A stretch of 64,000 nt of DNA, from assembly GCA_017499595.2 (NCBI GenBank), contig CM039005.1:2108001-2172000 (forward strand), given 5' to 3'. Every line of letters begins with the position of its first letter. The first letter of the stretch is position 1. Below, in pieces: positions 1 to 64,000 of the stretch. This stretch comes from Psilocybe cubensis (taxonomy: Eukaryota). A program made the position numbers and the translations under genes. The notes under the pieces were generated by a model. The model ran no database searches. It was not told where the DNA came from and worked only from the letters and a program-made list of their open reading frames with translations.

Positions 1-664
1 CCATTGTCCTACTCATTCCCGGAAAAAATGGCCCAATTTCGCCATTAGTTGCGGCTCACTCTGGGTATACAATGCTTGTGAAGGCTAAATTCTAATCAAA
101 ATGAAGATAACGGCGAGGGAAACAGCCACGGCAGCTCTAGGTAGAATTCGAATTCATGTCAGGAGAAGAACGGCGGAGAATGATTAGAAAATTGATGCGC
201 GATGAGAAACATGAAAGAAGTACCGGCTAAAAGGGGAAGAAGCATGGCTTTGTATAATCTCAGCCACTACTTTCACTGTCAGGTAACAGAACAAGCCTAA
301 GACCTTTCACGCACATAAGTCGAAATAACAGCATTAATTGGAGACCACCAGCGTATCAGATGCGAATTGCAGCGTCATCAGCGTGGTGATGTGCGGCGGG
401 TGCTGATGTTGTTTCTACCTATTAGCCCCCGTTTGATAGCGTTTAAGTATTATGACACCCTCAACTTTCAGGAATGCTCGAGTTGAACTTTCGCGCCAAG
501 TGGAGGGGGGAAGCATTCAGTTATCCTGTGGTTGGTGGAGTGCAATGCTTGTAATTTGATAGTTCGCTCCAAAGCAATGTATTGTTAGAGCGGTTAAGAA
601 TATTACAGCAAGAACTCAATGCGGTGTTAGATAGAAATCCTTGAAAAAGGTGGCGGGAGGGTTA

Positions 665-2348
665 TTAATAGAATTTAATGAGAGATTGAATTCTTTCACT
701 TTCACTTGCTTCTGGATTGTTAATGGTGCTGTCGACAAGCTACATATACAGTTAGAATCAGTTTCAGGGAAAGAATTTCCTAAAGGAATCACGAAAGCCC
801 ATACGCACTTTATTCACCGACAAATACTTCTCCACCAACTCTTCCCCCAGAATCACTACAAGCTCTCGATCGCTCTGAATATTCTTCCGTCCTTCCTCCC
901 AACTGAGCGGCATGCGTCTTACGATACCCAGAGCCGCTCTCTCCTCCGGCGACATCTGCGCTGCGCTCTGAGGTCCCGGATTATCCTGCACCTCCAATTT
1001 CAAGCCAGCGCGCACCCCCGCGTGTCCGGCGCCTATGATACCGGCAAGCGCGAGGTACGGGTTCGCCGTGCCGTCCATGAACCGCAGCTCGAACCGGCGG
1101 CTCGAAGGCGACGCTGGGTTGGTGAGGCGCACGGGCGCCTCGCGGTTCTCGGTGCCCCAGCAAACGTACGTGCCACCGGACCACCGCCCGTCGCCTACCC
1201 TTTGGTACGAGGCCGCGGTGGGCAGTGTTAGCGCTGGTAAAGCTGGGAGGTGCGCAAGCAGCCCGGCGAGGAAGGTAGATTCCAGAGGAGAGAGGACATT
1301 GGGCGCCTTTGGGGTGTGAAGCGGGTGCTTGGGAGAAGGGGTACGAACGGTTGAGTGGATGGATAAGTGCATATGGGCGGCGCTGCCGATTGCGCTTGTG
1401 GGTAGACGGGGGGTGAAGGTTGCACGGAGCCCGTAGCGGGCAGCTGTGTTGTAGATGATTTCCCGGGTGTGGACTAGTGCGTCGGCTGATTCGAGAGGTG
1501 GGAGTGGGCCCGTCACGACCTCATACTATCTTGTGTCAATTAAAGTATATGTTGAATTGTTCAATGAGGTTCACCTGTCCAGCACCAGCTTCAGCGTGAT
1601 ACAGTTGGAGTTCAATACCCGATTCTTGGACAGATTTGGCTATTTCATTCATGACAGTTGTTTCAATGGCTCCGGGACGCATAGAATCTGAGCTTGAAAA
1701 CTCATGGATATTTACAGCCTCGATGGGATCAGTACTCTTTAACAACACAAACTCGCTTTCAAAGCCAACAAGAAATTTAACATGCGATTCGTTTTCTGCG
1801 CAACTAAACAACTTCAGCATTCTTTAAAATGAAATAGTCATGGAAAGCTTACTCAACAATTCGTTTTAGTGTGGTCCTAGGACAGAGAGGAACTGCAACA
1901 CTCGAAGAACCATCCGGAAGCTCAACAGGAGCCTTTTCTTCGAACCAACTCATCAAGCTCGCATGGCCGGGTTCATACGGACACCTCCTCAAAGTGCGAA
2001 CGTCAGGAGTAAGATAGTATTCGCCCATGATAGGGAATCCCTCTGCCAATCCGAGCCCAACGAGTCCTAGCGAGGGTTTGGCGAGGTTGACGCCCGGCCG
2101 CTGAGATGCCAGGAGCTTTTGGAAGTAGGACACCGGCATGATACGGAATTTGACCATATTTGTATAGTCAAGCCATTGCAAGCGAATGAATTCTGGAGGA
2201 GAGAGGGTTGGAGGTAAGATTATCTATCGATGAAAAAGAGACGAAAAGACAAACTGATGTCAGAGCCTTGCAAGGAGCTTGGGTGAATGACCCCGAGATC
2301 AAGGCTGGATGCCTTGTAGTCGACGCCGATATTAGAGCTGATATTCAT
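665..2348 (-). CDS. Glutamine synthetase-like (FluG C-terminal-type) ligase, stand-alone GS catalytic domain; multi-exon
   Basis: Spliced exons give GS motifs GFESEF, YHAEAGAGQ, GSAAHMHLS, WGTENREAPVR and RFELRFMDGTANPYLALA. ATG at 2348 (MNISSNIG), last exon LVDSTINN...IKFY-TAA ending at 665. Confidence 0.85.
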
Positions 2349-2421
2349 CGCTGGAGAAAAGATAACAAAAGGCGGCAGTGTTCTGTCAAAGACCGACTGA
2401 TTTAAATCCTTTCAGCAGCGG

Positions 2422-2429
2422 TATTTATA
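2422..2429 (-). promoter_or_regulatory. TATA box of the GS-like gene
   Basis: TATAAATA on the minus strand, about 75 nt upstream of the ATG at 2348. Confidence 0.55.
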
Positions 2430-3175
2430 GCTGTCGAACACTGAGGCCACTGCTGCCGCCATTGATTCTCTCAGACGACCGATAGATGCCCGGCGATAAC
2501 TTGTACTGATAGATTCGTCTTCGAGTAGCAAATCTCCGCGGGGAGTCACTCGTAAAAAGAATTTGCAGGGTAAAAACGTGCAGTGAAGCAACTCGAAATA
2601 TCGTTCGTCCAAGGCTAGAACTTGACTCCTGGAGTCAAGTGTCCTGTATATTTTGACCCGAGGTATTCGTATCTTATGAGAATGATCAGAAGGGTCATCA
2701 TACAAAAATGCATAAAACAGAAAAATCAGGAAATCAGAAAAACAGATGGTGAAGTGATGATGAAGGAGACGAAGAATGAACATGGCTCGATTGACCATGG
2801 AGAGCAAATTTTCCCATGGTCAATAATTGTTGATGCGTGACCCGCTTTTAAACCTATTGCGCGCTGCGCGGTGGAAGAGACATTTGGTGATCAAGCTTCT
2901 GCAGGTATTATCGTTGGGGCGGCGGCAAGCTTCATTCGAGAATCAGGGGGGGGAACTTGTACCGCATCATACTAGAGCCTTCTCTCTTTAAAATAGTTTA
3001 CGATAGAGCATAAAGAAGGCCATGCCCGTATAGTCGAAAATCATCGAATGACATAACTTAATCACACATGTTTATGAACATGGCGCGTTGCATTAAGTGA
3101 ATAGCTAAAAAAGACTAAGAGCAAAAGGTAAAACGGATTGTCTTATATGTGCTAGTAAAAGGCGTACCGCGTCGT

Positions 3176-3640
3176 TTACTTCTTCGACTTTGGCTTAGGT
3201 TTCTCCTTCTCAACAAGAACCTCACGCTTCATAACAGTCGACATCTCCTCCATCCAATCCGAATCACTCAAATCCGAGCCAAGAACCTCGAACCTCCTAC
3301 TAAACCTGCCCATACGGCCAGCAGCATTGCTCTCGTCTTCGAGCGAGCGGTCGTTGGGGTTCCCCGTGTTCCAAAGCGGGTTGTTGGTGGTATCTCGCGT
3401 CAAACGCGCTAGCGATTTCGGCGACGTCGTCCAGTGGGTAAAGGAAGTCCCGTCTGAGCGGATGACTTTCTGCGGAAATTTAGGAACGACGGGGTTCGGT
3501 AGGACTGGGGGTCGTCGCTTCCAGACGTGCGTGCGGCCATAGGGAGAATTGGATATCGAGCGGCAGGGTTGCGGTGTGGGTATATATGATGCCCGTAGTT
3601 GTAGAGTGGGCACGCATCTTTTTTGTGTTATTGCCAGCAT
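3176..3640 (-). CDS. MRPL36: Mitochondrial large-subunit ribosomal protein bL31m (MrpL36-like)
   Basis: Intronless 154-aa ORF with a basic, presequence-like N-terminus and the L31-type motif FPQKVIRSDGTSFTHWTTSP, followed by LTRDTTNNPLWN and GRMGRFSRRF. Confidence 0.75.
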   Translation of the reverse strand: MLAITQKRCVPTLQLRASYIPTPQPCRSISNSPYGRTHVWKRRPPVLPNPVVPKFPQKVIRSDGTSFTHWTTSPKSLARLTRDTTNNPLWNTGNPNDRSLEDESNAAGRMGRFSRRFEVLGSDLSDSDWMEEMSTVMKREVLVEKEKPKPKSKK

Positions 3641-3783
3641 GGTTTTGGTGAATATGGTTTACGTTCGGTTCGGGTGCGTCGAAAAAGTGGTTGTTTGGTT
3701 AGCACATGAAGAACAAACAATCTGGAAACCACGGCTAGCGTCACTCATTTGACTTGACTTCACGTACTTACCTCCAAATATCA

Positions 3784-4755
3784 ATGTCATACCCTGGATA
3801 CTCGCCTACGCCCCCACCTCCCGGTTCGGTACCACAGACGCCCACAGCGTATCCATATGGCGCATACCATCCCTCAGCATACGGACATCCCACCACCCCA
3901 GGCGCCTACACATATCCTCCAGGCGCATACCAGACGGGCGTCACCAGCTACGGGTGGTCCTACCCCTACAGCTATGTAACCCACCCCACCCAGCAGGCAG
4001 CCATCGCCGCAGCAGCCATCGTCCAGCAACATCAACAGCACCAGCAACATCTCCTGCAAACCCAACAACAACAACAACAGCAGCAGCAGCAGCAGCATCA
4101 GGCACAGGCGCAGACGCAGGTTGTTCAACCGCAGCCCCAGCTCCAGCAGCCGCAGATCGTGAGGCCGGCGCCAGCGCCTACTACGCATGTGCCGTATTCG
4201 GCGCCGACGCCTCTAGCGCGCTCTACGACGTTTTCTGCGTATACACCTAGTTATACGAGGGAGGCCGCGTCGTCATTTAGCACTGGTGGAAGAGGCGGGA
4301 GGAGACAGTCCAATTTGAAAGGACTCTTTACGAAAGAACGTGTGTATATGCTATCGCTATCCTATTCTTCTGCTTCGCCTGGTCGTTAAACTTGTTCTCA
4401 GTCAAGAACCTGATGTATGGCTTTGGAGACGACCGAAACCCTGCCATGGACACTGTGAACGTGATGGAAGAAATCCTCATCGAATACATCACAGACATCG
4501 TATGTTCCTCAGAACCCATCGTGAGACTCTGCCCAGTCTTTCTTACACCTATATTATTTTTCTTTCTAGTGCCAGCAAGCCACGGGCCCCTCCAAAAAAT
4601 CCCGTCTTTCCATCGACGACCTCCGCCGCGCGTTGTCTCGCCCAGCCGACGCCAAAAAGCTCGCTAGAATGGAAGAGCTGCTCTTCATGCAAGAAGACAT
4701 CAAGCGGGCAAGAGCACAGTTCGACGACGACATTCAAAATCCCAAAGCCATTTAA
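3784..4755 (+). CDS. TAF13: TFIID subunit TAF13 (histone fold) with a long P/Y/Q-rich N-terminal extension; 3 exons
   Basis: Spliced product GLFTKELKNLMYGFGDDRNPAMDTVNVMEEILIEYITD...RLSIDDLRRALSRPADAKKLARMEELLFMQEDIKRAR matches the TFIID-18kDa family. TAA at 4753-4755. Confidence 0.9.
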
Positions 4756-5385
4756 CTTTCCCCTCCTCAAGTCAGATTCTCCACGATTCTACACGATGTT
4801 CGTGTGGTTACTTTTTCCGAGACGTGCAGATTGCATGTTACCTTTCCAATGGGACATTGCCACTTGATTGATGCTACCGCAGGAATGTTGCACATCAGGT
4901 ACAACGTAGGCGCTATCAAGATCATACAGGGATCCGCCTCAGCCTCGTCCATTAACGCTGTTCCTGTTCACCCAATCTGCCCCTTTTCACCACGTCGAGC
5001 AAACTCAGACCGAGCAATGGCAGGCTCACACTTTGACAATCCTGTCATGTATCAAGCCATGTCATTCAGAAGTCGTTCCGTTCCCACTTCCGGCTAATCC
5101 TACAAATGCATACAATCGGGTTCTCGAAGACGGAAGTGCTACTAGTGTTTGGCGAACCAGACAGAGTACAACCGTGCGTTGATAATGCTATATCTATACT
5201 TCCATAGAGCAGAAATAGATCGGCGTTGAATGTAGAGCTAACCACCATACACCTTTTCGTCTGAGATCGTGTTGAACTGCTAGCACTGGTTTGCAAATGA
5301 ATGACAGTGACTTCGTAGGTGGTCCTTGGAGAATTTGACTGCAACCCGCTGTTGGTTCTCTAAAGTTTTGGTTTTTTTTTCTCGT

Positions 5386-6508
5386 TTACTCTTCCATAGC
5401 ATCTCCATCGTCGCTTTTTGCTTTTTCTTCTGATTCCTCTGGTATTGGCTGGGCGTGACGACCTTGGACACCTGAACGAGCAGAACGGAACGGAACAGAA
5501 CCGTCATTCGGAGAAGAAGATTGGAAGAACTGGGAATTACGCACCGCCAGATTGGGCTAATGGCTTGATGTGTTCCTTCAACCACTCCTCCGACTCCCAA
5601 ACTATGAAATACAAAGAAACGGTCCATCAGTACATCATCGACAGATGAAAAACGTAAAGAGGAAATACACCGCATCGTGTTGAGTGTTTGAGTGTTTGAG
5701 TGTTTGAGTGTATAGTGCATAGTGTATAGTGAATAGACAAGAACAAAAAAACGTACTAGCGCGATTGCCGTTCAGGTTCGCAGCGGCTGTCTTCATCGGG
5801 CGCGCGAGGTTGACTTTGAGCACGCGGCCTTTGAGCTCGTTCATGTCCATGTTGTCGATCGCGTCTTGTGCGTCGGCGGTGGATGTGTAGGTGACGAAGG
5901 CGAACCCGCGGTGTTTGGGGGCTGTGTTGTGGTGTGTTATATTGAAGTGAAGGCGAATGGTGAATGGTGAATGGAGAGGAGAGTGGCGGGTGGCGGGTGG
6001 TTTTTTGAGGGGAGTGTGTAGGTAGGTAGGTGGGTGTGGATGGGTGGGTGGGTGGATGCGCAGTTGGCAGGTTGAGCAGAAGAGGGTACGGTGTGCATGC
6101 GAGATCGAGTGAAGAATGGGGATGTATGTGCGGATTTCAGTATGTTGGATTGGGAAAAGGGACGTGTGTCTACTGACCATCTGGAGCTGGGTTCTGGTGT
6201 TGATTCGCAGGCGGAGGGATCTGGACTTCGAGGATATCACCTGCATCGCCGCATCGCATGGAAAGTCGGGGAGGGGAAGGGAGTATCACATATCAAGAAT
6301 CGTATAAACGCAATGGTAGAATGCAGAATGTAGAATGTAGGAAGATATAGCAAAAGTGATGCTGATGCATTAGCACAAACGTCTCCATAAAATCTGGCAG
6401 AGAATACGCACCGAAAGTCGAGAAACTCTCATATAGCGCCGTCTCATCCGTATCGTCGCTTATCCCACCCACAAACACCGTCTTCTTCGTCTTCGTGCCT
6501 TCTTCCAT
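5386..6508 (-). CDS. Single-RRM RNA-binding protein resembling the RRM of cyclophilin E/Cyp33, with no PPIase domain; multi-exon
   Basis: RNP2 TVFVGGI, FSTFGDILEVQIP, RNP1 HRGFAFVTY, DAQDAIDNMDMNELKGRVLKVNLARP, then WESEEWL. Ends ...DAMEE-TAA. Confidence 0.8.
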
Positions 6509-7136
6509 GTCGTTTAATGCAAAGATCGAGTCGAGTCGAGTCAGGTATATATGTATCGGCGCTCGGGCGTGTGGTATATTCGTATTCGTGTGTTCGTGTG
6601 CTTAGTGGTGTTGGTCAAAGTTGCCTTCGAGGTCCTTCAATTCGCCGTCGACTTCTCGGTTTGGGTTTGGGATGATGGGGTTCCGGAAAAGGAGATTCTT
6701 GCCAATTTGGATTTTTGGTCGAGGTGGGTCTTCGGCTGTCTTCGGCATTTGAGTTGCAAATTGGAACTCAGATCTTTTCAGCGTCACGGTGCCGCAGTGG
6801 GTCTGCCGTGGTCATGAACCACGAATCCACGATCTATCAGCTGTTTTTGTTCGACCCGCACAACACCGGCCCCCCCAGGACTCAGGGGTAACCAGCTGCG
6901 TAACACTAACGACATGCCCATCAACCGAAATCACAATCTAATTGTCAATTGTCAATTGAAGGCTTTGGCCCTTAGACTACCAGGCTAGTGGGGCCTGAAG
7001 CAAGCCTGATTCCTGAAAGCTGGCAGGGTGGATCTTCCCAGCATCTCTCTCTCTCTCTCTCAAGTACAATTTAAAAAAGTCAATATGAACTGGAACTGGA
7101 ACTGGAAACTGGAAACTGGCTGTGCTGATGGCTCTG

Positions 7137-7197
7137 TCAACCCATTCAATCAACCAAATCTGCGGCAGACTTAGACTTGGTTGATTGAATGGGTTGA
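7137..7197. repeat. Perfect 21-bp inverted repeat with a 19-nt spacer
   Basis: tcaacccattcaatcaaccaa (7137-7157) and ttggttgattgaatgggttga (7177-7197) are exact reverse complements. Confidence 0.9.
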
Positions 7198-7513
7198 ATG
7201 AGAATTAACACTAAAGAGCCCTGTAAACATAAACGGACTGTCAGACATCAGACACCATTACGTTGGAGGCGCTAGGAGCTAGGGAGAAAATCCCGCAATT
7301 CTGCGTCCCTTAAACTAAAACGTAAACGCTTGTTTATATTAAACGTTCGCGGTCTGGACTTTCGACTCTCGACTGGAGCGATACTATACCATACCTCTAC
7401 TATCTCACTGTTCTCTTTTTCCCTTGACCTTGCCCTTGCTCCTTCAAGCTTCAAGCTTCAAACTTTTTGCTCCTCCCTGTTCCTTGCGCTTGCGGATAGA
7501 GAAGGAGAGAAGG

Positions 7514-10213
7514 ATGGAGCAGCCGCAGCCCTCGGTTATAACACCCACAATCCTTAAAATCATCCATGGGATGGCTACAGTACCAGTACGCATTTGCATT
7601 TCGTTCTCCTCCATCCACCCATCCCCATCTTCATCTGCTATTTCCTATTTCCGGCGTCGCTAATTAGCATTGTGCCACATCGTCTTGTCGTGTCGTTTTA
7701 CCAGTATTTCAACTGTAAGCTTGCACACTCCTACAATCAACGCCCGCCCTAAACTGATTATATTGCCCTCCCCCTCCCACACACACGCACAGATGCAGCG
7801 CTAGCGATGTACACCTACGACTGGGCGCTAACGCTCGACATGGAGATCAACCAAGTCTGGCTTAAAAAATGGGACTTTATCGAGATAGTGTACCTGTTCC
7901 AGCGGTACGCTGTTGTACTGGATGCGTGTGTTTTGGCTATTTATCGTGCGTGTCCTTCATTTATTCATTCATTCGAATTCGCGGTATAAAATTGTAACTT
8001 ATAACTTTAATTGAAATGCTGATGTTATGTTCCAACTTGAACTCAAACTCGAACTCGAATTTCAAATTGAATTGAATGTTTATGTTAATGTTTATGTTTG
8101 ATAGGGCAGACGGGGAGCGATATGACGGACGTCAAATGCGATCGCGTGAAATGGATAGTCGCAGGTGAGCAGCAGCGTCATCAATTATCTTTGCGAGGAA
8201 ATCAGGTAACTGACCATAAAATCAATAAATTAACTCGGATCCGGATCCTGCTGCTGCAGCTGTGATGGTGCTAGGCACATTATCATCTGAAGGTGAGACT
8301 GGGATCATCATATCACCACTGTCTTTTTGCAAAAAATAAAAAAGGGCTGACGATACACCCTCCCCACTCCCCACTCCCTCTCCCCAACTCTTTGACTTTG
8401 ATACCGATACCGATACCGATACCGATACCGACCAGTAATCCTCACCGCGCGCGTATGGGCACTCTGGAACCGGACCACCCGCCTCCTGACCGTTCTCTGC
8501 GCGTTGGGAGTGGTCATTTGGGTCCCTGGGGTTGTGGGGCTTTATAGGTTTTTTGTTACTGTTAAAGGTGCGTGTTTGGCTTGCTTTTTTTCTTTTTTTG
8601 GTTTTTTGGTTTTTTACCCCGTGGACTTGTTTTTTATCCCATCGACTTGTTTTGTTATTCCGTCGACTTTTTTTTAATCTCGTCGACTTTTTTTTAATCT
8701 CGTCGACTTTTTTTTTTTTATCTCGTCGACCTTTTTTTTATCCTGCCGATACATCGAGTTTCGAGCTTGAGCTTTGAGATTTAAGCTTGAACTTTATGCT
8801 TTGAGATGTTGCTAATTTGGATATCCAATTCCATCCGCCTTGTCATTGTCCCTCACCTTTCACTTTCACTCATCTTGCACTTACCTTGATCTTGTACTCA
8901 CCTTGACCTTGCACTCACCTTCTACTTGCACTTACCTTGACCTCGTACTCACCTTGATCTTGTACTCACCTTCTATTTGCACTCACCTTGTAGCACCGCC
9001 GAAACCGATCTACAAAGGGTTCCATGGGTGTTTTCCGAATAGACCAGCGACGAGTATAAAATGGTGGTGGTTATCGTTGTGTATTTGGGATACGTGTAAG
9101 TCGTCGGTTCATGTGTTCTGTTACCTGTATTGGAAGCCAAATCCAAATCTTGTATACTTATTACTTACTTACTTATTTTTTTTTGTTGGTGGTTATGGTG
9201 TAGTGTGTATGGCGCTAGTTCTCAAGCCCGCGATACAATTCCGTAAGTACTATGTCTATGCTCTGATATACTCAACCTATGATGACTCATGGTCTGGATT
9301 CTGATGTGGTGTTATATTGATCTCGATGTAGGGCGGTTGGGTATGGCGTCGAGAATGCCGTTGTCGCTTATTATTTATCGCGATGGTACGTTTTTCTCTT
9401 GGGTTTGGTGTGGTTTAGCTTTACATTCCTTTATTAATGCAATCATTCTTTTCTTCTTTGAAATGTAGGGATTCTGTTTTATTTATGTCTATTTCGTGAG
9501 TGTTCGACGATTTCTCTGTACTACGACTCTGGCGTTCAGGTTCAGGCGTCGAAGAGAAGAGGAGGCTGATTGATTGATTGGTCTGTGTAGTATGTTCCAT
9601 CGTGAATGTAATTTCATACTGGACGTTTCCGGTACGTACAACCAACTTTTAATCTCCAAGTTATATCGTAAAATATTCATAACTAAACTAATGTCTTTTA
9701 ATTGATGTAGGTGTCGTTCCGCGTTATTGGTAGCTCGTACGCACTTCCGGCCTCCTCTCCCTTACCAAACACGCTAACGATACATTATATTATTTACAAC
9801 AACCCCCAACCGCATATCCCATATCCCATATCCCGTATCCCGTATTAACATTCCACAGACTCTCGCGCTGCCTGCACGCGATGCTCGCGAGCCGCGCGCT
9901 CCTCCAGATGCGCGAGCAGTTCCAGAGACAGAATGCGAGTTTGAGTTTGAATGACTCGGGAGAGTTTTCGATTAGTGGGATTGGGATGGGGGTTGGGAGT
10001 GTGAGGGTGGATTCTATGGGTGATGGTGATGGTGATGTTGATATTAATATTGATGTGGGTGTTGGGCCTGCTATGCCTGAGCCGGTGTGCGATGCGGATA
10101 GGTGCGATGTGGATAAGAGGGGGAGTATGGGGACGGGGACGGGGACGAGGATGTCGTTGGAGAGGCGGTCTTCTCATCGTAGTCATGTCAGTGGGAGGGT
10201 GGAGGTTGTTTGA
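7514..10213 (+). CDS. DUF6533-like multi-pass membrane protein (agaricomycete family); many exons, including a 10-nt microexon at 7705-7714
   Basis: Typical N-terminus AALAMYTYDWALTLDMEINQVWLKKWDFIEIVYLFQRY, then ILTARVWALW, IIYRDG..F and LHAMLASRALLQMRE. Confidence 0.75.
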
Positions 10214-10980
10214 TGTATTATAATATATTATTGTTATGTTGAGTGAAATTATGTATATAGTTATAGACTGTCACGTCTTATTACCCTTGAAAGAAAGGTG
10301 TATTTTGCTTGCGATGTGGGAGTTTAGTTATTTACTAAATGACTATAGTATATCACTGTGTACACTTTTGGGTGCTAATTGATACACAGTCATGGGGAGT
10401 GGTCCTGTTCCATCAGGTTCGATGACAGTTGATCGACATAACTGTGGAGGGAAGTAATAGCCAGAAGAGAGAATGTTGGAAGAGTAATTGAAACGCAGCT
10501 GGGGATGTGTGAGCAGAGCAGGGAGAGGAGCGGAGTGTGAGGTGAGGATAGAGGCAGCCGCGCGCCGGGGGCCGGGAGGCAGAGGGGAGGAGCGCACGGG
10601 CCTAAAAATGACAGTAAGCAAGGAATAGTTCACACGGGTGGCAAGAGTAGTCTGCGCATTCTTTCAACTTGCCCCCATCCAGCTTGCCACACAGCCAGCC
10701 AGAACAGCAGCAGCGCCCATCTGAGCCCCAGCAAGTCTTGTTATCCATTGGGACCCAGCCAGCTGAACTTGAACCCACAGCCGACATTTGAGTCTGAGCT
10801 CGGAATCTTTGAGTCGGAGTGAGCTTTTTTCCTTCTCCCTCTGAACATCAACAACCCCCCTGACTCTTTCTCTCTCTCTTTCTCCTCCCTCTCCACTCCT
10901 CCCCGCCATGTCTCCTAGCTCTCTCACCGCTCACACCGCCCGCCTCCGTTTTCTCCCGCAGTCTCTCAGTGCCACCAACC

Positions 10981-12479
10981 ATGGCAGAGCCCCAAAAGAC
11001 CGCCCCTGCGCCCCAGGAGCAGCATCCATATCCACCACCCCCAATGGTCTCGTATCCTCACCAGCCTTATAACGGGCCATATCCACCTCCAGGTCCCCCA
11101 GGCGCATACATGCCTCCCTTTTTTGCCTACCCGCCACCCCCGCCAGACGGCAGCCATCCAGAGGGTGCCCCCAACGGCGGCCCTCCAGGTCCATACATGA
11201 TTGGCCTCCCCCCAGGCGTCATGTACGCTTATCCCCACCACCCACAGGCCCAAGGTATGTCCATTTCACTATCTGCTGTCTATCGCCGCTCATTTCTCAC
11301 GTAGCGTTCGGACCTCCCCCAGCAACTTCCGCTTCTCCGCCTGCCCTGCGTCCTAAGCGCAAACAGGTCAAAATGGCTGTAAGAATGTTTCCCTTGTCTT
11401 GTTTTGCTGACGTGACACTCTCTGACTGATTCAAATCAACAGTGCACTAATTGTGCCGGGGCGTGTAAACGCTGTGACGAAAGTCGGCCCTGCGAACGCT
11501 GCGTCAAGTACGGAATCGCAGATTCATGCGTCGATGGCCAGAGGAAGGAGAGAAAAAAGGGTATCAAGCGTGGGCCCTATAAGCGCAAATCCAAAGGCGA
11601 GTCAGAGAGCCCTAGCTATACTGGTGTGTGACTTGTTCCATTTCGAAATATTCTCTGAATATTAATCTAGGTGATTGGCCCCCGGGTACGCAACCGCCTC
11701 CAGCCACTACCTCCGCTGCTGCTATCCACGCTGTCGCCCAGTATGCACCAGAGGGATATTATCCCGTCTACTACCCTCCTCCCGGCTTTATCCCCCATCC
11801 ACATGATGGCCAACCAGGTCCGGATGGCTCTCCGCCCCATCCTATGCCTTATTACATCCATCCGGGCACGTATCCCCCCTTCCCGCATTACCCCGCCATC
11901 TACCCCCCAGGTGCCCCGCCGCCTTCATCTGCTCCTCCCCATCCTCACTCCCAGGCCCAGGTCCAGGCCCAGGCGCAAGCTCCACCCCCCGTCGCGGCTC
12001 CTGGCGGGCCGAATGAGTCTACGCCACCACAGACGGTGAATCCGTCCGATACGGCACGCAAAGTTGACGATGCACCCCCCGCTGCTGCTGCTGCTGCAGA
12101 GCGTAATGGTGTTGTTGAGACCAATGGAGGTGGTGGAAGTAAGAAGCGAGCGCGGGCGTCGAGAGGCGGCGAGCCTAAGCAGAAGAAGGCGAAGACTGGT
12201 GGTGGTGTGAATGGGAATGCCGCCGAGGCATCTACCAGTGCCGTAGCTTCGACCTCGACCTCCACTGCACCTGCCGTGAACACCAACACCGGCGCGGATA
12301 ATGAGAAAGACAACGATGCAGCTGAATCACCTGTCGCAGCTGTCATTGTTCCGCCCCCTAGCGCTGCTATTGCGTCCTCGTCTTCGTCGTCGCCGTTGAT
12401 GGACCATGACCATGCGAGCAGTGCGAGTGGGGAGAGCAGCAGTGATAGTGGTAGTGATGATAATGATAAATCTGCTTGA
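10981..12479 (+). CDS. Zn(II)2Cys6 transcription factor with Pro-rich flanks
   Basis: Spliced KRKQVKMACTNCAGACKRCDESRPCERCVKYGIADSCVDGQRKERKKGIKRGPYKRK gives a six-Cys binuclear cluster. Confidence 0.88.
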
Positions 12480-14672
12480 GGTTTTTTCGAGCGATGTGAT
12501 GTTTTACACATTTGCTTGTTCATGGTGTGTTCTTTTTTTGCTTTTTTTTTCTTTTTTTACTTCCTTGATTCCTTGATTCCTTGACTGTCCTTTTTTTTAT
12601 GTTATGCTGTTTTTGGATATAATTTTTCTTATATGGTTTATTTTAATAGCAGTTTTTTTGTCTTGTCGTCCGTCGTCGTCGTGGCCGTCAGCGTTTTTCG
12701 TCGCCGTCTCACCTCATTGTTTCGTCTCTCTGTCTCTGTCTACTCTCTCTGTCTACTCTCCTGTCTACTCTTCCAACTATCACTACCATTACCACTATCA
12801 ACCGTGCTTTTTTGTCGTCCTTCCCTGGGGCTGATGTGTGATTGTTGATGTTCCTGTCGCTGTGGAGAAGGAAGAATGAAGAATGAACCATCAACGTCAT
12901 TTAACGCTCAATTTCACCCTCAACGCTCAACTTCACAATCAACTTCACCGTCAACCTTAGTCTCAACCTCGCCATCAGCGTGTAACTCTTTAATTCTGGC
13001 GAATGTCGTTTGGTACCCTATCGTCGTCGTCGTCGAGAGGGAGGGATAGTTGTGTCGTCTTTTTTCTTTTCTATGTTTTCCTCTTCTCATTTTTCATTTT
13101 TTTCATTCTATTTCTTTCCTTTTCTCTTCTACTTCAACTTCTTCTCTTTTACTTTTTCTCTTTCTTCTACTTCCTACTTTCACCCACAATTCACAATTCC
13201 ACAATTCCGCAAATTCCGCAAAATTTCCCCCCATAAAACCCCGCTCACCAAAGGGGTTGTCCGGTGGCTTTTTGACCTTCAATTGGGCCCGTATATCGTT
13301 GCATCGCATTCGCATTCGCATCGTTTTCGTGTAGGGAAGAAAATTCGCAGTCACAATCACAATCGCAATCGCACCAAACAACAACATCATCAACAGAACC
13401 ACAACACACAATCACACCTATCACACCAAACATACCGATATAACAGCAAATCACAGCAGCGACGTACGATATGTAATTTCAGTATACACTCACCCTCTCA
13501 CCCCTTTCCCCCTCAGTCCCGCCCCCCTGCCGCCCTAACACGGCACGGGCAGTCTCATCCCATATCCCATATTCCATTCTCCATGTTCCCACTGGGTGCT
13601 GATATCGGACCTACTTGTCGGCCATTGAAGAAAGAAAACGCTTGTGTCAAATGACCTTCGGAATTTTTTTTTTGACGTGTTTCATTTCTTCTTTTATATT
13701 GTTTTCTTTTTTTTTTTCTTTTTTCTTTTTGTGATCTCTTTTTCTTTCCCTTTGATCCGAATTTTCTTTCCCTTTGCTCCGAGTTTTGTCTTTCGTCTTC
13801 CGACTTTCGAGTTTCGTTTCGTTTCGTCTTTGCAGTCCCGTTATCCTATTTAACATATGTGCGCGTGCACACACACACGCGCGCACGCGCACCTCTACGA
13901 CTTTGTGTTGAATCGTGGCTTGAAGGTGTCGTGGGCTGAGGAGAGGAGGGAATCCCTTGTGCTTTCTGTTTTTTTGGAGATCTCTTTCTCTAGCCCCCAC
14001 TGTCGGTGTTGTGTTTCGAGCCATAATTTGATTGCAGAGTGTATTGTATTGTATTGTATTTGTATGGTGTTTTGGTGTAGTTGTGGGTTGAGTTGAGGGG
14101 AGTTGGGGTGGTGGTGGAGGAGGTAGTGGTGGTGGTGGTTTTGGAGAGGTCGGTTTGGGTTGACGGTGGTAGTCGTGGTTTTTGTTGTAGTCGTGGTGTG
14201 TAGTGTGGTGGTGGTGTGAGCGGTATCTACATATGCAACCTTTTCTCCTCTCCTCTCAGTTCTGTTTCGGATGTCTTTGACTTTATTTATTTGTCTTCTC
14301 TGTTTTTATTTATTTTGTCCTTTGAACTTTAATACGCTCGTTGTCGTCTCGTGTAGTGTCGTGTCGAGTTGCGTCGAGCGTGCGTTTTTTTCTCTTTCCC
14401 CTTTCCCATTCAGATCCTATCCCATTAAATTTTACCTCCTTTTCTTTCCTTTTCTTTCCATTACCCAATCAATGATCATTAAATCGATATTCGATTGATC
14501 TTCGTCTTCGTCTATGCCTTCACCTTCACCTTCGTCTATGCCTTTGCCTCTACTTTTGCCCCTATCTTTGCCTTTGCCCTTTGCGTTTGCCTTTGCGTTT
14601 GCCTTTGACTTTTGACTTTTGACTTTTGTCTGCGTCTGTACGTGTTAAACGTGTGTAGTACTTATATGTGTA

Positions 14673-14703
<31 letters not shown>

Positions 14704-14900
14704 GATTACTGAGTATATACTACTGCATTTGCATTTGCGTACTGTGCTTTTAAACTTTTCATTTGTGGGGACGCGTCGTTTTCTGTCTCCGACTTAAAAT
14801 TTGATGTGTTGAAATTTCGAGTTTGGCGCGGCTCTTTTTTCTCTCTTGTGATTCTTTTTTTCTCTTTTGATCATGTATGACTTGGATGTGTCTCAGGTTG
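12480..14900. repeat. Low-complexity, microsatellite-rich noncoding tract
   Basis: Poly-T runs, (TATG)n near 14677-14702, and gccttt/gacttt, gtggtg and cacaat repeats. The ORFs here are compositional artefacts. Confidence 0.75.
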
Positions 14901-15294
14901 TATACAAACCACACGATTGAAACTTTAGTGCAAATATCTACTACTACAAGATGTCATGGTGAGCACTATAGTGCTATTTCGATCGATTTTATTTTGACAA
15001 AGGGGTGCCACCAGTGTTAATTTACCAACCAGAAAATCGTGCAATTTCGTGAAATAGATCGGCAGCGCAGCGCTCGCCACGGGCTCACCCGGCGTGATTC
15101 CTGCATAGCACTCAGCACTGTAAAAATTAACTGCTACGTTTTAACTTCTGTGGTCCGAAATAGCCTATAGGCGCCTCATGTCTCCTGCCCCCACGAGCCT
15201 GCAGCTGCATCATTGAATCGTTGACTTTCAACCTCCTCACAATTCGGCGAACAGAGGCCAGTTTCCAGCTGTATTTTGATCTAGACTTGGGCAG

Positions 15295-18200
15295 ATGGGT
15301 AATCGCGCGTCGTCGTCTCGAGGTGCTACTACTAGTGAGCAAGACAAAGCACGAGATCAAGGATTGGCGGGTCACACTCAGGGTCGTCGTGAGCGCCGGG
15401 ACAATGCTGTGGATATGGAATCAATGGAATACTCGAGACAACAGCAGCAGAGGCAGCAGCAGCGAGAGAGACAGAGAGAGCTTCCGTCGGAGATGATGAT
15501 CGCGCCAGGCGCCCATACTGGTCATCGCGAGCGCCAGGCCGACGCTGGTGCAATGGTGTCAATGGACTCGACGCAACAACAGCACCAGCGGCGGAGGCAG
15601 CGGCAGCTACAGCCGGAGATGAGGATCCCGGGACCTCCTCAAGGCGATCAGTAAGACGTTCTTTGCTATCCAGCCCCCGCTTAACACTTTGACGTTGTGC
15701 ATGATCAGCGCGATTGCTACAGCTGCCATGTTTGGATCGGCGGAGAATACGCAAGTTCATGGTGGAACGTTTACTGCTCATCATGGGCCTCAAGCATCTT
15801 TTGTTGTCAATATACACAGTATGCCGTTTTCTTTTTCTTTTTTCTTTTTTGGCCTTGCTGATTTGAGTAGATGGACCTCAGACTCCGTTAGGAAGTGAGG
15901 CTCAGAGGCATCAGACAGGTGGGCGTCCCCGACGCGCGCGTTCGCCGCGAGATCATCCCCTACCTCCCATTGTGAGTGCATCTCAATTATGCAATTCCGG
16001 GTCTAATATCTTCTTTAGCCTCCTCAGGAGGAAGAACCAATAGGCGTTCGTCACCATCAATCAGTTGAGCCGCGTATTCGGTGTGTTCAAAGGAGCAACC
16101 AAGTCTACGAACAACACCTGCTTCAGAAGGGACGAGGGCATCCTCTTTGGATACCGCAGCCCAATATACATCTTCCAACGCCTTACCGAGTAAAAGGTGT
16201 GTGCATCGGTGATGTTGGGATCATCACTTCGGATGGCGCTTTCGACTTTTTGTTCAACATATGTCTGTCTGCGACGGATCCAATCCACTCAGGCCAGCTT
16301 CCAGCGGGGTTTGTTCCGGTAGACCCGCCGTTAGGCGTAAAGGATACTCGGGCGTACAAGGAATTTACAAATGGAAGCTACCTGGCTAGCTCCACGATAC
16401 AAAAGGTCCTCACACAACGCAGGCAAGTAAATATTGATGATTCTTCTATGTCAATTTCAAGTACAAATATTGACGTCCCTTTCAGCGGATTCTCATTCGA
16501 ATCTTCGGCCTCGGAAGGCTCTGTATTAACGATGCCGGAAGGCGCGTATAAAGAAGAGCTCAACAACATATCAAAATTCCGCAACCACATTGCAATCCAC
16601 GCAGAGAGCTGGTATAGATTCGCGAACGGGCCTTGCGGTCGCGAAATCCAGAATGGCGACTTGCGGCTGGTGATTGGATGTGATAAAACGACGTATTGGG
16701 GAATCGCGACCTTTTACGACGTTGTCCAGCAGAAGAACCTGCGATTGCACTACGTTGCTCGACAGGGGGCCGATGGGCGTCGGATTCCGGACAAGACTTA
16801 CAGTTGGGAACATAATGGAGGGGCGGAAGTCCGAGTTGGACCTGATCGTGAAGAGAACGACGACATACTGAGCGAACCTGGCCAAGGTCCTCTCCTAAAC
16901 CAATGCCTTTTCTTGCGAACCCTCACAGTCACCCTTTCTGAGGATCTTTGGCATGGTGTACAACGTAGCCTCGGAGTTGATGTCAAGGTGGATGAATCTG
17001 AGCCATCATCGGGGAGTACTTCGCAAACTCAAAAACCATCCCCTGCGGTATCCACCCAAGATACATCTTATCTGAGAAGAGAAATACAAGGATCGCGAAA
17101 TCACAGCAATCAGTCGACTTCTTTGGCCATTCAGAACGCGGATAATGTTATTATACAACCTTCAACACCGTCTTCTGTGAGCTATTGACATGGTCCACTC
17201 TAAAAGAATGACCTAATCGAGAACCTCTTACCAGCCCACGGTTCATTTGGCAAAAGTAGTCAACGAGTTTCTGTTGAAAGAGGTGAAGATGTGTTCCTGT
17301 CAGCTCGATTTTTCCTACTGATATCAACATGAATCATAGAAACCTGAAGCCAAGGTTGCCATAGTCAATGACAAGGATTGGTATTCCATTCTATCCTCGA
17401 ATGTAAATTTGCAGTCACTCCGCGAGTCCCAATCCGGCCTCCTATTATCCGAAATTCGCAAAACAAATGACATCTATGTGTCTGATGGTCAGCCAATGAT
17501 TATATGACTTCATCTGCTTTTTTTAAGACTCGTTTTTAGGTGTTGTATATCTCGAGCCGAAAGGACAAAATTTGGAGAGTCTCAGTCCTGAGACGGTATC
17601 TTTGGTCAATGAATTGATAGACGGGTCAATTCCACTCTTAGATTACCTATTCGGCAGATCTGGGAGGCTTCAAATGCGTCACAAAATCGTCAAAGAGCTT
17701 GGATTGAAGATTTTAGAGAACTTTGTTATTGATGGAGATGGAGATATGGGTACACTTCGGAAACAGCTTGAAGGCATGCTATATGAATCTCACAATAATT
17801 TTGCTGATGCCCTGCAAAACCTCCTTGAAGAGATATCTACTATGGAACCCGAAGTTGAACTACGATGGCAGACGAATGATGCATCCCATCGGGCCTTCCT
17901 AGAGGTGCATCCGCGAAGTTATCTATGTCTTGACGACATTATACGGTCCATCAAGGTCTCCAGAGCCACCAGTCTCCCGATTCAACTTGCCCCTCTTGAA
18001 ACAATACAGGACCTTCGAGACAGGTTTCACACGTATTCCACATCATTTGTAGTGGAAAGTCAGATTTCCCTGCTGCTAAAACTGGCAAATTCTCTACTAA
18101 ATAGGTATCTGAATCTCCATCAAAGCGATGATCTTGACCAGGCCATTTTCTACTATGAGGAGGCTTACACATCGTGGTCCCCAATCCAGTCATACCAACA

Positions 18201-20385
18201 AGTAGAGGCATTGCTCGGTCTTTGCTCCTCTCATTACTGGCGACTGCTATTAACGCACAAAGTCGATGATCTTATTGCGCTAATCAAGCTCATTGAAGCT
18301 CAAAGCAACATTGATCGCGTACAGTTGACTGTACCTAAAAGAAACATCTCCAATAACAACGATACACAATGTATGTCTGCATTTTTAGCTTTGGATATAT
18401 GGTCTGTGGATTTCTAACCCATATCATGTTTAGTGGCAGCCGATGTGATAATGATTCCCGCACGCAGGCCCGAAACATACTACAGCGACAATGAATCTTT
18501 TGAATACTTAATTTTTGACGACACGCCTGAACTTGAATCATCTTGGAGTTATTCCATAAACTCTTCCACCATTTCACCCGGTTAGCTTCCGCATCCACAG
18601 TCATTTGATGCATAAGTTATTGTTGTGCTAATTCATCGATGAATATCCTTTAGATATACGAAATCTAATGTCCAAAGAACTCGAGGAGGCGAACCGTATA
18701 TTCCAATTGGGTGTTACAAGGAATATTATTGAAGATTACCTGGTTGACTGCTTTCGCAAGATCAAGGAGGCACACCCGAAAAGAAAGACTCTTAGCATCG
18801 GAGAATGGCCCCAAGGCCAGCAGATACAGACGTTGGTCAATTCAGCGTTAGGAAGATTCGTCTATCCCATGACAGTCATGCGCTATGTATCTTCCTCCCG
18901 ACACTCTCCAGCCGACCGTCTTAACACTGTACTCAATGACAAGGAATCTTCCGAGAAGATCAAATCGTTGTGTATGTTGATTCTTCATGAGGCACCTGAC
19001 AATCACGAAATACATCGGATATTGAACTTCATCGCCATCGGCAAGAATTTTATCTGGAGCCCTAGAAATATGGAGGAATACCTTTTCCTGAATCCAGGGG
19101 ACGTACGACGCCTAATGCTTGATTTAGATCCATTGTTGGAGATTGTAGACGATGAGACTGCTATCAAATTCAGGCACCCTTCGTTTCCCGATATGCTCAC
19201 GGGCAGTTCAATGTCATACAGAGGCGCCGAGTCTGTACATGAAGAGTTCGTATATCTCTGCATTCGACACATCAAAAGGTTTCACCAACCAGGTACTTTC
19301 ACCGACGACTGACTCATCTAGTATGCATGTCTAATATGATACATAGGGTGTCCATCTATTGGATATACGGCTGCTGTAGAATACTCCATCAACAACATAA
19401 GCGAGCATATACTTAATTCAGCTTCTTATGATCAGGAATTTCGGTCGACCATATCTGAAGTCCCATATGTCGAATCTCTGATAAATGGGATGTCGACTAT
19501 CCACAGTGGAACATCTTCTACAAAGCTATTATGCGCTTTCTGGAAAGCATTGAACAGGGTAAGGTTGAATCTGACACTTCGTATATCGCTCAAGCTGCAC
19601 ACCTAATTGATTTCTGGCGTAACAGAAGTTCCATGACGATGCGTACAGGCGTCAGCGAGATATATGGGATCAAAGTCTTCTTAGTCGTCTGGAAAAGCTA
19701 TCACCAGATTTTGCAGTAACCTTTTGCATATCGCTGGTGGCGACTAAATGGAGAGTCGTGAACCCTTTGAACATCATAAGACATCTGTCTGCCATTACTT
19801 ATCCAAAGACCTACCAAGATGCCTACTCTCTTGGACAATTTCTATACTACTTGCGCGAAAATGACTCGCAGCATAATTCGTGGACTCCAGACGACGAATA
19901 CCGACAGCTTTTATTGAACTTCTTTTTCGATTCATCGAGGTCAAAGTCATGGTATCTTGACCAGTCAAAAATATCTACAGTCGCTGAGGTGCTGATGAAT
20001 TTTATGGTTCGACCTTGGGACGATACAAAACGCTCGATCAGGTAGGTAACGTAATTTTTGACCTGTACGCAGCTTACCTACAGCTTCTGGTAGTAATCCT
20101 CAGTCATGGCAAAGTATTTTGCTAGCGTTTTCCCATTTGTTGAAACATATCGGTTACAAAAAAGAACTTGTGGACACCCTTTCAGGACCGAATCTTCTGT
20201 TCCGCGTGCACATCGTCAAAAAGCAAACGGACGAAGTATCTGACCTCGTGAAAACGGTGATAGATGCTGTCGAAGAATATATGATCAGGAATGGTACGGG
20301 TTCGGCAGGTGCATTATTCATTCATATTCGAGACGATGCTGAGAAGACCCTGGCCGTTTTCGGAGGAAATAAGGGTGAGATATAG
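15295..20385 (+). CDS. Large mosaic protein: Q/R-rich repeats, amyloid-like motif, putative gasdermin-like domain, TPR-like helices and NACHT C-terminal remnant
   Basis: The exons splice in frame from MGNRAS (15295) to TAG (20385). Motifs: MFGSAENTQVHGGTF; GHPLWIPQPN...GVCIGDVGIITSDGAFDFLFNIC; LRLVIGCDKTTYWGIA; AKVAIVNDKDW; LANSLLNRYLNLHQSDDLDQAIFYYEEA; WPQGQQIQTLVNSALGRFVYPMTVMRYVSS; IKFRHPSFPDML. Confidence 0.75.
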
Positions 20386-20485
20386 CTGTCCATTTGCAAG
20401 AGGGACAGATACGAAGATGGCTGGAAACGTACTATATGTTATTGGTGTCCATGAATCAAACAAACATATTTATGTAGGACGATAC

Positions 20486-22107
<1,622 letters not shown>

Positions 22108-22949
22108 TCAAGTGCATTTTGAACAGAACTACCGTCCAAAGGCGAAAAGCCGCTATTAAATTTGGAGAGTATAAGCCAGCCGATCAGGTTTACTAGATGG
22201 CGATTGGTCTTTTTGAGTAGTAAAAAAGGCTCTCCGCTTGGTAGTCATTGACCAGAAACTCGGAATATTCTGGTAGATGGCATCCAGCGACCTCGTCAAA
22301 GAAAACATCATTCCATGTTCTTAAAGACAAATCCCAGCTTTCCCAAAAGAGATACGTTGCCCAAGATGTGTCATATAAGGATGCAGAAGGTGTGTTTTGA
22401 AACCAGAAGTTGACGACAAAGTCAACACATAATCAGGAGTCCAGTAAAGGAAGGAGTTTTTCACCAAAAGAAAGGCAGTCAGGCTCCGTGCTCAAGAAGT
22501 TCTAGCATTAAAGATGACAGCAAGCTGGTCTCTGAAGTCCGTGTAGCACTACACTGTTTTGTGGTGAGGATCAGAAGAGATTGGAAAATATTCATGAGTG
22601 TCGCCACCGATCTGCACGACCATTAGATTTACGGCTTGTAGTTTCGTGCTGACTTCATTGAAATCGGTGAAGTGACGAGTAAAGTCAGTTAGCAAGTCAG
22701 ATGAGTTGGAATCAGCGTCGTGGATTGCAGTTTCTGCCAAATGCCATCAACGTCCTCGAAGCGTGTCCTTTGGCTGTAAACAAATGCAAAGGCACAGCGA
22801 CCACCGGCTTTTGTTCTAGCCTCCAACACACTCGTTTCCCATGACTCGGAGCTATGCTATACGGCAAAATATCGACCACACGTACTTGAAGAGGTTTCGT
22901 TCGTCCTTTACATAGCTCACGTCCTCAAAGTCGCGTCGGAAGAGACACG

Positions 22950-24642
22950 ATGCCTCCGACACATATCGCAGTGCTGGGTGGGGGTCTCACCGGACTGTCG
23001 TCTGCTATACATCTCGCTCGACGGTTTCCGACATCGAAGATCACACTTCTGGAGAAGCAGGGTAGACTAGGCGGATGGGTTCGCTCAGAACGCGTGGATT
23101 TGCCGCAAATTGGTGCATCTGTATTGCTGGAGGGGGGACCAAGGTCATTGCGACCTAACGGCAAATCGGTCCTTGAACTGGTCAGTCATCTTTTGCTTCT
23201 TAAAATTCATCGTCAGCTGAACCCAATAGGTAGATAAATCTACTGAAACTGCAGGACGAAGTCATCACAGTTCCAAAAACCGCCCCTCCTGCAAAGGCTC
23301 GTTTCCTATATATCCCGAAGTCCAATGGCTATTCAGGACCCTCTGGCCTGCAGCGTATACCGTCATCCATCTTTTCCATGCTTTCCTCCCCATTGGCATC
23401 AGTGATGCTACCAGCCGTTCTATTCGAACCCTTCAAACGTTACAATCGACCTAGTAACATCCGTGATGAGAGCGTGGATTCCTTCTTCACCCGCCGGCTC
23501 GGGGAAACCTTTGCTCGAGTTTTTGGAAGTGCGCTGGTACACGGAATATATGCTACAGACTCTCGAAAGCTGAGCGTTCGTGCCGCTTTCCCCTCTATAT
23601 GGGAAGCGGAAGAGCGAGGGCGGGGAAGTATTGTACGGGGATTTCTTACACCCAAGAAAAAGAAAGATTTGGCTGAGGAGGAAACGTACGATTTAGGTGA
23701 CGTCCCCGAAATCATGCGCGGAATATCCGTATATTCTTTTAGAGATGGCATGGAGACGTTGACCAAGGCCATGGAACGTAATCTGGAGACCACACCCAAC
23801 GTCGGCATCACAAAAAATGCGCATGTATCCAGCCTTAAGCTACTGGAGGACCAGGAAGTGGAGGTATGATTTCCCCTATTATTTCAATTCTTTTGATAAA
23901 TACATTCTTTTAGGTCGCACACTCCCAAGGAACGCCCTTGATAGCAAGTCATGTTGTGTCTGCCTTGCCCCTCCAGGTGCTATACAATCTCATACATGAC
24001 CGCAACAATACACTGTTGGTCCCCAATTTGAACAAAAATCCATATTCCACCGTGCATGTCGTCAACATGGTATTCCCATTGCCCCCGAAAGATATCCATC
24101 CTGAAGGATTCGGATACCTCATTCCACGCCCACCTGATGGCTACCCCGACGCATCGAATCCATCTGCTTCAGGTGTTCTTGGGACTGTCTTCGATTCGTG
24201 CTCTCTATATGAACAGGATTTCCCTCGAACAGAAAATTATTACAACAATGCCTCGCATACGAAGTTGACTATGATGACCGGAGGTCCTTATTCCAAACCA
24301 CCTCTTCCGCCACACCTTAGTTCATCCGAAACGGACGTCATGCCCCCTTTCATACGTAATCTTCTTGACCAACTAAAGACGCAGTTAGGAAAAGAGTTGC
24401 CTGACCCCGTTTATTGGCGGATATGGAATAATGAAGCTTGCATCCCAACGCTTCTTCCTGGTCATCTTGAACGAATGGAGGAAATGAGGGCCCAGTTGGG
24501 ACTTTCGTCGACACCGGGTTCATTTGATAGAGATTCTGGGGGTTGGAAAGCACATTTGGCTGTTGTGGGTGCTGGAGTCGGTGGTGTCAGCGTTGGTGAT
24601 TGTATAGAAGCTGGTCGACAAGTCGGGAGGGAATGGACATGA
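22950..24642 (+). CDS. HEM14: Protoporphyrinogen oxidase
   Basis: FAD motif AVLGGGLTGLSSA, RLGGWVRS, LEGGPRSLRP, DESVDSFFTRRLG, ALVHGIYA, GFGYLIPR, LGTVFDS and GVGGVSVGDCI. Confidence 0.9.
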
Positions 24643-26454
24643 ACATGGGACTGCCATTCGCCCCATCCCATTTTCCAAAGCAGAAATTTAATTACCTCTG
24701 GCCCCAAATTTTGGCACTGCCTCAAAGGTCCTTACGAGCGAGTGTAACCCAAGATTGCATAGAGCAGTGAGCGGAATAAAATCTCCCTGGCATGAAGAAG
24801 GGTTTCTGATTGCGATTCGAAATGCCTGATACGGCATGGTGAGCCAATAAGTTACAATATCAGACCTAGACCTGTTGGCGCCACCTTGCGTAGACTTGAA
24901 AACTCTGCGTATGGAAGCACGTTTTGTCCCGGCTGGGCTACATATATTGATTGCACTGTGGCGGGCTGTTGCCAATTTACCGCTATCGGGCTCTCAGCCT
25001 CCATTCCTCTGACTCCTGGGTAGCCCGCTAGAGAACCTCACCTTGTGCTTGCTGGGTAAATGGGTAAGCAACCTACATCATTCAGCCGCATGCCCTTTGC
25101 CAATTATGTGGTAAGGTCAACGTACATCAATCGAATGGCATATCAAGATATCAGGAGTACAGTTGTTGTACGTGTACGGTAATTTTGTAGGGCTGGGGTT
25201 GGGATACCGTATGATCTCGCAGAGGATAATAAAAACACCATAAGTTGACCGTTAATTGCATGGCAAGGCAGTATGTTGTAAAAACTGACTGCGTTTGGTC
25301 CAATTTGAAAGTCGGCAATTGCCAGATGTCCGATGTCTGATCAGTCCCGGACATTTCCGTGACGCCGTTTGAAACCGTAGCCAAACCGTAGCCCGCTTTT
25401 CCTTCACTCTTCACTTCAAGTTTCCCTGAAGTTGACTTGTTCTTGATGCAGGATTCTCGCAAAAGCATAACTGAAGTGATCCTTACTACCTTTGCGCTTA
25501 AACAGTCACAGATAAGAGTTCGCCCCGCTGCCGTAAACGATGAAGCTGACAACAAAAACAGAGTATGACCCATGTTCTATCACGGTTTAGGCTAGGGTAA
25601 CTAAGACGGTTTTTCTAGTCACTGAACTCATAATCTTTGTCAGTAAACGTAGGTAGCACTGTCAATTGAATTCAGCTTTTTTTACATCTCATGATCCACC
25701 AATCTCCGAAATCAACCATACGGAAATCCTGGCCAGCGCTCAAACTTCTTGAAACTTGACTGTTGCAACGTCTGATTATCCCGAACAGACTGTCTGTCGC
25801 AGTGTCAGTAAATGTGCTGTTGAAAGGAAATGACCAAAGTCATGACAATGAATGAACACCACCCATCGGCTGAGGTGCGATATATAATTAAATAACTTTA
25901 TCTTTGGAATGCAGAGGAAATAGAACCAATTCTCCGATGGACGCGTGTATGGTGAGGTTAGGATATTCTCAATGCCTAACGATGGATTGCTTCTCTTCAA
26001 TCTTGTGTATCTGTCACCGAAGCCATTTTCGAAGTTCGTATCTATCATCGGTGAGTCCATCTCTTTGTACACGCGTTGAAAAGAGTCCATTTTGTTCTTA
26101 GGATCAAGGCACAGAATCTACAGGTTCTGCTTTGTGGAGTCTGATTAGTGGGTGTGCTATTAACCTTCATTACACTGATTCTTGCGGCGCACTGCGGCTC
26201 CATCTGGAAGCGCCGCGGGGTGGTTTTTTTATAGAACCACTTATGTACTTCTTTAACGCCGGCCCGACCTTGAATAGAACTTCTGGTCCTGCCTTAATCG
26301 TATCGATTACAATTCCAGCCGATACCAGACAACGATCCCATCGTAAAGGTGACCGGACGCCTTGTTTCTTTCCGAGCCATTTTTAGTCCAAATACATATA
26401 AAATGGCGCGTAAACATCTCCCTCTCCAAGGTCCCGCTACCCCTGTTCCTCGCA

Positions 26455-27792
26455 ATGCCTTCCATCTCCTCCATCTTCGTTGCAGTCCTATTTGTCTCTA
26501 CCTTCCTTCAAGTCTCTGTGTTGGGTAGTGAAGATACGAATGGAAGTGCTGATGACGAGTCTGATGCCAACATTGGCGGGCGTAGGCCGTGCGGAACACT
26601 ACTGGAGCGCAGTGAATGGTATTAACTTAAATGATTAAACAATGCCCTGATCACTGACCATACGTGCATTTAATATAGGAGGACCCTCACTGACAACCAA
26701 AAATCCGATTATATCAAGGCCATCAAATGCCTGCAGAGCAAGCCCGCTCTCCAGCCAGTCATCAAGGAAGCGAAGACCCGATTCGATGAATTCCAAGCCT
26801 ATCACATTGCAATTGCCGACACGGTTCACCTAGTGGTATGCTCACCAAATTATTTTGAAGAACCGGAACATTAAATTGCAGTATAACAGGGCCAATTTCT
26901 TCCGTGGCACAGATTATTTGTGAAATCGTACGAAACTGCACTTCGCGAAGAGTGTGGTTACAAAGGCGCCAATCCGTAGGCAGGTTAGCCACATCGACAT
27001 ACATCATGCTGACGCATGTGTGTCATATAGCTACTGGGACTGGTCACAGGATGCTGCTGAGTAAGTCCTAAACAGTGTCTCTTAACTATTCTTCAATACT
27101 AAAGAAAACCTCAGGTTTGCACAATCTCCTGTTTTTGACCCTGTTACTGGATTTGGTGGTGATGGTGTTCCCGGGACATACACCCTTCCACCCTATGGAA
27201 ATGATTCCAAGATATATGACCCTCATATGTTTGTAGGATGCGTCCAGAATGGCCCTTTTGCACAATATCCCCTCAGCATCGGACCCGGGAAACTTGTCAC
27301 TGATCATTGCCTTACTCGCGGTATAAATAACACATATAGTTCGAAGTATCTCAGCGCCGCAGCGGTAGCTCTCGCCACGCGCCTTCCTACTTTTGAACTT
27401 TTCCATGTTCAACTTGAAGGAGAACCACTCACACCTGACCATGGAATCCATGACGGTGGACACATTGCCATCGGAGGAGAAATGAGCAACTTTTACTCTA
27501 GCCCTGGAGGTAAGCCCCACTAAGTCTCGACTTTCGGCCATCCACCTGATCGCGCATTTGTTCAGACCCTGTCTTCTACCTTCATCACTCCAACTTGGAC
27601 CGCGTGTGGTGGAATTGGCAACAGGCATTACCTCAACGCCTGTATGAAATCTCCGGCCGGTCAACAACCACACCGCCATTCAAAAACGTTACCCTTGACT
27701 ATACACTACTCATGGGTAATCTTGGAGAGACGCGCCCTATACGTGATGTTATGGATATTCACAGCGAGCCTCTGTGCTATACCTACGTCTGA
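26455..27792 (+). CDS. Secreted tyrosinase-like di-copper protein with no C-terminal shielding domain
   Basis: Signal-peptide-like MPSISSIFVAVLFV. CuA region FDEFQAYH...VHLVGQFLPWHR, PYWDW, CuB region HDGGHIAIGG...[23 protein letters not shown]. Ends LCYTYV. Confidence 0.88.
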
Positions 27793-28528
27793 TACACCTT
27801 TCGGCACAATACCCTATAATACCTCTGCCGCACTGTTAAGTTACAATACCACTCTTACTCTAGCATACCTCTTCGTTTTCTTGTGTCTTCTATTTGTTGT
27901 TAATTTTGAATCAATGGATTCTTGTTGTTTGATCCCTTGATATGTCAATGACGAGCGAACCAGACCCGCGTAGCCATGCTATCACACCGACTCCATCGTT
28001 CGTCACGCGTGATAGCAGGAGAATATGAGCGACACCGTGGGATTCACGAGGATTAAATATAAACGACCTAAAATAAGCATGCACAGACCTCTATATTTAT
28101 TCTAGTATTTCTACAGATCAGTGTTTCTAACAATTCAATACAGTGATGTGTTGGCTCACTGCACTTCCCAACACGATCAAATAGGGGCGACGTGATTGCG
28201 CATGTGACCTTTGAATCTAAGTTTAAACCCAGCCAGATACAGCCGTTCGGCAACGCACTTCAAAATTGAAACTTTGGTTTGATTCGATTTTATGCGAATA
28301 CATGAAGACATAAAATCTCCGTGTATGATATACATTCTACCACAATGACGGTTTAAGTTGACAATGATCAAATAAAATTAATATAGTAATACTCGAAGTT
28401 GTCCGAGGTCAACCGAACACGACGGTGAATCCTATCTCTACTCAAAATCTATCCAATACATATAAATGTTAATGACTGTTTTATAAACTACTATTTGAGC
28501 CCCGCAATAGCAAACCGTAGACAATGAT

Positions 28529-29950
28529 TTACTGTGTCTCGAGCCTCTCCATTTCAGAGCCGCCCTTCTCTGATACAAATTGCTCAGAAAGCATCATTCC
28601 GGGATGGAAAATATTGAGGGTATAAATGGCTAAGACTACCATTGCTCCATCGAGGACATCTGGATACAGTGTCAGAATTTTCATTCAATCTTGGGGAATT
28701 AAAACCCACTGAAGTAAAGCTCTGTTTGAATAATTCTCCCATTCCAACCATCAGTGAGCTCAATGATTCGATAGATAGCTCTAATGCGAGTGTTAGATAC
28801 ACTCTTTTATTTGCGAGTTTACGTACCGAATAAATAAGACCGTAGTGCTAAAGACTAGCGCATAGCACATGAGTTGAATTCTGATTGTCAAGTCTCCACG
28901 CCCAATGGAGTGTCCCGTGCGGAATATATTTCTTGGAGATCGTATCCCAGCAGGAAAGGGGATTCCGTACGTGTATCGGTAACCAAATTCAATTGCGCAA
29001 GCGCAGAAGACCAATATAATGACTGGAGAAGCAGGTTAATCAATCATATCGTATAATGATAAAGTGTAGATGAATACCTAATTGAAATATAATTCCTCCA
29101 AGCATGATATGTGCACCCTGTCATATAACGATTAACTATGAATGAAATAAGAGCGTTTAGATAATTAAATACTCGCCATTTCAGCGCCATCCGGGCCATC
29201 CGAGGACGCTGCCAACCCACCTCCCACACCCTGAACCACTAGCGAAACAACGTCCTAAGTGACATATGAGCCTTTGGTCAAGTGATGCAAGGAATACTTA
29301 GAGGAAACTTACACAAGACGTAAATATGATTGTGTCTGGAAAGGAGAATCAGAGATAGCTGTAAAGAGCTGTAAAAGAAGGTGCATACATAATCTAGGGT
29401 TCAGGCGACTGTACATAGGCCCGAGAATTTTGATAATATCGCCAAAGATGATGAAACTAGCGGCCAAAAGGGGAGTGGGTGCAATGATAGTGCAGGTTAT
29501 TCTTAACAGCCGCTAGCGTCAGCTGAGAAGAATCCATTGGACTGCATGTAAACTCACTGCATCTGAAATGGGGAGTCTAAGAGAGGGGAGAAAGATGACC
29601 ACAGGCGTCCTGACCATCCTGCAAGCTCTATAACTCCACACAAACAAGCGGTATACAGGAGCCACCATTTACGGTAGTGGCTTGCTTGCCAACCATGAAT
29701 GACTGGTTCGACAATATAAAGTTAGCCGAGTAAATAAAGGCCAGGCTGGTGAAAGACTACGCTTACCTGTAGACGCCGTGAAGAGAGACAGAAATATTAT
29801 GGCAACGGTTCTAGACGGGACATAACCATAAGGGTTATCCGAATCGTTGCCGTCGATGTGGTCTACCACTGTTGAGATTGTTAAACAAAGTCACAATCTA
29901 TACATGTTTGAAATGGATGACAGACCTGTTCCATTACCAGTTAGTGACAT
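28529..29950 (-). CDS. RTA1: RTA1-like multi-pass membrane protein (lipid-translocating/resistance family)
   Basis: NPYGYVPSRTVAIIFLSLF, later exons with IIAPTPLLAASFIIFG and LVVQGVGGGLA, C-terminal YRTIELIDGWNG and HPG motifs. ATG at 29950 (MSLTGNGT). Confidence 0.85.
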
Positions 29951-30877
29951 TGTAGCTTAAAGTGAGAACAAACAATGAATATATGAGATGAACTGAAGGA
30001 AGGAAAAGAGAACGAGAAGGAGAAAAAAATAGATGTTGAGAAGATGTATGAAACTGACCTTTATGTAGGGATTTACTGGAGCCCTTTTCGGCAAATAAGG
30101 ACACCGCGCTTGTAAAGTAATGAGGTAGAATGTCTGGCGCAGTAGCTATTGTCGCAGTACATATTCCCATATAGGCTTAAACTACGGGGATTGTTGCGTA
30201 GATGACGCTCTAAATGGTCAATATCTCTATAAAACATTGTATATAGTCAAAGAACATGAGTGATCTCGGTCAACAGCCGTGCTGGATCAATTCCGTACTG
30301 AGTCATTATAGCTTACTATTTTTAGCTGCGGTCGACTGGTCGTAGCAAAGGTAGTGTTGGTCTAATGGGCAGTAATAGTTGTGGCATCCCGACTGTCTAA
30401 ATCCATAGAAATACATGCAGCAGACTAGTAAAGGTCCACAATTAAAAATCTTTATATCAGAGTGTCAGTCCAATATCGTTTTACTGCCAAACTTGAATCC
30501 CATGCCAATCTCACTGTGCTCTACTCAACAAAACTTCAAAGTCCAGCTTGTCCTATTGGAAGCCATATAACTTCTCGGACTTCTTCATCTTATCGCAGTT
30601 TAACGCTGAGCACCAAGGAAGAAGTGCAAATGCAAGCCTAACCATGTTGTTGCGACGTGTGGATCGGCTTACTACTATATATTTTATCTAATCTACTCAT
30701 TCTCACGTGTCCTTCAATGGTTAGTCATCGTTAGTCAGCTTGCGAGTTGGACGGCGGGCAAGTCAACGTTTACATTGTTGATCAATCCGTGTTAAGTACT
30801 TACCAATGCTCTTCAAACCGTCCTAATAATACGACTGAAATTGTGCTTTAACAACTCTATCGCTCAGTAACATTCCC

Positions 30878-33800
30878 ATGGATGCACAACCTCCAAAAAT
30901 CAATGAATCAGCCTTAGAGGTTCCGAAACAACTTCAGAAACGGAGGCGACGATTGCGTGGTGCTTGTGATAAATGTCGAATCAAGAAAGGTGTGCCATTT
31001 TTAGTCAGACGCATATTCAATTGCGACTCAGAGATATCCTCTCACTAGTCAAATGTATGTTTATCTCTTCATTTATGAAGATGAGGTGTAAAGAACCCAC
31101 GTACTATCGCAGGCGACAGCGCAGAAATGGGTGAAAAGGGGTGTACTAACTGTCAACTGTCAGATGTTCAGTGTAGTCACGACCTACCTCATCATCATAA
31201 GGTATTCCCCGCACAGTTAATCTTAAGCTTTTGCTAATCGAATCTGTTATGAGAAAACGGAGATGCAGCAAGCTGCGTACGTTTGATCATAAGCCACTTC
31301 TGACACCTGTTGTTTTGAACTGTGCTTCAAGATACATTCAGATCCTCGAGGGGAGGATACAGGCTCTGGAGGAATGCATTGAAAAGGTCTGCCGGCTTAA
31401 TGTGATATTGAAATTGGAATTTATCATTTTTACAGTTGCGGCGCGACGCAAATAAAGAATCTTGTACCACATCTCCAGATACTAATCCTTCACCTACTGC
31501 AACTCAGGGGCCAGATGCCGCTCTAAGCTGTTTATACGCACAAGACCCACAAATTCAGTCTGTTCCCTTTGATAACGGTGTTTCCTCGGCCACATTGGCA
31601 GAGGAAACTGAAATTCCTGAAACTGGTGACCTTGCTCATGTTGCACTTGCTCAAGACATGACGAAATTATCCATGAGTCCAGGAAGTACAGATCGATTTT
31701 TTGGACAAGCCAGGTTGGTTCTCCATGTTATTACTTGTGCGGCGATCTATAATTTTTTCCACAGTGTTTTCATGTTCGCCAGGGATGTATACATTGTCAG
31801 AGAGTCTGTCACTGGAGATAACGCAGGCCTAGATCCTAAACAACATCGTAGACTCACTTTTTGGGACACTAGGCCTGTACGTCGCTTGACTTCTTTCTAC
31901 TCTTCTATATTCACGACTGTTAAGCTAATCATCATTTTCTTTGAGTGGGAGGTATCTTTTGTCACTGCGTCGGAAGAACATTATGTTTATCCTGAGGAAG
32001 ACTTGTTGCTTAACCTTGTGGAACTTTACTTCGAGAAAACAAATAGCATGATCCCGGTTCTTCATCGGCCAACTTTTATGAAATCTCTATGTCTTCGACA
32101 GCACCATTGGGATCCATCATTTGGAATGATAGTTCTTTTGGTTTGTGCGCTTGGTTCGAAGTACTCACAGGACCCACGCGTAAATGAACCTGACGATTCC
32201 TCTGGGCTATCATCTGGCTGGAAATACTTCAGTCAAGTTCCTATACATCGGAAAGTCATGCTAGTAAAGACGACTGTTTATGACTTACAATATTTCAGTG
32301 TAAGTGGACACCCTTTTTATCCACTGTTCGCAACCTCGAAATTAACGAGATAACAGCTTGCTGCACAATACCTTATGAGCACATCAATGCCACAAGCGTC
32401 TTGGGACGTCTTAGGAATCGGCTTACGATACGCTCTGGAGCAGGGTGCACACCGTCGTAAAGGTCAAAATCAAACACGCTCCGCCGAAAACGAATTGCGA
32501 AAGAGAGCCTTCTGGTTTGGGTTACTCCTTTTTTTGCTGAAGGATACCAACGCTACGTTTTAGGGCCATAGTCTGCCTTGATCGAATTGGAAGCTCATTT
32601 CTAGGTCGCCCGTGTGCTTTCCCCCATGAAACGTGCGTTTTCTGAAAGATTATATGTAGTGCACAAATTGTCACTTCATCTTACCTCTTCGTGGATAGAT
32701 TTGATGTTGAGTATCCCGTGGAATGCGATGATGAATATTGGGAGACGGACGATCCAGCGCTGGCATTCCAACAGCCAGCAGGAAAGCCATGTTCTATCAC
32801 CGGTTTCGTTTGTTTGATCAAACTATGTGAAATCCTTGGGTTTGTACTTCGAACCCTGTATTCCAATAAAAAATCGAGGCTTCTTTCGGGCTTCGTTGGT
32901 AATGATTGGGAGGGACGCATGGTTGCTGCTTTAGATTCGGCCATGAACGAATGGAAAGATTCCCTCCCTGACTACCGTATGCCAATTTCTTATTTTTACT
33001 ACGGTTTTACTGATTAAACATTATTAGTACATTGGGACCCTGACAGGCCGAATTCTCTTTTCTTTCATCAGTCAGTAAACCTGCACGCGACGTACTACTA
33101 TGTACAAATGCAGATGCATCGTCAGTTCTTAACCAAGAAAAATTCAATTACTTTCACTTCATTGGCTATGTGCTCGAATGCTGCAAGAGCATGTGCCCGT
33201 GTTTTAGAGGCAGGAATGACTAGGGGTCTTCGTGTGCTGCCGAACACGATGGTGTGTTCGCCTACTTTTGTTGACTCACAGCATTTCATGTGTCGAACTG
33301 AACCGTGGTTCGTCCAGATTGCCGCCTTTACTGCGGGAGTGCTCATGGTACTCGCTTTCTACGGTGGTCAATGTGCAGAAACTGAATACATTAGCAATCC
33401 CGAAGAGGAAAAAAGCATCTACAACAAGTGTGTTAATGTTCTCAAGGAGTGTGAAAGAAGGTAAGTATGTTTCCTTGACCCCGGCGCGATATTCACGCTC
33501 TGCGTTGGTAGGTGGCACCCAGCAGGCCGACTGCGGTAAGGTGTCTGACTATTGATTAGTTTGTGATGTGCTTACACGCGCGACATAGTGATATATTGAA
33601 TGAGGTTGGCACTTTGAATCAATATTTCCCCGTTCCCGCAGCTTCGAATCGGAAGCGCCGTCGTCACTTATTTGATGCAGAATTCTCAGCACAGCCATCT
33701 ATCTCTTCAGCTGGGACTTCAAATCATCCGCAGCACGTCACTCCGGATACCTCATCGTCAACGTCGACTTGTAGTGAAGAAATGCTACCATATGATTCGG

Positions 33801-34100
33801 ACCTTCAAAACTTGATGCTTGCTGAAATGGGTTATGTACCAGGAGACTTCAAGGAAGGTGTGCAAGACTGCGCAGACTTGAATAGCGATACAACCGACAA
33901 CTCATGCAACATTCCACCTTCTGATGATTTGACGCTGGGAGCAGACATGTTTGGGATGTGGTTGGAGCTAGTCTCTGCATCAAGCAAGTATGGCTTGTTC
34001 CCTTAACCCTGAAGCTTGAAGGCTGATAGCTGATTACTTCCTTAGCATCGATAACTTGGATGCATATCTTGCCACTAGTATGAGTCAGTCTCTTCCATGA
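30878..34100 (+). CDS. Zn(II)2Cys6 transcription factor with Fungal_trans middle homology region (paralog 1)
   Basis: RRLRGACDKCRIKKVKCDSA...CTNC....QCSH, PVLHRPTF, LRKRAFWAIVCLDRIGSSFLGRP and PVECDDEYW. Confidence 0.88.
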
Positions 34101-34756
34101 GCATTCAGTATATATCGGTACTTGCATCTGTAACCTTCGTGGATGATATCAGTAGATCAAACTCTGAATGCTGAGAGGTCGCCTAGGCGACGAAGTATAG
34201 CAGTAGGACCAGCGATCCTGATTTCCAGAGTAAATCTCATGTCTCAAGGGGATAGCAGCCGGCCGCGTCATGATATCACGATTTCGATACACTTGGTTAC
34301 TTTAAATTAAAATACTTTTATACCATCCACCTGTGCATGAACAGTGTATAAATAATAATCATATTCTCTGTAGTGTCTAAGGGTTCATTCTTCAATACGG
34401 CGTTAAGTAACAGATCTATTTATGTTGTCTTGAACGAAATCCTTGCAAAACGCACCGTTTTTGGCACTAGAGTTATCGTATCACGTACCAAGTAGATCGT
34501 CGTAGTATCTCAGACTGTGCACCTGCCATGAGCTGTGGCAGATTGTTTCTGAGGTTTTTGCCAAGTAACAATGATAAATGCCGGCAGGGCCGGATGGAAA
34601 GGCGCCTGGGACAACCCAAGAGTTGAATTGTTCGTTAAAAGCAAAATGGGTTCTGTAAAATTGGAAGAACTGTAGGCGAAACTCATGACTAATGGTCAAG
34701 TTTCTGAAGGTTGTGTATTGTAAGCTTATGTTTCGGGATAGAAGGGGGCGTAAAGT

Positions 34757-35987
34757 CATCGCCAAAACCGCCAAAACCTTGCCAGATAATATATTGTTAG
34801 TAAAGGCAGCTAAGGACACTAAGGCCGCTAAGATAATAAATAGCCTTACTTGTAAGCACTTACAAGTAAGGACATGTTATGATTAGTATTTTTGGTAATC
34901 CTTAGTAGATTCGGTCATCCTTAGTTGCCCTTAGTAGACCTTGGAAGGCAGGGCAAAAATTATTTAACATTTTGAAGAAGCTTCCTCTTTGACCGGTTTC
35001 CTGATTTGCTCTTCGATTTCTTCGGACATTGATTAATAAAATAGCAATAAAAAATATGTATTTTGAATCAACGGTAGCATTACAAATATAATTTATTTAC
35101 AACAACCGAATATTGGTCACACTGACTGATCATGAGAGGTGACATTATGAAATCACGTACAAACATACACCAAACACGGGTTCAGGATGGCGGAGGTCGT
35201 TGTCAGAGTGAGTGAAAGCCAGTGAGATCTTCCGACTCGTGTTGGGGTGAGGTACTCTAAAACCTAGAACCGACAATGGACTCGTCACAATAACATCAGT
35301 GATTCTTGAAGCTTGAAGGTTTGTTTGAAAAGAAACTTACTATTTCTGTGCCAGCATTAGAAAGTCAAAGGCAAGAGCAGGTGGGAGTAAGTGGAAAGGA
35401 GTTGATTGAGTGCTTGAAATTCGTGCGAGCGTCTTTAAAGTCAACGTCCCCAATTTCAGGGACCCCAATGTCTGACTTTGGTATCATGTGATCACTGACG
35501 GACTTCATCTTGAGGAGCGACCAATTTTGTATTTTTAATGTGTGACGATGCTGTAAAAAGTTGCTTCGACAATGCAAGCTTATTCTAAATATTTGATGGT
35601 CAATGAATTGTCCACAAATTTGTTGATCACTCTACAACACTTGTCTAAATGTTTGTTCGCTTTTTAATTTTCAAGTAAGGCTTGATAAACAAGAAAATTT
35701 TACACTAATGCTTTGGGTCTGAATGCATGACAAGACATATAATAGTCATAGAAAAGAAAGCAAAGCATATAATTCTTTTACACCATATGTATGATCAATT
35801 TTTTACCATTTTTTCAAATGAGAATTAATATTAAAATGGCACTCAAAGGTCAACAAATGATTGGCTGACCTTTCAAAGGCAATCCAAGGTCAATGAATAT
35901 TTTGATTGGCTAGGTTAGGTCACCTAATTCCGGACTTACCTTAAAAGGACACAAAGGCAATGCTTGTTTTTGGCGGTTTTCGCGATG
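34757..35987. mobile_element. Non-autonomous DNA transposon, 1231 bp, CMC/EnSpm-like (imperfect TIRs, 2-bp TSD GT)
   Basis: Left end CATCGCCAAAACCGCCAAAA; reverse complement of the right end CATCGCGAAAACCGCCAAAA. GT on both flanks, AT-rich interior with subterminal ccttag/ctaagg repeats, no transposase ORF. Confidence 0.75.
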
Positions 35988-36285
35988 GTATTCACGAAAA
36001 TTGTACCAGCCCAAATATAGCCATACCCTGGGCCCCACACTATCTCCAGATTCTCAACGGCCATCATGGCTCCTAGCTACTCGCGGCTACTCGTTGAGGT
36101 GGGATATAGGCTTAGGTGTTACGTAGTATAACATGGTTTGCTTCAGATAGGCAAGTAGTGTGTGTTCTGAGCGTTGTAGAATTTGATTATTCCCACGACG
36201 ATTTCTAACCTTAGACGTCTTCACTATTAGTATAAGTAGCGATCAAGAAGGTCCGGCTTTGTCCTCTTCTTCTCCCTTCAAAACC

Positions 36286-39200
36286 ATGCCTCCTCGAAAG
36301 CCTTCAGCTGAGTCAGAAACTTCGGGATCTTCTCAAAATCCTCCAAAAGAGAAACGAAGGAGGCTCAGGGGAGCTTGTGACAAATGCCGCCTTAGAAAGA
36401 GTGAGTTGGCCAAACGTTCACGATAAAGAACGCCATTTGACATCTTGCGTTTATTTGTGAACCGTCCTATTTCTGCACTTTCTTCTTCAGCAAAATGTGA
36501 GTACTGCACTCCTGTTCTAGTGACAAATAATGACACTATGCAGGTGATAGCGCTGCAATGCCGGGGAACGTCTGCACTAATTGCATAGTTGCCAATCTTC
36601 GATGTACCCATGATTTACCAAATCATCGCAAGGTAGGTTGTTATAATTCTCTCAGAACTCAAACCAACCGGATATTGCTCAATAGAAGAAGGAGTTGCAA
36701 CAAGGAGGCTCTGCGTAGTCATCTTTACTGTTGTTTGGGTACGAGCAAACTAACAAGAACATCGACAGATACGTACAATGTCTAGAGACTAGAATCAAAA
36801 AGCTAGAGGGCTACATCATGCAGGTATTGATAAGCGGGTATCTTCATCGTTTCCAACCTGCTTATATAAGTGTCTACTCGAGATGCACCCAGGCGAGAAC
36901 GTCGATATCGACAGCCTGATCAGCGCTATTCCACCCTTTGACGAATATCGGATCAATGGGCGCTTCCAATCCTCGGGGTCAAAGCTGCCTCAATCCACCT
37001 TCGCGACTGGGATGGAGTCAACACCTTCAGAATGTTCAGACGAATCAGAGCCAGAGGATCTCTCCCATATAGCTCTAGCCGAGGATCTGAAGAAACTTCA
37101 TTCGCTCGCTACAGTCAATCGATATTTTGGGCCAGCTAGGTCTGTTCTCTCAACTTACCATTCGCTTGGATTACCTTCTGGATCTAGGACTAACCATATG
37201 ATACGTAGCGCTTTCATGTTTTTGAGACACGTTACGATTATTAGAAGTCAAATCACAGGCGAGAACTTCACAGGTCCAGATCCGAAAAAATACAGAAGGC
37301 ATATTTATTGGGAAGCTAGATCAGTAAGTCCCTACATTTTCATCAATCTCGGGTTTACAATGAACGAATTTCAGTGGGAAATGTCCTTTGTTACTTCATC
37401 GGAATTGGAAACTTGTTACGTTTTTCCTGATGATGACCTTCTTCAAGAATTAGTGGCACTATATTTTGAGAAAACCAACACCCTTATTCCCGTGCTACAT
37501 CGACCCTCCTTCATGAAATTACTTTCAGTGGGACAGCATCGATGGGACCCATCTTTTGGAATGATTGTTCTTTTGGTTTGTGCCATTGGAGCGAGATACT
37601 CACGGGATCCTCGCGTAGCGGTCCCTGATGATGATTCTGGCCTGTCAGCTGGCTGGCAGTACTTCTCCCAGGTTCCGGTGCATCGGAAAATGATGCTCTT
37701 CAGAACAACAATTCACGATTTACAATACTACTGCGTACGTTGGTGCTATTTATGAACCATCGATATCTTTTTAACTCTTCTCAGCTTGCGCCCATATATC
37801 TGCTAGGAACTGGCATCCCCCATGTAGGCTGGATTCTGGTGGGTGTGGGCCTCAGATTGGCGGTGGAGAAAGGTGCACACCGTCGTCATGGAGCAAACCG
37901 AAGTCCATCAGCCGAGACTGAGTTGCAAAAAAGAGCCTTTTGGTACAATTCCATTTTTATTCGACCAGTACCTGTGATAGACTAATCGAAGCAAAAAGGG
38001 GTCTTATTTGCCTTGATCGTGTCGGAAGCGCATTCTTTGGACGTCCGCTTGGGTTTCCAGATGAAACGTAGGCATGCCATTACAGTCGGATAGCATTTCT
38101 TTTCTTACGTTCGAGTTTGCTTTCGTTTTGCAGGATCGACGTGGAATACCCTATTGAATGTGATGATGAATACTGGGACGCTGAGGAGCCATTCCGTCAG
38201 CCTGAAGGGAAACCTTCTTTGGTTACTGCCTTTATTCACTTTATCAAGATCTGCGAAATCATGGGGAATGTGCTCAAGACCCTTTACTCAGAGAAAAAGT
38301 CGAAATTTCTTCCAAGCTTTGTTGGGAAAGAGTGGGAGGAAAAGGTAATTACAGAACTTGACTCGTCTATGAACAAGTGGAAGAACAATTTACCTGATCA
38401 CTGTGCGTTCAAAATCATTCATTTCTCGAGCTAAAACTGACTTATTGTCGAAGTGCAATGGGATCCCGATAGAAAGGATGCCGACTTCTTCCATCAATCC
38501 GTGAATCTTCACTGTATGTATCATTATGTTCAGATGCAGATTCACCGCCCTGCCCTTTTGAAAAAATCTCCATTGGGGTTCTCTTCCCTAACCATGTGCT
38601 CAATTGCTGCCCGATCGTGCGCTCGTGTCGTTGAGGCAGGCCTTCGAAGAGGCCTGCGAATCCTGCCTTGTACATTGGTACGTCAACATGCATTTTCCAT
38701 TACCATCTTCGAGTTTCCTGACATCCATTATTCCATAATGCGTAGGTTTCGACTTTTACAGCAGGAGTCGTCATAATTCTAGGACTATGGGGTGGTCCTT
38801 CTCTAGGTTATGTTGGAAATGCTGAAGAGGATACAGAATGTCTGCATAAGTGCGCCAACGTCTTGAAAGGAACAGAAGACAGGTTAGCTCACTTATCAAA
38901 TTTTAACGTGGTGGTATTAAGGCCCTTTTAGATGGCATTGTTCTGGCAGATTATGGTGAGGCCCTTACTGCTGAGCACTATTATATGGTACTCATACATC
39001 TTTTCAACCGGACCAATAGTGATATGCTGAATGAAGCGGCGTCAATGACCGAGTACAAGCCGTCTCAAAGACGTGACATGTCAGAGGCAGATGACATATC
39101 TATACCTCAGATTCCCATGTCGAACCTAAACTTGGACAAGGTGCCCCAACCAACTGTCAAAGACAACGCTTATATATTCGAAGACAATAATGGGTCAACA

Positions 39201-39518
39201 ATGAAGGGCTGGGACCTCCAAAGACTACTGCTGTCAGAGATGGGATATTTACCGGGAAATATCATGGAGGGTATTGAAGAAATCCCCGTTTCGACTGGTT
39301 ATGCCGACCAATTCGCCCACGCAGGAGTTGCAAGCGGTGTTAGCGGTGTACCACATATCAGTCCTGAAGCCAGTATAGCTGGACTATGGAACGGGCACTC
39401 TAATTCTTCCCAATGGTGAGCATTTCTCATCAGTTCAAATTAATAGAGGCTTATTATATCAACTTACAGGCTATCGCAAGAGTGGAGTGCTTACTTTGAC
39501 AGTATGAGTCAATCCTGA
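36286..39518 (+). CDS. Zn(II)2Cys6 transcription factor with Fungal_trans domain (paralog 2, tandem duplicate)
   Basis: RRLRGACDKCRLRKTKCDSAAMPGNVCTNCIVANLRCTH, PVLHRPSF, LQKRAFW and PIECDDEYW. Collinear exon structure with paralog 1. Confidence 0.88.
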
Positions 39519-39945
39519 GATGTATCATACGACTTGAGAAAAGGTGCACCAGCACATCTATCTATTCTGATCAACAAAGTACTATGTTTCGCTCCAATAT
39601 TTGTATCCTATGAATGTTATGTATGTAAACTTTATTCTGTACCCTGCCCTGTATCCTTAATTGTTTAATCACGAAATATAAGATGTTTAACAAATGTATA
39701 CGTTGTCAATAGTAGGAATAATTCCTAACAGCAAAGTGTACTAGTCGAAAGGGCGAAGTAAATTTATTAAGACTGATAGATAACCAGTAAGTCGCTTGTT
39801 TAGTATCATCTGAATATTTTAATAAGTTAGGTTTAGTCGCGCCTCACAAGGCAGCCTAAAGCTTGAGAAAGGATTCCGAATACTAGTCCACCCCTTGTGA
39901 GAACGATCACGTGAACATGGCTCATATCACCTCGCGTGCCCTTCA

Positions 39946-41182
39946 CATCGGCAAAAAGGACAAGATCCCCAAATGCCTTGCCAAGGCATTTGGAGGCGTC
40001 CAAAGGCCCCAAGGCCCAAATGGCCTTTTATATTGACTAATTAGAGACTCGGAAGTCTAAAAGACTCCGAATCCTTGATTCAAACCAAATGTTTTAGGTA
40101 GCTCTAAATATAACCCAATCATTTGGATAACCTTTGAGAGTCCCGAAAACATTTGGACAACATTTGAGAGACCCAAAATTTTAATTGGTTCACACACTAA
40201 TGCTCGTATTTTATTCCTAGCAGCCACTTCAGGCAATCACACAATATAAATAGTAATCAAACGAGAAATTTCATTGAATAGGATTCTAATACAACAGAGG
40301 CTACACAGAAACAATATGATTTGTGACTACACAGCCAACGGGCAAGCGTGTGAAAAGGTTACCATAACTCGCATAATTTGATTGAAGAAGATCTAGAACG
40401 ATTGAATCATAGTAAGCAAAATGTAAAATATATGCGTGTCAAATGCACATATATGCGCATATACTCACATTTAAGTTAACAGAAATGGCTGTATAGTCAT
40501 TCAAGGTACTGGTAGAGGAAATGGAACTTGGTTAGTTGGAGTTGCCTAATGAGACAAGTAAACAATAGTGCTTTACCTTCAAGCTCTGCTCTGTGTGCAA
40601 GTATGTTTCGCACTAGCAAGTACAGTCATCAGAGCGGTGGAAATGAAAGTGGAAAGAAAGGGACTGGGGGCCGTGTCGTGAATATGTCTCAAGTTATTAT
40701 ACAGAAAACTGAGGTTCAATCTCCGATTTAATTTGTACATGGACTGGCGTGGTTTTGCGGAAATTGACTCGACTTGACGTCATGTAATAATGCTACGGTC
40801 AGCAAAATTTCTCCTTGCAAAATCATTTTGTGTGAATTGCAATCCCTGTAATCGTTTGGCATGTATTTCAATCCATGTAATCATTTGGATGGATGTAAAT
40901 TTGAATTCAAGGTTTTGTGCTTTGTTTCTATTGTTGTTCAATGTTTTTTGTAATGTTTTATGGCAAATAAATGATTAAAAATTGACTTTAAGCATACGAA
41001 ATTATTTTTAATAAATTTCGAGGTTCACAAATGTTTGTAGAGTCTCAAAATGCCCTCCAAATGTTTGCGGCGCCTCCAAATTTTGTTCAAATGTTTCGTG
41101 GGAAATTATCGTGTCACATGAAACATTGACCTACCGTAAAAGGCATCAAAGGCATTTGGGGGTCTGGTCACTTTTGCCGATG
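39946..41182. mobile_element. Non-autonomous DNA transposon, 1237 bp, CMC/EnSpm-like (about 34-bp imperfect TIRs, 2-bp TSD CA)
   Basis: Left CATCGGCAAAAAGGACAAGATCCCCAAATGCCTT; reverse complement of the right end CATCGGCAAAAGTGACCAGACCCCCAAATGCCTT. CA on both flanks and repeated caaatgttt/aaacatttg subterminal motifs. Confidence 0.82.
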
Positions 41183-41231
41183 CAATTGTCGTTTCAAATC
41201 ATCACCGTTTCGCTAGAGCACCCATCGAACA

Positions 41232-42294
41232 GTGCTCTACTTACAACTGACCTTATATTATACTGATAAATCAATTGAAAAGCTCACTATGCCGAAATGC
41301 GAAGTATACAATGCTCTCAAAAAATCAGACAGGCAGCCTCCCCCTAGCAATCGCAGCAATGATCGCGAGCTTCGTGCCATTGCAATGTACCGCTACAGGA
41401 ACCTTTGGAAAGCCGCTGATATAGAGGAATTTAAACGGGCTTTTATATACGGTGTGAATTGTAACTTTTTTGCAATTTGTCGTAAAGTTCTGGGCCGATG
41501 CTAACCGATATATCATAGGTCATTTCCGTGCGTTTCAAACTGGACGTGTCCTCCACTGCAATATCGTTGAAAACAACCTCATCATATATCAACATGTTAG
41601 GGCAGACAGAAATGAAGAAGAAAATGTCACCGAGTATGAGGACAATGCAAGCAGGAGGAAAGCCTCACTCCTAATGACTGAGTCCAAATCTGTTGAAGTC
41701 AACGAACCTCGAGTCCGCAGAGTCCTCACCGACTTCGATGTGGCAGTCCTTCTAGGCCCCGATGGCAAACCCACTGTATCATCTATCTGCGACCATCATA
41801 TTACAGGCACTATACCCTTCATGGCCCGCCATCTTCTGAGGACACCAGAAGAAAGAGAATTGCAACGATCGATGTACCCGATAATGCCGACATACCATCT
41901 GTACCGCTACGATCTTGAGTCCTTTTTATACATCCTTATCTGGGCTGCGACGTGTTACGATTTGACCACCCACAAAAGATTACAGATGCCCAAAGATTCG
42001 CACCTTGAGGAGTGGTCGAATATCAAAAGCATGAAGAAGACGAGGCAGGCCAAGCAGTTGGGGCATGGGCTGCTAGCAGATTTGGAACAGGACATCCGCC
42101 CTGAGTGGAATGGCCTATGGAAAGAATGGATCCAGCCCCTCTGTTTTTTGTTTCACGACGGGCTATTATGCAGCGACGTTGCTGAGAAACAGGGAAACAT
42201 AGATGATTTCATAACCGGAGGGGGACTTTTGACTTTTGACAATTTCATGAAAAAAATTCAAGTCTCATCCAGCGACTTCAATTCCGAGAAATGA
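41232..42294 (+). pseudogene. FunK1 (Pkinase_fungal) kinase-like copy A, truncated and catalytically degenerate
   Basis: VLHCNIVENNL (HRD replaced by HCN), LTDFDVAV, ITGTIPFMARHLL and HLYRYDLESFLYILIW. No kinase N-lobe visible. Confidence 0.7.
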
Positions 42295-42605
42295 TAGGCC
42301 TGTACATTCTCCATACTTTGTTGAATATTAATTTTTCACCCTTTCTTGTTGATTTATCGCAAATTTATCGTTTTGATTCCAAGTTCGTCCGTCCCCTCCA
42401 TGGGAAGAATGGACACGATCACGGGAATTGATGGGCCGTCGCGTGTTTCTTTAATTACTCCCGTCTTCGCAGTAACTGTCTTTTCAAATCATCACTTCCC
42501 TAGAGCATCCATCGAGCAGCATTGTCTGTCCCAGCAGGCTCATCACAATTGGGACCGTATTTCACTTGGTATATCCATATACGTCCAACAATCCAGTCTG
42601 TTTAA

Positions 42606-43202
42606 GGCTCAGAACCTCGAGCTCGCAGAGTTCTCAATGAATTCGATATGGCAGTCATTCTAGGTCCTGATGGCAAGCCTACAACACCCTCTACCGGCAA
42701 CCACCACATTACAGGCACTTTACCCTTCATGGCTCGTCACCTTCTCCAGACGCCGGAGGAAAGAGACGAAGACCAATCGCTTTACCCCACAATTCCGACG
42801 TACCATTTGTACCGCCATGACCTCGAGTCGTTTTTCTACATCCTTATTTGGGTTGCAACGTGCTATGATCTCACTGCCCACAAGAAGTTGAAGCTGCCCA
42901 AAGGCACATACCTCATAGATTGGTCGAATAACATAAACTTGGGGAGGGCAAGGATTGCGAAAGAATTGGGAGATACGCTAATGAAAAATCTGCGACGTGG
43001 TATCCTTCCTGAGTGGAAAGGTGTATGGAGGGAATGGATCATGCCGCTCTTTGTCTTATTTGAGGAAGGGCTGCGATGCAGCGAAGCTGCTCAGAAACGC
43101 GGTAACATCGATGATTTCATCACGGGAGGTGGGCGCTTGACTTTTGACAACTTCATGCGCAGCATTAGAGGGGAACCCTTAAACTTGGATTCCAAGAAAT
43201 GA
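42606..43202 (+). pseudogene. FunK1 kinase-like copy B, C-terminal fragment only
   Basis: RRVLNEFDMAV, ITGTLPFMARHLL and HLYRHDLESFFYILIW. Clearly paralogous to copy A; catalytic loop absent. Confidence 0.72.
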
Positions 43203-43961
43203 TAGACCCACGCGTTTCTCCTATTTTGTTGAATATAGAGTCCAGCAGCTTCATCTATGCAATTGCCTGTTATTCGTGCGCTCATTTGGCCTTGAAATGA
43301 AAATGAATTCGCACAAGAACCCTCATATTATATTTGGTAGAAAAATTTGACTAATTAAAACGCCCAAATACTGGCAGCAAGAACGTCCCCCATGCTGCAA
43401 TCTCTACATACTTTCTGTTCCAACTTGTTTTGCCCTTACACCAAATATTAACATTAACATAGTAAATTTGACTCGCTCTCAGCCAGTAAGACGCTCATAC
43501 AGAGTTATACCTGCCTGTAGTTTTAAAGGTACCAGATATACCACCCTAAATGACTATACGTTTGACAAGGAATGAGAGGGTCCAACTTTTAAAAATTGTT
43601 ATCGTTAATTTATCGTTTTGTTTCCAAGTCCGACGGTGCCCCCTTGTGAGAAAAAGTTGACACGGTCACGGGATTTGATGGGCCGTCGCGTGTTTCTTTA
43701 ATGACTAGTGCCCTTCTGACTTTTCCAACCACAGTCACTTCCCTAGAACATCCATCGAGGATTGTCTGCCCAAGCCTAACCAATCAAATTTGCACAATAC
43801 TTTTATCTGGAATCGTCTTTTACTTGGTATATTGTTATCCATCCAACCATCCAGTAAGCACGGCCCTTGTTCGGTGGTTGAGTAACAGGTGGCACCAACT
43901 CATTGTTGACCCCTACTATAAATTCCATCTATAAAAGCAACAGCTTTTTCATTGAGTCAAC

Positions 43962-44700
43962 ATGGCCCCATCTTTTGAAACCCACTCCCAGTCGTCATTG
44001 TCCACGTCTAGTAAGCCTGCTCTCGCCCTTCCCAGTACTTGCATTACTGATTCATGGCCAGACTCTCCTTCAATGGGTGATCACACACACCAGAAGATTG
44101 ACACAGCAAACTCTAATGCATTGAATCATGCCGATGACGTTAATAACACCTTGAAATTGGATCTCAACAACCACATTCTCGATAATGTATCTACAGCCCA
44201 ATTCGTCGAGCCCGCCAGCGAGCTAGAGCCTGGAAAATCTACCACGACTTTAGATTCACAATTTGCGCAGCCGGACGGCCTCTCGAAATCGTACCAGGAT
44301 ATTGTGAATAACAAGTCTGATCCCGGACTTCACATGCCATTTGACGATATCTCCAGAGCACTATATATGATGAGCCATTTCAATTTGTTCCACACTGGCA
44401 AAGTCATCCTTCGCGATTTCGACGAGAGCAACGTTATAATAAGTCCCCTTGGTCGAACTGACAAGCCGGATGATGGCGAGGAGGGAAAGAACGCAAGCGA
44501 CAAGATGACTTCAACATGATAACTATTCTAGGCCTAAACGACACGCCTACAGCTGATTCTATCGGTGCCCACCACCACATAACTGGAACTTTACCTCTCA
44601 ATATCTCATAGCTCGCCATCTTATAATAATATTACCTCCAGAAAAGCAACAAGAACACAGATTGGATTACCCCACAATGCCAGCCTATCATATTTAGTAT
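43962..44700 (+). pseudogene. FunK1 kinase-like copy C, internally deleted and frameshifted
   Basis: HTGKVILRDFDESNVII in the ORF. DFNMITILG...HHHITGTLP follows in a different frame near 44505-44600, and the gene then breaks off. Confidence 0.68.
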
Positions 44701-45222
44701 TTACCGCCAAAGGAACTCCTAATCACGTAGCTAAATATTACAATGTACATTGTGTGAATGTGAATAAAATATGCGAGATCTCAACAGCCTTACCACCTTC
44801 ATCCATTCAAAAATTCATATCGCGTGTTCAGAGCTTCTCAGTGAAACCTTCAAAGAACAACATATTGAAAAGAGTTACAATTAGCATTCAAAGTCTTCCT
44901 ACAATACAAAAGTGTGATATTTTTTTTTGGTCAGTAGATTATTTTGTACAATTACACTAGCAATAGCATGCGAGAGGTACATTTAAAAATGTGGTGGCGA
45001 GTTTGAAAAAGAAAGAAGGGTATATACGGTTGAACGTTACCATTAGATACAAAGCTCTACATATCCAAAAAAAACACCCCAAAGAATGAAAAGGAAGAGG
45101 CGAAAGAAAAAAAAAATGAAATAAAATAAAGAGAAAAAGAAAAAAAAAGACGCACGAGAGTAGTGACACGAATGCATAAATTATACCCTATTTCATAGAG
45201 AGAAGACAACATGTTTGTCCGT

Positions 45223-48200
45223 TTAATCGTCTCCTTCGTCATCACCTTCGTCCATAGCATCGTCCCCACCGACCGCGTCGTTGGTCGGCCCATTTTTAGC
45301 CTGCGAGCCACCCGCAATGGCATTCTTTTCAACAGCGTCGAGATCTTTCTCCAAATCCAACGCCTCCTCACCCTCACCTTCCCCAGACTCCACCACCCCT
45401 TCACCCCCCTTCTCCTCAACAACCATCCTCAACCTCCCAATCTCCCTCCTAAGCTTCCCAATCTCATCATCCCTCCTCTCCACTCTGCCCTTCAACAACC
45501 TAATATACTCGTTCCCGCAAATCAGCAACTGCAGCTTACTCACCCCTTTATTCGGGCCTTCGCCTCCAGCCTTGGGTGGCCCGCGGGGAGGTAGCGCACC
45601 AGGCAGCAGCGGCGTCGTTGGGTTGAACAGGGGTGAAGTGAGCATTGCCTCCCCGCCAGCCTCCGCATCGGTCGGCAGCGCAATGGGCGGGAGCAGCTTG
45701 CGCAGATCGTCAAACGTGGTTTTGAGCGAGTCGCGTCGCTTCTGCTCAGCCGCCTTATGTGACGTCTTGCGCACATGCATGGGTGGTCCGCCTGCAAACG
45801 ACGGTGCGCCCATGCCACCAGTGACAACGGGCAACGTGCGAGGCGTATTCGGGGCAGAAACTGTCATGGGCGAAGGCAGAGTTGGGTCCATATTGGGTGT
45901 CATGGAACCCGCTAGTACGAATCAATTATTAAAGTCGTGCGTAGAGTAAAAACTAGGAAAATACGTACCAGGAAGCAAAGGCTTCAAACTAGGACTGACC
46001 ATATTACCCATACCCGCCCTTCGCGTCGACACTCTCCCGCTTCTAGTCGTCACCGTTGCAGATGCACTCGCAGCGCCAGAAGTCACCTTTCCAGCCGCTG
46101 AAGCAGCTCCTTCCTTCTTCCCAGTCTTCGTTTGCTTACCCATAGTTGCTGAACCCAAAGCACCCGCGTTGCTACCAGAATTAGAAGCGGACGCAACGGT
46201 CGCGGACGCAGACGCAGAACCCAGCCTACCACTGCCACCCGCAGCGTTATTGATACCCAACCGTCCAAGGTTCATAATACTAGCCGGGGTGACCGGCACA
46301 AGAGGCTGTTGCTGCTGCTGCTGCGAACGTTGAGACTGATTCTGCGACGAGGGTGGTGGTGGTTGCATCTGCTGATTCGAGCCTTGGTTTTGATTTTGCT
46401 CTCGACTTTGCTGCTGCTGCGATGACCCATGGGACCCAAACTCCACCCCGTTCCCCATATCCATCATATCCATCCCGCCAAACGAGCCGATCCCCATCCC
46501 CATATCCATGTCCATATCCATACCACCCATGCCGCTCAGACCCATCCCCATCCCCATACCTTCCATCCCACCCAAATTATTCATATTCATATCCATACCA
46601 CTGATACCCATACCCATGCCCATCATCCCAATTCCGTCCATCCGGCCAAGGTCATGCTCATGATTCTCAACATGCGAATTCATCATCTCTCCAAAATGCA
46701 TCCCCAGACTCTCTCCGCCTTGATCATTCCTCATCCTATTCATCCCCATCATCCCATCCACACCCATACCCAGCTCCACACCCATATCCAACTCCATGCC
46801 ACCTCCACCTCCACCATTTCCGCGGGCAACAGACGCAGGCAAAGGAGGCGGTGGCATCGACCTATCCACTCTCCCGCCTGACCCTCCAGGCGCAGAATCA
46901 TCCTCGTTATTATTCAGATCAACAGGCGACGGCGTATCCTGCACCCCGCCTGCACCTGCACCTCCGGCACTCAACCCGCTCCGTCCACGACTTTTCGATC
47001 TCGATTTCTCTTTCGCTCGACTATTAGCAGCAGACGCTGGTGTCATAACAAGACTCGGGGTACCCCTCATCAAAGGCGTCGAGTTTGTCGAGAGCGATCC
47101 ACGATAGGGTCTACGAGTATTCGCCTTTGCGTTCGGAGCGCTCGAACCAGCAAGAGGACCAGACGCAGAATTAGCCGTACTCTCCAAAGGCGTGGAGAGA
47201 TCCGGAGCCGGGGACACAGAGCCCGACACAGAACCCGACCTCGCAGAGGACGACGACGAGGACGAAAGCATATGCTCTTTATCCACACCCTCCTTCCGCT
47301 TATCCACAGCTTTACCTTCTTCCTTCTCTCCATCGTTCCCGACATCACCCCCTGCGCTCTTCGCCCCTCCAAAAGGTGAAATCGACCCCCTTTCCCGCTC
47401 CCCAGGAGACACAACAGCACTCATACTCAGACCAAGCGTCGGCCTAATCGCAGGACTCTGCTTCTTCCTCGATCGCCCACTACCTCCACCACCCTCATCT
47501 CCACTACTCGAAGCAGTCCGTTTGCTACCCGCTCCCCCCGCCTTCCCCGCAGACGATGATGATGATGTCACACCCATACTTGCAGAAGCCGAAGTTCGAT
47601 GCGCATTTCTGCTCCTACTCGAGGGACCACTACTTGCATTAGGCGAAGCGTTGGATTGATTCGCATTCGCACTGCCAGTAGGATGCGCACCCAGCCAAGG
47701 ACTCGTAAGCGGCGAAATGTCCTGGTCCAAAATTTGCATTTGGTTGATGTGGCTAATTGCGGGTCCCTGGCCCTGTGTATACCGCGGGGACTCGGTCAAA
47801 CTCATCCTCCTCCCCTGGCCCTGGCCATCATCCACCGGTATCCCTGCAGGGCCCAGCGTCAAGCCGGGAATCCCACCGCCACCTCCAGGAAACGGCCCTT
47901 GGAAGATCTGGAAAGCCACCCTTTCAGGGGCCGAATGCGGGGCAACTAAATGGTGGTGGTGATGATGCCTTGCATTGTGATTTTGGCTATGATGTTCGTA
48001 ATTTGGGTTACGATGCGCTTGTTCATGGTGAGGCGAGGTTGGATGGTGGATAGGAGACGTAGGCGGGTAAATCGGAGAAGACATTCCGTCCTGGTCATGT
48101 TGAAAGTCGAATGACGGAGATGCAGAATTAGGTGTTCGACCTTGACGGAGAGGATGATGTGGTCTCTGCGTCGCTTGATGGTGCAAACTTGACAATGCCT

Positions 48201-49660
48201 GCAATTGTCTTTGTAGATTCGGGTTCAAATTCGTCCCCTCCAGCGAACCATGCCGGACGTGGGAGGGTGAAGAATGATGTGGATTGAAATGCTGACTCTG
48301 GATCATGTTCGGATTAGGTGAAAGTTGGTGTTGTGAATGTTCGTTGATATTATTCGAGTTTGAATTCGATGAAGATGCTGCTGAAGCTGGTAGTGGAATT
48401 TGGGCACGAGGAAGGGGTTCAATGTAATTCGTAACTGAGCCAGATGGTGATAAGGTAGCAAAATCCATAGACATCGATGGTCTTTGTGGACGAATTTCAG
48501 CGGATGGTCCTAGATAAATTAAAAAACGTAAGACTCGCTATTCTCGATGGCGAGGAACCATAAATAAACGTGCAGAAAATGCGCATACATTTCGCAAATG
48601 ATGCGAAGGCATGCGTCAACGAGGAACACGGGAGGAAAGAATAGAGAGAAAAATGGGAACGAATCGCCGCGATGTTAAGAAAAAAACAGACATAAAAAGA
48701 ATCCCAACGTCCAGGGAGTGTATGGAAAGGAACACATAACAAATAAAGATTGCGCATACGAAATAGATGCACAATGGCTAAAGTTGAAGAGGCCTCGATT
48801 CCAACGTTCGTCAATCCCATTCAGAACGCAGCCAAAAACCACGACGTTTGGCTAAGTAAGGCATCACATCGAAATAAAGGAGGAGACATGTAGTCCCAAT
48901 CAGGTCATCCCCTGCCTTAAAGCCATTAATGAAAACGCGCATACATTAGGGGTGAGATAAGACCCAGATATACTGTAGCCTTTCTGATAAGCGCACCAAT
49001 GCATTACGGTAAAAACGCTCCATGTTAAAACCGGCAAAGGGGGTCAAAAATGAAGAGATGTTGCGAGAGAAACAGAACGTGAAAAAAATAACGACAGAAA
49101 ACGTTGCGCACCGGGTGTTGGAAGACCAGTGTATTGATCGCTACCGCCTGCTGATTGTCTCGAAGGATCCACATGGGGCGACGACGGGAGCATGGATGGT
49201 GATTGTCCACTAATTAGAGCGATCTGTAAAGGTGGTAGCGGTATTAGCATAACCCGATCCCCCTGTGCTCCAAAACCCTTATCCACAACGGTGAAATGTT
49301 AACACGCACCTGCTGCTGAAAGATCTGGTTCTGCAACTGCTGCAGCTGTTGGAGTTGTGACAGCTTGATCTGCTGTTCAAGCAGCAATGCCGAGTTATTG
49401 GTGAACGTTTGCGGCACCTGCGTAGTGTTCGGTCCAGAACCCGCCCCAGGGATGATTGAGCTGGAAAGTTGTTGCTGGACGATATTATTTTCTAGCCCTT
49501 GGATCTGCATGAGGTTTTGGAGTAGGTTCATAGCTAGCGCGTTGGGGCTCTGTGGGTTCCCGGATGTGGTGGGCGTGTTCGAATGGGATGTGGCCATATT
49601 CGAAGACGACGACGACGAAGCATAGGACGAGTAGTCTGTCGGCAATATAGAGGGATCCAT
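45223..49660 (-). CDS. bHLH transcription factor, Pho4/NUC-1-like, with very long low-complexity regions
   Basis: C-terminal RKTSHKAAEQKRRDSLKTTFDDLRKLLP...NKGVSKLQLLICGNEYIRLLK, plus DISPLTSPWL, PVTPASIMNL and VSPSLKPLLP. ATG at 49660 (MDPSILP). Confidence 0.8.
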
Positions 49661-50818
49661 GGTGGATCTGGTGGTGAAGAGAAGGGTAGATCGGAAAGGA
49701 CAGAACGAGTGTCCTCTCTGTGATGATAGATCACGAGCTATTCGCTTTCGGTCCGCATAAGTAGGCCAAGCTTTTGTTTTGCTTGGCTGAGGCTGCAAGG
49801 AGTTACATATATTTACACATCATCGATGGCACGCTTCCAACGCGCCGTGAATCTATTTTGACCAGGAATACGTAGACATCTGTGCTATGAGAGATCCTCG
49901 CCACGTAACAAATCCTTGCAAGCATTCGCGAAATACCACCCAACCAGCGCGTTTTTAATATTATTGATCGATTGGTTGTACAACACAGCCTCGCTGCAAG
50001 TTTTCCCTTCAATTTTCCACATCCAAGAATTCCAAATTCCAAATTGTAGGATATCGGAATTCAACCAACTTGGGTCTAAGTATGAAAGGTTTTCATATGA
50101 TCAGGACAGTCGCACCCAATGAAATATTCACCATTTTCTGTCGTCACGTCACATTAGGTCACAGTGCCGTTTCAAGTTCAGACGGCACATAATTACAAAA
50201 TCATGATGGTTCATCATTGCGTTCAGGCTTTGAATTTGTGCTGTGTGATTTGTTGGAGTATTTAGTAGATATAATAAAGGTCTATAAGTATACGAACCGA
50301 CCATTAGCCTCTTAATACTAGCTGTGGTGATTGAGGAGGTTGTTGCAACATTTAAAGCGGAGTTTAGATAGATCAATGTACGTTTCAAACTTGAACCTTG
50401 TAGTCGATCATTAGTACTTTTCCTGTAAGCCTGCTGCCTTACTACTCTACCGTTTCTGCTGTATATATACTGTCCGTGATTAAGAAACATATCGTTTCTT
50501 AATTGGTTCTTTTACCTTACCGGTTTGAGTGTCACTGCTGTGTTCGGACAGAGAGCAGCGTTACATTTCCGCACAGTTCAGCCACACATAAACACCTCTT
50601 GATAGATTTCTCTTTTGTTGAACCAACAATATCACCTTGGACAGTCTCTGCCCCATTTTCCTGAATATGTGAACGTGAATCCGGAGTCGATCCTCTTCTC
50701 TTCAAAAGTCGCATGTCTGCTGGGCCTGATAGATTACTTTCTTTGATTTAAATGACGAGCCTTGCACAGAGAAGCTCGGAGGTCTTATTAAAGTTAATCC
50801 AGTTCTGTTGTAGAGCAA

Positions 50819-52589
50819 CTACAACATCGCGAGGGCTTTGCGCAGACCATCATCGGCCGACTCTATTGTCCAATCCCATGCACTCCTAATCAGGTCCGCG
50901 AGCTTATCCAGATCCTCCCTCGAAACATCATCACCATCTTTAAGATCCTCAAGTCCAGGAGCATTAAGCTCATAGATCAACCCCTGATTCCTAGACGCCT
51001 GTACGACAAAGTTGACAAAAGGCTGTCTCACAGCGCTGTACACCTCTGCAATCTTCACAGCATCTAGTTTCTCCTGGGTTGCCTTGGATATCAAATTAGC
51101 TAGGATATATGCGTCCTGGTGGAGAGAATGGTTCAGGCTCTGAGACGGTATTGAAGTGTAATATATTATCTCACCTCCATGGCTTGGCCAGCGCCATTCC
51201 CCAGGTGAACTGTCATAGCATGCGCCTAAAAGAAAAAAAAATTATTGAACAGTGTTTACCTGGTTAGCTGACACAAACTTACCGCATCACCAAGCAGGAG
51301 GACCCGCCCTTTCGCGTATGTGTCTAGAGGTTTGGTGGTCTGTACAGCCCATTTTGAAGGTTTGGAAGAGAGCTTAAACAGACAGAAAGGTTAGACTTTA
51401 TTAATCAACACGTACATTCCTCTCACCTTGACTAGCACCCGGGCCTCTTCTTCCCAGTCTTCGAAGTGTGGCATGCACTCGTCCGGCATACTATCCACGA
51501 CAGTGGGTCCGCTATGATAAGTTCCTTCTTGATCTCGGTAGCTCAAGAAGATACCCATATTCACAAACTTCCCTTGACGAACGGGATACGCGACTATATG
51601 CTGTATTCAGAATGAGTACTTTAAATATTCGGCGCGCTCAAAAATTACCTTGTCTTTACCACAATACTATGAAGAATGAGTGAGAAAATCAACACATCTT
51701 ACCCGCTTAAATTTGGAATATCTCTTACCACCATAGGTTTTGTAAGCGCACTATGAGTGGGGTATACCCGTCTGACGACCTCACTGTCAATCAAATCTCT
51801 ATAAACGTACGTCCCGCTCCAAACAGGCGCCGCCTGCCTGATCCTCTCTTCCTCTGACCAATCTTGCCCTTCAGAAATGAACGTCTGTCGGACAGCAGAG
51901 TTGATCCCATCGGCGCCCACGAGCAGATCACACACTACACTTTCCCCATTTTTGAATTCGAGTTCGATCCCATTCTTCGTGCGTCGGTAAGTGTTTAGTC
52001 GGTGCGCGAGGTGGAATTTAACGGAAGGTGAAATATGTTTAAGAAGGACTTCCTGCACATCTGCGCGGTGTATTGAAATGGATCCACCTGGGATCATGTC
52101 AATATCAACCATCGTCAACGAGTCATATCATATTCCAATGTACCTCGCAACATCACTTCAGCAATAACCTCGCCGATTTTCTTGTCGCTCTTTCTAATAA
52201 TAAAAGCAAGTTCTACAAATCACAAGTTGCACAAGTGCCAAACGGTACTCCATACAAAATAACAACTTACTGGGGACACCGAGCGCAGGTAATTCTTGAT
52301 CACCAGGCAAACGTTCCGCTAAGGACGCCTCTACACCTATATTCTTGAGTATCTCCCTCCCCCTGGGCCAAATCGTGATTCCTGCCCCAACCTGGGTAAG
52401 CTTCGCGGTAGATTCGTAGATATCGACCTGAATATGTTTGTCTAAATTTAAATGACTGAGGGCTACTGCCAAAGTTAGCCCTCCAATACCACCACCTCTG
52501 ACAATAGATCCTTTAGAATAAAACCAAAATGGCTGCGAACATAGACATTGCACTCACACAATGGCTATACGAAGTTTCTGAGATGTCAT
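50819..52589 (-). CDS. FAD-dependent monooxygenase (salicylate hydroxylase-like, group A)
   Basis: RIAIV/GGGIGGLTLA, QVGAGITIWP, IHRAD, DLLVGADGINSAVR and LLGDAAHAMTVHLGNGAGQAMEDAYIL. Confidence 0.9.

Positions 52590-64000: not shown

What the first reader, a model, noticed from the sequence alone, without database searches (positions are those of the whole stretch)
15728..15818. Amyloid-signalling-like motif on its own small exon
MFGSAENTQVHGGTFTAHHGPQASFVVNIH matches the F-x-x-A-x-N-x-x-I/V-x-GG-x-F pattern often seen at the N-termini of Agaricales NACHT proteins and proposed to be amyloid signalling motifs. It makes up nearly all of exon 2 (15709-15818) and begins with its own Met, suggesting exon shuffling or an alternative start. 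Here it lies upstream of a putative pore-forming domain.
Basis: partly seen in the sequence, partly recalled or inferred. Interest (0 to 1): 0.7.

Follow-up and report, generated by a model that had tools for sequence, protein, structure and literature searches.

The report
Amyloid-tagged gasdermin-like protein in mushrooms
A mushroom protein carries the same short amyloid-like tag as many of the fungus's own immune receptors, placed in front of a domain folded like a gasdermin pore protein, which suggests an undescribed link between these receptors and gasdermin-type cell death.

Summary
The motif is real. It sits on its own 110-nt exon (residues 126-155 of a spliced 1464-aa protein) and matches, by eye, the published Agaricomycete NLR05/08/22/44 amyloid-like motif. 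At least 23 NLR genes of this genome carry it at their start. The domain behind it folds like a gasdermin (pLDDT 92; the 15 best structural matches are gasdermins, Z up to 9.5, TM only about 0.3). The pairing is a family trait. A profile trained only on this genome's NLR motifs scores the N-terminus of 36 of 96 homologues, against 2 of 144 C-termini and 1 of 1920 shuffles. All six close paralogues carry the motif, and its flanks are not conserved. The published survey found no established effector carrying these profiles and only isolated look-alikes, searching effector C-termini. I found no paper linking amyloid motifs to gasdermins. Best reading (0.42): NLRs template this motif and switch on a gasdermin-fold effector. 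Main rival: the protein is itself a sender. Amyloid formation, pore formation and direction are untested, and the first hairpin looks short. An alternative start is not supported.

The parts
15295..15650 (+). Exon 1: start codon and 118 aa of Q/R-rich, unconserved N-terminal extension
   Evidence: same start as database protein P0001; 0 of 37 homologues align to it above z=3
15709..15818 (+). Exon 2 (110 nt, phase 2/1), which carries the motif
   Evidence: splice sites; contig loose end and 110-letter piece in run X1
15728..15817 (+). Amyloid-like motif of the Agaricomycete NLR05/08/22/44 type, aa 126-155, single copy; core F-x-x-A-x-N-x-x-V-x-G-G-x-F at 15731-15772
15871..15971 (+). Exon 3: proline- and charge-rich linker, unconserved
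16067..16960 (+). Gasdermin-like domain (about aa 206-480), split by a GC-AG intron at 16423-16485
   Evidence: model pLDDT 92; fold searches; intron
17235..17487 (+). Exons 6-7: block after the domain, shared with the closest homologues; candidate inhibitory element (inferred)
   Evidence: joints; shared with P0035 and P0037
17540..18370 (+). Exon 8: no family match; one faint TPR-like stretch
   Evidence: Pfam TPR_2 E=0.056, below cut-off
18654..19292 (+). Post-ATPase part of a NACHT-type NLR, without the P-loop domain in front of it
   Evidence: 25 of 25 other genome matches lie about 85-210 nt behind an NPHP3_N/NACHT hit; no NACHT hit in this gene
19347..20385 (+). Exons 11-13: C-terminal region and stop; whole gene 13 exons, 1464 aa, frame open

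Best explanation
The 30-residue motif is a homotypic amyloid-type coupling module, tethered by disordered linkers in front of a gasdermin-fold domain. Activated NLRs of the same genome cluster their own N-terminal copies of the motif into a cross-beta seed. The seed templates the copy on this protein, and the forced clustering switches on the gasdermin-fold domain at a membrane, most likely for regulated cell death, with many NLRs feeding few effectors (at least 23 to 6 here). Shown: motif, exon, transcript, shared motif with NLRs, family-wide linkage to the domain, predicted fold. Inferred: amyloid formation, NLR-to-gasdermin direction, relief of autoinhibition, pore formation.
For: Same motif upstream of 20 of 37 NACHT P-loops recognised in the fetched loci and at the start of 3 NB-ARC-TPR genes. 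An NLR-only profile hits 36 of 96 homologue N-termini against 2 of 144 C-termini and 1 of 1920 shuffles; the bare core I/V-x-G-G-x-F gives 39 of 96, 2 of 144 and 8 of 4800. The motif is an island of conservation with few prolines or charges between unconserved flanks. It occurs on several branches of the domain tree and in genera from Psilocybe to Mycena and Collybiopsis. Gasdermins fill ranks 1-15 of the structural comparison, and MACPF starts at Z 5.2. No protease gene seen among the window's long ORFs, whereas about 80% of het-Q1-like fungal gasdermin genes sit beside one (PMC8851545). PMC9815663 lists 0 effectors for this motif family and speculates that many NLRs control one unlinked effector.
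Against: Described effector-side motifs are C-terminal, and N-terminal single copies are the receptor arrangement (PMC12261475; preprint). The segment I take to be the first membrane hairpin is short and polar in this subfamily (median 22 residues between anchors in 24 motif-bearing proteins, against 34 in three more distant homologues), so a canonical pore is doubtful. The fold match is distant: TM 0.27-0.34, identity 6-13%, no Pfam or PDB sequence hit. 60 of 96 homologues score under 10 bits, so the motif is not obligatory (some are divergent or cut copies). The motif is also on at least 7 other genes that are neither recognised NLRs nor this family, so other effectors may exist. The published family was not tested experimentally (Table 1).
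Confidence: 0.42

Rival explanations
1. Sender, not receiver: the protein is built like an NLR (motif, oligomerising core, variable sensor), with a gasdermin fold in place of the ATPase. Ring formation on a membrane clusters the motifs and nucleates amyloid for another effector.
For: Single N-terminal copy 38-105 residues before the domain in 33 of 36 cases. Same phase-1 intron after the motif as in NLR genes. Short first hairpin. C-termini vary widely: kinase, homeodomain, C2H2, fungal transcription-factor, NACHT pieces.
Against: It leaves the downstream effector unidentified. The second hairpin keeps alternating apolar residues and the first helix keeps a basic patch, as a membrane-inserting protein would. 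Some C-terminal domains may be fused gene models.
Confidence: 0.25
2. Non-amyloid module: the motif is a short beta-strand docking or autoinhibitory element that binds a folded partner, possibly the gasdermin domain itself.
For: No member of this motif family has been shown to form amyloid; ArchCandy pass rates are 0-55%. It occurs in unrelated protein contexts.
Against: Composition and alternating pattern resemble HRAM-type motifs, to which the authors aligned it. Tandem copies in L091 recall repeat-type amyloid motifs. Linker length varies freely.
Confidence: 0.18
3. Relic: a gasdermin-like gene was fused into an NLR gene, leaving the NLR's first exon and its post-ATPase half without function.
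For: This gene does hold a NACHT remnant without a P-loop. One paralogue is frameshifted just after the motif (L110).
Against: The motif is kept in dozens of homologues across genera while the flanks have diverged. Only 2 of 29 long homologues scanned have a NACHT-type Pfam hit.
Confidence: 0.07
4. The working product starts at Met 15728, giving an NLR-like N-terminal motif.
For: The Met has a G at -3. 13 of 36 homologues have a Met at the motif, and one database protein begins with it (P0004).
Against: Exon 1 is joined to exon 2 in X1. Eight upstream in-frame ATGs. No Met in 5 paralogues. M alternates with F and L at this column, so it may be there as an apolar residue.
Confidence: 0.08

Closest known systems
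Agaricomycete NLR05/08/22/29/44 amyloid-like motif family (Wojciechowski et al. 2022, PMC9815663)
   Same: Pattern matches the Gymnopus luxurians alignment in register: M/F-F-x-x-A/S-x-N/D-F/V-x-I-x-G-G-x-F-x-x-x-G. Dozens of NLR-side copies per genome.
   Different: Here internal (aa 126-155), in a protein with no ATPase, in front of a gasdermin fold. The paper found no established effector with these profiles (0 in Table 1) and a few look-alikes at BaMLKL or HeLo C-termini.
NWD2/HET-S and related NLR-HeLo/HELL amyloid pairs; bacterial Bell systems
   Same: Shared short motif between receptor and a membrane-targeting death domain is the proposed working principle.
   Different: Effector domain is gasdermin-fold, not a helical bundle. 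The motif is N-terminal and single. The genes are unlinked: nearest NACHT hit on this contig is about 370 kb away.
Fungal and bacterial gasdermins (HET-Q1, RCD-1, Vitiosangium bGSDM)
   Same: Predicted fold: Z 9.1, rmsd 4.4 over 173 residues to 9a84; RCD-1 pore Z 6.3.
   Different: No sequence-level match. N-terminal extension with the motif, long variable C-terminus, short first hairpin (inferred), no neighbouring protease gene seen.
RHIM-type hubs of animal necroptosis (recalled)
   Same: One homotypic motif spread over sensors, multi-copy proteins and possible executioners.
   Different: Different sequence; no known RHIM protein carries a gasdermin domain (recalled, not tested).

Membership tests
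NLR05/08/22/29/44 motif family | Sequence pattern of the published instances | tested here: met
   By eye against Figs F and I of S1 Text; 32.7 bits with a profile from 18 NLR motifs of this genome
NLR05/08/22/29/44 motif family | Hit with the authors' profile HMMs, grammar and ArchCandy | not testable with these tools
   The .hmm supplements cannot be read here; ArchCandy is not available
NLR05/08/22/29/44 motif family | At the very N-terminus of an NLR | tested here: not met
   Internal position, no P-loop domain
Amyloid signalling motifs in general | Forms cross-beta fibrils and templates a partner | not testable with these tools
   Needs experiment
Effector side of NLR-amyloid pairs (HET-S type) | Motif C-terminal to a HeLo/HELL/MLKL-like domain | tested here: not met
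   Motif is N-terminal to a gasdermin-fold domain
Effector side of NLR-amyloid pairs (HET-S type) | Gene next to its NLR | tested here: not met
   No NACHT hit within about 370 kb; no NLR seen among long ORFs of the window
Effector side of NLR-amyloid pairs (HET-S type) | Same motif on NLRs of the same genome | tested here: met
   20 NACHT and 3 NB-ARC genes
Gasdermins | Gasdermin N-terminal fold | tested here: met
   Ranks 1-15 are gasdermins, Z 5.3-9.5, covering model residues about 8-298; MACPF rows begin near residue 40, Z 5.2 or less. Distant: TM about 0.3
Gasdermins | Sequence profile match (Pfam Gasdermin, Bact_GSDM) | tested here: not met
   0 of 84 aligned members; PF04598 no match in the genome. 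Atlas named neighbours at 0.81 and 0.78 are leads only
Gasdermins | Two amphipathic membrane-spanning hairpins | tested here: inconclusive
   Second hairpin alternates, first is short and polar; hairpin assignment rests on recalled topology
Gasdermins | Activation by a linked protease | tested here: inconclusive
   No protease seen by eye in long ORFs of the window or in 8-kb loci of 5 paralogues; no profile search was run
Gasdermins | Pore formation and cell death | not testable with these tools
   Needs experiment
Fungal NACHT NLRs | P-loop NTPase domain | tested here: not met
   only the part behind it is present

The most novel reading that the evidence does not exclude
Agaricales have an amyloid-gated gasdermin: NLRs pass a prion-like fold to an N-terminal motif on a gasdermin-fold protein and trigger it without a protease. 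This joins the necroptosis-like switch to the pyroptosis-like executioner and supplies a missing effector for the largest basidiomycete amyloid motif family.
Probability: 0.4. Interest if true: 0.88.

Novelty: new variant of a known kind. Interest (0 to 1): 0.72.

Why it matters
The largest amyloid-like motif group in fungal NLRs (689 sequences in PMC9815663) has had almost no effector, and the published search looked at C-termini of known effector domains. Here the motif sits at the N-terminus of a mushroom family with a gasdermin fold that Pfam does not see. The papers I read treat amyloid-controlled helical-bundle effectors and protease-controlled gasdermins as two separate routes (PMC8851545; PMC12881547). 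A gasdermin-fold protein coupled to amyloid signalling, as receiver or as sender, would be a new wiring of immune cell death. It also makes the open question of how basidiomycete NLRs signal testable with named gene pairs from one genome.

Tried and rejected
Single-sequence fold was useless (pLDDT 31); the 84-row alignment worked. That model holds 21 intron-encoded residues, since RNA shows 16423-16485 spliced out. Complex prediction of three motif copies plus one NLR motif gave no verdict (score 0.02, alignment not used); it is not evidence either way. A database search with the motif region found 3 candidates and no hit, so the motif's partners outside this genome were not surveyed. Pfam, PDB sequence and PF04598 searches found nothing for the domain. 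No run on record as RNA was listed. X1 and X5 are RNA by guess, supported by their spliced joints; contig depth was not used to infer a second start. The careful tree did not finish, and the quick tree is used only to show spread. The more distant paralogue loci L010-L032 (less L015, a close paralogue) show no motif within 1.5 kb, best 6.6 bits, so the link belongs to one subfamily. 8 of the 36 pattern hits had no profile support and are treated as chance. In 21 of 57 NACHT loci my regular expression found no P-loop, so they were not counted. Rejected: chance match, a purely intronic or untranscribed motif, a recent one-off shuffle.

Full report
Observation. The peptide lies at 15728-15817 on the + strand, inside exon 2 (15709-15818) of a 13-exon gene whose frame is open for 1464 aa. 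The gene matches database protein P0001, labelled Psilocybe cubensis. Ten introns from 15972 on are seen as joints in contigs of run X1. The exon 1-2 joint shows as a 12-letter loose end, and exon 2-3 is inferred from a 110-letter piece. P0001 differs from the RNA: it keeps a GC-AG intron (16423-16485) and lacks the exon at 17235-17282. The motif is the only strong site in the window, 32.7 bits against 3.8.

The motif in this genome. A 33-place pattern finds 36 sites against 4 for the control. I sorted them as 14 just upstream of NACHT hits, 3 at the start of NB-ARC-TPR genes, 4 upstream of the domain studied here, 7 in other or unresolved genes, and 8 without profile support. With a looser search, 20 of 37 recognised NACHT P-loops have the motif 225-351 nt upstream; 21 of the 57 loci gave no P-loop and were left out. 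The motif matches in register the NLR05/08/22/44 alignment of PMC9815663 (S1 Text Fig I). That paper reports 0 effectors and no experiment for the family in Table 1. It found look-alike motifs at the C-termini of a few BaMLKL and HeLo proteins, and its effector search was aimed at C-termini.

The domain behind it. Residues about 206-480 belong to a large family: 2455 representatives at E<=0.001 and 41 matching pieces in this genome. None of 84 aligned members has a gasdermin or other pore-family Pfam hit. The model is confident (pLDDT 92, pTM 0.88). Foldseek's first six rows are gasdermins (best E 5e-4, TM 0.27-0.34). The independent wide search ranks gasdermins 1-7, and the second look ranks them 1-15, with Z 9.1 and rmsd 4.4 over 173 residues to a bacterial gasdermin; the first MACPF protein has Z 5.2. 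The tool warns that Z of 7-8 is common without kinship, so the case rests on the consistent ranking and near-full coverage. Against a canonical pore: the stretch I assign to the first hairpin, from recalled gasdermin topology, spans a median of 22 residues in 24 motif-bearing proteins against 34 in three distant homologues. The second hairpin alternates apolar and polar residues, and the first helix ends in a K-x-R-G patch.

The link is a family trait. A profile trained on 18 NLR-side motifs only was run on the 176 homologues fetched (of 2455 or more). Of 96 with at least 60 residues before the domain, 36 score 10 bits or more; this count includes the query and one duplicate gene model. The controls gave 2 of 144 C-termini, one of them directly before a fused NACHT domain, and 1 of 1920 shuffles. 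Columns outside the anchoring core are conserved (apolar at -9 and -8 in 84% and 89%, A or S at -5 in 81%, G at +10 in 61%). Exon 1 and the linker align to 0 of 37 homologues, the motif to 28 of 37, a figure that is partly circular. Motif-bearing members lie on several branches of a quick tree. They come from Psilocybe, Agrocybe, Flammula, Pholiota, Cyclocybe, Hebeloma, Crepidotus, Mycena and Collybiopsis luxurians FD-317 M1, the strain of the published alignment; that protein's accession is absent from the supplements searched (two files not searched, one cut). All six close paralogues in this genome carry a recognisable copy, though three score under 10 bits; the distant paralogue arrays do not.

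Exon and start. A phase-1 intron follows the motif here. It is the top prediction in 20 of 22 NLR genes (three are near-identical copies) and is predicted in the four unbroken paralogues, in one of them not as top candidate. Read by eye, a phase-2 intron precedes the motif in three paralogues clearly and one tentatively. A shared ancestral motif exon joined to different downstream genes fits this, but the NLR introns are predictions. The exon cannot be skipped in frame. The alternative start is not supported, as detailed above, though contigs cannot exclude it.

C-terminus. Exon 10 matches the part of NACHT NLRs that follows the ATPase: all 25 other genome matches lie just behind a NACHT hit. 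This gene has no ATPase. Homologues end in kinases, homeodomains, zinc fingers and other domains; some may be fused gene models.

Mechanism. Shown: a conserved motif shared by at least 23 NLR genes and a gasdermin-fold family. From established knowledge: NWD2 templates HET-S through such a shared motif (preprint 10.1101/2024.11.07.622273). Inferred: the same templating acts here on a gasdermin-fold protein (0.42). The many-to-few ratio and lack of linkage fit the authors' speculation for basidiomycetes, and no protease neighbour was seen. The sender model (0.25) is serious, because N-terminal single copies are the receptor pattern and the first hairpin is short. A non-amyloid docking role (0.18), a relic (0.07) and a Met-15728 product (0.08) remain. 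It works like an NLR-amyloid-effector system but is not a member of the HET-S type, whose motif position, domain and gene linkage are not met.

Novelty. Ten searches turned up no paper describing an amyloid motif on a gasdermin or this Agaricales family. What I saw: PMC9815663 outline, passages, sections 19, 28, 56, 61, S1 Text parts 2-3 and term searches of supplements (its .hmm and .fa files cannot be read and could bear on membership); passages only of PMC10197012, PMC12881547, PMC8851545, PMC7414189, PMC12261475, PMC13304501 and preprint 10.1101/2024.11.07.622273; part 1 of 4 of preprint 10.64898/2026.06.24.733965. The library lacks most subscription journals, so an earlier mention cannot be excluded. 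Earlier scan notes held no look-alike of the domain.

Verdict. Real, conserved and more informative than first read: a known motif and a known fold in a combination I could not find described. New variant of a known kind, interest 0.72.

Noticed in passing
window 16423-16485 and 17235-17282: The database protein P0001 reads through a GC-AG intron and skips a 48-nt exon, unlike the RNA contigs. Several homologues seem to have the same in-frame intron retained in their models.
   Followed up: yes
L110 (G000 C4:1343950): The paralogue's frame breaks in a T run right after the motif core: an assembly slip or a lost motif-domain link.
   Followed up: partly
L091 (G000 C1:316800-321100), L090: Four motif-like copies in two pairs in small non-NLR ORFs (L091), and a further non-NLR carrier (L090): candidate adaptors or amplifiers.
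   Followed up: partly
L092 (G000 C1:325000): Strong motif (33.4 bits) about 2.2 kb upstream of ORFs that look like a basidiomycete MLKL-type helical bundle (recalled; no Pfam support). Whether they form one gene is untested.
   Followed up: partly
L095, L097: Two related non-NLR genes with the motif followed by a coiled-coil-like stretch and a Trp-rich tail; no Pfam match.
   Followed up: partly
L098, L099 (G000 C5:357135, C5:398562): NB-ARC-TPR genes whose motif is split by an intron; the second half resembles the second half of the window's motif, best in L098. Good first candidates for cross-seeding.
   Followed up: partly
L010-L032 (G000 C3:3.66-3.83 Mb, C4:0.96-1.03 Mb, C5:1.67-1.70 Mb): Tandem arrays of more distant paralogues of the gasdermin-like domain without the motif.
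   Followed up: no
P0013, P0002, P0143 (L109): P0013 has motif, homeodomain, gasdermin-like domain, motif, NACHT in one model. P0002 has motif core and domain twice. P0143 joins the domain to a NACHT-type region.
   Followed up: partly
window 15415-15650: Exon 1 holds two similar Q/R-rich stretches, by eye an internal duplication.
   Followed up: no
window 20386-20700: The X1 contig runs on past the stop into the end of the convergent minus-strand gene (flavin oxidoreductase-like, recalled), so the 3' ends may overlap.
   Followed up: no
window 41458-43202: Two tandem ORFs like the C-terminal part of fungal FunK1-type kinases (recalled).
   Followed up: no
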